Shown: one piece after another, positions 1-64,000 of the stretch
Layout: every line of letters begins with the position of its first letter
How positions within the stretch are numbered: position 1 is the first letter of the stretch
Assembly: GCA_001643675.2 (NCBI GenBank)
Contig: LSRY02000003.1
Location: 62,001 to 126,000, forward strand
Direction: 5' to 3'
Origin: Monocercomonoides exilis PA203
Lineage: Eukaryota > Protista > Preaxostyla
Length of the DNA: 64,000 nucleotides
Translations under genes and position numbers: made by a program
Notes under the pieces: model-generated
The model's database searches: none
What the model was told of the DNA's origin: nothing
The model's input: the letters and a program-made list of their open reading frames with translations, nothing else

Positions 1-76
1 TGATCAAAGACAAATCCAGCAATTCATTTATGTTTTCCTTTTTTATTGTTGCCTTATAAACGTTGATTTCTCTCTG

Positions 77-3000
77 ATGGGGCACGTTTCATCATCTTCT
101 TTGAAAAAGACTCAAAGTTCATTTCTTGACGAAGGAACAGTAACAGGTTTTTTTTTGCTTTTTGATTTTCCTGATTTTTCGAATTTTTCGGTTGGTTTGC
201 ACTTTAATAAAAAAATAGAAATCATAGCTCTTTTGACTCAAGAAACTGTTCAAAGAAGAAATTTTCTTCGATTTGTTTCCAAAAAAATGAGAGAAAAACT
301 TCTTTCAGGAAAAGAACTTCCTGTAACCGTTAGTATATTTGAAAGATTGGGAATTATTCTAAAGAAGGAAAAAACTGCTATTCAAAATTTAGCATTGAAC
401 ATTATATACATGTATGCCCGAAGAGGAGTTCAGCATTCTTGGATTGCTTCTGGAAATGCTTTTTTTGAGATGGCTCTTTTCACAAACATTCTTTCTGATC
501 TTGAGGCAATTATCATTGATGTCACAAAAAGTTACAACGTACGTATTCTATCTGTGCACTGCTACGTCCTTTTTATGCAAGGAAAGGTGATAAATCTAGA
601 TCTTTTGAACGGAATTCTTGATTTTATAATCGAAGATCTACAACCTATTCCTTCATTATCAAGCAGAATCCCTAAATTAACTGCATCGTTGTATCTTCTT
701 TCAATTCTTGCGAATCGCGGAGGTTTGCAACACAAAATATTTGAAAAAATTTTCATTTTTCCTTCAAAATATATATAAATTACTTCTTCCAGAACATCAT
801 GTTCTTATGACAATCAGAGGGGTATTTTCGCTCGTTAGGCTATATTTGCATCATCCGTGTGTTCCTGTGTCGCTTTCTGCTGTGTGTGCCGCGTCAGAGC
901 TGTGTTATGGATCACCCGAAAAAGTGACAGATCTTGTGGAACATGAGCATATTCTTCATCTGATGTATTATTTGCTTCCAATTCTGAATCCAGCGAGCGG
1001 AAGGTTGGTAGCACCAGCTGATGCAACTTTTGCGTTTTGTGGAGAAGAAGAGAGCGATTCAGAGGAGAAAGACGATGGAGGAGTAAGAGAAGACAAAAGA
1101 GAAAGAGAAAGAAGAAGAAGAATAGAAAATGCCAGATTGATAGCAGCATGCAATTCAAACACTTTCGAAGCAATAGAAGAAGAAGAAGATGGAAAGAGCG
1201 GAGATGCTGCTGATACACACAGCAGCTCTGAAATCAGAAAGAAAAAGAGGAAAAGACGAAAGAAAATGAAATACGACGATGCAAAAGAGGAAGCAGTCAA
1301 TGGGACACACAAAGACAGCACAAGAGACTTGAGCATCCAAAGTGGTATGTCCACAAAGCTCTATCAGTTTTCGCAGTTGGCAAAGAAAATGTTCGTCCCT
1401 TCGAAAGCGCCTGACATTCGCAACAAAAAACATCCCCATCACAAATTCCCCGGCCCTCTCACACTCTCCTTTGTGCTCTCCTTTCCGACTCGACTGCAGC
1501 CTTTTCTGCCTCGTCCACTTTCAGTCAATATTCCTGATGAAATTCTGCCTCAAAACAAACAAACACCCTCAGATGGAACTGCACTTGTTTCTTCCTCTTC
1601 TTCATCTTCATCACCATCATCATCATCATCATCTTCTTCTTCTTCTTCAATCTCTCCTTTCGTATATCCATCTTCATCTGACGTTCCTCTTCTCCACAGT
1701 CTTCTCCCAGCCTCTTCTGTGCTCAACACTTCCCTCTCTGCCCACACCACCTCTTCTCTGCTTTCTCTCTCTGACTCCAGCACTCAGCAAAACGACCCCT
1801 CTCAAGCAGATCAAGCTGCCCTTCCTCTTCTTCCCCCTCTTCCTTCTGAAAGTGTCTGCCCTCCAACAACAGCTGCTGTCACTTCTCTTTCGTATCTGCC
1901 GACACTCCATTCAGACGATTCCCTCTCAGACGCCCTCACCCCTCCTTCCACCCCTTCACCCCCAATGACACACAACAACCTGGCAATACAGACAAACAAG
2001 AGGTTGCTGCCTTCTTTGTCTTCCTCTTCTTCCTCTTTTTCTTCCTCTTCTTCCTCTTCTTTTTCCTCCTCTTCTTTTTCTTCTTCCTCTTTTTCTTCTT
2101 ATGACAACTTCGTTTTGTCTCTTTCTGTGCCTTCGTCTGTTCTCTCGCGCTTTCCTTCCATAAGACGATGGCTGATTGCCTCTAAAATTGTCATCAAAGA
2201 CGAAGTGATACGACCTGAAGAGCATTCGCAAGCACACTCAAGCAGCAAAAAGAGGAAAGAGGAGAAGAATGACAGGGGAAACGAAAGGGAGATGATGAAC
2301 AAGAAGAAGAAGAAAAAGAAGAAGGAAAAGGAAAAGGGGAAATGGAAGCACAGAAGTGGATCAGCAAAAGAAGAAGGCAGTTTGGCTGGAGAAGATGGCA
2401 AAGAAGAGAAAAGAAGGAAAACAAGAGAAAGAGAAAGGGAGAAAGAGAAAGAAAAGACAAGAGAAAAGAGAAAAAAAGAAAGAACAAATGAGCAAAGCAA
2501 AAAGCACAAGATGTTGAATGAGAAGGGATTTTATCCGCAATCACATGTTTTTGAGCCATTTCAGCTGACGAAGAGCAATCCATTGGACAGCTACGCATTG
2601 AAAGAGCAGCGAAAAGCAGAAAAGCGGAAGAAAGAGAGAGAGAAAGAGAGAAAGAGGCTGAGGGAGAAGATGAAAGAGAAAGAGAAGGAGAGAAAGATGA
2701 AGGCAGACAAACTGAAAGAACAGAAAATTCTGAACTTTATTCAAAGACTCAAAGAGAAAGAAAAGATGGCTTTGAAAGTGCCTTCAAAGAAAACACATTT
2801 AAACAGAGAAAAAGTCATCAAGAAGCCAGCTGAAGGAGGAGGGAACATTTCAGTTGACAAAAAGGAGGAAGAAAAAGGAGGAGGAGGAGGAGGAGGAGTT
2901 GGAGGAAGCGGTGGTGGAGATGAAGAAGAAGAGGAAGAAGAGGAAGTGGAAGAGGAAGACGATATAGTCGAGGAAGAGATTGTGTACAAGTGCGACAAGA

Positions 3001-6000
3001 TTGAGAAGCTGATGGTGAAACATTGGGATGTCTATTGTGAGGCAGAGATGAAATATGAAGTGGCCAAAGAGATGCAATGGAAAGAGAACTGCGAGAAAAG
3101 ACAGGCTGAACTTGGCTTGTCTCCTTCTGCTGGTGCAATCACAACAACAAACACTCAGAATCAGAACACCCCTTCTGCTTCTTCTGCTTCTTCTACTTCT
3201 ACTACTTCTGCTGCTGTTCCAATATCATCATCAGCATCTGCATCTTCCTCTTCATCCTCTTCTTCTTCTTCTTCTTCTGGCGTGGCTGATATTCCTTCAG
3301 TCTCTTTGTTTTCTCCTGCTCTTCTGTCCAACCATTCCCCCAATATCGCCAACTCTGCCTATCATTTCCAATCGCTTGAGTCTTCTTCCTCTGCAACACA
3401 ATCAGATGCAACAGCCTCTGCCAATCAATCTCATTTCCCTTCTCTTCTCAGACTGTCTCAATCTATGCACCATCTCAACAGCTCCAAGCTTCCTTCTTCT
3501 TCTTCTTCTTCTTCTTCTTTCAATCTTCATTTCTTGCCAAATGCTGATGTGCTTCCTTCCTCTTCTTCTTCTTCTTCTTCCACTTCATCTCCTCTTCGAC
3601 TCTCTGCCATTGCTCAATCATCATCTTCTTTATCTTCCTCTTCCTCTTCCTCTTCCTCTTCTTCTATTCTGTTTACCAGACCATATCAAGATGACTCCCA
3701 AAGTGCAACTATTGACACAAAACTCCCAATGCTCCATACGCCTTCTCCCATCCACCCCATCATCCATTCTCCTCAAACATTTGCTTATTCAACTCAGCCT
3801 CTTCCTTATTCTTCATCATCATCTTCCTCTTCCTCCTCCTCTTCTTCTTCTTCTGCCAATTGCAATGTAATCTCTTCATATCCTTCTTCTCCATTCGCCT
3901 CTTCCTCATCAAACAGCCCCCTTCATTCACCCAGCCATCTCACAAAGTGCAAAAGCAAACACCAAAACGAGATGACTTCTTCTTCTCCTTCTTCTTCTAC
4001 TGCCAAAGCCACATCATCATCATCATTCTCTTCTTCTTCTTCCTCTTCCTCTTCCACTTTGCATCGTCGCCAGCACATTCGCTCCAACTCCTTGTCTTCC
4101 ACTCCTTCTGCTGCGTCTGCTGCTGCCATCGCTGCCTCCTTCGCCCACACCATCCACTTGACAGCTGCTCAGCCTGTGTTTCCCTTCGACTTCATCCCAA
4201 CTTCCCTCCCTCCTTCTGCCCCAGGCACAGTTGTAGCTTCTCTCCCTCCTCCTCAACAGCCTCCTTCTCCTTCCAATTGTGACACAAACATCAACGGCAA
4301 CTCTGCTGAAATTGCATCAAACAATCATTTGGATGCTTCAAGTTGTCCTCCTTCAACAAAAGATGACAATCAAAAGTTGTCTTCTTTGTCTCATTCGTCT
4401 CCTCTGCCTCCTTCTTCCTCTTCTTCTTTCCTTCTTTCCTCTCCTTCTATGCTCACTCCACAATCAAATGCCTCTCTTTCCTCTTCTGTCTCTTTTCACA
4501 CGCCAACACCCCCTCAATCCTCTCCTCTTTCTTCCTCTTTCTCCAGCACATCATCTTCTTCTCCTTCTCCATCTGCTTCATCATCATCATCATCTTCTTC
4601 TTCTTCTTCCACCTCTTCCTTTTATTCCTCTCTTCCTTCCTCTCCCACCCGTTCCTTCTCTTCCACTCCTCCGTCTTCCCTCTCCTCCACCCCAAACATC
4701 CCCCACACCCCTCCTCTTCCTTCTCCTTCCTCTCCTTCCACACCTTCCACATCGCCTGAACCTTTTCTCGTCACCATCTCTCCACAAATCGCTTCGTTGC
4801 GCTCTCAAATTCTGATCAACAGAAGTCGAATGTCCAGACGCCGCTTCTCTTCTTACCGCAACACACCAAATGAAAAGAGAACTGTCTCACCTGCTCTGCC
4901 AAACAAGGAATCTTTTTCTACTTCTACCTCCTCTTCTTCTTCTCATTCAAAAATGTCATATTCGAAGAGTCATTCAGCTTCTCCTGCAATCAACAAAGTT
5001 ATTCCACAAACATCTTCCTCTTCCTCTGCATTTACCTCTTCTCCTTCTTCTCCCTCATCTCCTCTTTCTTCTCGTGTCATCAACTCATCTGCACTCTTCC
5101 ACAAGTTAACTTCTCCTCCGTCTCCTTCCTCTCTTTGCATCGCCCGTTCTGTTTCTGCTGCTCCTCAACAACAGCCAAACACGCAACATCAACAAAAACA
5201 AAAATATGAACATGAACATGAACATCATCACGACAATCAAAATGATTATGAACAATGTCGTTACAATCATCACACTCACAGTCACAATCATCATCATCAT
5301 CATCATCATCACTCACATTCTCCTCATTCTCCTTCTTCACCAACATCTCCTTCATCTTCATCATCTGCTCTTTCCAGCAAATGCATCAGCAAAAACAGCA
5401 ACACAAAAGCGAATGACAAAAAGGCTCATCCTTCTTCTTCTTCTCCTCCTCCTCGTTCTGCCTCTCAGCACAAAGAAAGAAGGTATTCTCTCTCCAAACT
5501 CGATCGCCTCACATTCCCCATCCCACCAAAGCCAACAGACAATCTTCTTTCTGATGCTTTTCCTGCATATTTTGTGAAGCCAAAGACGAACTCTTCGCCG
5601 GCTGTTCCGTCTCCTCTGCATGTCATCTCAACCGCAGCTGCTTCGTCAACTGCCTCAACAACAACATCCTCCTCTGCTCTCACTCTGTCTGCTTCCTCCT
5701 CTTTTTCTTCTTTGCCTCCCTCAAATTCGTCTTCGGCTGCTTTCCCTCCTTTCCGCCCGCTTTCTTCTTCCAAACTCTCTCCGTCTTCCAATTCGCCTCT
5801 GTTTTCATTCTCGTCTTCCTCTTCTCCTTCTTCCCACTCTCCTCTTTCCTTCCTCCGCTCTTCCACTCCCCCTTCTCTTCCTGCTGTCCATCCATCTGCC
5901 TCTTCCACAATTGACACCCCGCCTTCTTCTCCTCAGCTCAAAAAGAACACAAAGAAGGCAAAGAAATACATGTTGCCTACTGTCTCCAGCGTAGTCATCA

Positions 6001-7439
6001 CTCAAACAACTCTCAAAACTCCTCTTTCTTTGTCTTCTTCACCTTCTGCCCAACATTCACCTGCTTTCAAACAAACAGATGTTTATCAATTGCAATTGCA
6101 AAATAGAAAAGAATCAACTGCAACTACTTCTGCCACCACTCCTCTTCCTCTTCCTCCTCATCCACCACCTTCTTCTTCTTCTTCATCAAAGCCAGTTTGC
6201 ATTTCTTCTTCTGCAGAACCCATTCGCACAACAAACAACCCATCCAATCTCAATCTCTCTCATCCACATGCAGACAACAATCAAGCTGTGTCTGAGCCAA
6301 TGTATCCTTTCCTTCTTCCTCCTTCTCCTTTTGTTCTTCCTCTTTCTCCTCTTCTTGTTGCTCAGCTGCAGCCACAAAAGCAGCACCGCTTTTCTTTCTC
6401 CCTCTCATCGCTGTTGAAGCAATCGAAGAAGGACGATAGAAAAGAAGAGGATGAAGGAAATGAAGACAATAAAGAAGAAGAAAAAGACAAAATTGATGAA
6501 GAGGCAGAGGAGAACAGCGAGAAAAGCAACATCCAATCCAAACGGCTTCTTGTGCAGAACAACCCGTTCATCGAGCACCAGAGCCAGCACACTCTGCGAA
6601 AGAACACACCTTATTCATCATTGAGTGACGTGTGCATTGAGTCTGTCTCGAACATCCTGCATTTGGTGTTCTCCCTCTCTTGCTCGCCGGCTGTGCTGCA
6701 GCGCATATTTCAAATGAGAGGCTGGTTCGACCGCATCTCCACCTGCTGCCATCCTGATGCGCCACTCGAGTGGAGAAGGTGGAGCATCAACTGTTTGTAC
6801 AACTTTGTGTTCTTTTCAACTGTCGAGCAGCTTTCTCTGTTTGTACATACATCAGGCTGTGTGTCTATTCTGTCAGTGGCAAATTGTGAGTGTGTGGAGG
6901 TTGTGTTGCTACCAGCACTGAATGCGGTGTATTCACTTTTAAGGAAGACGAAGAAGCTCGCTTGGAAGCACGTGAACGAGAACGAAGAAGAGAGTGGAGA
7001 GGAGGATGAGGAAGAGATAGAAGATGAAGAAGAGGATCATATTGTTGGTAGAGAGAAAGAAAGAGATATGAAAGGAAGAAATGTCGATGATGATGAAGAG
7101 ATTATGTTGTTTGAAGGAGAATATTATGAAATTGAGGCTGAAAAGAGCAGAGAATTTGAATTTGACAACTTCAGCGACATAAACTATTCGAAGAGTTCGA
7201 ATAGCAAAACAAGCAGAAGCAGCAGAAAGACAAAGAAAAGAAAAGTTAAAGAAGAGTCTTCCAGTTGCAGTTGTTGCGATGTGGGTGTTCGTGAGATAGA
7301 TGTTGCAGATGCAGAAGTGGAAAGGCAGATGGAAGAAGACGGAATAAGAGACTTAGTCACGTCGTTGGTATTCCATCAGAATGGAAAGGTGAAAGGCACC
7401 TCGCGTGCTATTCTTGTGCTGATTGCTGATCGTTTATAA
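77..7439 (+). CDS. Armadillo-repeat (importin-alpha-like) protein with a very large Ser/Pro/Lys low-complexity insertion; spliced (introns ~147-218 and 723-792)
   Basis: ORFs 77..778 and 708..7439 join in frame on removing GT-AG intron 723..792 (LANRG-EHHVLMT). A probable in-frame intron lies at 147..218. ARM-like segments: SAVCAASELCYGSPEKVTDLVEHEHILHLMYYLL; RRWSINCLYNFVFFSTVEQLSLFVHTSGCVSIL; QMEEDGIRDLVTSLVFHQNGKV. The true start could lie further upstream. Confidence 0.65.
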
Positions 7440-9316
7440 GAAGAGCATGATTGAATGAACAACATTGATAGTGTTGTTTTAAAAAAAAATGAAGAATTGA
7501 GTCCAGATGTTGTGTGAACCATCCCAATCCTGTTGTTTTATGAACAAATTAATTCGTTTCTTGTTTAATCATTATATTTTAATTATTTTTTCGGAAAGTG
7601 TTTTCAATTGTCGAAATATGAGAGTTTCAGATAGGTTGATTGCAATTGTCATCATCATCATCATCATTGCTATTAGGAAATGCTTGTTCAAATAATTGAA
7701 TGCTTTGTTGTTATATTCACTGTATCATTGTTGTATTTTTCATTTTCACGCAATTTCAGTTCTTTTTTGCTGACTTTATTTTGAAGTTAAGCCAAAAGAT
7801 CTGTTTTGCTTCATTGTTGTTTCTTTCCATATGATGCCATTTTTGTTTAACTACATATTATTTAATTTGACGATTCAGAAATTTTATTCTTGTTGTATGA
7901 GCCCAGCATTTATTAGATGTTTATTTTTCTTTTTGAGAAGTTGATTGAGAAAGTGAACAATTTTTTATAGAAATTCATTATTTTGATCGTTTTTTTTTCT
8001 TTAAACAATCTTTTCTACATTTTCCCTTTTTACAAACATTAATTTATTCTTTTCATTCGTTTCTTTGTGATATCTTTTCTGTGATTGTACCAAATTTGCG
8101 TATCTATTTTTCAAGTAAAAAACAAATTTTTATAAGAGTATTTGCTTATTTATTTTCCATTCGTATTTCTTTTCATATCATATTCACTTAGAATTTTGTT
8201 TTCTTTGTTTTATATTTCAATTTGCGTTATATTGTGTTATGTTTTCTTCCCCTGATTTATGAAAAATTCAAATAAAGTACGAATGATGAGATCAATTCTT
8301 CAAAAGAAATTAAATTTTATTTTCCAGAAATTAATTTGGTATGATAAAATAAGATGCATCAGAAATTTGATTCTCTTTCAATGAATAACAAGAAATATTG
8401 TGATTTAATTTATCACAGATAGAACAACAAATATTGATTGCGCAAAAAACAACGGTCATTCTTGAATGAAAACTTCTGTGAAGAAAATGAAAATGTTCTT
8501 TCCAAATAATATTTCATAAGTGGAGAAAAAAATACTTATCAATAAAGCATTCGTGAAACACAAAAGAAACACAAAAATCATCCTCCTCTCCTCTTCCTCT
8601 TTTTCCTCTTCCTCTTTCGTAAATTGAATAAAAACTTCAAATTCTTTGTTGTTATTGAAGTGGAATGAAAAATAAAATTGAAATGTTTTGATTTCCGCGT
8701 TTAAAGACAATAAAACACCGTCCAACAAAAGAACTGAGAAAATATAAGCGCATTAAAAGTACGAACAATGTAAACGCTGATGGAAAATAAGAAGCAAAAA
8801 CAAAATTAAAGCACTCAAATTTCACATTTCGCAAATTATCAGAAAAAATGTCGGACTTTTAGTGCATCAACTTTGTAAAAATTAAAAGTTGCTCATTAAA
8901 AGAAAGGTGTTCAAAAAGAAAGGTAATTTCCAACATTTCAAAGCAAAAATAAATGAACTGATTTGAAGAACAAATTATTTTTATTGAAACAAAAAGTATC
9001 ACACTAACAACAGCAAAAATAAAGAATTGCCAAAGAAAAGAATGATAAAACGATGTTAGCAAATCAAATGCTATCAAAGATGAAATGAAACGATTGGAGA
9101 AAATCAAACATGTCATAAGCTAATTATAATTCTTGATTTCTATCATTGTGCATCGCACACAAAATTCAAATAAAAAAACCTAATGGAAATTCTGTAAATT
9201 AAATAAAATTCTAATCAAAGGTGTAAATCGGAAAGAATTAAAAATAATTCGCTTGCTCTTATCACATTTGATAACTGGCATACCAAATTAATCTTTTAAT
9301 TGGATTCAAAAGCATA

Positions 9317-12300
9317 TCACGAATTTGATAGTGCCAATATCTTCATCATGTCCTCAAACTGCTGTTTCTCCTTCATCGATGCATTTTCACCATTCAAATG
9401 ACGAATTGCAGATGGTGGAACAGATGGCACAAACATGTCCAGCTCTTCATCTTTATCCTCTCCGTAACTTTCGGCTGTATCCATTCGCATCCCAAGAAAT
9501 AGAGAAAGCTCACTATCACACTGCTGAATGTCCTTGTTGATGATTGTTGATGCAAGCAACGCCAAGTCTGACTCGCTCACATTCACTTCTTTCCTTTTGT
9601 TCTCTCCTTCATTCGCTTTCCTCTTGTTCGAGCTTCTTTTCTTCCTCTTGTGCCTTTTCCCAATCAAATGTGCAATGTCCTCATCGTCCCAGCTGTCCAC
9701 AAACTTCCAGAATATTTCCTCAGCTTTCTTCAGCAGATTAATATGTACCGCATAATGCTCCATCTTCGGTCTCATCGGGAACTCATACTTATCCATCAGG
9801 CTTTCTTCCAATGTGAAATGATTCAGCATTGTTATCATCATTTTCACAACAGAACTTCGCTCTTCCTGAATTAGCTCATCCATCTCATCTCGCGGCTCTT
9901 TATATGCACTCGCCTCAAAATCAGAATCTGCTTTCTTTGATCCGCCTTGTTTCTCTTTTCTTCTCTCTCTTTCTTTCCTATTTCTATCTTTCTCTTTCTC
10001 CTTTTCATTATTCTCTTTGTCTTTTCCTTTGCCTGTGCCTGTTTTCTTTCTTCTTTTTAACTTGATGTTCGTCAGCGCGTCAGCCACATCTGCAATTGAC
10101 TCAATTACTGTTCTGTGTGCGTCGTCCAGAATAGCAATTCCTGTTTCGCCGTCTTCTTCCAGCGCTATCTGAGGCCGATGAACATGAGCCAAATCGCCAA
10201 TTGCATTAGAAAGAAGTGAAATCTCTTTCAAAGCCGAAGGGATTGGCATGAATAGAAGCAAAGCTACCACAAACATCAACACAAGCACTGTGACAAACAC
10301 AGACAAGATGACCGTCTCAGATGTCTCTGCATAAGTCTCCATCTGCGCTAGAAGATGATCGCCTATTCGCATCATGCCCCATTGGATGTCTGCCTCTGAT
10401 GCCAGCATGATAAAGCTGAAATCATCTCCTTCATCGTCAATAAGTTCCTCCGGAGTCTCTGATAGCGCTGTTGTTGTCTCTTGATATCGCATCAGCAGCT
10501 CCTCCAATCCATTGTACAACCCCACAATACCTGGTGTTCGCAGCTCAGAACACTCCTGCTCATCCAAAACAAGACAGTCGGTTGGATTTTTCATTATCCA
10601 AGTCACAAAATCGTCTTTTCCTTGCACTTTTGGCACTGAAATAGCGTCCAACATGTCATCTCCTGTCAAATATGTAGATGAGCCTGCTTTGGCACCTTGC
10701 ATGAATCGCATAGTGAGTGTGATGAGGAGATTTCCAAGTCCAGCAATGATTGGTCGGACGTTCTTTCTGCTTGTAATGAAAGATGTGTTGCGAATAACTG
10801 GAGATGTGTAGCGGTCCGAGCGATACACAACGGAATTTCCACCTGTTTCTGTGCTTCCATAAAAATCATTGGAAAAAGGAAACGAGCCAGACGAATTTTC
10901 AGTAAATGAAGAATTATTTGCATTTGAGGATATAGGCGAAACATAATCATACTCCGGAAATACGTTGTTTCCTACGAACATCGTAGAAAACTGGGAGATC
11001 TGTACAACGATTACTCTTCGGTACTCGTTTATTGCAATAGAAGCAGCACGTGAGGTGATTTCACTCATAAATATCATAATAATCACAAAATAAGACTCAA
11101 CAAGAAACATAATCAGAACAATCCCCACGATAATCCTCACCTTCAGCCCTTTTGGCACAATCGAGTGAATGGACTGCAGCTTCTGCTCCACATCATCCTG
11201 CCTCCGCTGGACGATTCTATCAATCTCTATTTCCTCGTCCTCTTCAATCAGCTCTTCCATTTCTGTCTCTTTCGCTTTTGTTTTGTTCTTCTTTCTCGAT
11301 TTACGATGATGACTGCTTTCATTTTCATCGCTACTTGTTGATTCCTCTTTTGATTCGTCACTTTCGTTGCTGTCATCGTATTTTTTCTGGCTTTTAGAAT
11401 TTCTTCCTCGATTTTTGCTCTTTTTATCATATGCATCCTTCTTTTTAGTATTTGATGTTAAATTCTTTTTCTTTCCTTTATTTATTTTTCCAAAATCCGT
11501 TTCGTCATCATAGTCATCCTCATCTCCAGCATCTGTTCCATAAAGCTCATCTGAACTGTCTCTGAACGCCATTTTCGTGTCATTCGATTCTTCGTCAGTG
11601 TTATCACTTCTCCTGGAGTTTATTGAATTCTCATGCATTTCATCCTCTTCTCCACCAGCTGTGTTATTATCATCATCGTCATCTCCTTCCTCGCTGCTAT
11701 TATTGTACTTCTTGCTTCTCTTCTGCTTTTGTTTGCGTTTTAATCTTCTGCTCCTCTTTCCGTGATTGCTGCTATTCTTCTCATCTTCATCATCCTCATC
11801 GTTCTCGTTCTCGTTCTTATTAAACTTTGCACTGCTTCCTCCATTTGTCGATGAAAGTTCGCTGTTGATCTTCACTTTAATTGCCTTTTCTCCTGAATTA
11901 ATACTTCCTCCATCACCTTCTGATGTTATGTCTTCATTCCGCTCAGATTCCACATCCAACGACGATGTCGTTGTTCTTGTGGCCGAATTCGTTTTTGTGG
12001 AAGACTTCCCATTCGCTCCACCTTTCTCTATCTTCTCCAGCATCTGCTGCGCATCCTCAATGCTGATGGTGCACAGCAGCGAAAGCTTCTCCTTCCTTTC
12101 GATGATCAGCTGTCGAATAAATAGCGAGATAGGCAGGATGGTCGAGATGCCAAGAATGACCATTCCAATCACCAGGCAAACGATAACTGAAATAAACGCA
12201 GACTGCACATTATCCTCAACTCCAATGTTTGCAGTCAAAAAGATATTTTTCAGCTCTTCAGTCAACACAAATGGCGTGTTGAGGATAAGCGCAGCCATTC

Positions 12301-15300
12301 CACGGTGGAACACAGAAACATCTGATGCGAAGACGTCGTTAATTTCATTCTGCAATGAAGAATGTGAATGGTGTAAATGTTGAGATGGAGATGAAGAAAA
12401 AGAGGATCTTGCGATGGAATGATTTGTTCTCCCTCGAAAATAATTTTTTGGAGATTCACTCCGCTTCTCTTTTAAATGGTGAAGTTTGCGAGAAAGAGAA
12501 GAAGGTCTTGAAGAGGAAGAAGAATAGCGAGCCCTTTCTGTATTAGCACATGCTGCTGACTTTCGGCTGAAAATACGATGAAACAAAGAAAATAAATTAC
12601 CAGCAGAATCGTCATCAGCATGATCGCTTTTACAGAACTCAGGCTCAAATGTTTGAAATGCAAATAAAGACTTTGATTTTTGATCTGACAAATTGTCTCC
12701 TTTTGAATTGTCAGTCTGCTCGATGTTAGGATTATTGCTATTGCGATTCAGATTGACAGAATCGTGTTCCGATGGCTTTCTAAAGCCATGTGATTCTTTG
12801 CAACGTGATGTTGGTTTAACATCACCAGAAGAATCAGAAATACTCGTAAAGCTGTTTAAAGCGTAATTATCACTCAAAGGATTTTGAGAACTGAATTGTT
12901 CGCTAATTAATGATGTTCGATCAATTGCGTTGATTGGATTTGTGCTCCTTGCAGCATTTGTATCAAACTCGTTGCATTTGTCTATTTCACCCAGCATTCG
13001 AAAATCGTCTGATATTTTGGAACAGTTTCCTGTATCCAACCTGTCAAATACAAGGTTGGCTGTATACCTTCTTGCTTGCTCCTCTGCATCTCCTTCTCCT
13101 CCGCCTTCTGCATCAGGCACATTCTCCGTGTCTGTCTCATTCTTGTCATCAACAGCAATCAGCGAGTCGAATGATGCTTCCATCCCAACATCCACATTCC
13201 ACTCCATCAAATCCAATAAATTCACTTTTTTTTGGTTAAGAGCAGCCAATCGCCATTTCGTAGGTATAAGCGCAGGACTAACGTTTCTTCTTTTTTTGGT
13301 TTGCTTTTCTGTTTGAATTTTACTTTTTTGCTTGTTTTCTTCTTCAGCTTGTCTTTTGCTGTTGTTTTGTTGCAAGCCTTCCTGTTCTTCTTCTGAAAGT
13401 TGTTCTTCATATGTTCCACTTCCGTAATCGTTTGTCACCAATTTCACCATTTTCGGTTCAACCCACGTGTAATCAACGTTTTTCCATGAGCTCAACGAAG
13501 CAGATGTGGTGTAGAGTCTCTCAAACTGCTCAGCGCATTCTTCCACAGTCTCCAGCACAAGGCCCTTGTCTTCATCGATGTAATAGTCAGCCATGTCGTC
13601 GAAGTCTGTGCTGTTGTACTTCACAACATACATCGCATGCTGAAGCAGATCCACCACGTAGTTCACATTCTGACTGATCGCAATGGCATCTCTTTCATTC
13701 TCTGTGTATACAATTGCCACTGAAAAATGCTGTCTCACCAACAGAAACGAGAACAGGAACAGCCCAAAGACTGTTGTCAGAGCCACAACCAGCGGCAAAG
13801 TTATGCGCCATCCTGTTCCTGTTCCCTTTTTGGCACCTAACATCTCGTCGGTCAGGTTGAGCTTGTGTCTGTTGGATGAGCGAGCTTCTTTCTTTGCTTT
13901 CTTCTTCTTTTGTTTGCGTTGATTATGAACAGAATTCGGTGAATACATTGAAGGTGTATGAGGAAGTGGTGAATTGTCGTTGAGACTGTACTGACTGAGC
14001 ATGTTATGCTGATCATATGTGTGCACACTTGACGCCTTTGATATCAGAGATGATGTCGATGCGATGCCAGCTGATGAGAAGACTCCAACTCCACCGTTCG
14101 CATTGAACGCAACATTCTGCTGCTCTTCTGGATCACCATAGCCCAGCTGTGAGATGTAGTTGTCTCCAGCAGCGTTTTCATACGACAGCATCGACGTCAG
14201 CACGGTTTCTTCCTCAAACGCATCTGCCTCCTGCAACAGCGATATAGCTGCTGCCTCATCGAAAAACACGTCCCGCAACAAAAGTGAAAATGCCCTCATG
14301 ACATTTGGCGAGTTTGGATGAGATTCCAACAGGCTGATGTAGATCTTCTGTGAGCTCATCCCGTTCTCCAGCGCCTTCAGCGTGTGGCCCATCACCTGCT
14401 GCACATCCACCAGTCGACGCGAAATGAGTGCAAATGCTCTTATCAGATGCGCCTTTGCGGTCTGATACAGCCGCTCTGCCTGCTGCATCTGCACGTGAAT
14501 GTTGTACGACGAGCTCAGTCCACCCTGTGCATCTGTGTCTCTCTCTTCTCCGCCAATCTTCTCATCTCCAAAGTCGTCCAAATGGCCTTGCGATCCGCTC
14601 CCGCCACATCTTGCTCCTCGTCCTTCGCTCATAATGCGCTCCATCTCTTTCATCTTCGCAAAGCACACCCAGCGGTTCGTCCAGCCCGGGTGCATGTCCA
14701 TCGCCCGCTGCAGCTGAGTGCCCATTCGCAGCGGGCGGTTGCAGAACTCTTCCACAAACAGCGCATACGTCACCCGCAGATCTGCTGAGCCAGAAAAGCG
14801 CTCTTTTCTGATTGCTTCGTGGAGAATTGACTCAGTGAACTCGACGATGGCAGTAAATGCTGGAGATTCATTTGAAGAAGGCGAGTTGAGCGGATGAGTG
14901 GCTCGTTTGACAGGGCAAGTGGCTGTTTCGAGGGACTCGTCATACAAAAAGCGGATGCTTTGCTCGACTTCTTCGGGTGTTTCGAGTGTTTTGACAATAG
15001 ATTTGACCAAAGACGGGTGAATGGCTGGGATATCCGGAGGAGAGCATTCTTCGAGAGAAGGAGGAGAGAAAGCAGAACAAGCAGAGGAAGATGATGAGGA
15101 ACAGGAAGGCGCTGTATACGAAAACGGAACATTCTGAGAGAAAAACGGAGATGCACGCAAAGTGCCTGGCACGGTTGGGGTAGAGGACGCAGAAGAATAT
15201 GAAGGAGAAGAAGCCAAAGAAGCAGTTGATGTGGTTTTGTTCGTCGGCAGGTTCGTTGAATGTGCAGCTGCGGCTGTTTGGACAGCGATGCGCGCAGGTG

Positions 15301-17230
15301 GGGTAAAGTTGGAATAGGACGAAAAGGGATACTGTGCTGTGGGTGAAAGAGAGCTGACTGATGTTTGATGGGGAGATGGCATCATTGGAGCAAAAGAGGA
15401 GGCAGAAGACGGTGTTGCTGAAAGACCAGAAAAAGGCAGCGATGAGTTGATGTTCTGTTTTGAGGTAGACAGGCGCAGAGAGCTCTGCAATTGAGGCTGA
15501 ATCTGAGGCTGAGGTAGAAGCTGGGGCGACATATCAGACAGAAGCAGAATGTTGGAAGAGGAAGAAGGAGTGGCTGAAGAAGGCACTTGGGGTGAAAATG
15601 GCTGAGAGAAAGGAGAAGGCGAGGGAGAAGGCAAAGAAGAGTTGGGGAATGTCTTTTGGAGATATGCATGTGATTGGTCTGCGCGAGAAAGAAGAGGAAA
15701 TCTAGCAGAAGGAGATGAAGAAGACAAAGATAAAGATGAAGAGAAGGCATGCAATGAAGAAAGGATTGATTGCGAACAAATTTGGCCTTGCGGAATTTCA
15801 GAGAATGTTTCATATTTCGAAGAGAACAGTGACTGCTCAATGACATTCTTTCCATTGCGTATGAAAGCAGAGCATACGCCTCTTTTAGCTTTCTTCTCTT
15901 TCAGTCGGTGGATCATCAGTTTCTGTTCTTTTTCTTTTGTTTTCTTCGTTTCTTGGTGCAACAGATCAATTTTCTCGCTTATTTTATAAAATGCCGGCAA
16001 AATAATCAGTTTCCTCTTAAACAGATACATAGCAGCACATGCAGCTGAAACACCTCCTAAAACAGGAAGCAATATCATTCCTATCCAAAACAGCAGGATT
16101 GGCGCAAAAACAGGCGGAGGTGATTCTCCCTGCTGCCACAAGTCCATAGCACAACCAAGAACAGACATCACTCCAGCTCCAAAAACAACACCCAGGCCAG
16201 CAGAAGCAATGCAGTTGGCTCGCAGTCTGTGGAATGGACACGAAAGCACAAATAACACTGTCAATATAAGAAACACAGATGCGTGAATAACACAGCTTAT
16301 AAGGGGATATGAACGTTGAAGGACTGTTACAACAACTACATCAACATTTATAACAAAAATAAAACCAGATAAAATTGTTCCTCGTCGTTGTGAGAATAAC
16401 TGTCCAGTTCTTCCATTTGGCTGAAACACAAAAAAATGATAAAGCACATTAAATGCAATAAGTACAGCTGCAAAAATTGCATTTATTATCACAAATGCAA
16501 TTGTGCCTGAAAAGTCGCAATATTGTTTATTTGAATCTGTAACTTCAATGAGGCATTCAACAGGCTTTGAAAGCGTAACTAAAAAAGGTGTTCTTCCGAT
16601 GTGACTAATAATCAACCCTAAAAACTGTGTGTTAACCAGTAATATTGAATGTATTTTCCTTTCATGACGAAAAAGAACACAAAAAATGATGATTCCAACA
16701 ATTGTCAAAACAATGCTCAATATAAAAAGCGACGAAAACACAATCAAATTTACTAAGCTAGGAGTGTAAAATGATGGATCAATGTACATCCTTATAAAAA
16801 TATTTGAAAGAGTTAAATATTTGTGCTCTATTTCCATATAAAAATTTAGTAATCAAACCCAATCACTCGAATCACTTCACCAATTCCACTAGATATTGCA
16901 GAACCGCTTTTAAATGGTAAAAACATTAGCTGGAACACTTCAAGGCAACAAATTAAAATTGTAAAAAATGACCCTATTTGAAGTGCTTTCTGAATGGAAA
17001 AAATAAATGAATGTATTTTTTAATATGAAAAAATAATATTAATAAAGGCAAACGTGTTTGAATGTGTAAAGGCAAGTAAATAGCCTGATTTTCAAAATTA
17101 AGTTAAAAAAAGAAATTTTTTAATAATTTAGTTCATACAAATCCTCAACTGTTCCAAATCGTGTATAAGGCATGTTGCTGCTGCAATCAACTCTTCTTGA
17201 ACCGACTGACTGTGTATCTACTTCATGCAT
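9317..17230 (-). CDS. TmcB/TmcC-like multi-pass membrane protein with TPR-like region and C-terminal hemerythrin-like domain; 4 exons (17230-17139, 17084-17054, 16989-16859, 16790-9317)
   Basis: 2506-aa ORF with an N-terminal TM bundle, TPR-like motifs (YALFVEEF..., YISLLESHPNSPNVMRAFSLLLRDVF) and two pairs of later TM helices. Hemerythrin motifs: TGIAILDDAH, HFTLEESLM, EHYAVH. Three GT-AG introns (17085-17138, 16990-17053, 16791-16858) extend the frame to MHEVDTQ. Confidence 0.75.
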
Positions 17231-17458
17231 GCGAAAAATACCTTTGCCTCGATTTGTTCGTTTTGAGAATAATTTGTTATGGTTGAGCCAGTTAGTAATC
17301 ACTTGATAATAGTCAAAATATATTAAAAATTTTTGGTTTAATTTATCTACTGGTCATTTTTCATCTGTTTCCGGTGTGAAAAATAAATAATCTAAATTGA
17401 ATTTTTCTTTAAAGTTTTATAAAATATTGAATAAACAATGAGAAAAAATGAAGTGCAT

Positions 17459-20400
17459 CTGAACAAAAAATTCTCTCTTTTCCAAGCAATATTTGTGAAT
17501 CACTCGAAAGCAAAAGAAAAAAAAATACTATTTTTGAATAACAAACTTATTCAAAAAAAAAAAGACAAAGCAAAGAATGAATGAAAATCACTACAAAAAA
17601 CACTCATGCATTCAAACACAAAGGCGATGATGATGTGAGTTGAGAGCAACAATGTTCATCACAAAACCAAAAGAAAGAGAGGAAGAAAGAGAGAGAGTGT
17701 GTGTGTGTGTGCTCATTTGATAACGCCCACCTCCACCAGCACCACAAACACTGCAAACACCACATAGCACCCGATCAGCACCAGCCCCAGCCACCGCTCA
17801 AACTGCCGCCTCCGCACCGCCCCGCACACAACAGAGCACGCCACGCTCCCGAAGATCGACGCCACAAGCACAATCTTGTCCCCGCTGAAGCTCACCGGAA
17901 TCGCCCCGCCCCCTTTCTTGCCCCGCCCCTGCCGCACAAAGATCGCCACCGACGAGATCCCAATCCCCAGCAGCGTGTTCAGCAGCGGGCCCGAGTAGCA
18001 CGCCGACACCGCCATCGTCGGCCGCCCTGCCCGCGCAATCCCGATGTTCGCCACCACATCCCCCAGCGCATCCCCCCAGCTCAGGATCGTCGCGCTCATC
18101 ACCCCGTTCGAGATCGACAGCAGGTGCCCCAGCATCTGGATCGTCGCCACCAGCTCGTTCGCGATCGCATTCATCCAGATCACCGCCATGCTCACCTCCC
18201 ACACCGCAAACACCGCATCCACATGCCCCACCTTCTCCCGCACTGCTGCCGAGTTCACCGCCACCGCCACCGGCGCCACCACCACCACCCCCACAATCAG
18301 CCCCACATGCCACGCCACAAAGCCCCCTGCCACCTCGCTCCCCCAGCTGTGCGTCAGCAATAGGATGCACAGCGGCGAGCACACAGACACCACCACCAGC
18401 CGCACCACGTTGTTCCGCCCCACCTTCGGGTGCGTCGCCACACGCAGCACTGTGAACGGAAACTCTGCAATCGCAACTCCCTTCGACACCCAGCTCCGCC
18501 CCTCCCACTCCATCCACCCCTTCACACACTTCACACAATATACCCCCAACTTCCGCCAAAAACCCCCCGACCCATCAATAGACTCCCAGCTAAAATCTTC
18601 TTCCTCCTTCTCCTCTTCCTTCTCTTCCTTCTCGCCTCCGCTCCCATCTTCCCCGTTGATCGCCATCGCACCTGCCTTCTCCTCCAGCCCGTATCCACTC
18701 AGCCGCTCCTCCCCACCCAGCAGCCTCGTGCTCGCCTCGGCCCCTGCCCCAAACCCTTCCGCCTCTTTTCCTTCCCCACTGTTGATTGATCCCTGCCGTT
18801 GCTTCCCCTCCTCTCCTCCGTTCCCCACTATCCTTCCCCTCCTCCTCCTCACCCGCTTCTCCACCTGCTCCAGCACCACAGAGAACCCCACATACACCCC
18901 ATACATCACAAAGAACACCACCGTCATCCCCACAGACATCTTCTTCGCTGCCAGCGCCACCACCACCAGCAGCACACTCACCACATACGCCGGCGCATCC
19001 TTGTACAGCACCTTCGCCTCCATCCGGAACGGCCGCATCAGCGTGATCACCGCCACCAGCAGCGTCACTGTGAACAGCCCGCTCCCCAGCGCCTCCCCCA
19101 TGCTGATCGTCAGGCTCCCGTTCGACGCCCCCGCCAGCTGCGAGAACAGGTCCGGCGCCCCGTTCCCAAACGACAGCAGCGTCATCCCCGCCACCGCCTC
19201 GCTCAGCCCGATCGCATCGCTGATGTGGATCAGCGACGGCACAAAATACGTGTCTGCTGTGCTCCCCAGCAGCACAAACAGATACCCCATCACACACAGC
19301 AGCACCACATAGAACCACCCGGGCCCTCGCCCAAACCCGCAGTAGTACAGCTCGATGTACGGCACAAACGCATCGCCCCCAAACTCGCTGCAGTTCTCCT
19401 TCACAAACCCGCACTTGTCCAGCCCCGCCTCCTTCGGGATGATGCATGTGTCTTCGTCGTCCTCCTCGTCGTCCTCGCTGATCTCCGGGCGCTGCTGCCC
19501 CCCAAACGTCCCGTTCACCCCGCGCGTGGCGTTCGCCTCGTCCGCCTGCCGCTGCCTCCTCGCAGCCTCCCGCGCCTCCCGCTGCGCCATCGCCTCGTAT
19601 TTGCCCTGCACGTTCCGAACTGGAACCAGCCAGTGCGCTGCCCCGAGCATGCACACAACCCCAACAAACAGGAGCACCCGGAAAAGCACCGGCCAAAACC
19701 TGCACGACGGAGTGCACATCCCAGCGCTTTGCTGGGCTTTCGACTTTGCGTTTGAAGCATTTCTCTTCCAAGCTTTCATCGCCATATCTGCTGTGCGCAA
19801 CGCAATACCTCGCAAAGCGTATCCTGTGGCTGCGCATCGCAGCAAAACAAACACAAAACATCCCCAGAGGAGACAATCGAAAAAACAATGAAAATCTTGC
19901 AAAGACGAGCGCAAAGACTAAAATAATGCTCAAAAACACAAAAATTCGAGAAACACCTGCAGGCAAATGCAGGCATTCCTCCTCACCTGCACCGCCTACC
20001 AACACCCCTCACGCCAGAAACAACATACCAAACAGCCAGATATCGCCAACTTTGTTATGGGCAGCTCTCACAAATTTTAAAAAAAACTCTGTTTTTTCAA
20101 CCTTCTCGGCTCTGATTCAGGATTCACGTTCTCGCATGGAACTGCACAGCTTAAAGAGAGACTTTTGTAAAGCAAGGTGAGAAGGGGGTTCGAGCTGCTG
20201 GATGAAGAGGAGCACACAAAACATGAAAATCACGCAGAAGAGGAGGCGATGCCGCTGGGGAAATGTTGGAAAGATATTAGAGATATGAAATTAGATGGAT
20301 GTTTTGAAAGTGAGCGGAGGGAAACATCACTGCAAAGGACCAGGCAGAAGATGCTTGATTTTTTTTTATGATTTTGCAAATGCAAGCTTCGCATGGTTCC

Positions 20401-21450
20401 TTCAACGGGAATGTGAGGCAGTGTGCCTGCAATTGCTGTGAGGAAAGGGACGATGGAAGGTGGAGCTGGAGACGCTCCGTTGATTGGCTGGTTTTTGGGA
20501 AGCCGATGGAGCAGCAAAGTTCAAGCTGAGTGCTCAGAAAGTGAGGTTTCGTGATTCACACTTCACTGAAAGCGATGGGTCATCTCTTTGGAAAAACATT
20601 TTTTGTGGGGAGTGGGGTGGGTTTTGGCAGAAGCGCTGCTGGGCTGTGTGTGGAAGAGCAGTTATTTTTGGAGGCGAAAGCTCTGAGGCACTTGTGGGGA
20701 GAGTTGACAATCAATGTTGAGTGAGTGAAGTTGAGTTCGCCATGTGCGAAGGAAGATTTGATTTAAAAAGAAAAAAGTGCGTTGAAGATATTGATTCTGG
20801 GGTTGTGGAGATGTGTGAGGAGGTGATGGCAGTTTGGATGCGTGTGGTGAAGAGAGAAGAGAAAAAGACGAAAGCATTGATGGAAAAGGAGCACATTAAA
20901 GATGACTTTGGGGGATATGATTGCAGAAGAGAGAAAAGGAATGCAATGTGAAACAGAAATAGGGGATGCACTTCTTTATGCGTCTGGATGCTTGGGAGGA
21001 GCATGAGATGAACTTTTTTGGGGAAATGAATCTGCTCAGAGAAAATGCCTGATGATGGGAAATATCAGACAAATGAGCCTCTGTGATGTGAAAAATCGAA
21101 CATTGTGCATTTGCAGTATTCTTTTTCTCTTTTGATGAAATTTGACTTTTTGTGTTTTTATGACAAGATGTCTATTTCATTATTTTGTTCTGATGTTATG
21201 CTTGTGGCAGTTTGAAATTCAAAACTTTTCGTTTTTGTGTTGTTTGTGCTTCATTGCAAGCCTTTCTATGGATTGGCGTTCAGAACAGTGAGGAGCCTGC
21301 TTTGAGTCTTTTTTTTTTTTGCTGATGGTGAGCAACACGTCACAGCCAAAGCATTCCGTGTGCTACTTCAAATCCTTTTTGAACAAAAGCATTTTTCCCA
21401 ATCACAACCTTTTCGGTTCTTTTCAGTTCAATAATTTTCATTTGTATCAA
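17459..21450. repeat. Arm A of large inverted duplication (partner ~45672-49648)
   Basis: Reverse-complement match throughout. The exchanger CDS is near-identical and the flanks are visibly more diverged. Ends approximate. Confidence 0.9.
17713..19785 (-). CDS. Cation/Ca2+ exchanger (CaCA superfamily, CCX/NCLX-like), copy 1
   Basis: Alpha-1 repeat GMTLLSFGNGAPDLFS, alpha-2 repeat ATILSWGDALGDVVAN...MAVSACYSGPLLNTLLGIG, and the Cys-rich ectodomain typical of CCX/NCLX (KCGFVKENC...YIELYYC). First ATG at 19785; frame open to 19914. Confidence 0.92.
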   Translation of the reverse strand: MAMKAWKRNASNAKSKAQQSAGMCTPSCRFWPVLFRVLLFVGVVCMLGAAHWLVPVRNVQGKYEAMAQREAREAARRQRQADEANATRGVNGTFGGQQRPEISEDDEEDDEDTCIIPKEAGLDKCGFVKENCSEFGGDAFVPYIELYYCGFGRGPGWFYVVLLCVMGYLFVLLGSTADTYFVPSLIHISDAIGLSEAVAGMTLLSFGNGAPDLFSQLAGASNGSLTISMGEALGSGLFTVTLLVAVITLMRPFRMEAKVLYKDAPAYVVSVLLVVVALAAKKMSVGMTVVFFVMYGVYVGFSVVLEQVEKRVRRRRGRIVGNGGEEGKQRQGSINSGEGKEAEGFGAGAEASTRLLGGEERLSGYGLEEKAGAMAINGEDGSGGEKEEKEEEKEEEDFSWESIDGSGGFWRKLGVYCVKCVKGWMEWEGRSWVSKGVAIAEFPFTVLRVATHPKVGRNNVVRLVVVSVCSPLCILLLTHSWGSEVAGGFVAWHVGLIVGVVVVAPVAVAVNSAAVREKVGHVDAVFAVWEVSMAVIWMNAIANELVATIQMLGHLLSISNGVMSATILSWGDALGDVVANIGIARAGRPTMAVSACYSGPLLNTLLGIGISSVAIFVRQGRGKKGGGAIPVSFSGDKIVLVASIFGSVACSVVCGAVRRRQFERWLGLVLIGCYVVFAVFVVLVEVGVIK

Positions 21451-22029
21451 ACTTTAAATTTTTAAAAAAAAAAACATTCCAAATATCATCGAAAAAATAA
21501 TGCTCTTCAACAAATACTTACTCTGATAAATAAAATATATTTGTCAAAATTGAAATGTGGATGAGGAAATTTCATAAAATAAAAAACACTCCTTCAGGTT
21601 CTTTGTAATCAACTCATAAGAAAACTGAAGTTTTTCTCCAGAACAAAATTCAAGCATAAATGTCTAAAAGAGAAGATAGAAAGAAATGAAAAGAAGCAAA
21701 AATACTTCCAATGAAATATATTGATTCAAATATGCTTATTGTCAATTCATTTTCTTTTGCAAAAGTTTGTTATCCACAGTAAAGAATGAGTTAATTTAGA
21801 TCAACAAGAACCAAACAATCCACATTTAAAAAAAAATAGAAAGAAAGAAAGAAAATAAAGAAATTAAAGAAAATAAAGAATAAATATTTCATTATCCTCT
21901 CAAACATGTCTATCCAATAAATCAAATTTTTAAAATATAAAAAAAATTTCTATAACTCGATTGTAGAGGTTGTATTAATATAAATTTAATTTTCTGCTTT
22001 TGCAAGCAGAAAAGAGCGTTGATATAAAT

Positions 22030-23415
22030 TTAAACTTTTATCCAAATCTGAGGTTGACCATTGCGCATAGTGATTGTTATTCCTGTGTTGAGAACTGTTT
22101 GTGTGGCACCTGAATACAGCTCTCTGATCTTATCTCCAGCTTTAAATGGCAAATATGTAACATTTCGAGAAAATTGAGTGTTATATTGGTTTGTTGTGCA
22201 AACAAGTGTGCTTCCGCGGGAGAATGCATAAAAGACATCATCAACAAATCGTTCAACGTGAGGATCCTTTGGATTTATTTTTTGTCTTTGTTTTGCTGCA
22301 ACTGCAATAAATTTGTACAGTTCGTGATTCTTGTTCCAGCCAGCTGCCCACAATGGTTCTCTGTTCTGGGGATCGTCTCCTCCTTTGAATCCTTGGTCTG
22401 AACCATAATATACAAGAGGAATTGAAGCGCTCAAGATATTAAACGCAAGCGCATTTTTCAGTGATTTCCAATCGCCATTAATGTTCAGCCAACGTTTGTT
22501 ATCGTGATTATCCACAAATCCTCCCAACAGTGTCACATCAATATTTGCGTTTGCATATTCTTCAAAGCGCTGTCTTATCTGATAGCATGATTGACGATAT
22601 GCATAAACGTTCATAAGTGTATAATACATTGGATAAGACAAATGTCCTGGAAATGCATCAGCATAAGGCTTCAGATATTGAACGCTTCCGTCAAACACCT
22701 CTCCCAGTTTGTAAATTCCAGGAACTTTCTGCTCCAACTCTTTCCAGAACCAAACTGGAACATGTTTAATTGTATCGATTCTAATTCCATCTAATGAATA
22801 GTTGCTGATTATCCATTTGCACCACTTAATCAATTCATCCTTGACATAGGTATTTTCTTGTTTCAAGTCAGGAAGTCCTGCAATGCGGCAATTTTCAACC
22901 TGCCACTGATTGTGCCAGTCTGAAACATCACACCAGTCGTGATAATGTTCAGCTTTGTTGAATGGATAAATTTTTGAAAAATCTGTTCCAACTGGACCAG
23001 CATGATTGAATACCAAATCAACCATCACCCAAATATCACGTTTTTTGCATTCTCTCAAAAATTCACGGAATTCACTTTCATTTCCGTAGTTTGTGTTCAA
23101 CGCATAGAAATTGGTTGCGTGGTATCCATGATATGATCCGGGTGTGTTTTCGACAATTGGTGAAATCCAAATTGCATTCATTCCAAGATCCTGAATGTAG
23201 TCCAAATGGTTGATGATTCCTCTGTACGTCCCACCGCAATAACTTCCAAGTGAGCAAGAAGCATTTCGATCATCTGATCTTGCAAAACGATCCGTTAAAA
23301 TTTGATAAATGACTCTTGTCTTCCATTCTTCATTAGTTCGGCCCAATTGGACATTTTCTTCGCAAATTGTGCTTGCAATAGCTGCACAAACGTACAAAGC
23401 AATTTTAGCCCACAT
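22030..23415 (-). CDS. Secreted alpha-amylase, glycoside hydrolase family 13
   Basis: Signal-peptide-like N-terminus (MWAKIALYVCAAIA), IYQILTDRFAR, GMNAIWISP, YHGYH, DLVFNH, and catalytic DGIRIDTIKH / GEVFD / FVDNHD. Intronless. ATG at 23415. Confidence 0.95.
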   Translation of the reverse strand: MWAKIALYVCAAIASTICEENVQLGRTNEEWKTRVIYQILTDRFARSDDRNASCSLGSYCGGTYRGIINHLDYIQDLGMNAIWISPIVENTPGSYHGYHATNFYALNTNYGNESEFREFLRECKKRDIWVMVDLVFNHAGPVGTDFSKIYPFNKAEHYHDWCDVSDWHNQWQVENCRIAGLPDLKQENTYVKDELIKWCKWIISNYSLDGIRIDTIKHVPVWFWKELEQKVPGIYKLGEVFDGSVQYLKPYADAFPGHLSYPMYYTLMNVYAYRQSCYQIRQRFEEYANANIDVTLLGGFVDNHDNKRWLNINGDWKSLKNALAFNILSASIPLVYYGSDQGFKGGDDPQNREPLWAAGWNKNHELYKFIAVAAKQRQKINPKDPHVERFVDDVFYAFSRGSTLVCTTNQYNTQFSRNVTYLPFKAGDKIRELYSGATQTVLNTGITITMRNGQPQIWIKV

Positions 23416-23773
23416 TCTTTTCAAAATATATGTTACAACCTTCGATAAACGAAAATTGTTGATCTAATCCATTTTTACCTAATATTACCCATAATATATA
23501 AATAATCATTATTTTGTTCGGTGTTTTATTATTTGAAATCCGCACAGAAAATAAGTTAACAACTAATCAATATATATTAATTTAAACCAAGTAAATGAAG
23601 CATTTACAAATTAAATCTATTATTTAAAAAATTTAAATTAAATTAAAATATAAATTATGATTTTTTTAGAAATAATTGAAATAATTTCAAAGGTTTCACA
23701 TTAATAAACAATATACTCACATGCACTCAACACAAGTCATCTGTCATAAACAATTCATTGAAGAAGCATTTCG

Positions 23774-24933
23774 TCAAGGGATCTGAGAGAAGGGGATGGT
23801 GGATGGCTCGAATGGAAGAGGAAGGAGAGGAGCGCTGGATGAAAGATGCTGCTCCAACCCCATCTTCGCTGCTTTCTCCTTGTGCTTCTCCTTCTCCATC
23901 TCTTTTTCTTTCTCCTTCTCAATCTCCTTCTCAATCTCCTTCAGCCTCTCCCTCAGCCTCTCCTTCCGCCTGTTCTTCTTGTTCTTGTGCTGCGTCTTCG
24001 TGTTCACTGCCAGCTTGTCAAACACCCACAGATACTTCTGCTGGTGCGGCGTCCTCCAGAACTGCCACTCCCTCCGCTTCCCCAGCACCCCCTCCAACCC
24101 CTTCCTCCGCTCCTCCCTCATCCGCCTCCTCACACCCTCAACCACCCTTCCTTTGCCTCCACACCTTCTCCCATACTCATCCTCAGATTGATGTTCGGTG
24201 GCTGTGTTGTTCACAGCAGGAGGCCTCTCTCCTGCTCCTGCCAGCCAGCCACAAAGTGGAAGAACAGCCACACACTCCTCCTTCTTCTCTCTCTCTTCCA
24301 ACTCTCGCAGATTGCACAAAGTCGGTGTGTTTGCACGCGATGCCACAGAACAGCACAGCAGAGACACAGCACACGGAGATGCCACACGAGAAGGCACAGT
24401 GCAGAGGCCCTTCTCCCCCACTCCCTGTGCTGTGTGCTGCCTCCATCCAAAAGAAGGGGGAGGACGAAGGCCGCTCGACGGCAGCACTTTCCCTCTTGCA
24501 CTCCCATCCGTCCTGTGCTCATCAAAACCTCCTCTTCTGCCCATCCTTTCTCCAATGACACCAAACAGTCCTGTTTTCAACCACATCCCTCCCTCCCCTT
24601 TTCCACCCTCAACCACCTCTTTCATCTTTTCCATCTCTTCTATCTTTTCTATTTCTTTCATATCTCCGCCTCCCCCCTTTCCTTCTCCATTTCCCCTCCC
24701 CCTCCACCCTTCCTCCCTCCCTTTCTTCTTCCTCCGCTCCCGCTGCGCCTCCCTCATCATCGCCAGCCGGTACAGCTCCAGGTCGCTCAGCTCCCTCAGC
24801 CACCCAGACACCCGCTCCTTCTCTTCTTTCTCCCGGATCGCCTCCTCCAGCTCCTTGATCGCCTCCCTCACCTCGTCTCCATCGCCCTTGCTTCCCTCTC
24901 TGCCTCCCTCTCCACCCCCAATACCACCATCGC

Positions 24934-24968
<35 letters not shown>

Positions 24969-26700
24969 ACCTCATTCCCTTCTCTTTTCTCCCCAGTCAT
25001 CTTTCTCTCCTCTGTCTCTTCTCCCTTTTCCTCCTTCTCCTTCTTCAGAAGCTCCTCCAGCTGCATCCGGAGCTCTTCCACCGTCGCCCTCCCCTTCCCT
25101 TTTCTCCTCCTCTCCCTCCTCCTCTTCTCCCTCCTCCTCTTTTCCTTTGCCTCTTCCTCCTCCCACAGCCTCTCCTCCTCTCCGTCATACCACTCCTTGT
25201 GCAGCGGCTCCTGGAAGATCTTTTCAAACTCCTTTGCCTCCCGCATCTCCTCCCGAATCAGTCGCCTCCTCTTTTTGCTCCATTTCTTCTCCAGCGCTGC
25301 AAATGCCTTGTCTTCTTCTTCTTCTTCTTCTTCTTCTTCCTTCGCCTCCACCTCCTCTTTTCCTCCATCCCCGTCTTTGGTGCTCGCCTTCGCCCCTCCT
25401 CTGTCTTGCCCCATCCGCCTCATCGGCCGCTGGGCCATCAGCTCCATCTCTTTCTGCTTCCACTCGCTCAGGATCATCTCCTTCTTCTGCTTTCGCGCCT
25501 CTGTCGTCTTTTCTCGGTCATCCACCCCGCTGCTGCTGCTGCTGCTGCTTCTGTTGCCACTCCCATTGCCATTCTCACCGTTCGTGGTGGCAGTGGTGGT
25601 GGTGGTAGTGGTGGTGTCAGCAACATCGTAGATCACCTGCCCCCATCGCTGCTGCCTGATGGAGTCCCACCGCAGCCGGCGAAGAAGCAGAGAAGCAGAC
25701 GACTCAGCTGAAGAAGACGAGGCGTCTGAAAGGGAATCACTGCTGGCATCCCTTTCCAGTCCCGTAGCATCGTCCCCGGAACAGCCATTCACCTGCTCTT
25801 CGCCTTCTGTGCCAGCATCAGTCATCATTCCTTTTCTGACATTTTTATTTGCTCCCTTCGCTCTGCTTTCAAAAAGCTTCCTATTCGTTTTTTCGCTTTT
25901 GTTTTTTTCAGTGCCAGCGCAATGGCTTCGTAAAGCACTTCCATTCTTGATTCAATCACAGGTGGGCGTGTGCGTTCAACTATTTCAGCGTCAAAACAGT
26001 CAAACTTTCTTAAAGAATCAAAAGAATAGAAATCTTTTTTGAGTGCAGAAGGATCATCTTTAACAAAAGCATTTTCTGCTCCACTGTTGTGATCATTGTC
26101 CATTTCGCTACTTATCAAATCTGATTTGCCAAAGGATATTTGCTTTTTGCTTTCTTCGGAAACAAGAGGTAATGTGTGCAAGCTATAATCAACTTGTGGA
26201 GGCACATATTTTGTTGATTTGTTTTCATTTTGAGGTAAAATGGTTGTCTGGAAAGATGAATGTTCTTTTGATGGGCTTGTATCAGATTGAAGCGAATGCA
26301 CCAATTGTGCAAACTCAATATTTTTTGATGGAAATGGACGTGATGAAATACTCTGCGAATATTTTGTGATGTCTGTTGCGTGAGTTGTAATTGCTTGAAA
26401 TGAAGACATGTGAAGTGACGATGCAAAAGTTTTATAAAACAGTTGCTGCCCGCTACCCCAAACCTCTGTAATAGAAGAAACATAAATTAGATGTAAATAA
26501 CAATACAAACCATCTTCACAGCCCAAGCAAGCAGATGCATTTTGAAATTTTTTTCGAGAGTCTATTGACGAAGCATCAAAAGGTGATAAAAATATGCATA
26601 TATTAAAAAAAAAAACAAAAAACAAAAAATTCAATAAAATATTATTAATTATACTTTGAATATTAATTATCAAACGACTATTTTTCATACAATAAGACAT
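23774..26700 (-). pseudogene. Frameshifted copy of the hypothetical charged protein at 39607-42537
   Basis: Split into ORFs 25825..26700 and 23774..25828 by A7 versus A8 in the partner copy (~25902-25908). Could be a homopolymer sequencing error. Confidence 0.6.
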
Positions 26701-26930
26701 TTACATCGATTGTGAATAAGCAAATGAATTAATACAAACTCTTAAATAATTTTTCAAGAAAATTTTAGTATTTTGATAGCAAAAAATATTGTATTTTGGT
26801 TCAAATTTCCAAAAAAAAATATTTAATTAACATTTCATTTAAACGAAAGCTAAATATATGTATAACTTATTGAAAGTTTTCAAAGAACAATATTCAAAAA
26901 GACAAAAATAACAAAAATATCATCATCTTC

Positions 26931-27145
26931 TTCATTATATCAGAAAAAACAAAAGTTAAAAATATGGAGAATCCGGGTTTCGATCCCGGTGCCTCACGCA
27001 TGCAAAGCGCGCGATCTACCAATTGATCTAATTCCCCTTGCATGAAAAACAATTTTTTCTTTCAACTTTGTTAATTTGTATTTATGAAAATTATGAAAGA
27101 TTTGCTCTAAATCAACATTTTTCTTTCTTTCTTTCTAACTTTCTT
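26931..27145. repeat. 215-bp tRNA-Ala-containing direct repeat, copy 1 (partner 36804-37018)
   Basis: Same sequence at a constant offset of 9873 bp. Confidence 0.9.
26965..27037 (-). tRNA. tRNA-Ala(TGC)
   Basis: GGGGAAT/ATTCTCC acceptor stem with G3:U70, anticodon arm CGCGC-TT-TGC-AT-GCGTG, T arm CCGGG-ATCGAAA-CCCGG; 73 nt. Confidence 0.95.
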
Positions 27146-28178
27146 TCTTTTTATTTAATTTTTTTTTTTTTCTTGTTTTATTATATTTTCTTTTTTCTTC
27201 GTTTTCGTATCTTATCTTATTTAATGAATTATTTTTTATTAATTCAAATTTTTTCTTTTCAATTTTTCGGAATCAATTGAAGAGAAAACATTTGTTAATA
27301 TCCCCACAAAATATTTAGAAAATTCTTGAAGGTTAAAATCTTTCTATATATAGATTTATATGTTATAACATTATTTGCAGAACAAGTTTTTAATTTTTAT
27401 GATTCAAAATCTGAATGAATTTTTAATTTGAAAGTTTGAAAGAAAGTTTTAAAGTCTGTGTTTCCAAAGCAAAAAAATTAAAAAACTGTGGACAGATGCA
27501 TAATCTCAACAAACTTTGAAATTCCATTGCGATGCAAAACCCAATCATTCACTTTATATGTGTAAACTGCTGTGACATTCAGATATGAAACTTCTTTCTC
27601 CGACGAACAAAGATAAAACTTTTTCGATTTTCGTCGAAACCCGTTGAATCTCATTTTTCAGAGTTTCTCCCAAAAGAATGAAGAATTTTGGAATATGTTC
27701 GTTTTGATGGATGGATAATAACAATAATTCGTGTGACTTTGAGTTCACTGATTGTATTTCTAAAAAAATACGTTGAAAGGCAACTATTAATGGAAGTTGA
27801 GATGATCAAACTGTCCACAGTTATAGAAAGTGTCTTCCATAATACGCATTGACCTCATTTCATTTTTCAGTATATTTGGCTTCAAATTTTGTATTCTGGA
27901 ATATATTAAAAAATAAATAATAAATATTATAATATTCCGTATGTTCAATTATCGAGTCAAAATGCAAATTTGATGAAAATATTCAATTGTCATTTTCACC
28001 TGAAAAGTATTCAAAATAAATTTCAAAAAGAAAAATTAACAAACTATCTACTGTTCGGCAATATTAATAAACTCATATTTTGAATAATTTGGAAAAATCA
28101 ATGGATACTGATATGTTCAATGTAAACCTGTCTGACGCGCAAAAAAATTTTTCTCACGTCCGTCAGTAATTTTCCAGT

Positions 28179-28180
<2 letters not shown>

Positions 28181-28232
<52 letters not shown>
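28181..28232 (+). repeat. poly(T) tract, ~52 nt
   Basis: Directly visible, just inside the left hAT end. Confidence 0.9.
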
Positions 28233-28504
28233 CGAAAAGACTAATCTTTATATGAACTTATTTTAAAATAATACTGATTTTGTGATAATTATTTTTTAAG
28301 TTTTCAGTCTTTTATTTTTTTAACATGTCCCATTAATTGATTTCAGATTCATTATAAAATTGAAATGCTTTTATATCAGAGTTCCCTCACCTCTTAATCG
28401 ATTCTACCTCCTTTTCGGTACAAAAAACTTCATGTTCCAAACAGACTCTTCACCAAATGCTCATGTCTTGTTTGGAGGAACTGAAACTCACAGAGAGATA
28501 TTAA

Positions 28505-30094
28505 GTCGATTGTCCTTTTCTGGTTTGGTGTGAATGGAACGATTTAAATGATGGAAATGAATATGGAGGTGCGTTTTATGTTGAATGCACAAATGCAAAT
28601 CTCACAATCACTTCTTGTTCATTCAGCAATTGTTCTAGTGGTGATGTTTGCGGGGCGTTATATTGTATATATTTGTTAAATGTGAATATCGCAAAATCCA
28701 ATTTCACAAGTTGTTCAGCTGCTCATGGAGGAGCTGCTTACGTTGGCTGGCCACAATCAAATTCTGTTTATTCATTCTCAGAAAACAGAGTGGAAAGTTG
28801 TTCAATCACAAACTGGTGCGGAACTGGTTGGTATTTTGGACTCGATTATAATCCAACAACTGTTCAATTTCAGTTTTTAAAATGCAAGTGCATCTCAAAT
28901 TCGGGTGGTGATTCCACAGGTTCTTTAACATTTACATATCCTCCAAGCAACAAACCGAGTCAATTTTTGGTTAATGATTGTCAGTTTATAAACAACAAAT
29001 TGACAGCTTCTGCAAATTATGGAGGAGCTGGGTTGTGTTGCACAGCGACTTATTCCTGGATGAATGGAATAAAATTCATCACATTCTGTTTCTTCGAAGG
29101 AAATACAGCAACTAATGGCAGAGGAAACGATGTGTTTTTCAATGGTAATTCCATAGCTCAATCTCCGTTTGAGAATTGCGGTTCAACAACCCCAACAAAA
29201 AGAGTGTATAATAATGGAACAGCTGAAAACGCTGAATATAATGGCTGGCTTCCAATCATCAACCAGAACAAAATAGTCTCAAATGGTGGAAGTGATGTCG
29301 ATGCCTGTGGCAAAACACAGCAAAGCCCATGTGCCACAGTGGAGTATGCCCTCGGGTGCGTTGCTCCCTTCAGCGATGCCTCCCTCTCTCTTCTCGTCTC
29401 CACTTTCACTCCCACAAAGACTCTCACATTTCGTGCCCCAAATACAAGAATCACTGGAAATGGCACAACTGCCACCATCATCGCCTCCAGTGGCATTCCT
29501 CAACCACAAAACTCACATTCGCAGTCATCACAATCAACATCATCAAATTCATCATTTTCATCATTTTCATCTGCATCTTCTTCACCAGATCCATCTGCCA
29601 CTTCTGCCCTCTTCCAACAGACCCAGGGCTCCCTCACAGTCTCTGCCCTCGCCATCGCCCACAACTCCACAAACCAAATCACCCCCATCCTCTTCCACCT
29701 CTCCGATAACTCCCCTTCCCTCAACCTCAACACAACCACCATCACCGGAACAACCTCCATAACAATCACAACTCCCCTCTTCTTCCTCACTGCTGGCTCC
29801 CTCGCCCTCAACCACACAGCAATCACCAGTCTCCCCCTCAGCAGCCAAAGCATCTTCCACCTCACCTCCCTCACCGCTCCCCTCACTCTCAACTCCTCCA
29901 ACATCACCGACATCACCTCCACTGCCACCCCCACCAGCTGTGTCCTCTCCTCTGCCACCTCCCCTGCCCTCTCCCTCTCCCTCGCCAACTGCACCATCAC
30001 CAGTATCAACTCAGAACAGTTCAGCCAACAGACTGCAACAGATGGCGGGTGTATCTCATTCGCCTCATCAGCCTTGGCCAACATATTTTTCTAG
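28505..30094 (+). pseudogene. Fragment of a Cys-rich beta-helix/Pmp-like surface protein (transposon cargo)
   Basis: Open frame from 28505 with GGA(F/A)...F.NC repeats, NGRGNDVFF and DVDACG...PCATVEYAL. No proper start or signal peptide; frame broken at both ends. Confidence 0.7.
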
Positions 30095-30699
30095 TGAAAA
30101 ACACAAAGTTCAACGGGTGCGAGATAAATGAAGCATAGTCGGTGAATTTTGAAGAAAGAAAGAAAAAACTCTGAGTGTTTTTCATGATAATGTGATTGAA
30201 GTGAATTAAATGAAAAAGATTGATATACCACCGTTTTTGAGATATTTTCTATTTTCATTTCAATGCATTCTAATGATTTTCAAATAAACTCGTTCGAGTT
30301 ATTTCTGATTATTTATTATTTTGATTTGAAGTTAATAGACTTTTAAAAGATCTTTGGAAATGACGTGTGAAAAAGAAAAATAAATATAGAATTTTCATTG
30401 GACACTGTCAACTCAACTTCAATTTATTGTCTTTAATCTCCACATATAGTTTTCATCAGAGAAACAATTCGTTTCCTGCTTTCGTTTGTGAAATGATAAT
30501 TCATAACAGTCAAATGCAATTCGTTTGAAAGTTATGTGAGTTTATCAACATGAAATAAACACTATGACGAATATTTCAGAATTGTTTTTGAAAACGGATT
30601 CGTGTTGTGATCCATTTATTTCTGATGTTGCAAATAAAATTTAAAAAAAAGTTAAATCAAAGAAGTGCACAGACTTTTAAATAGAATTTTGAAAATTAT

Positions 30700-31000
30700 T
30701 CATCCTAATATTTGATCCCAGTCCATCGTCAATGTGACTTTCTTCCCACAAATATCTCCTTTTCTTTTCTTTGAAGGGTTTCAAGACAATTTTCGCTTTT
30801 TCCAGTTGAAAGAGGAAGATCAAAATCTGAGTCTTCAAAAAATTAATAAATGAATTTGTGTATACATCATTAAAATGGATATCTTCTGTTTTGATTAACT
30901 ATTTGTTTTGTCCAGAAGGAATTATTCAATTTGTGATTCAGTTAATATTGCTTCTTTAACAAATGATGAAGATAAATTGGATCGAAGTTCTCTTCGGAAG
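30700..31000 (-). pseudogene. Possible decayed hAT transposase fragment
   Basis: Broken frames give DIHFNDVYTNSFINF...SDFDLP followed by KKVTLTMDW, resembling the hAT N-terminal region and first catalytic Asp. Weak. Confidence 0.35.
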
Positions 31001-33399
31001 ATGATGAAAAATATTCATTTCTGAATAAGATGTCGAATAAGATTGACGAAAAACACTCTTTTGTTGCAAATAATTAGAATAGAATTTTATTATATTATTT
31101 AAGAACTTTTTTGTTGTGTTAATGAAGAAAAAACAAACAGCATTAAAAGTCAATTTCAACAATAAAAATAAACAAACGATTTCCTGGTGATATGAAGCAC
31201 TGAAAGACAAATAAAATAAATAGATAATAAAGATTTTCAAACTGCCTTCTTTTTTCGTATCTGTCCGTTTTCTTTTTCATATTGTATGAAAAACAAAAGT
31301 TCGAATAAAAAGTTAAAATATCAAACTATTTTGTCATTTATCAAGACAAATGCATCTCATTCGCTTATTCGCATAAAATTTTATTTTTTGATCAAAGTCA
31401 TAGTGACTCTGACTTGACCTGGCAGGAACTGACTGTCAATGACGATCTAAAATTCCTTTTTTGCCTTCACGTCAGTTTCCCATTTTAATTTAAAAATTCA
31501 TTCATTTTTTCTTAAAAAAAAAATAAGTCAGTGACAAAGAGAATTTTTTGAATGCAATAAACAATATGAAAATGAAATGAATAAAGTAAATAATTTATTT
31601 TTGTTTTATTGCTTCTGAAATTACGATAATTAATTACTGACGTGTAAATTTTCGTTAAGTCCGTCAGAAATGAAAATTTTCACGTCAGTTGTCATTACGT
31701 CATACAGGTTTAGTTCAATGAGTTGTTATAGCGGCAAAAATCAGCATAATTGGAGGGGGATATGTTCTCCTTTAATGGAGTTATGATCTATGAGAATAAT
31801 TTCATGATGTTTTATTTATTTCCAATTTTCATTTGCAATAATTAAACTTCGCATTTTTTGCGATTTCATTTTCGAAAATTCATTTCAATAATATTTCTCC
31901 CATATTGATTATTCAAATGTTGAGTTGTGAAAATGTTCAAAGGAAATAGCTGTGTTTATTTCATATTCAACAAATTTGATTCTTTTCAATATTAATGAGA
32001 AATAAAATTTGAAATCAACTTTTTTCTATTGGAAACTTCAGATTGAACATTTGTTTTGCAAATAAATATATGGCACTGAAAAATCTCTGTTCATTAAACG
32101 AATGATTTTTTTTTCCTCCACATCAAATAATGACTCATGAAACAATTACTAAAATTTTGGATTTCAATGGAAAAAAAATAACAAAGCTTATGAAAATTAT
32201 TTTAATTTGAAAGCATACAGGAAAAATAAAAAAACTCCAAAAACAATCACACATGTGATAATTTTTCGTTTTATTTTATCTGTTTGTTTTAAATCGTGAT
32301 ATTTTCAGAAAAGGAATCAAAAAATAAATCCAATTTTTTTTTTGATAAAGATATGTTTGATAATTTTTGATATCATATTTTAATCTGAGATGTGATATAA
32401 ATACCAGTTTGTTTGTCTTTTGCAATTAAACTTTTCAGGTGAACAATCATTGAATCGAAAATTTTTCTGAAAAAATTTTAAATGAACAATAAATGATCAA
32501 AAACATTGTTTAAAATTGATTTTTCTCTATTGGTTTTCTTCTTGTTTTTCTTGTAATTTCACAATCGAATATTTCAAAAAAAGAATATCTGATCACAAAA
32601 TATATCACGCATACTGACATTTTTTTGTTTGTTTCATGTGTGGATTGAGATGGCTTTTGAACAGATTATTAATTATTTCATAAATTAAAAATAGGCATGC
32701 ATATTTTCTCTTGTTTATTCCTTGATAATAATAAAAGTTTTCGTTTTGCTTTATGTGATCATTAGAACGGACTATAACTGAAAAATGAAACAATAGATTG
32801 ATATCCATTCTCTGTCGATCTGTCTTCAAACATAATCTTTTTCTGTTGATTGGAAGAAAGAGTGAGTCACCGTGATGGAAAGAGATGCTCAGCAGATTGG
32901 CTGTTCTCCGCAAATAAAAAAACAGAACTTTTTAATCATCAAGAGCCACAATGATTAATCACATTTTTTTTAATTTTTGAAAGCGATTTCAATTTGTGCG
33001 TTTTGTTCCAAACACATAATTCGTTCCGGTTTTCTTGTGAATGTCACAACACTTATTATATCTTCGTCCTTGTTCCTTCCTTTGAGGAACAGGATGAGCA
33101 GGAGATACCAGACAAACTTCGATAAGTGAGCGATTGCTTTTATCAGAGTGGTTGAAGGTGACAATGAGTGAACCCAAATCTGATTGTCGCTGTTAGTTGA
33201 ATTGATGGGATCTGAGTGATAAAAGAAGATGCTTGTTTTTGTTGTTCTGGGACGCGTGAAAGTGAAAGGAAGGGATGTTGTGTGTTGTCAACTGAAAACA
33301 GTTGATTGGCTATCTGGTGAGAAATAAACCCTAAAATGGGGAATCTTGAAGGTGTGTGTTGCTTATTGGTGAAAGAATAAACCACTTTGCAACGAGAGT

Positions 33400-36300
33400 T
33401 TCAAGAACAATACTTGGCATTTTTGAGGACGTTGCTTAATGCTTGATAGTGAATGGGAGGTGTGCATGGAGGCTGCGATGCTAAGCATTCTTATCATTTT
33501 CAGTTTCCTCATTTCTACCAACATAAATTGAGTTGAATCCTTTGAAGAAAAATAAATGCTCGTCGTTCAATAAATAACGTCTATATATTTTACAAAAGTC
33601 ACAGCATCATTCTTTCAGGGCTGGCCTTCATATTCAGTTTGCAAAAAAAATGTATTGCTTGAAACACCTTGGAGTTCACTGCCTTCAATTTCGTTTTGAA
33701 GAAAGGTGATGCAGTTTCCACAATCGAGACTATCATAAGAATGTGTGCCAGTGAAATGAATTTGTGAGTGATTAACAATCTGCAAAGAAGGACGCTTTTG
33801 AAGGTGTTTAATGTGAATGACAGTTTCTCATTAAGAGAATTGAGTGCGAAAATATAAAAAATGAGCTCTGGTTTCCTCATTTTTGTGAATGGTCTTCCGC
33901 AAATCTTTTTTCTAAAAAAAAACCATAAAAATATTTGTATAAAAAATTCCCCAACTTTCTCACTTCAATAACAAGCCTTTGAGAAGAAAGAGATGGTAGA
34001 CTTTGTGGCAGAAAGGCACGAACATGAAAAGTCTAATTATCTGGGTTCACTTTGCATTTGTTGTTCGACGTCACACAGTCTTCTTCATTTTTTGGAAACT
34101 ATCCTATGTTCAATCTTCTCCATATATTTCAGATATGTCTTAAGTCAATGCATAACAGCCTCCATCTTTTCTCTGTTGCGCAGATTTATTGCTTGTTCAT
34201 GTATCAAGAATGTATCACAATATTGTGTCATTCCTGCTTCAATTATCTCTCTCTTTCATCCACAACCAACTTTTCCTTGCTTTCTTATCCCTTCCTGGAA
34301 AAAGCAATGCACATGTTCCTCCTTATCATTGCTGTGAATTAGAACCTCAATTGCTTCTCTCCACTGTATCAACCATGTTGTCATCACTTCCAGAAGTTGG
34401 CTCAATAATTATTTCTTCCAAACCAGTTGATTATAATAAACTTTCACTTCCGCAATCACTCTTTTCATTCACAAAGTCTCAATTATAAATGAATAAGAAC
34501 AGGGATGATATATTCTCCTTTTTATTCAGCGAGCATTTTAGTGCATCATTAACTTCCAAAAAATTCCAAATATTTCTTTTCCTGTTTCTTCTTCAAACAA
34601 ACTCATTGAAGGTTGGGGCTGCTCCCATTCCATTTTCACATTGATTGGGGCTTGCAAGCGGAAGTCGCAATAACTTTCGATCTTCAACCGAGAAAGAGTA
34701 TTTCAATTGTGTTCCTAACTCCAGGGAAGTTAATAACTCTTATTTCTTGAATCACTGATTGACATACGAATCTTATCATTTTGAGTCTCGCAGTCAGGTT
34801 CGAACCAACTTTTCACCTGTTGATGCTGAAAATAATTGAAGAATTGTCCAAGTGAAGGATGAGATTGTGATAATTTTTTTTTCTTAATTGTAAGAAAAAT
34901 TATTGAGGATTATTAGCGTAGGGATTTTTTTTTTGTTTTATTCGATATCTGTTTAAAGCATATTCTATTGACAGTTCAGAAAAATTGCTTCATATACCAA
35001 ACAATCATCAAAAAAACTTCTTCTACTAATGATAGTGTTTTCGTTGTGAAGATTGATTCTTTTTTTCTGAAGTCCTGAAAGCTATTTTTGTTGCTTAATG
35101 TGTCTTCAAACTTTGTTTTCATTGTTCAAATTGCTTTTTTTCACTTCTTTTGATTCGAATATCAACATTCAAATTTGAATCACTCACTTTCATATTGTTC
35201 ATTGCTTTTCACCTGTTCATGAACTTGCTGACGTTATAGAAAACAAACTGCACAATGTACAGAAGCCAGAAAAAGGATAAAATGAAAAGTTACAATCATT
35301 ATCCTTTTGAGAAACACTCATTTCATGCATTTCCAACAATTTTTTTCAGATTTTCTGATTTGAAATCCTTCTCTTCTGGCTTTCATGTTCCGCTGTTCAA
35401 ACTTCAAACAAGATTAGTGAGTATTATCAAAAGGATCAGATCCTTCTTGTCCTTGTTTTCAGCTTGATTTCAACACTCCAAGATGCTTTCCACCTCCATT
35501 GATACATTCATTGGACACCTTCCTTATGAATTAAAAAGAACAATCTGTCAGAAAAGCCATATATCTTTGATTCTATCTCTTCATTATTTGCAATACAAAC
35601 TTCCATATTCGCTTCCTGAATATCCTTTGAGCATCTTTGTTGAAATACCAAAAATTCTGTGAAGTCAAAATATCTCATTCGAAACTGAATAGCAATGAAA
35701 AATGTAAAATTCTTGAACAAGTTCTTTAATGTTCACTTTGAATTGTTCTAGCCAAGAATATCTATCTTGTTTAAAAATATGATTTTCAGCAGTGAGATGA
35801 TATTCCATTTTGAAGTGGATACATTACAATGCAGCATTCAAATCCATGCAATCAAAGGTCTATTTGTCATTTGTCGTAATGTATGCGTAAAATGAAAATA
35901 TTGAATCAATATTAAATCTGTCTTTTCTCAGCCTTGTCAGAACCTCAATATTATTGATATCCTATATCCATTCTGAGCAAGCTTGTTTTTCCTGTTTCCA
36001 ACCAATGAAGCCTTTTCCACATCAATTCATCTTCTCCTTTCCTTTTCGAAAATTCCTTCCGATTCAAATAGAATGAACTCTCTCCATGATCAACATGTTA
36101 CACACTCTCCTTTCATATTCTAGGGCAAAGGTTATTATGTTGGGGCCTTCTTTCTCCGGAAAAAAAATTCCTCTTTAAAATAAAGTATATCCTTGTTGCT
36201 TGTATCATTCTGATCTGACCCTTCAAAAAAATTACTGAATATGTGGATTGAATGATTCGGATCAATGAAACATGAGTGAGACTATCTTTTATCGTTGCTG

Positions 36301-36480
36301 ACGTATAAATTTCGAATCAAACTTATTTCAAAGAAATTTTTTGTTAACAAAAACGTGAACATTGCTTGTATTCTTTCTTCAACGGTATCTTGTTGGATCA
36401 CAGCAAAACATTAATATATTTCTGATGAATGTTTCCTCTACCTCCCAAATCTCCTTTTCCAAGAGCATTTCAATTTCAAT
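33400..36480 (-). mobile_element. Highly decayed DIRS-like (tyrosine recombinase) retrotransposon
   Basis: Ordered motif remnants on the minus strand: RT-like (LEKEIWEVEETF, ~36450), RNase H-like (DPFDNT ~35425; INFPGVRNTI.../TLSRL ~34700), methyltransferase-like (VNDAL...AMIRRNMCIAFPG ~34300-34550), YR-like (PFTIKH*ATS ~33440). Many stops and frameshifts; ends not found. Confidence 0.55.
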
Positions 36481-36803
36481 CACCTAAAAAAATAAATTAA
36501 CAAAATGTTTTTCACTTCTTTTTCAAATGCATCTGAATGCCATTTCATCGATCTTAATTTTTTTTTTTAAAGGAAAAAAAGAAAGGAATTGATTAGCATC
36601 TGGAAATTTTGATTTTGAATAAGATCGTTATACTTCATGAGAGAATAACAACAAAATTCTGCTTTCTATTTCTCAATAAAAAAGTATAACACCTTCAACC
36701 ATCAATACTTACCAAATAAACCACAAAATAATCTTTTTTAATGGAATTTTCTCCCTTATCTATTTCATTAAATTTTTCCTACAGATCTTGTATACATAAT
36801 TTT

Positions 36804-37266
36804 TTCATTATATCAGAAAAAACAAAAGTTAAAAATATGGAGAATCCGGGTTTCGATCCCGGTGCCTCACGCATGCAAAGCGCGCGATCTACCAATTGAT
36901 CTAATTCCCCTTGCATGAAAAACAATTTTTTCTTTCAACTTTGTTAATTTGTATTTATGAAAATTATGAAAGATTTGCTCTAAATCAACATTTTTCTTTC
37001 TTTCTTTCTAACTTTCTTGGCAAGTTCCAAGTATATGGACCATCGATAAAAAATTTTTTGTATATTTATAATGAAACAAAATGGAATATTAATTTATTTA
37101 AAATTAGTTATTTTTGTCGAAAAAGTGTTTTTAACAATTTTTCATTTTTCTTTTGATCTATCCCATAACATTTTTTATTTTCTTCTGGTTAGAAATATTT
37201 GTTTATTTAACGAAAAAAGCTGTCTTCGAACATAAATGCTGTTATAATAAAAACAGAATTAATAAT
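36804..37266. repeat. 463-bp inner inverted repeat (partner 38914-39376); its first 215 bp are also a direct repeat of 26931-27145
   Basis: Reverse-complement match with a constant coordinate sum of 76180; duplicated 81-aa spurious ORF. Confidence 0.9.
36838..36910 (-). tRNA. tRNA-Ala(TGC)
   Basis: Identical to the other two copies. Confidence 0.95.
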
Positions 37267-39269
37267 GCTCATGTTATTTTAATTGTGTAACGAAGCATCT
37301 TATCAACAAATATCAGAATTGTTCATATACATCGAGCATCGAGTGATAATTACTAAGAAAAAAGCAAGAAATGCAACTTTTCATTAGAAGCTGCGGCAGA
37401 TAGCATTGCTGTGAAAAATGGAAGATTTGTTGAAAAATTTAGAAGTTGATGTGCCTTTGAGGTGATTCACCGATCAACAATAAATGACGAATAAACAAGG
37501 ATAAACTTACATAGCTTTTTGATCATTTTTGAAAGAAGTGATAAAAAGGCAGAAGAAGAAACGGAAGAAGTGAAAAGAAAATGATCAAAAAGAAATGTTC
37601 TTGAAATGATTAAAGAAGAAAGGAACGAGATATCATTTAGAGATTTCATGAATTATTTGATTTTCTCTATGAATAATCTCATGATTATCAATTATTGGAT
37701 ATTTCAATTAATTCAATTATATTTTGAGAAATGAAATACTTTTTCTTTGTATTTCCAAAACAATTTTTTTCTTTTCAATTCATTTCTCAAAATGATTTAA
37801 AAGAATAATTGGAAAAATTATTAAATTGTTTTTATTTTTAATTTTTTTTCAAAAAAAATTTCAAAAATTCCATTGAAATCTTAAACTTTCATCAAGAATA
37901 TTCAGTGAATTGTCACTTTCCATCATCTTCAAGAAGATTCATTTGTTTATCAGTCGTTCAATTGTGCATTCATCGCTTTTCGTTCTCCCGTTTGTTCCGT
38001 GTGCTCACTTCTTGTTGTATTTTTTCGGACAATTTAAGAAAAAGAAAAAAAGCGACAATTTTTTGATAGTATTCAAAAGGATCAAAGATAAATGTTCGTT
38101 GAATACAGATATCAACATCTTTTGTGAAAAATAAGACAGAAATTAAAGCGACAAAATAAAAAGAGAATTTCATTCAAAAACCGATAAACTCAAAAAGTTG
38201 ATCATGAACGAACGCTTTGTATTTCTCTAACTTTTTTCTTTTTTGGTCAGAAATCTTCATACCAAATTCAACCAATTTTTGTTTCTTCACCAATAAATTT
38301 CATTCCATTTATATTCTGAAAGTGACTGAATTCTAATTAATTAGAGTTGCATACTGTCTTTCTTGTGGAAACTGAAGGAAGAAGGAGAAGGAGAAGAAAA
38401 TCAGTATATTGAAGTTGATATGTTTATGATTGTTGCACTTTGTCTGGAATGCGTGAGTGTGACGAATGATATGAAGGTTGCAATCAGCAAATTTTAGTTC
38501 TGAAAAAAAAGATGAAAAATGTTTTGTTTTAACAATGAACGTTTGTTGAACCAAGGCGAGGATGACGTTTGAATAAAAAATTGTGTTCAATCAGCATTGC
38601 AATTTAATAATTTTATTTTTGAGGCTTATTTCCAAGATTTGCAATAGCTTCTGCAGTGTTCCTTTTAGATTCTCATTCTGCCGCATCGTTTTCGCAGTAA
38701 TGGTTTACACTGATTCTACCGCAGCTTCCTTTATTTCTTTCCTTTTCTGCAAATATGCAGTTCATCATTTTATTTATACATTAAAAATCTTCTTTTCAAA
38801 AATCAATTCTGAAAAATGAAGTCTAAATATTGAAAAATTCTTTTAATGTTCAATATCAAACATTTGCATCGTTTTATGTTCAAATACTATAATCAAAGTG
38901 ACCAACAAAACATATTATTTATTCTGTTTTTATTATAACAGCATTTATGTTCGAAGACAGCTTTTTTCGTTAAATAAACAAATATTTCTAACCAGAAGAA
39001 AATAAAAAATGTTATGGGATAGATCAAAAGAAAAATGAAAAATTGTTAAAAACACTTTTTCGACAAAAATAACTAATTTTAAATAAATTAATATTCCATT
39101 TTGTTTCATTATAAATATACAAAAAATTTTTTATCGATGGTCCATATACTTGGAACTTGCCAAGAAAGTTAGAAAGAAAGAAAGAAAAATGTTGATTTAG
39201 AGCAAATCTTTCATAATTTTCATAAATACAAATTAACAAAGTTGAAAGAAAAAATTGTTTTTCATGCAA

Positions 39270-39342
39270 GGGGAATTAGATCAATTGGTAGATCGCGCGC
39301 TTTGCATGCGTGAGGCACCGGGATCGAAACCCGGATTCTCCA
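39270..39342 (+). tRNA. tRNA-Ala(TGC)
   Basis: Full cloverleaf, G3:U70, followed by a T5 pol III terminator-like run. Confidence 0.95.
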
Positions 39343-39606
39343 TATTTTTAACTTTTGTTTTTTCTGATATAATGAAGAAGATGATGATATTTTTGTTATT
39401 TTTGTCTTTTTGAATATTGTTCTTTGAAAACTTTCAATAAGTTATACATATATTTAGCTTTCGTTTAAATGAAATGTTAATTAAATATTTTTTTTTGGAA
39501 ATTTGAACCAAAATACAATATTTTTTGCTATCAAAATACTAAAATTTTCTTGAAAAATTATTTAAGAGTTTGTATTAATTCATTTGCTTATTCACAATCG
39601 ATGTAA

Positions 39607-41339
39607 ATGTCTTATTGTATGAAAAATAGTCGTTTGATAATTAATATTCAAAGTATAATTAATAATATTTTATTGAATTTTTTGTTTTTTGTTTTTTTTT
39701 TTAATATATGCATATTTTTATCACCTTTTGATGCTTCGTCAATAGACTCTCGAAAAAAATTTCAAAATGCATCTGCTTGCTTGGGCTGTGAAGATGGTTT
39801 GTATTGTTATTTACATCTAATTTATGTTTCTTCTATTACAGAGGTTTGGGGTAGCGGGCAGCAACTGTTTTATAAAACTTTTGCATCGTCACTTCACATG
39901 TCTTCATTTCAAGCAATTACAACTCACGCAACAGACATCACAAAATATTCGCAGAGTATTTCATCACGTCCATTTCCATCAAAAAATATTGAGTTTGCAC
40001 AATTGGTGCATTCGCTTCAATCTGATACAAGCCCATCAAAAGAACATTCATCTTTCCAGACAACCATTTTACCTCAAAATGAAAACAAATCAACAAAATA
40101 TGTGCCTCCACAAGTTGATTATAGCTTGCACACATTACCTCTTGTTTCCGAAGAAAGCAAAAAGCAAATATCCTTTGGCAAATCAGATTTGATAAGTAGC
40201 GAAATGGACAATGATCACAACAGTGGAGCAGAAAATGCTTTTGTTAAAGATGATCCTTCTGCACTCAAAAAAGATTTCTATTCTTTTGATTCTTTAAGAA
40301 AGTTTGACTGTTTTGACGCTGAAATAGTTGAACGCACACGCCCACCTGTGATTGAATCAAGAATGGAAGTGCTTTACGAAGCCATTGCGCTGGCACTGAA
40401 AAAAAACAAAAGCGAAAAAACGAATAGGAAGCTTTTTGAAAGCAGAGCGAAGGGAGCAAATAAAAATGTCAGAAAAGGAATGATGACTGATGCTGGCACA
40501 GAAGGCGAAGAGCAGGTGAATGGCTGTTCCGGGGACGATGCTACGGGACTGGAAAGGGATGCCAGCAGTGATTCCCTTTCAGACGCCTCGTCTTCTTCAG
40601 CTGAGTCGTCTGCTTCTCTGCTTCTTCGCCGGCTGCGGTGGGACTCCATCAGGCAGCAGCGATGGGGGCAGGTGATCTACGATGTTGCTGACACCACCAC
40701 TACCACCACCACCACTGCCACCACGAACGGTGAGAATGGCAATGGGAGTGGCAACAGAAGCAGCAGCAGCAGCAGCAGCGGGGTGGATGACCGAGAAAAG
40801 ACGACAGAGGCGCGAAAGCAGAAGAAGGAGATGATCCTGAGCGAGTGGAAGCAGAAAGAGATGGAGCTGATGGCCCAGCGGCCGATGAGGCGGATGGGGC
40901 AAGACAGAGGAGGGGCGAAGGCGAGCACCAAAGACGGGGATGGAGGAAAAGAGGAGGTGGAGGCGAAGGAAGAAGAAGAAGAAGAAGAAGAAGAAGACAA
41001 GGCATTTGCAGCGCTGGAGAAGAAATGGAGCAAAAAGAGGAGGCGACTGATTCGGGAGGAGATGCGGGAGGCAAAGGAGTTTGAAAAGATCTTCCAGGAG
41101 CCGCTGCACAAGGAGTGGTATGACGGAGAGGAGGAGAGGCTGTGGGAGGAGGAAGAGGCAAAGGAAAAGAGGAGGAGGGAGAAGAGGAGGAGGGAGAGGA
41201 GGAGAAAAGGGAAGGGGAGGGCGACGGTGGAAGAGCTCCGGATGCAGCTGGAGGAGCTTCTGAAGAAGGAGAAGGAGGAAAAGGGAGAAGAGACAGAGGA
41301 GAGAAAGATGACTGGGGAGAAAAGAGAAGGGAATGAGGT

Positions 41340-41374
<35 letters not shown>

Positions 41375-42537
41375 GCGATGGTGGTATTGGGGGTGGAGAG
41401 GGAGGCAGAGAGGGAAGCAAGGGCGATGGAGACGAGGTGAGGGAGGCGATCAAGGAGCTGGAGGAGGCGATCCGGGAGAAAGAAGAGAAGGAGCGGGTGT
41501 CTGGGTGGCTGAGGGAGCTGAGCGACCTGGAGCTGTACCGGCTGGCGATGATGAGGGAGGCGCAGCGGGAGCGGAGGAAGAAGAAAGGGAGGGAGGAAGG
41601 GTGGAGGGGGAGGGGAAATGGAGAAGGAAAGGGGGGAGGCGGAGATATGAAAGAAATAGAAAAGATAGAAGAGATGGAAAAGATGAAAGAGGTGGTTGAG
41701 GGTGGAAAAGGGGAGGGAGGGATGTGGTTGAAAACAGGACTGTTTGGTGTCATTGGAGAAAGGATGGGCAGAAGAGGAGGTTTTGATGAGCACAGGATGG
41801 ATGGGAGTGCAAGAGGGAAAGTGCTGCCGTCGAGCGGCCTTCGTCCTCCCCCTTCTTTTGGATGGAGGCAGCACACAGCACAGGGAGTGGGGGAGAAGGG
41901 TCTCTGCACTGTGCCGTCTCGTGTGGCATCTCCGTGTGCTGTGTCTCTGCTGTGCTGTTCTGTGGCATCGCGTGCAAACACACCGACTTTGTGTCATTTG
42001 CGAGAGTTGGAAGAGAGGGATGAGGAGAAGGAAGAGGATGTGGCTGTTCTTCCGCTTTGTGGCTGGCAGGCAGGAGCAGGAGAGAGGCCTCCTGCTGTGA
42101 ACAACACAGCCACTGAACATCAATCTGAGGATGAGTATGGGAGAAGGTGTGGAGGCAAAGGAAGGGTGGTTGAGGGTGTGAGGAGGCGGATGAGGGAGGA
42201 GCGGAGGAAGGGGTTGGAGGGGGTGCTGGGGAAGCGGAGGGAGTGGCAGTTCTGGAGGACGCCGCACCAGCAGAAGTATCTGTGGGTGTTTGACAAGCTG
42301 GCAGTGAACACGAAGACGCAGCACAAGAACAAGAAGAACAGGCGGAAGGAGAGGCTGAGGGAGAGGCTGAAGGAGATTGAGAAGGAGATTGAGAAGGAGA
42401 AAGAAAAAGAGATGGAGAAGGAGAAGCACAAGGAGAAAGCAGCGAAGATGGGGTTGGAGCAGCATCTTTCATCCAGCGCTCCTCTCCTTCCTCTTCCATT
42501 CGAGCCATCCACCATCCCCTTCTCTCAGATCCCTTGA
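39607..42537 (+). CDS. Hypothetical Glu/Lys/Arg-rich (coiled-coil-like) protein
   Basis: 976-codon ORF with purine-rich coding bias; no recognised domain. The start may be the Met at 39898. Confidence 0.7.
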
Positions 42538-42935
42538 CGAAATGCTTCTTCAATGAGTTTAAAATCGAAGCCTTGCTTTGATGGTACATGCATGCGATTT
42601 TATGACAAACATATTGAAGAAAATGTATTAATTGATTAAATATTTAAAATTCAAGATTTTAGATATTTTATCCCATTTTGTTGAATATCCTAAAATTAAC
42701 AAAATATTTATGGAGCATTTCACAGCAATTTTTTGGGTAAAGCATTATTATTTTTAAAAATATATATTAATTTGCATATTAATAATTTTCATCTTGTTAA
42801 TCACCAGCTCCGGTTCTTAACATCTGAAGTTCTTCTTTCATTTCCTTTATCATCCTGAAGTGCAGATGAATTAAGCGAATCTGTGAATTTTTCGCTCTTT
42901 GCATAGATATGTGATAAAGTTAAATCAATTTTTAT

Positions 42936-45365
42936 TTAAGATATGATTGATGAGTTAGAACCATCATCTGACAAAAAGTCAGAATGCATCACGATGCAGA
43001 TCACCATGTGCTCTGAGAACAAAACAATATGTGGACTCAGATTGGCAAGTGACTGAAGAGGGGTTTCCATCTCGTCAAAGGAGTGAAGTGCTCCATTTGC
43101 CTCCCAGAACAACACATGTGCAGCTGTTTGCTCTCTTTCTTTCAACGTACCAATAGCCATCTCCTTTGTCTTATTCCTTCCATGCAGCAGCATGAACAAT
43201 GAATCCCTCAGATCCACAATCAATTTCTCATGAGGAGACGAACAGGCCATCGCATCCACCAGATTCGACATGGACGAGGTGGTTGGGCACAGATCCTCTC
43301 CTCGAACAAATGTCGAATCTGAATCAGTTGAACATGTCGAAGAAATTGATGGTGATGGAGTCTGTTTTCTAATTTCCTCTTCTTCAACCTTTTCCAGCGC
43401 CCATTCAGGAATCTTGTCTGAATCTCTCCCCAAGATGTATTCAGTTGAGCCACTCTCAGCCAGCAAATGCTCTGATGACTCTGAATGTCCCAAGCTTTTC
43501 TCATACACTCTCTTCTTGTTCCTCTCTTCATTCTTCTTCTCTTCTCTCCTCCACTGCGCCTCTGGTGACATCTCCATCGTCACCATCTCAAACGCCTTCG
43601 GATCTTTTCTGATGTTATCATTCACAATCTCTCTCAGATCTTCTGCCTCATTCTTCACCTTCTTCCATCGAACAACAAACAAAATAAATCCAATCAAAGC
43701 AACCAGAAACAGCACAGTAAATATCGCAATCACAATCAATGCCAACGATGATTTTCCTTCTTTTCCTCCCTCAGATATTCTCTCATCTCCTTTTGATTCA
43801 GGCTCACTTTTGTTCTTCAGAATGAATGAATTTGCTGATGAAGGAGATTCTGCATTCCCAAATAAAATATACACACTCACTTCTGTTTCATCTCCACAAC
43901 TGTTGATAAGATACTTTGTCGCACTTCCTTCTGCTTCTCTTTCTGACAAGAATCCATTTGAATCAAAATCATGTTTTTCAATCTCTTTCTCTTCTCCTTT
44001 CCTCTTCACAACTGAGAATGACAAGTTGCATGGAACAAGAAGCAATCCTTTGAATGTAAGCTTCATTCTATCTGCCTCTTCTTTTGCTTCCACACTCTCC
44101 AGAACAGGAATGAAGAATGATGAATCCCTTTCTGAAACAATCCCTTCAAAACTGCACCCTTCATTCAACGTCCAAAGCGAAGTGTTATCCTTCCATCCAT
44201 CTCCTCCTTTCAAACTCATCACATTCAATGCTCCTGAATCTGAACAGATAATATTCCTTCTCAATGATGGATATCCTTCAATTGATGGATTGTTATTCAA
44301 AAACTCTCCTTTCTCAATAATCACATTTCCTCCACTCATTGTTATTCCACCATCTGGTGAATTCGAGATTGTTGTGTCTTTCATCATCACAGAACTCTTC
44401 ACAACATCTACAACAGATCCATCCCATCTGCACATCTCTTCTTCTGTATTTGAATCCATTTCATTTCTTTCCTTTGAACTTCCATCAAAAATGCAACTGT
44501 CCATTTTTACATCTGTGCAATCCTCCATTTTCATCAATTTCCCTTTTGTGGTCTTTGAACTGACTTCACCTATTGTGCAATTTGTCAATTGCATCGTCTT
44601 TTTCATTGACAAGCAAGATATCAATGATTCTTCATTTCCCTCAACAATGATATTTTCTCTTTTGAAATCCTTGATTGTCAATTGTCCACATTCATTGATA
44701 TCTATCAGTAAAGTTTCAATTGTTGAATTGCAAATCGTTAATGAATCAATAACTGATGGAAGTGGTGATGAAAGATTTATTGCAGATTCATGAAGAACGA
44801 GATTTGACATTGAACATTCCATAAGTTGTAATTCTCCCTTTGCCATGTTGAAAATGTGAAATGGAATGTTTGCTAATTCCATATTTCCTTCTTCATAAGA
44901 TTGTTTTGAACTGAATGAGCAATTCATCACTTCAATAATCCCTCCCTCTGGTGATATCAGTGATTCGTGTGAAGAGATGAAATTTGAATCAAACACAAAA
45001 TTCACTCTCAACAATGAGACTGTTCCAGTTGTTTCCACCAAAACTTCTCTTGTTTTTTCAATCCCCAATTTCGCTTCAACTTCACACAAGCCTCTGCTCT
45101 TTGAACTCAAACTCATTTCCTTCAGATTTATCTCTTCCTCAATTACACTCTTGGTGTCAACTTACAACAGACTCACATATTCCGAAGTCAGATGCATTAG
45201 TCCATGATTAATTGAATAACAAGGAAGATCGTTTGTTCCACATTGCCTATCATCCGACCCATTCATGCTGCTCACAATGATCGTATCACTCTGATGGATG
45301 GTCACAAATCCAATAAGATCTGTGTCAAATGTGTACCAGCATTCATCAATTCCACATATCGCATT
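42936..45365 (-). pseudogene. Truncated type I membrane surface protein (beta-helix-like ectodomain, TM, acidic cytoplasmic tail)
   Basis: 726-aa ORF without ATG start. Upstream frame (DDRQCGTNDLPCYSINHGL) is separated by a frameshift near 45165. TM segment LALIVIAIFTVLFLVALIGFILFVVRWKK. Ends abruptly at both sides. Confidence 0.7.
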
Positions 45366-45671
45366 AATTCGTGAATAATTCTTAATTTTTTTTGATGTCT
45401 TTTTCGTCGTTTTTATATACACACTTTCTGTAATTTTTTTTATGTATGCTTTTTATATGTTTCAATGTTGTATGTACAATTTGTTGAAATTGAACATTTT
45501 CCTGTTGGTTGATATTAAAAGAACCTGAAATGAGTGGTTTGTTTTTGCTTTTTTTTTCAACATTTGCTTCTTTTGAATGGATTTCCCCCTTTTTTCTTTG
45601 GTTATATTATTCTTTTGGTTCTATGCTTTGTGTGTCTTTTACGCTTTCATTTGAATTTTTATTTTTATGAT

Positions 45672-48600
45672 GTTTGGAACAAACAAAAATTATTGAACCG
45701 AAAAGGTTGTGATTGGGAAAAATGCTTTTGTTCAAAAAGGATTTGAAGTTGCACACGGAATGCTTTGGCTGTGATGTGTTGCTCACCATCAGCAAAAAAA
45801 AAAAGACTCAAAGCAGGCTCCTCACTGTTCTGAACGCCAATCCATAGAAAGGCTTGCAACATTGCACAAACATCACAAAAACGAAAAGTTTTGAATTTCA
45901 AACTGCCACAAGTATAACATAAGAATAAAATAAAGAAATAGACATCTTGTCATAAAAACACAAAAAGTCAAATTTCATCAAAAGGGAAAAAGAATACTGC
46001 AAATGCACAATGTTCTATTTTTCACATCACAGATGCTCATTTGTCTGATGTTTTCCATCATCAGGCATTTTCTCTGCGCAGATTCATTTTCCCAAAAAAG
46101 TTCATCTCATGCTCCTCCCAAGCATCCAGACGCACAAAGAAGTGCATCCCCCACTTCTGTTTCACATTGCATTCCTTTTCTCTCTTCTGCAATCATATCC
46201 CCCAAAGTCATCTTGAATCTGCTCCTTTTCCATCAATACTTTCTCCTTTTTCTCTTTTATCATCATCATGCGCGCATCCAAACTGCCATCACCTCTCGCA
46301 CATCTCCACAACCCCAGAATCAATATCTTCAACACACTTTTTTCTTTTCAAATCAAATCTTCCTTCGCGCACAGCGAATTCAACTTCACTCGCTCAACAT
46401 TGATTGCCACGCTCCCCACAAGTGCCTCAGAGTTTTCGCCTCCAAAAATAACTGCTCTTCCACACACAGCCCAGCAGCGCTTCTGCCAAAACTCACCCCA
46501 CTCCCCACAAAAAATGTTTTTCCAAAGAGACGACCCATCGCTTTCAGTGAAGTGTGAATCACGAATCTTCACTTTCTGAGCACCCAGCTTGAACTTTGCT
46601 GCTCCATCGGCTTCCCAAAAACCAGCCAGTCAACGGAGCGTCTCCAGCTCGATGTTCTATCTCCCCTTTCCTCACAGCAATTGCAGGCACACTGCCTCAC
46701 ATTCCCGTTGAAGGAACCATGCGAAGCTTGCATTTGCAAAATCATAAAAATAAAATCAAGCATCTTCTGCCTGGTCCTTTGCAGTGATGTTTCCCTCCAC
46801 TCACTTTCAAATCATCCATCTAATTTCATATCTCTTAAATCTTAATTGCGAATTTCCAGCGGCATCGCCTCCTCTTCTGCGTGATTTTCATGTTTTGGTG
46901 TATCTTCTTCATCCAACAGCTCGAACCCCCTTCTCACCTCTCTTTTCAAAAGTCTCTCTTAAAGCTGTGCAGCTCCGTGCGAGAACGTGAATCCTGAGCC
47001 AGAGCAGAGAATGATGAAAAAACAGAGTTTTTTTTAAAATTTGTGAGAGCTGCCCATAACAAAGTTGGCGATATCTGGCTGTTTGGTATGTTGTTTCTGG
47101 CGTGAGGGGTGTTGGTAGGCGGTGCAGGTGAGGAGGAATGCCTGCATTTGCCTGCAGGTGTTTCTCGAATTTTTGTGTTTTTGAGCATTATTTTAGTCTT
47201 TGCGCTCGTCTTTGCAAGATTTTCATTGTTTTTTCGATTGTCTCCTCTGGGGATGTTTTGTGTTTGTTTTGCTGCGATGCGCAGCCACAGGATACGCTTT
47301 GCGAGGTATTGCGTTGCGCACAGCAGATATGGCGATGAAAGCTTGGAAGAGAAATGCTTCAAACGCAAAGTCGAAAGCCCAGCAAAGCGCTGGGATGTGC
47401 ACTCCGTCGTGCAGGTTTTGGCCGGTGCTTTTCCGGGTGCTCCTGTTTGTTGGGGTTGTGTGCATGCTCGGGGCAGCGCACTGGCTGGTTCCAGTTCGGA
47501 ACGTGCAGGGCAAATACGAGGCGATGGCGCAGCGGGAGGCGCGGGAGGCTGCGAGGAGGCAGCGGCAGGCGGACGAGGCGAACGCCACGCGCGGGGTGAA
47601 CGGGACGTTTGGGGGGCAGCAGCGCCCGGAGATCAGCGAGGACGACGAGGAGGACGACGAAGACACATGCATCATCCCGAAGGAGGCGGGGCTGGACAAG
47701 TGCGGGTTTGTGAAGGAGAACTGCAGCGAGTTTGGGGGCGATGCGTTTGTGCCGTACATCGAGCTGTACTACTGCGGGTTTGGGCGAGGGCCCGGGTGGT
47801 TCTATGTGGTGCTGCTGTGTGTGATGGGGTATCTGTTTGTGCTGCTGGGGAGCACAGCAGACACGTATTTTGTGCCGTCGCTGATCCACATCAGCGATGC
47901 GATCGGGCTGAGCGAGGCGGTGGCGGGGATGACGCTGCTGTCGTTTGGGAACGGGGCGCCGGACCTGTTCTCGCAGCTGGCGGGGGCGTCGAACGGGAGC
48001 CTGACGATCAGCATGGGGGAGGCGCTGGGGAGCGGGCTGTTCACAGTGACGCTGCTGGTGGCGGTGATCACGCTGATGCGGCCGTTCCGGATGGAGGCGA
48101 AGGTGCTGTACAAGGATGCGCCGGCGTATGTGGTGAGTGTGCTGCTGGTGGTGGTGGCGCTGGCAGCGAAGAAGATGTCTGTGGGGATGACGGTGGTGTT
48201 CTTTGTGATGTATGGGGTGTATGTGGGGTTCTCTGTGGTGCTGGAGCAGGTGGAGAAGCGGGTGAGGAGGAGGAGGGGAAGGATAGTGGGGAACGGAGGA
48301 GAGGAGGGGAAGCAACGGCAGGGATCAATCAACAGTGGGGAAGGAAAAGAGGCGGAAGGGTTTGGGGCAGGGGCCGAGGCGAGCACGAGGCTGCTGGGTG
48401 GGGAGGAGCGGCTGAGTGGATACGGGCTGGAGGAGAAGGCAGGTGCGATGGCGATCAACGGGGAAGATGGGAGCGGAGGCGAGAAGGAAGAGAAGGAAGA
48501 GGAGAAGGAGGAAGAAGATTTTAGCTGGGAGTCTATTGATGGGTCGGGGGGTTTTTGGAGGAAGTTGGGGATGTACTGTGTGAAGTGTGTGGAGGGGTGG

Positions 48601-49648
48601 ATGGAGTGGGAGGGGCGGAGCTGGATGTCGAAGGGAGTTGCGATTGCAGAGTTTCCGTTCACAGTGCTGCGTGTGGCGACGCACCCGAAGGTGGGGCGGA
48701 ACAACGTGGTGCGGCTGGTGGTGGTGTCTGTGTGCTCGCCGCTGTGCATCCTGCTGCTGACGCACAGCTGGGGGAGCGAGGTGGCAGGGGGCTTTGTGGC
48801 GTGGCATGTGGGGCTGATTGTGGGGGTGGTGGTGGTGGCGCCGGTGGCGGTGGCGGTGAACTCGGCAGCAGTGCGGGAGAAGGTGGGGCATGTGGATGCG
48901 GTGTTTGCGGTGTGGGAGGTGAGCATGGCGGTGATCTGGATGAATGCGATCGCGAACGAGCTGGTGGCGACGATCCAGATGCTGGGGCACCTGCTGTCGA
49001 TCTCGAACGGGGTGATGAGCGCGACGATCCTGAGCTGGGGGGATGCGCTGGGGGATGTGGTGGCGAACATCGGGATTGCGCGGGCAGGGCGGCCGACGAT
49101 GGCGGTGTCGGCGTGCTACTCGGGCCCGCTGCTGAACACGCTGCTGGGGATTGGGATCTCGTCGGTGGCGATCTTTGTGCGGCAGGGGCGGGGCAAGAAA
49201 GGGGGCGGGGCGATTCCGGTGAGCTTCAGCGGGGACAAGATTGTGCTTGTGGCGTCGATCTTCGGGAGCGTGGCGTGCTCTGTTGTGTGCGGGGCGGTGC
49301 GGAGGCGGCAGTTTGAGCGGTGGCTGGGGCTGGTGCTGATCGGGTGCTATGTGGTGTTTGCAGTGTTTGTGGTGCTGGTGGAGGTGGGCGTTATCAAATG
49401 AGCACACACACACACACTCTCTCTCTTTCTTCCTCTCTTTCTTTTGGTTTTGTGATGAACAATGTTGCTCTCAACTCACATCATCATCACTTTGTGTTTG
49501 AATGCATGAGCGTTTTTTTGGTTGTTTTCATTCATTCTTTGTTTTGGTTTTTTTTTGAATAGGTTTATTGTTCAAAAATAGTATTTATTTTCTTTTGCTT
49601 TCGAGTGATTCACAAATATTGCTTGGAAAAGAGAGAGTTTTTAGTTCA
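45672..49648. repeat. Arm A' of large inverted duplication
   Basis: Mirrors ~17459-21450. Confidence 0.9.
47329..49401 (+). CDS. Cation/Ca2+ exchanger (CCX/NCLX-like), copy 2
   Basis: Same motifs as copy 1; three amino-acid differences seen (V/M, K/E, V/M), all in the central loop. Confidence 0.92.
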   Translation: MAMKAWKRNASNAKSKAQQSAGMCTPSCRFWPVLFRVLLFVGVVCMLGAAHWLVPVRNVQGKYEAMAQREAREAARRQRQADEANATRGVNGTFGGQQRPEISEDDEEDDEDTCIIPKEAGLDKCGFVKENCSEFGGDAFVPYIELYYCGFGRGPGWFYVVLLCVMGYLFVLLGSTADTYFVPSLIHISDAIGLSEAVAGMTLLSFGNGAPDLFSQLAGASNGSLTISMGEALGSGLFTVTLLVAVITLMRPFRMEAKVLYKDAPAYVVSVLLVVVALAAKKMSVGMTVVFFVMYGVYVGFSVVLEQVEKRVRRRRGRIVGNGGEEGKQRQGSINSGEGKEAEGFGAGAEASTRLLGGEERLSGYGLEEKAGAMAINGEDGSGGEKEEKEEEKEEEDFSWESIDGSGGFWRKLGMYCVKCVEGWMEWEGRSWMSKGVAIAEFPFTVLRVATHPKVGRNNVVRLVVVSVCSPLCILLLTHSWGSEVAGGFVAWHVGLIVGVVVVAPVAVAVNSAAVREKVGHVDAVFAVWEVSMAVIWMNAIANELVATIQMLGHLLSISNGVMSATILSWGDALGDVVANIGIARAGRPTMAVSACYSGPLLNTLLGIGISSVAIFVRQGRGKKGGGAIPVSFSGDKIVLVASIFGSVACSVVCGAVRRRQFERWLGLVLIGCYVVFAVFVVLVEVGVIK

Positions 49649-49974
49649 AAATCAAGATTTGTTTATTTTGAAATCTAATGTTTTTGATTTTGATTTCATA
49701 AGTTTATTGATTGTATTTGCAAAGTTTTTCAACAGAGAAGACTTTTCTTTTGAAAGTCAATTTGAAGATGGAAGTGTTGATTCCTTTTAATAGCATGATT
49801 TCAAAAAATAAGTTATCAAAATAATAATTTCATTATATTTTATGTTAAACTAAATTTTGAAAAAAAAATAACAATAAATTAATAAAAACGAATAAAATAA
49901 ATTCTTCACAAAAAAATCTTATATAGATTATATTTAATTATTAGTTGCAATATCTTGAATTCCTTTCTCAACAA

Positions 49975-50048
49975 GTCGCGATGGTGTAGTTGGTTATCAC
50001 AATTGCCTAACACGCAATAGGTCTCCGGTTCAATCCCGGATCGCGACA
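49975..50048 (+). tRNA. tRNA-Val(AAC)
   Basis: GTCGCGA/TCGCGAC acceptor stem, anticodon arm ATTGC-CT-AAC-AC-GCAAT, T loop TTCAATC. Confidence 0.95.
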
Positions 50049-50161
50049 TTTCCTTTTGAATTTTTTTATTATTTTGATTTGATATTTTTATTCATTATGA
50101 AAAAAATTTTTTTGAAAAATTAAAAATAAAAAACAGAAAACGATAAATTGAATCTGAAACT

Positions 50162-53100
50162 TTAAGGCAAGCTGAATGAACGCTTACTTTCAAAATATTT
50201 GTTTGATGATTCTATTCTTTTGGTGTTTTGTTGAATGTCTTTTGAGTGGCAAAACCCATTCTTTATTGAAGTTGTGTTCGTATACTTTTCTTGTGTTTGA
50301 TGTGTGTCATTTACATACGACGTGTGATTTGGCTGTAAGGATGTTAGCATTCTTGAATATGAAGCAACAGAATCAGGTACATGCATTGAAATACTCATTC
50401 TATGAGTTGGAATATAGTTCTTATATGGAATATAAGAGGTTGGCGTTGGGTAAGACTGATGAGGTGATGGGGGAATCGTTTGAGATTGAGGAGGAATCAA
50501 AGCTTGGTCTGCTCTTGAATAAGTAATTGGTGTATTTAATCTGCTCGTGATGCCTTGTTGAACCTTTTCAGAAGAATTTGATTGATAAACAAATTGACTT
50601 TGAGCGTAAATTGGTATTTCTGCTTGTTTTTGTCTCCCGTCCCCAATTAAACTTGATGAATACATAGGAGTTTTTGAATAAAAACAGCTTTGAGAATTTG
50701 AATTGCTTGCAGGCTGCATGTGATGAATTGATGATGTTGGCTCATGAATACGTGAAAGGCAAGCATTTTCACATCCGCCCGTATCTGTCTTTTGTGTAAT
50801 TGTTTTACTCTGCATTTCCTCTTCCTCTTCTTCTTCCTCACCTTCACTTTCCCCTTCCATTTCCCCTTCCTCCTCTCCTTCCTCTTCCGATTCTTTTTCC
50901 TCTTCTTTTTCATCAAAGCCTTCATCTTCAGATTTCTTCTGAAGTGTTCTTTTCCCTGGCGACATTCTGTTTGATCCAGTGACGCTACACAGTGCTTCAA
51001 ATCCATTTGAATGTGGGTTTCTTTTCGACATTTGCTTCAGTGCCCATTCTTCTGCTTTCTTTCTCTCGTTTCTTTGCTCCATCTCAACAAACGACAACCC
51101 CTCATTTCGTCGCATTCCTTTCTTTTCTCTGTCTTCTTCTCTTGTCGCTATCACTTCTTGCTGTGTGAGTCTTTTGTGATGTGCTCGTGAGCTTAACGAA
51201 GGAAGAAGAGCATCTTCTCCTTCTTCTGCTTCCTGCGCCTTGAGGAGTTCTGTAGCAGTCTGGATTGATCTGCGCATTTCAAGTGATGGCAATAGAGGAA
51301 TAGCAAACGGAGCACGATAATTTGGAAGGAAAAGTGTGGCAACGTCTGAAGAACAGTTGCGCAGAAATGAAAAGGCTTGATTCAAAATCAATGCGAAACG
51401 AGGTGATGTTAATGAATTTGAAGAAGAAGAAGAAGAAGAAGAAAATGAATTGAAGGAAGATTCAGCTGCTATGCCAGGTCTTTTGCCTGTTGATAAATTG
51501 GAAGGAGATGCGGAAGAAGGGCGGAGAGCGGGACTTCCAGAAGAAATCGCTGGAGAATGAATGAAAGGCACACGACGATTGGACACTGGACGCAATGAAG
51601 AAGAAGAAGAAGAAGAAGAAGAAGAAGATGATGATGATGATGAGGAGGAGGAGGAGGATGTGTTGTATTGTTGCAGGATGTTCTTGCACAGTCTGTTTAT
51701 GTCAGAAGGTGTTGTCCATCTGTCAGAAAGAAGCGAAAGAGAGGGGAATGAATTGAGTGCGGATTGCGTTTTGTTTGTTGCTTGTGCATAAGACGAGTAC
51801 GAAAGATCGCATTCATCTGGGTCTGTCTCTGAGTCAACAGAGAGCTCTTCTTCTGTTGCAAGCGATGAGGAAGAGTCGTCCCCTTCTCTCTCAAAAGCAT
51901 CGTCCTTCACTCTGCATGGAGAAGTTGATTGCATTTGCGATCTGTCTGTCTCTTCCATCCCATCTTTTGCCATTCTTTCTTCAGACATTGCTTTTTCTTC
52001 GCTCCTTCTGCACATTTCCAGCAGAGCAGAATACGACACACGCGATGACAGCGCAAGCGGAGACGATTTTGGTGTTGTGGCAGGCGACGGGAAGAACAGA
52101 ACTGCTGCTGGATCGCATGCCATTTGGCGCTGAAATTCCTCGCTGGACGGTTTGACCACACCTGAAAGAAGAGGAAAATGCCTTTCGCTCTTTCGGCTGA
52201 TGGGAGAAGAAGAAGATGCAGCAGAAGAAGGAGATACAATTGCTGTTGTGGGCTTTTGTATTCTTGCTGTTTGCTGCCAAGAAGAAGAAGAAGAAGAAGA
52301 AGAAGAAGATGTTTTGTTGGCATTCAATGAAATTCCATCGTTGCTTGATTCTTCTGTCTCACTCTCATCGCACGCTTCCCACCTGCCATTTTTGTACTGC
52401 AAACTTTGCAGCAGTTTTGCTTCGACTTCCCTCTGAAGCTTCTGAGTGCGTCTGTTGAACTTCTCTCTTCTCAATCTTCTTCTCACTGACGAATGTGCTG
52501 TTCTCTTCATTGGCTTTGAAGAACTTGCAGTAATTGCAGTGCTTCCAGACATATTCTGCTTATCTCTGCAATTTTTTTCATTCAAAATTTCATCTGCTCT
52601 CATTTTCTCTTCTGCCAGCAGCATTTCATTCCTCCTCCTCTCCTTCCGCTGAGCATGCGCTTTTTCTGCTTCTTTCCATTCGTCTTCGCGCGAATTCGTT
52701 CCAATCGGCAGAAAGAGAGACGAAGGAGAAAGCGCAAAAAGAGGATCTTCTGAATGGACAGTGCAGCACACAGGGCACACATATAGACTGCCATTTGTGG
52801 ATGCTCCGAATAAGGACGAGAGAGAAGAAGATGATGAATTTGCCAAACGAAGTGAAGATGCTGCATTCTGTTGTTTTGATTCTAACAAGCTCTTTTTGTT
52901 ATCCACTTCTTTTTCCGTTGAATTTTCTTCTCTTTTCATTTTTTCTCTGTCTTCGTATTTCATCTTCATTCCTTCTTTGAACAGTTTTTGCACTCTTTTT
53001 TCTCTGACTTCTCTTCTTTTTGTCGCTTTTGCTGATCCGCACGTCAACAGAAAGCGCAGCTGCAGCCATTTCCAGAACACCAAATCAGAATGAGACGGAT

Positions 53101-56100
53101 GAGAAAAAAAGCCAGTTGTTGATTGCATTTGAGAAGTTGATGAGGAAGAAGAGGAAGAAGAGGAAGAAGAAGAAGATGATGCTGTTGTCAAAGAAGCGCC
53201 AGCAGAAGAAGAACGAACAAAAGAAGTGGAGCATCGCTGAGGAGATGGCTGCCTTGTTTGCTGGCTTGCTGTCATTGTACGTGTCTGTTTGCTTGATAGC
53301 TCTGGTGATAATGATGAGGATGAAGAGGAGGAGAAGGAAGAAGAAGAAGAAGCAACAGATTGAGTATAACTGTTGCATCCATCGCACCCCATCGCCTCCG
53401 CATTGACATCAGCAGCACTTGCAAAGCACTTCATCTGCGTCTCTTCGCTCTGCCTGGTCGAATAAAGAGGAATGTTGAAGGGCGTCGGGAAGATGCGCAC
53501 CCATCCGCCGCGCCTGGCAAACTCCTCTTCCGACTCCATCAGCATCATCCGCTCTTCTTCTGAGAGAGAAGACACAAAAGATGTGCCTGTGGCTGCTGTT
53601 GGCACTTGAGAAGACAGAAATGGCAGCACTTCTGAAGGATTTGAGGCAAAAGAGCTGAATTCATTGGAGGAGGAAGGAGAAGATGAAGATGAAGATGAAG
53701 ATGAAGATGAAGATGAGGAAGAGGATGATGATGAATGAGAAATGTTGGCAGTTGCAGAAGAAGAGCGAAAGATGGAGCAAGACGAAGATTGGGCTGTTGT
53801 CTGGCGAGAACAAGAGACAAACACAGAAGACTGCGAAAACAGCTGCTTCTGCTTTGGATGAAAGGGAAGTGTGTCATTTGCGCCTTGTGAGTATGTTTTG
53901 TGTTCGGGAGACATCGAAAAGGAAGGCGAAGAAGAAGAAGAAGAAGAAGAAGAAGAAGAAGAAGAAGAAGAAGAAGAAGAAGAAGAAGAAGAAGAAGAAG
54001 AAGAAGAAGAAGAAGAAGAAGAAGACTGTTTTTGCTGTCCATTTGTTTCTGGTGTCTTTCTGCGGAGCGACAAAACTGCGGTTGTGTTTGGGCGCCGCGG
54101 AAGAGAAAGAGAACGGCTGTGTGTTTGAGAGACACGAGATGACTTAGTGACTGAAGACAGAGAAGGAGAAGAACGAGCATTGGAAGAAGAATAAGTGGAA
54201 GAAGAAGAAGATGATGATGATGGTGATGATGAAACAGGCAATCGATGTTCACTTGTTCTTTCACTTCCTCTGAGCTCTCTTTGACGAAGCGGAAGATCAG
54301 ATGACCCCAAACTGCGCGATGATCGATGAGACAGAAAAGAAGATTTGAAGGAGGATGATGAAGAAGATGAAGAAGAAGATGAGGAAGAAGAAGGAGAAAT
54401 AGGAAGAGAAGAGAAAGGAGAAAGAGAAGAAGAGCGGGATGTTACGCGAAGCGGCGACGAGGAAGCAGAACGGCGAATGAAAAAAGAAGTGGAAGGAACA
54501 AAAGTTGGTGTCACAGCAACAAAAGAGCCAACAACATTTGATTCTTGTTTTGGGAGGAGTGACTGCTGGATGAATGAAGGAGAAGGAGAAGAAGGAGAAG
54601 AAGAGGAGGAAGAATATGAAAGAGAAGGTTGCAGAAATGCATTACGATTGGAAGGTGTGCTTTGCTGTGCTGGTTCTTCGTCAAAATCAATGTCTTCACT
54701 CACATTTCCATCATCTTCGTTCTCTTCCTCTTTGCATCTTTCCTCCTCTTCATCTTCTTCCCCTATTTCATCATTGGTTTCTTCGTATCTTCTCCCTTTC
54801 GCCTTTCTTTCATTCGTCTTTTTTGATAATATTTTTCTTTCAACAGAAAGTTTTCTGTTGGAATCTTTTTGTTTCTTCATCTTTTCTGTTGTGTCTGCAG
54901 AAGCAGCATTTGCTTCTTCTTCGCTTGTTTGTTCAAGTTCATCATCATCGTCCTCCTCATCATCTTCATCCGTTTCCCCTCCAATCTCATCTGACATACC
55001 ATCATTTCTTTCTCTATTTGACTTTTTCCTCCCCTTTCCATCATCTCGTGAAGCCAACATCCCACTCATTGATCCTGCCTCTCTTCCATTTCCATATTCA
55101 GTCCCCCCTCCCCCTCCTTCTCTCCCTCTTCCCCCTCCTCTTCTCTTCAGCTTCAGTGCAAGCGTCCTCCCCTTCCCGTCAGCCAGGGAGAAGCCAATCA
55201 TGTTGAACAGGTCAGTCAGCATCGCCTTCTTCACTCTGTTGTCCAGCCGCGACGACGCCTGCAGCGACGGCGACGTGTTCACCTCAATCACCCACGGGCG
55301 CAGGTTGCTGTCCAACAGCACATCCACCCCATACAGCTCCCACCCCTGCCGTGTATACGAGAAGAGCGTGGAGGCTGATGTCGCCAGGTTGCCCACGGCA
55401 GACAGGATCGTCTTGACGAGCACGTCGAAGATGCGGCGGAGGACACACAGCGGGTCAGCATGCAGAACAAAGCGGATGTACACCAGCAGCTGAGTGAGCG
55501 TCCATTTGGTGCCATCGCTGTCGGTGTCGCCAATCTCCAGGATGGTCGAAGGAAGATCAGCCTTCTGGAGGAGAAGTGGAAGAGAAGAAGAAGAAGAAGA
55601 GACATGCATGCTCGGTGAAGACTGGGTTATTGTTAAATCCCATCCAGCTTTCTGTTGTTGTTGGTGTTGCTGTGCAGCTGCGCTTTTGTTCAGAAGCTGT
55701 GCCACTTTCGCTTTCCTCCGTCTGTCTGCACGAATCTCCTCCTTCAGCTCTGCTCTGCTCAATACACACTGCTTCTCCAGCGAATAGTAAACAGGCTTTG
55801 CTGGCACCATCCACTCGTGCCCAGCCTTCAGCCACTCTTCTCTTCGCCTCTTGTTTATGGAGAAGTTGGTCAGATGGCTGTATCGAGTGGCCTTGGATGC
55901 TGCTGCCGAAGGAGTTGTGCTTGGCGGTTGAGCTGCACTTGACGCTGTTTCTGGTTGATCGACGCTGCTTCCTTTGCATTCGCAGTCGTCTTCGTCGTCT
56001 GTGCAGTCATCCATTCCATCAGACAAAAGTGTGCCGCTCCGCTTTCTGCTTGCTTCTCTTGTTGTCTTTTGGCTCTTTTTGCTTTTTTTCTTCGGCGCTC

Positions 56101-57438
56101 CTCTGCTTTGCCCATAGCCCACACCGACCCACGGGTCAGATGCAAAGCGGACAATGCCCTCGCGATAGAAATACAGCCGGAGTGGAACAAGAGATGTGAC
56201 AGCAACGTACAATCGAAGGTCAATTTTGTGGTTGTTGATGAGAAGAGGATTGGGGATGTATTGCTGAATGATCGCACGTTTGTTGAAAAAAGCAGCAGAG
56301 TTGTCTACAGAAGAGCTTGAAGAAGAAGAAGAAGAAGAGGAAGAGGAAGAAAAAGGAATGGAAGACGGGCGTGAAGATGATTTAGGAGGTAGAGTTCGTT
56401 TCTTTTTGGCTCCACCGTTCACCAAAGACACAGCATCAGTGACAAGTTTCACTCCATTTCCTCGTGCTGCTGCAAGCGGCTTTGAGATGAACGTTAGGGG
56501 AAACATTTTCCGGATAGGGAAAACATTTGCAGAAGGAAACGAATGAAGCAAATCTTTTTTTGATAAAGTTATCGTAACAGATGCATTATTCGTTGGCTTT
56601 TTTTCACAGAAGTTCAACGCTTTGGCAAGAGCTTGCATAAGTGCCGTGCTTGGAGAAAAGCTTAAAGAAGAATTCGTTTTTGTTGGTTGCTGTGCTGGCT
56701 GATTGTGAGTTTTAAATGTTGATTTATTGGAGGAAGATGCGCTTGTCACATCTCTGTTTGGTTGAACAGAGCCTGAAAACTGCGAATATGAACGAGTGTA
56801 TATTTCCATCGAAGGAATAACCCTTTTCAATGAAAATAATTGAACATGCTGATGGAATAAATATGAATCTCTTGGAAAAACAAAAGTTAGAGGGAAGAAT
56901 CCATAATTTTCAACTCCATATTCTCGAACCATTCTTTGAAGATTCCATGCAAGACGGTCCTAAAATCATGCGGGTAAATAAAACAAAAAGATTGATTTGC
57001 AAATAATATTCATGCCTTGCGACCAAGATCGTAAGTTGATGGGAAGTGTGAGACTCTTTGGAAGCAATGTAATTCTCTGTAATCTGCCAATTTCCTTGGC
57101 ATTCCCCAGAGAGAAATCCATTTTTGTTCCAAAGAATCTCTGGTTATCCCAAATCCAGCGTTCTCGAATGTTTTTCTCACCAAAATTGAAGAAGGAGATG
57201 AAAGCTATTATTCAATTAATATATCATAATTCAATAAATATTAATGTATCATAAATGTATCATCACTAACTTTAAGCTTTGGACGAAATTCTGCCTTCGA
57301 AGTCACAATTGTTTTAATAATATTATTCGTTCCAAATAAAATAAGTGGAGCACTTTCTCTAAAAAGTGGGCAATAAAGTTGTGCTTTGCATTTATACATT
57401 TGTTTTTTGTCATTGCGTTTCACTTTTCCTTTTTGCAT
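50162..57438 (-). CDS. Tubulin-tyrosine-ligase-like polyglutamylase (TTLL4/5-like); exons 57438-57271, 57204-57016, 56959-50162
   Basis: HFPSTYDLGRK|DRLAWNL, FFPLTFVFP, ISKPLAAARGNGV, IQQYIPNPLLINNHKIDLRLYVAVTS, REGIVRFAS, HLTNFSINK, WELYGVDVLLDSNLRPWVIEVNTSPSL, EEEFARRGGWVRIFP. Confidence 0.92.
53928..54023 (+). repeat. (GAA)32 microsatellite encoding poly-Ser in the TTLL gene
   Basis: Pure trinucleotide run. Confidence 0.9.
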
Positions 57439-57804
57439 ATTTGCTCGTGATTCGAGCAGAAAATTCGAAAATAAAAGAAAGAAATTTTTAATTATGGATA
57501 TGGTTTCAAGTGAATAAAGGAATTATCTTCGCTCTTATTTTTGTGAAGATGAATCAATCATCAAAATATGCAAATATTTTTAAACCCTTCAATATTTTAT
57601 GCAATATTATTCGCATCACCATTTTTTTTTTATGGAACTGACTTTAATGATTTGAATGACAATTAATAAATATATATTCCGAACTATTGTCCGTGTTAGG
57701 TTCCTTAATTTGGATACCGCAAATATTCCGATTCGAATTCGTTGCTATCCAAAAACAACAAAAAAATCACAATTCTTTGAATTTTTCAATCTTCGCAATC
57801 TCTA

Positions 57805-59152
57805 TTAAAATGCAGCAATGAATGTTATAAGCAGAACACATAAAAAGAGAAAGGAAGTTTGAACTTTGGCGATGAAAACCATATGCAAAAATTGATAAAA
57901 GCTTATTATTATGTCTTCAAAGCCATTTTCTTCCAACTTTTCGAAAAAGTATCTTTTCATAAACTCAACATTTGTTTCTTTGCTTTCCTTCGCTAATTTT
58001 TCTTGAAATGCATCATAAATGTTCAGAATGAGAGAAACACTAAGTTCTCTAAGTTCTCTAACTTGAGTGTTTCTCTGCATTTCTTCCAGTGTTACGTCAA
58101 TTACTCCGCTATTCATCAAATCGTTCAAACATGAAGACGTTTCTTTCGTAATTTCAACAAAAAGGTGTATGCCTTCGGTGAATGTCTTTATTTGATTATC
58201 TCTTGCCAATTTGCATATCTCAACAATGCATTTCATCAATCCAATGTGTCCTTTTTCACTGCGCTTGCAATAATGAAAATAATAATTGATTATATGAAAG
58301 CATTTCTTTATTGTGAACACTTCTTTTAATTCTGCCCCTTTCTTTTCCTTTTTTCTTCCAATCCACGTTTTTGCTAAGCTTTTCTAACTCTTTTGATTCT
58401 TCCCTCTTAAAATGCAGATCATCCACAATAACTACTTCCAAACATTTGTATTCGTTTAATTTATAGATAAAAAACTCCCAAGCAGATTGATAGGCAAGAT
58501 GGGAAAGGTTACGATGTTCTTGATGATGTTGAATAATCCTTTTTATCTCATTCAAATACAATTCTTCGTTCGCTTTCTGTTTAGCAATTCATGAAATCAT
58601 TTGCAAATATGGAAATTGTTCAAAAAATGAAAAGCATACATCCCACGAATTTATTTTTCTTAAAGAAAGCAGAGCCATTTCCACTTCTTTTTGAGTTTCT
58701 TCGTTTTTCTCTTTGCTTGAAGCAGCTTTCAAAAGACAAGATATGCAAATCGGTAGCAACTCATTTGGAAGGAAAAATGTGTGAAGCAACAAATAACATT
58801 CACAAAGATCAATCAGAAATTTTTCATTCTTTTCTTCTTTTTTCTCATTTTCATCAATAATCATCTTCTCCAAAAATGATCACAACAAAGAATCGTCAAA
58901 GCCGATGCTCCAATCGTTTGCCAGCTTTTTGCAACATCCAATATGTTTCAGAAGTGCAACAGAGTCATCTATCGCTGACTTCTTTTCTTCAATTAGTTTT
59001 TTTATTTTAATCAAAGTGAATTTTGTGAAAATTGTGCTCGATTCTTTCGCATCCATTTCATCAGATATTTCATGCATTTTTTCATATTTATGATTTTTGT
59101 TTGGAAGTTGAATCAAATTCAAGTTGATACAACAATTCTTCAAATAAAACAA
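57805..59152 (-). pseudogene. Helical-repeat (ARM-like) multigene-family member, frameshifted
   Basis: Four collinear ORF pieces (EKMIIDENEKKEEKNEKFLIDLCECY..., EETQKEVEMALLSL, RNLSHLAYQSAWEF, EKLEENGFEDII). One GT-AG intron at ~58578-58639; frameshifts near 58875 and 58320. Confidence 0.65.
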
Positions 59153-59796
59153 ACAAAATCTTCAAATCCAAGAAAAAACAATAATGCAAAACATAATTGC
59201 AAACCAAGAAATTTATCTGTAAAAGTTATCAAAAATGCATCAATGTCCGAATTGTCCGGAGCGCATATGGGAAAGTATTTTTCTTTTCATGAAAAAATCG
59301 ATGATTTGTTCCAAGCGATTTCTGCTACTTATTATTGCAATTTTGACATTCTCAAGCAAAAAAAAAAATATTAAAACATAAAAAAGTTAAGGAAAATCTT
59401 TGAAAGCATTGTGTGGAACAAAATTCATAAAGCGAAAATTTTCGACCCACATAATGTTTAGAACAATTTTTATAATGGGATTTTTGTACCTCCAAAATCG
59501 AAAGGATAACACACATTTCTTTTAAATCTTTCTGTAATGTTTTTAACAATCAAATTCAATTTTGATTCGTAGAAAAAAAAGTTTTTTGATAACTGGTTTT
59601 CATTTTAGAACATTTTATTAAATACCAGTGTTTTTTTTCGAATGTTTTCAGCAACAAAAAATATATTTTTTCTCCATTCTTTTCGTTTTTATCTATCACT
59701 TCTTTTCTTTTAAAAAATATATAAATAGACTTCTCCCTTTCTTATCATTCATAAATAAAATCAGATTATTGATAACAAAAAAACAAAAACTTAACA

Positions 59797-62295
59797 ATTG
59801 GTGCCAAAACAGGGACCTTTCGCAAAACCAGGAACTTTTTTTATGAAACTGAACATTGATTATACTTTTCATTTAATGGAATTTTTTTTTTTTTTTGAAA
59901 TTCTCCTTTGTTGGAAAAAAGTTTTTGAAGCCCTTGCATGTTTGTTTTCAAACGGTTTCAAAACTGAAAAAATGATTAAAAAACCATTCAACGATATATG
60001 AAATCCGAATAAAATGTTTCTTTGCTCGTGTAAAACACTTCTGAACAACAATAAAGATACAGTCAACAGCTTATTGAACAAATGATAAACCTCTTTTCAT
60101 TTCATAATTCTTCTTTTTCTTCTTTCATTTTTTTCAAGAAGTAGTTTTCGCGAGCCTCCCTTTCTTTTTGAGTGATTATTGGAGATATGCATCTTGTCAT
60201 CATGCCAACGTGTCTCACTCTTGAAGCTGTCAAACGTTTTGCTTTCCCCTTTGTTTTGGTGATTGATTCTTTAATCCATCTCTTCAAATGCATCTATGTC
60301 ATCTTGTGGAATATCCAGCATTCTTCTTTTTTCTGATTTCTTCGTGTCAGAAATCGAATTTTCTTCATTCACAATTGAAACTTTCACTTTTTTCATGATT
60401 TTCATGCTTGCATCCTCATCATTCCTTGCATCTCTTGCATCTTCCAATTGCTTCTTTTTTTGTGCAACACGGTTGCATAATACATTCAGCTCTCTTCGAT
60501 AATCCTCTGTGTCTTAAAGGCAACTTTGTTGTGTTATTGCAGATTTTTCATCAAAATTCGTTTTTTTATCCATTTTCTTTGTCGGTGAAAATTTTTCGAA
60601 CAACTCTGGCTGAAGATCCGTAGGAGACCTAATCACTTTTTTCTCTTCAGAGATTTGTTTTGAAGATCCTCAAACTCGCGATAAAATTTCAGTTGCTGTA
60701 ATAGGCCAAACGCCTGTTTTCAAAAAAGCAGTTCTAATTGTGGAAGTCTTAACTGTTGCTGCTGTAATATCTCATGGAACTCGAGACGAGGAAAACCTGT
60801 ATGTTCTTAATGAAAATGGATGTGGTCTATGAAGCAAGTTGATTTGCACAAATTAAACCATGGAAGAAATGCAACTGTTAAAAGGTTGTGGAAATGAGTA
60901 ATATTCTGAGGGAAATACTTAATAATTATATGGGAATTTCTTGTAGCTGTGATAACTTCAGAGCAGAAATACGAAACATGATTATCCATCAGAAACAATT
61001 CTCTCCGTTAGCAAGTTAGCTTCACCTTCTCTTTTGTTTGAAATAACAAATCATTGATAATAATAGTCATGAATTAATCGTTTGTGATTTATCTGGAGCT
61101 GGCGTTGAGATGTTTGATGGAAAATGAAGAAAAAATTCGAAAACTCGGAAGTGATCAACCTGTATGTCCAGAGCAAATAATGTTTCAAACATGAGCCATC
61201 AGCACACACACAGAAACACATTGTTGCATTCGAGACCTTTTGTTAAGCTGGAGGTGAAGGAGGAAGCTGATCCTTCAGGCAAACAACAAGTTTTGACATT
61301 TTTGTCCACATCAAACAGAAGTTTCGTCAATATTGAAAATAACTGATCCAATGATATCAAACTTTTTTACCAAGTCGGCAAAATCAGCAAACCTCGTTCT
61401 GATGGATTCTTGTGATTGTGCAATAATCTTTGCAGCTTCCAACTGTTTCGCAACAGCAGTGTGAAGGATTTCGCTTCTTTTCAGCAATTTGAAAGCACAT
61501 TTCTCATCAAAGGTCACCTCTTTGTTTGCACTCTCCCCACTTTTTTGCTTCAACTCAACATACTGAAAATTAAAGAGTCAATAAAACATCAAACAAAAAA
61601 ATAGAAATACCATTGATTGAACATCTGAAACTCTCACAATTTCATGTTCAGATAATTGTGATAAAACTTCATTCTTTATTATTTCAAATTCTGAATCTGA
61701 TATCGCAAGTTCCCAACCAATCCTTCCAACTATTCGCCCTTCCTTTTCTGCTTTTTTTTGCACGGTACCAAGATGATTTAGAAATCAATTGCGATTTCGC
61801 AGCTTCTCTGCATGTAATTGGAATTTCTTTCTTTGCTTCAAAAAGTTTTTGCGATCTAGATTTTATTTTTTTTGTAACAAGATTTTGCAACAACTTTTTC
61901 CAATTTGGAAAAGCTAATTTGAGTTTTTTCCATCGTGCGTTATGGAATTGATCAAAACAATAAATACCCGTTTAAAAAAACGCTAAGTGAAAACAAGAAA
62001 GCTCATTTAAAAGAACCATTTTTTTTTTTGATTTATAACTGTGTATATTTGTTTCGTCAAAAATATCATTGAAATTTCTCAAATATCAGGATATTTCATA
62101 ATATTTTTCATGTGAGAAATTATATCAATACAAGAAAATTGTGTGTTTGAAATTTTATTTATCCTTCGAGTATTTTATATTAAAAATTGTCTTATGTTTG
62201 TTTGAAGAAGAAATAAGCATTGCCAACATTCGTAATTTATTTCTGAATTGCGAATGGTTCAGGGTTTCGCGAAAGGTCCCGGTTTTCGCACCAAT
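59797..62295 (-). mobile_element. pogo-like (DDE_1) DNA transposon with decayed transposase
   Basis: 39-bp TIRs (59797-59835 and 62257-62295, 5 mismatches). Remnants IFNIDETS, FLMDNHVS...YFPQNITH and IRTAFLKTGVWP on the minus strand. Confidence 0.85.
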
Positions 62296-63849
62296 GATAT
62301 TGAAGTTTTCAGTCGGTTTATAACGTGGCAAGTTTGAAAAGAATTTTCCCTAAACGTTTTATAATGAATTCTTATCAATGATATTTCATTTTGAAATTAT
62401 TCTTGAAAATGAATGAAATCACAAAAGTCTAAGTTTGTCAATCATCCGTTTCATTTCTTCACTTTATTTTATTAAACTTCTCAAAAAATGAAGTCAAGTC
62501 TTTTGGACTTTTTTTGAATCAATAATTGGCAATTCATTTGCTGTTCGAAGTGAACAATTCTTCAATCATCTATAACTTGAACACATTTCTGATTTTCAAT
62601 TCAAATTTTATCTCATTTTGAAAAACGAAATGTTTGAATATTATTACTTGTGGGAAATAAATGAGATTTCTAATAATTGAACTTCTATTCAAATAAATGT
62701 CAATCCATCTCTTCTCAATAAATTTGTTTCGAATAACATATAACACTTTTCATTGATAAAACATTTTGAAATGATCTTTTTAAGAACAACAAAAATCAAC
62801 TAATAATAACATCTAACTTTTCAGATAAGAGGCATTTGTATTTCAGAACCTCAACCAACTATTTCCTTTTCAATCTCCATCATAAATCTGTGAGCCTTGA
62901 AAGGGAAAGAAAAGAGGAAACAAACACCTTTCTCAATCTCCTTCCCCTCCAAACTCACAAATCGATGAGCACATATTCAAGGTGATCAGAATTGACTTCA
63001 AACAAAAACATCAGAAATTACAAGAAAATGTTCAAAGAAAAACAGTCACCCAAAACAACGCAATGACAAAAAATCTCAGGACAGCAGCCAATATCACACC
63101 ATCATCAAATTGTGCTTTGACAAACAGTGCAACACAAACTCGTCCATGTGTGAAACGAAAACGAAAACAAAAACAAGAAATTAACCTCCTCAATAATAAA
63201 TGCGAATTAAAAATCAGTCTCAACCAAAATAAAGTTGCTGAGCATTCTTTTATCCTTTCCAAGCCATATGCTGCCAATGCTTCAATTGAAAGCATGCTCA
63301 CAGCTGTATGCCCATGAATTCATTTGAAAAACGTTGTTGTATACAAACAAATATAAATATTACAAAAAAAAAAAAAAAAAAAAAAAGAAGCAATGTGCTG
63401 GAAGGAATCAACAAAAAATAAAGATTTTGAAACTCAAACATCTACGCAAGATATATGCCTGTTCAAAAAAAGACTATTTATCACACGCACTCCAACCTTC
63501 ATTGAAGCACTTTTCAAACAAAATAAGATGTGAAATTCTCAACAAATCAAACACACAAAAAATAAATATATAAACACTCAAAAATCACTAAAATCTGAAT
63601 AAACTTCAAATAAACAAAAAACAAAATACATTGCGAAAGCAAAAGCAATCAATAAAAAGATATCTTTCATTTTCATATTTCTCAAATTCATTCTTTCTTC
63701 ATTTCAGTGTATTTTCATTCCCCACATTTTCTTCACTATCCATCCTCTGTTATTTGCACAATCTGCAAAAAAAACTTTTCAGAAGCTTCACCATTCTCGC
63801 ACCTTTTTCTCTTCGTTTAAATCATTTCCCCTTTCATCTCATTTTTTTC

Positions 63850-64000
63850 TCAATTGCATTCCCCTTCCTTCCCTTTCTTGCCTTCCTTCTCATCCCCCTC
63901 TTCTCTTCGTGTTTCCACCACCTCCACTGCATCTGACATCGTCATCACCAATGCATCCTTCGGGAAGTGCGAAATCAGCTCCCGCTTCACTTCCACAAGC
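63850..64000 (-). CDS. 3' end of a gene running off the window edge
   Basis: GC-richer open frame LVEVKRELISHFPKDALVMTMSDAVEVVETRREEGDEK...CN* with stop at 63850-63852. Confidence 0.5.
   Translation of the reverse strand, partial: LVEVKRELISHFPKDALVMTMSDAVEVVETRREEGDEKEGKKGKEGECN

Follow-up and report, generated by a model that had tools for sequence, protein, structure and literature searches.

The gut protist Monocercomonoides exilis carries a family of DNA transposons that hold a piece of the host's giant receptor-kinase-like genes. Here we report a hAT element of 3,590 bp, located at positions 28123-31712 of a stretch of 64,000 nucleotides from strain PA203 (contig LSRY02000003.1; hereafter the window). 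The element is very probably a non-autonomous internal-deletion derivative of a family whose ancestor captured a receptor fragment once, long ago, and whose cargo has since been overwritten repeatedly by gene conversion.

Structure of the element

The features of the window copy are listed in Table 1. A perfect 8-bp target site duplication (TSD), 15-bp terminal inverted repeats (TIRs) and subterminal repeats had been claimed in the original prediction, and all three were borne out. Allowing up to two mismatches, the TIR 15-mer has two matches in the window, one at each end of the element, where shuffled sequences lead one to expect 0.06. TGACG/CGTCA motifs are enriched at both ends: the left 150 bp contain two copies and the right 300 bp six, whereas the element interior has about 1.3 per kb. 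Short TIRs of about 10-25 bp together with subterminal repeats are characteristic of hAT elements. The first ~100 bp are common to all family members (80-97% identity). The right subterminal region is the end that adjoins the transposase gene in autonomous copies.

The copy is non-autonomous, with no transposase gene between its TIRs. A presumed transposase remnant had been proposed; tblastn with the family transposase gave no match in the element at E 1e-4, no open reading frame longer than 94 aa lies outside the cargo, and the remaining 1.27 kb form a non-coding spacer. This spacer matches a sister copy (L031, on C2) at 95% identity and otherwise only weak pieces (72-77%) at two loci, C31:122.5-123.5 kb and C91:1743.3 kb.

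Of the predicted ~530 open codons of a Cys-rich, beta-helix-like protein, the length stands (529 codons and a stop), as does the beta-helix for the Cys-rich part (see below), but the frame has no usable start. The short frame that opens at the family's ATG (28432) is the counterpart of the first part of P0001, a 685-aa model annotated in copy L033; in the window copy this ATG is separated from the long frame because of a 20-bp deletion, by which the cargo is broken. In the C-rich 3' half of the long frame (~29280-30130), several frames are free of stops on both strands, which leaves the AT-rich stretch of the first ~260 codons as the only informative part.

Table 1. Features of the hAT element in the window (positions are those of the window).
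Feature	Position	Strand	Remarks
Left TSD, GTTCAATG	28115-28122	.	Identical 8-mer again at 31713-31720
Left TIR, TAAACCTGTCTGACG	28123-28137	+	Same 15-mer at the ends of many other genome copies
Left subterminal region, element-owned	28138-28384	+	AT-rich leader that ends at the capture junction
CGTCAG in left subterminal region	28161-28166		
Poly-T run in left subterminal region	28181-28233		Length differs among copies
Cargo, internal piece of a giant receptor-kinase-like host gene	28385-30111	+	Residues ~300-846 of the 2,645-residue model P0161
Short frame, family's ATG to premature TGA	28432-28533	+	33 codons; TGA at 28531-28533
Long open frame	28505-30094	+	529 codons and TAG; first in-frame ATG not before codon 185
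20-bp deletion relative to sister copy L031	between 28525 and 28526	.	From pairwise alignment; shifts the frame
Replaced (gene-converted) tract	28808-29462	+	62-73% identity to L031 (backbone 94-95%); the converted copy may be either one
AT-rich non-coding spacer	30112-31378 (1.27 kb)	.	No ORF >94 aa
Right subterminal region	31379-31697	-	Common to all family members, 66-82%
TGACG/CGTCA repeats, right end	31440, 31470, 31638, 31662, 31683		Sixth repeat inside the right TIR, 31698
Right TIR, TAAACCTGTATGACG	31698-31712	-	14/15 match to the left TIR
Right TSD, GTTCAATG	31713-31720	.	Perfect 8-bp duplicate of 28115-28122

The transposon family and its transposase

A genome-wide search with the TIR pattern (at most one mismatch) yielded 67 matches, compared with 12 for the reversed control. 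Perfect 8-bp TSDs flank 18 of the 20 true TIR pairs, i.e. the window copy and 17 of 19 others, and the further copies that the original prediction had suggested looking for are thus present; the remaining two pairs have a TSD with 7 of 8 matching positions and no matching TSD, respectively. One apparent pair (L034) consisted of two inverted actin genes and was rejected. The target consensus of hAT elements is nTnnnnAn; the 17 distinct TSDs have T at position 2 in 13 cases and A at position 7 in 8 cases, and A at position 6 in 12. The sequences of copies L043 and L045 agree to about 99.8% and those of L038 and L039 to 100%; because the TSDs differ and the flanks are unrelated within each pair, these are recent transpositions. 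Cargo-carrying copies have moved recently. The subfamily without cargo, represented by L038 and L039, also transposed very recently.

A copy of 6.8 kb (L041) contains an unbroken transposase frame of 917 codons, the start of which likely lies in an upstream exon. Among PDB sequences, its protein matched Hermes only (E 6e-4; E 3e-4 with a paralog profile), with the CxxH, TRW and C-terminal S-E-R motifs in register. With the structure model of L041, which is poor (mean pLDDT 49), Foldseek returned Hermes chains as the 11 best-ranked matches (ranks 1-12; E 2e-8 to 1e-5). L041 itself had no Pfam hAT match; four of eight paralog pieces matched PF05699 (best E 0.0021), the C-terminal dimerisation domain of hAT transposases in which the catalytic Glu lies, and one matched DUF659. 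Weak as the sequence scores are, these results suggest a Hermes-like transposase, which together with the 8-bp TSDs and short TIRs supports the earlier assignment to the hAT superfamily.

Origin of the cargo

The donor search that had been recommended led to a host gene family: a nucleotide search and tblastn with host proteins identified host genes that match the cargo at 79-88% nucleotide and 70-89% amino acid identity, including open frames of 2,700-3,100 aa with 72-82% amino acid identity. The best host match is C25:2293138-2294677 (88% nucleotide identity), with protein P0002 at 89% amino acid identity. Upstream of ~28385, the element shows no similarity to host genes, and the nucleotide matches of many host genes stop at element positions 1984-1989. 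In model P0161, a kinase domain (PF07714, residues 2506-2603, E 8e-11) lies at the C-terminus, and the parent family combines a beta-helix head, a long ectodomain and a C-terminal kinase-like domain in one protein of 2,600-3,100 residues. The cargo holds a fragment of the head only. The parent is the giant receptor-kinase-like (TKL) family, the largest gene family of M. exilis (PMC6759080). The "surface-protein" cargo of the original prediction thus holds as a piece of a receptor family and can be refined to its beta-helix head region; its cell-surface location is presumed.

In the AlphaFold model, residues 20-180 have pLDDT values of 65-85. All of the 50 best VIA-align matches were right-handed parallel beta-helix proteins (Z 8-11.4), the best with an rmsd of about 3 Å across 141-159 residues, which supports a beta-helix-like fold for the Cys-rich part. 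Foldseek gave no significant match. At E values up to 0.1, neither the cargo frame nor its 709-residue version matched any Pfam family, including the repeat model of the chlamydial Pmp-type repeats (PF02415; GGA[ILV], FxxN).

Probable single capture and gene conversion

Of the 19 other copies, 15 contain the cargo; among them are L041, which encodes the transposase, and its broken relative L049, both with the same fragment and the same 5' junction. All cargo copies start at residues 298-316 of P0161 (the window copy at about 300, as placed via P0011), and their 3' ends vary from residue 783 to 1000. The same fragment with the same start residue in so many copies argues for one old capture followed by internal deletions, and against the recent capture that had been predicted.

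In five sister pairs, the backbones are 83-98% identical and the cargo cores only 61-79%; the 3' part of the cargo is 92-98% alike, more than the backbone. The replaced tracts have dS values of 0.7-1.5 and dN/dS ratios of 0.17-0.33 (window copy vs L031: dS 1.49, dN 0.26, dN/dS 0.18). Between L043 and L045, 18 of the 23 differences fall inside 63 bp (P about 7e-24), and the L045 version of this patch is 93-96% identical to host genes. Approximately unbiased (AU) tests rejected a single clade of element-borne cores (p 0.0002; the core tree is poorly resolved) and a sister relationship of the cores of the window copy and L031 (p 0.011); the cores of L041 and L049 were not significantly non-sister (p 0.14). 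Among the 40 of 200-600 candidates scored per search, no converted tract had an exact donor, although one may have escaped; the best matches reached 85% (window copy, 950 bp), 81% (L031) and 96% (L045, 67 bp). The cargo is a mosaic, and host family and cargo exchange sequence.

The scatter of element-borne cores among host genes in the tree, and their mutual identity of 60-80%, which is no closer than that to host genes, could also stem from repeated independent captures, in which each subfamily obtained one and the same region from a host paralog of its own. This is unlikely, as every copy starts at nearly the same host residue, identity switches between high and low within the cargo, whose two flanks are at most as divergent as the backbone, and a patch of 63 bp in elements that are otherwise identical cannot have arisen by a new capture.

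Less likely again is a cargo that serves as a working second transposon gene, selected for its benefit to element or cell. Stops or frameshifts interrupt 14 of the 16 cargo copies, including that of the window, which also removes the basis for reading an intact frame as a sign of selection. The fragment lacks the signal-peptide end of the host protein and everything past residue ~1000, and the recent transposition of L038 and L039 took place without it. Such a function would account for the retention of the cargo in most copies, including the autonomous one, for the unbroken frame of 709 codons in L033 (annotated as MONOS_3086) and for dN/dS ratios below 1. The low ratios are, however, limited to replaced tracts with dS near saturation and are therefore a legacy of the donor genes. 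For the open frame, C-rich composition and conversion from working paralogs are a better explanation than selection on the element.

The predicted Pack-like anatomy, a non-autonomous element with a host coding-gene fragment between its TIRs, is confirmed. That the window copy made this capture itself and recently, its intact frame reflecting recency or cargo selection, is nevertheless very improbable. It would fit the 529-codon frame without a stop and the location of the nearest host gene (88% nucleotide identity) on the same contig, which is of chromosome size, but it is contradicted by the identical fragment and 5' junction in 15 other copies, the autonomous one among them. Sister copy L031 has both cargo flanks at 91-98%, the 20-bp deletion severs the frame from its ATG, most cargo copies are broken, and the nearest host gene is just 85-88% identical; an identity of 70-87% excludes the other copies as secondary copies of the window element. 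Chance inverted and direct repeats around an ordinary pseudogene, favoured by nothing except an AT-rich context in which short repeats are common, are refuted by the excess of TIR matches in window and genome, the 17 further pairs with perfect TSDs and the near-identical copies within unrelated flanks.

Proposed history and implications

Under the preferred reading of one old capture with later overwriting, the family ancestor would have taken up ~2 kb from inside a giant receptor-kinase-like gene, roughly codons 300-1000, comprising the Cys-rich beta-helix head and the following C-rich repeat region without the signal-peptide and kinase ends. The captured piece and the transposase gene lie tail-to-tail. 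The autonomous element, together with derivatives shortened by deletion, would then have spread by cut-and-paste with 8-bp target duplications. The window copy retained its two ends and the greater part of the cargo, lost the transposase gene, gained the 1.27-kb spacer and later acquired the frameshifting 20-bp deletion; it could move only if a transposase from a copy such as that at C26:667217-674052 acted in trans. The captured cargo would have behaved as an additional member of a very large receptor family: different working host genes would have replaced the variable segment of its head repeatedly by gene conversion, or by repair template switching, and its conserved 3' part would have been kept uniform. 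Such overwriting from working genes would explain the fresh appearance of the frame in copies that are not under selection.

Previous work on the M. exilis genome reported a DNA transposon class of 4.5% and 35% "unclassified repeats" (PMC8767320); hAT elements are not described in the literature we found on this genome, including that study. M. exilis now has a worked-out, recently active hAT family, and gene capture by DNA transposons, best known in plants and fungi, occurs also in a metamonad. The captured receptor piece stays within the gene-conversion network of its family instead of simply decaying, which is a warning that transposon cargo may have an open frame without having been captured recently or being under selection. 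The question whether transposons contribute to the movement of variable receptor modules becomes directly testable. It is conceivable, though we consider it doubtful, that the hAT family is a mobile store of receptor-head cassettes that donates as well as receives patches. If so, transposition would move variable-head sequence from one chromosome to another and contribute to diversifying the giant receptors, and the family would be a counterpart, on transposons, to the archives of silent cassettes that serve antigenic variation.

Comparison with known systems

The M. exilis family has the 8-bp TSD and short TIRs in common with Hermes, Ac and hobo. Its TIR begins with TAAAC, unlike those of these elements; hAT TIRs usually start with CAG or TAG. 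With Hermes, the L041 protein appears to share an RNase-H-like core bearing CxxH and (T)RW motifs, and its S-E-R...R...L segment aligns with the C-terminal region of Hermes; overall identity is below 20%, and a long acidic, low-complexity insert sets the L041 protein apart from Hermes, Ac and hobo.

Pack-TYPE elements, including Pack-hAT of maize, have been described as a plant phenomenon (Gisby & Catoni 2022, PMC8903248). They resemble the M. exilis element in being non-autonomous TIR elements with a TSD and a host coding-gene fragment, which in both cases has been copied to new sites (transduplication). Unlike in plants, the host is a metamonad (oxymonad), the fragment is also found in a transposase-encoding copy and was therefore not acquired by the defective element itself, and the donor family has hundreds to thousands of members with which the cargo still exchanges sequence. 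In Dothideomycete fungi, a complete hAT element that has captured a histone H3 sequence (Dhillon et al. 2019, PMC6710886) likewise combines a transposase with transduplicated host coding sequence, both amplified together. There, the donor was a housekeeping gene and the captured copies were destroyed by RIP, whereas the M. exilis copies derive from a hypervariable receptor family and undergo patching by gene conversion.

Element structure

The hAT-like element in the window is real, and the target-site duplication (TSD), terminal inverted repeats (TIRs) and open frame described in the original prediction were all confirmed at their positions (table of features). The two TIRs are the only matches to the repeat in the 64 kb at up to two mismatches (0.06 expected). 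The motif TGACG/CGTCA occurs twice in the left 150 bp and six times in the right 300 bp, compared with about 1.3 per kb in the element interior. Apart from the sister copy L031, no copy of the family has a counterpart of the spacer, and elsewhere weak pieces (72-77% identity) were present at two loci only. Host similarity ends at 30111, well inside the element, and the cargo homology is thus confined within the TIR/TSD boundaries. A presumed transposase remnant could not be upheld, since tblastn with the family transposase gave no match in the window copy.

Features of the hAT-like element in the window (window positions)
Feature	Position	Strand	Remark
TSD GTTCAATG	28115-28122 and 31713-31720		Identical 8-mers
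Left TIR TAAACCTGTCTGACG	28123-28137	+	Immediately inside TSD
Right TIR TAAACCTGTATGACG	31698-31712	-	Immediately inside TSD
Poly-T run, 53 nt	28181-28233		Behind left end of window copy
Long open frame, 529 codons	28505-30094		Window copy
AT-rich spacer, 1.27 kb	30112-31378		Common to window copy and its sister L031 (contig C2)

The poly-T run differs in length among copies at the same place, and the otherwise near-identical copies L043 and L045 differ there by 34 T; this variation could be real instability or homopolymer error of the nanopore assembly. The surroundings of the element include a perfect 218-bp direct repeat (26928-27145 and 36801-37018) with a tRNA-Ala(TGC) in each copy (26965-27037 and 36838-36910), and a perfect 839-bp inverted repeat (26307-27145 versus 39162-40000) whose far arm contains a third tRNA-Ala (39270-39342). 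The transposon lies 1.1 kb from the first tRNA. These repeats could stem from duplication and inversion in the recent past or could be produced by the assembly.

Copies in the genome

The genome assembly comprises 101 contigs with a total of 82.3 Mb. With one mismatch allowed, the TIR pattern had 67 matches in it, versus 12 for the reversed control, and 20 plus/minus TIR pairs 2.8-8.2 kb apart were retrieved for comparison. One of them, L034 (G000:C14:103093-108889), was rejected because it consists of two inverted actin genes; the genes are 5.2 kb apart, and their start (ATGTCTGACG...) mimics the TIR with one mismatch. The search yielded the further copies anticipated by the original prediction: 17 of the 19 other true pairs have perfect 8-bp TSDs, one matches at 7/8 positions and one lacks a match. 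L043 and L045 are the same over 3.4 kb save for a few changes, and L038 and L039 are 100% identical; in both cases the TSDs differ and the flanks are unrelated, and the family, including cargo-bearing copies, has therefore transposed very recently. L046 and L047 (both on C62) have common flanks and represent a segmental duplication.

A cargo-less subfamily of 3.3-3.5 kb comprises L038, L039 (G000:C17:74570-78050 and 79859-83340; 1.8 kb apart in opposite orientation), L046 and L047, and what it shares with other copies is limited to about 95 bp at the left end and 55-80 bp at the right. Its element positions 161-337 match, at 84%, a stretch in the interval that separates the actin genes of L034. 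The TIR pair of L033 (G000:C10:1553736-1561913) is 8.2 kb apart with mismatched flanking 8-mers. At its left end is the sole cargo frame free of breaks (709 codons; annotation MONOS_3086), which extends to host residue ~1000, and its remainder contains Ser-rich frames on the other strand; L033 may be two elements or one rearranged element.

Transposase and superfamily

L041 (C26, 6,836 bp, perfect TSD) contains a stop-free frame of 917 codons, which runs antiparallel to the cargo; two relatives, on C33 and C68, are broken. A Pfam search of this frame returned no family at E 0.1. Among PDB sequences the protein matched Hermes only, at E 6e-4 as a single sequence and at E 3e-4 when a profile built from eight paralog pieces was used; the two align at their CxxH and TRW motifs and at the S-E-R...R...L segment of the C terminus. 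The hAT dimerisation domain PF05699 was touched by four of the eight paralog pieces (best E 0.0021) and DUF659 by one. The AlphaFold model of L041 is poor (pLDDT 49), and its 11 best-ranked Foldseek matches are all Hermes chains (E 2e-8 to 1e-5), with the P-element transposase ranking below them. Together with the 8-bp TSD, these matches place the family in hAT, as had been proposed from the ends of the window copy.

All L041 analyses used the single open frame. The first in-frame ATG does not occur before codon 207, and conservation among paralogs starts at about codon 25; a short exon upstream of the frame is likely on this sequence evidence. At each end, the window copy and L041 have the same TIR 15-mer, which makes mobilisation of the window copy in trans by an L041-type transposase plausible. 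A search with the hAT-like transposase gave more than 70 further hits (30-50% identity), of which many lie in stop-free frames of 900-950 codons (for example C9:555666-558449, C32:126126-128912 and C21:62336-65083). These hits show that the genome has a large hAT-like population, and M. exilis appears to hold several other, possibly active, hAT families.

Cargo and host receptor family

M. exilis was the only organism with annotated proteins that are identical or closely similar to the cargo. The 709-codon cargo version of L033 matches a great many host frames of 2,700-3,100 codons at 72-82% identity, together with some shorter ones (720-880 codons); its genome search gave over 4,000 first-look candidates, many of them located on the contig of the window itself. 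A cargo search of 1.8 billion representative proteins yielded 148 clusters, in which the longest proteins reach 7,937 residues; the ten clusters that were checked were all M. exilis hypothetical proteins. The full-length host receptor model P0161 (2,645 residues) has a signal-peptide-like segment at its start and a kinase domain at its end (PF07714, E 8e-11). This architecture agrees with published descriptions of the tyrosine-kinase-like proteins as the largest family in M. exilis (PMC6759080) and as overlapping the 'unclassified repeats' of this genome (PMC8767320). The window cargo corresponds to P0161 residues ~300-846 and is an internal fragment, lacking the signal-peptide end and, at the C terminus, some 1,800 residues.

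The Cys-rich part of the cargo was modelled as a right-handed parallel beta-helix, and 50/50 best VIA-align matches had that fold (Z up to 11.4), so that the predicted model supports the earlier description of this part as beta-helix-like. No Pfam family was found at E 0.1 for the window frame or the 709-residue version (the Pmp repeat model was likewise unmatched), the PDB sequence search with the cargo gave no match, and Foldseek with the cargo model returned nothing below E 0.3. Another M. exilis protein, P0010 ('putative nuclease HARBI1', 764 aa), has a Harbinger/PIF-type DDE nuclease (PF01609, PF13359) fused to ~390 receptor-head residues (78% identical over query residues 221-617); either a Harbinger element lies within a receptor gene, or the fragment is also carried by another transposon superfamily.

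Capture and frame state

The cargo is present in 15 of the 19 other copies at 70-90% nucleotide identity, including L041 and its broken relative L049. Host similarity begins at the same host residue in every cargo copy (298-316, mostly 310 or 311), and the 3' ends vary (residues 783/784, 796, 846, 863, 877 and 1000), with the window copy and L031 both ending at 846. In these alignments, the common 5' junction and varied 3' ends are the pattern of one old capture followed by different internal deletions; a recent capture by the window element is contradicted by the shared junction.

The openness of the window frame had been taken to suggest recent capture or selection. Stops or frameshifts occur in 14 of the 16 cargo copies, and the subfamily with the most recent activity is the one without cargo; the elements therefore do not need the cargo to move, nor is it kept in them by selection. 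In the window copy the long frame is itself cut off from its start codon: owing to a 20-bp deletion relative to L031, between 28525 and 28526, the frame of the family ATG at 28432 ends in a TGA (28531-28533), and no ATG precedes codon 185 of the long frame. Its openness is better explained by conversion by working genes and from the C-rich composition of the 3' half, where several frames are open.

Sequence exchange with host genes

Between the window copy and L031, identity is 92-98% in the backbone and both cargo flanks and only 62-73% over element positions ~686-1340 (28808-29462), and the changes between high and low identity are abrupt. The pairs L040/L048, L040/L050, L032/L040 and L041/L049 likewise have backbones of 83-98% and cores of 61-79%. 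The low dN/dS of the divergent tracts (table of tracts) indicates that their differences accumulated under purifying selection, and places their origin in functional genes rather than in a transposon undergoing decay. Conversely, elements resemble one another more closely in the C-rich 3' part of their cargo (92-98% identity) than in their backbones.

Substitution rates in divergent cargo tracts (element positions)
Pair	Tract	dS	dN	dN/dS
WIN/L031	686-1340	1.49	0.26	0.18
L040/L048	899-1250	0.77	0.26	0.33
L040/L048	1272-1650	1.22	0.26	0.21
L040/L050	899-1250	1.48	0.25	0.17
L040/L050	1272-1650	0.67	0.13	0.19
L041/L049	826-1707	1.11	0.31	0.28

The freshest case of exchange is that of L043 and L045, where 18 of 23 substitutions fall within 63 bp of the cargo (P ~7e-24); the L045 version of this patch is 93-96% identical to host genes. 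A core tree was built from 12 host and 13 element rows, and in bootstraps the latter never formed a single group. The AU test rejected one clade of element cores (p 0.0002) and a sister relationship of the window and L031 cores (p 0.011), and did not reject that of L041 and L049 (p 0.14). The window core is closest to the host protein P0002 (87-89% aa). We read these patterns as repeated gene conversion, by which host paralogs would have overwritten the element-borne fragment, or as template switching from host paralogs, which may have occurred during repair of excision breaks.

Host comparisons used reported coordinates, identities and annotated proteins. The donor search by cargo comparison matched the host receptor family, and exact donors of the converted tracts were not found among the best 40 of several hundred candidates scored per search; the best matches among those scored were 85% (window copy), 81% (L031) and 96% (L045 patch).

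Comparison with known systems

Pack-TYPE elements, including Pack-hAT, have been described in plants (PMC8903248), and a complete hAT with a captured histone H3 in fungi (PMC6710886). No description of hAT elements of M. exilis was found in the literature searched. This study adds a family-wide view with a single capture junction and an autonomous copy, and the participation of a transposon-borne fragment in a receptor conversion network. The anatomy of the window copy agrees with transduplication by DNA transposons. As in Pack-type elements, the copy is non-autonomous and carries a host gene fragment, and to this extent the Pack-type label of the original prediction applies; unlike in Pack-type elements, the fragment was not acquired by the defective copy itself, as the same fragment is present in L041.
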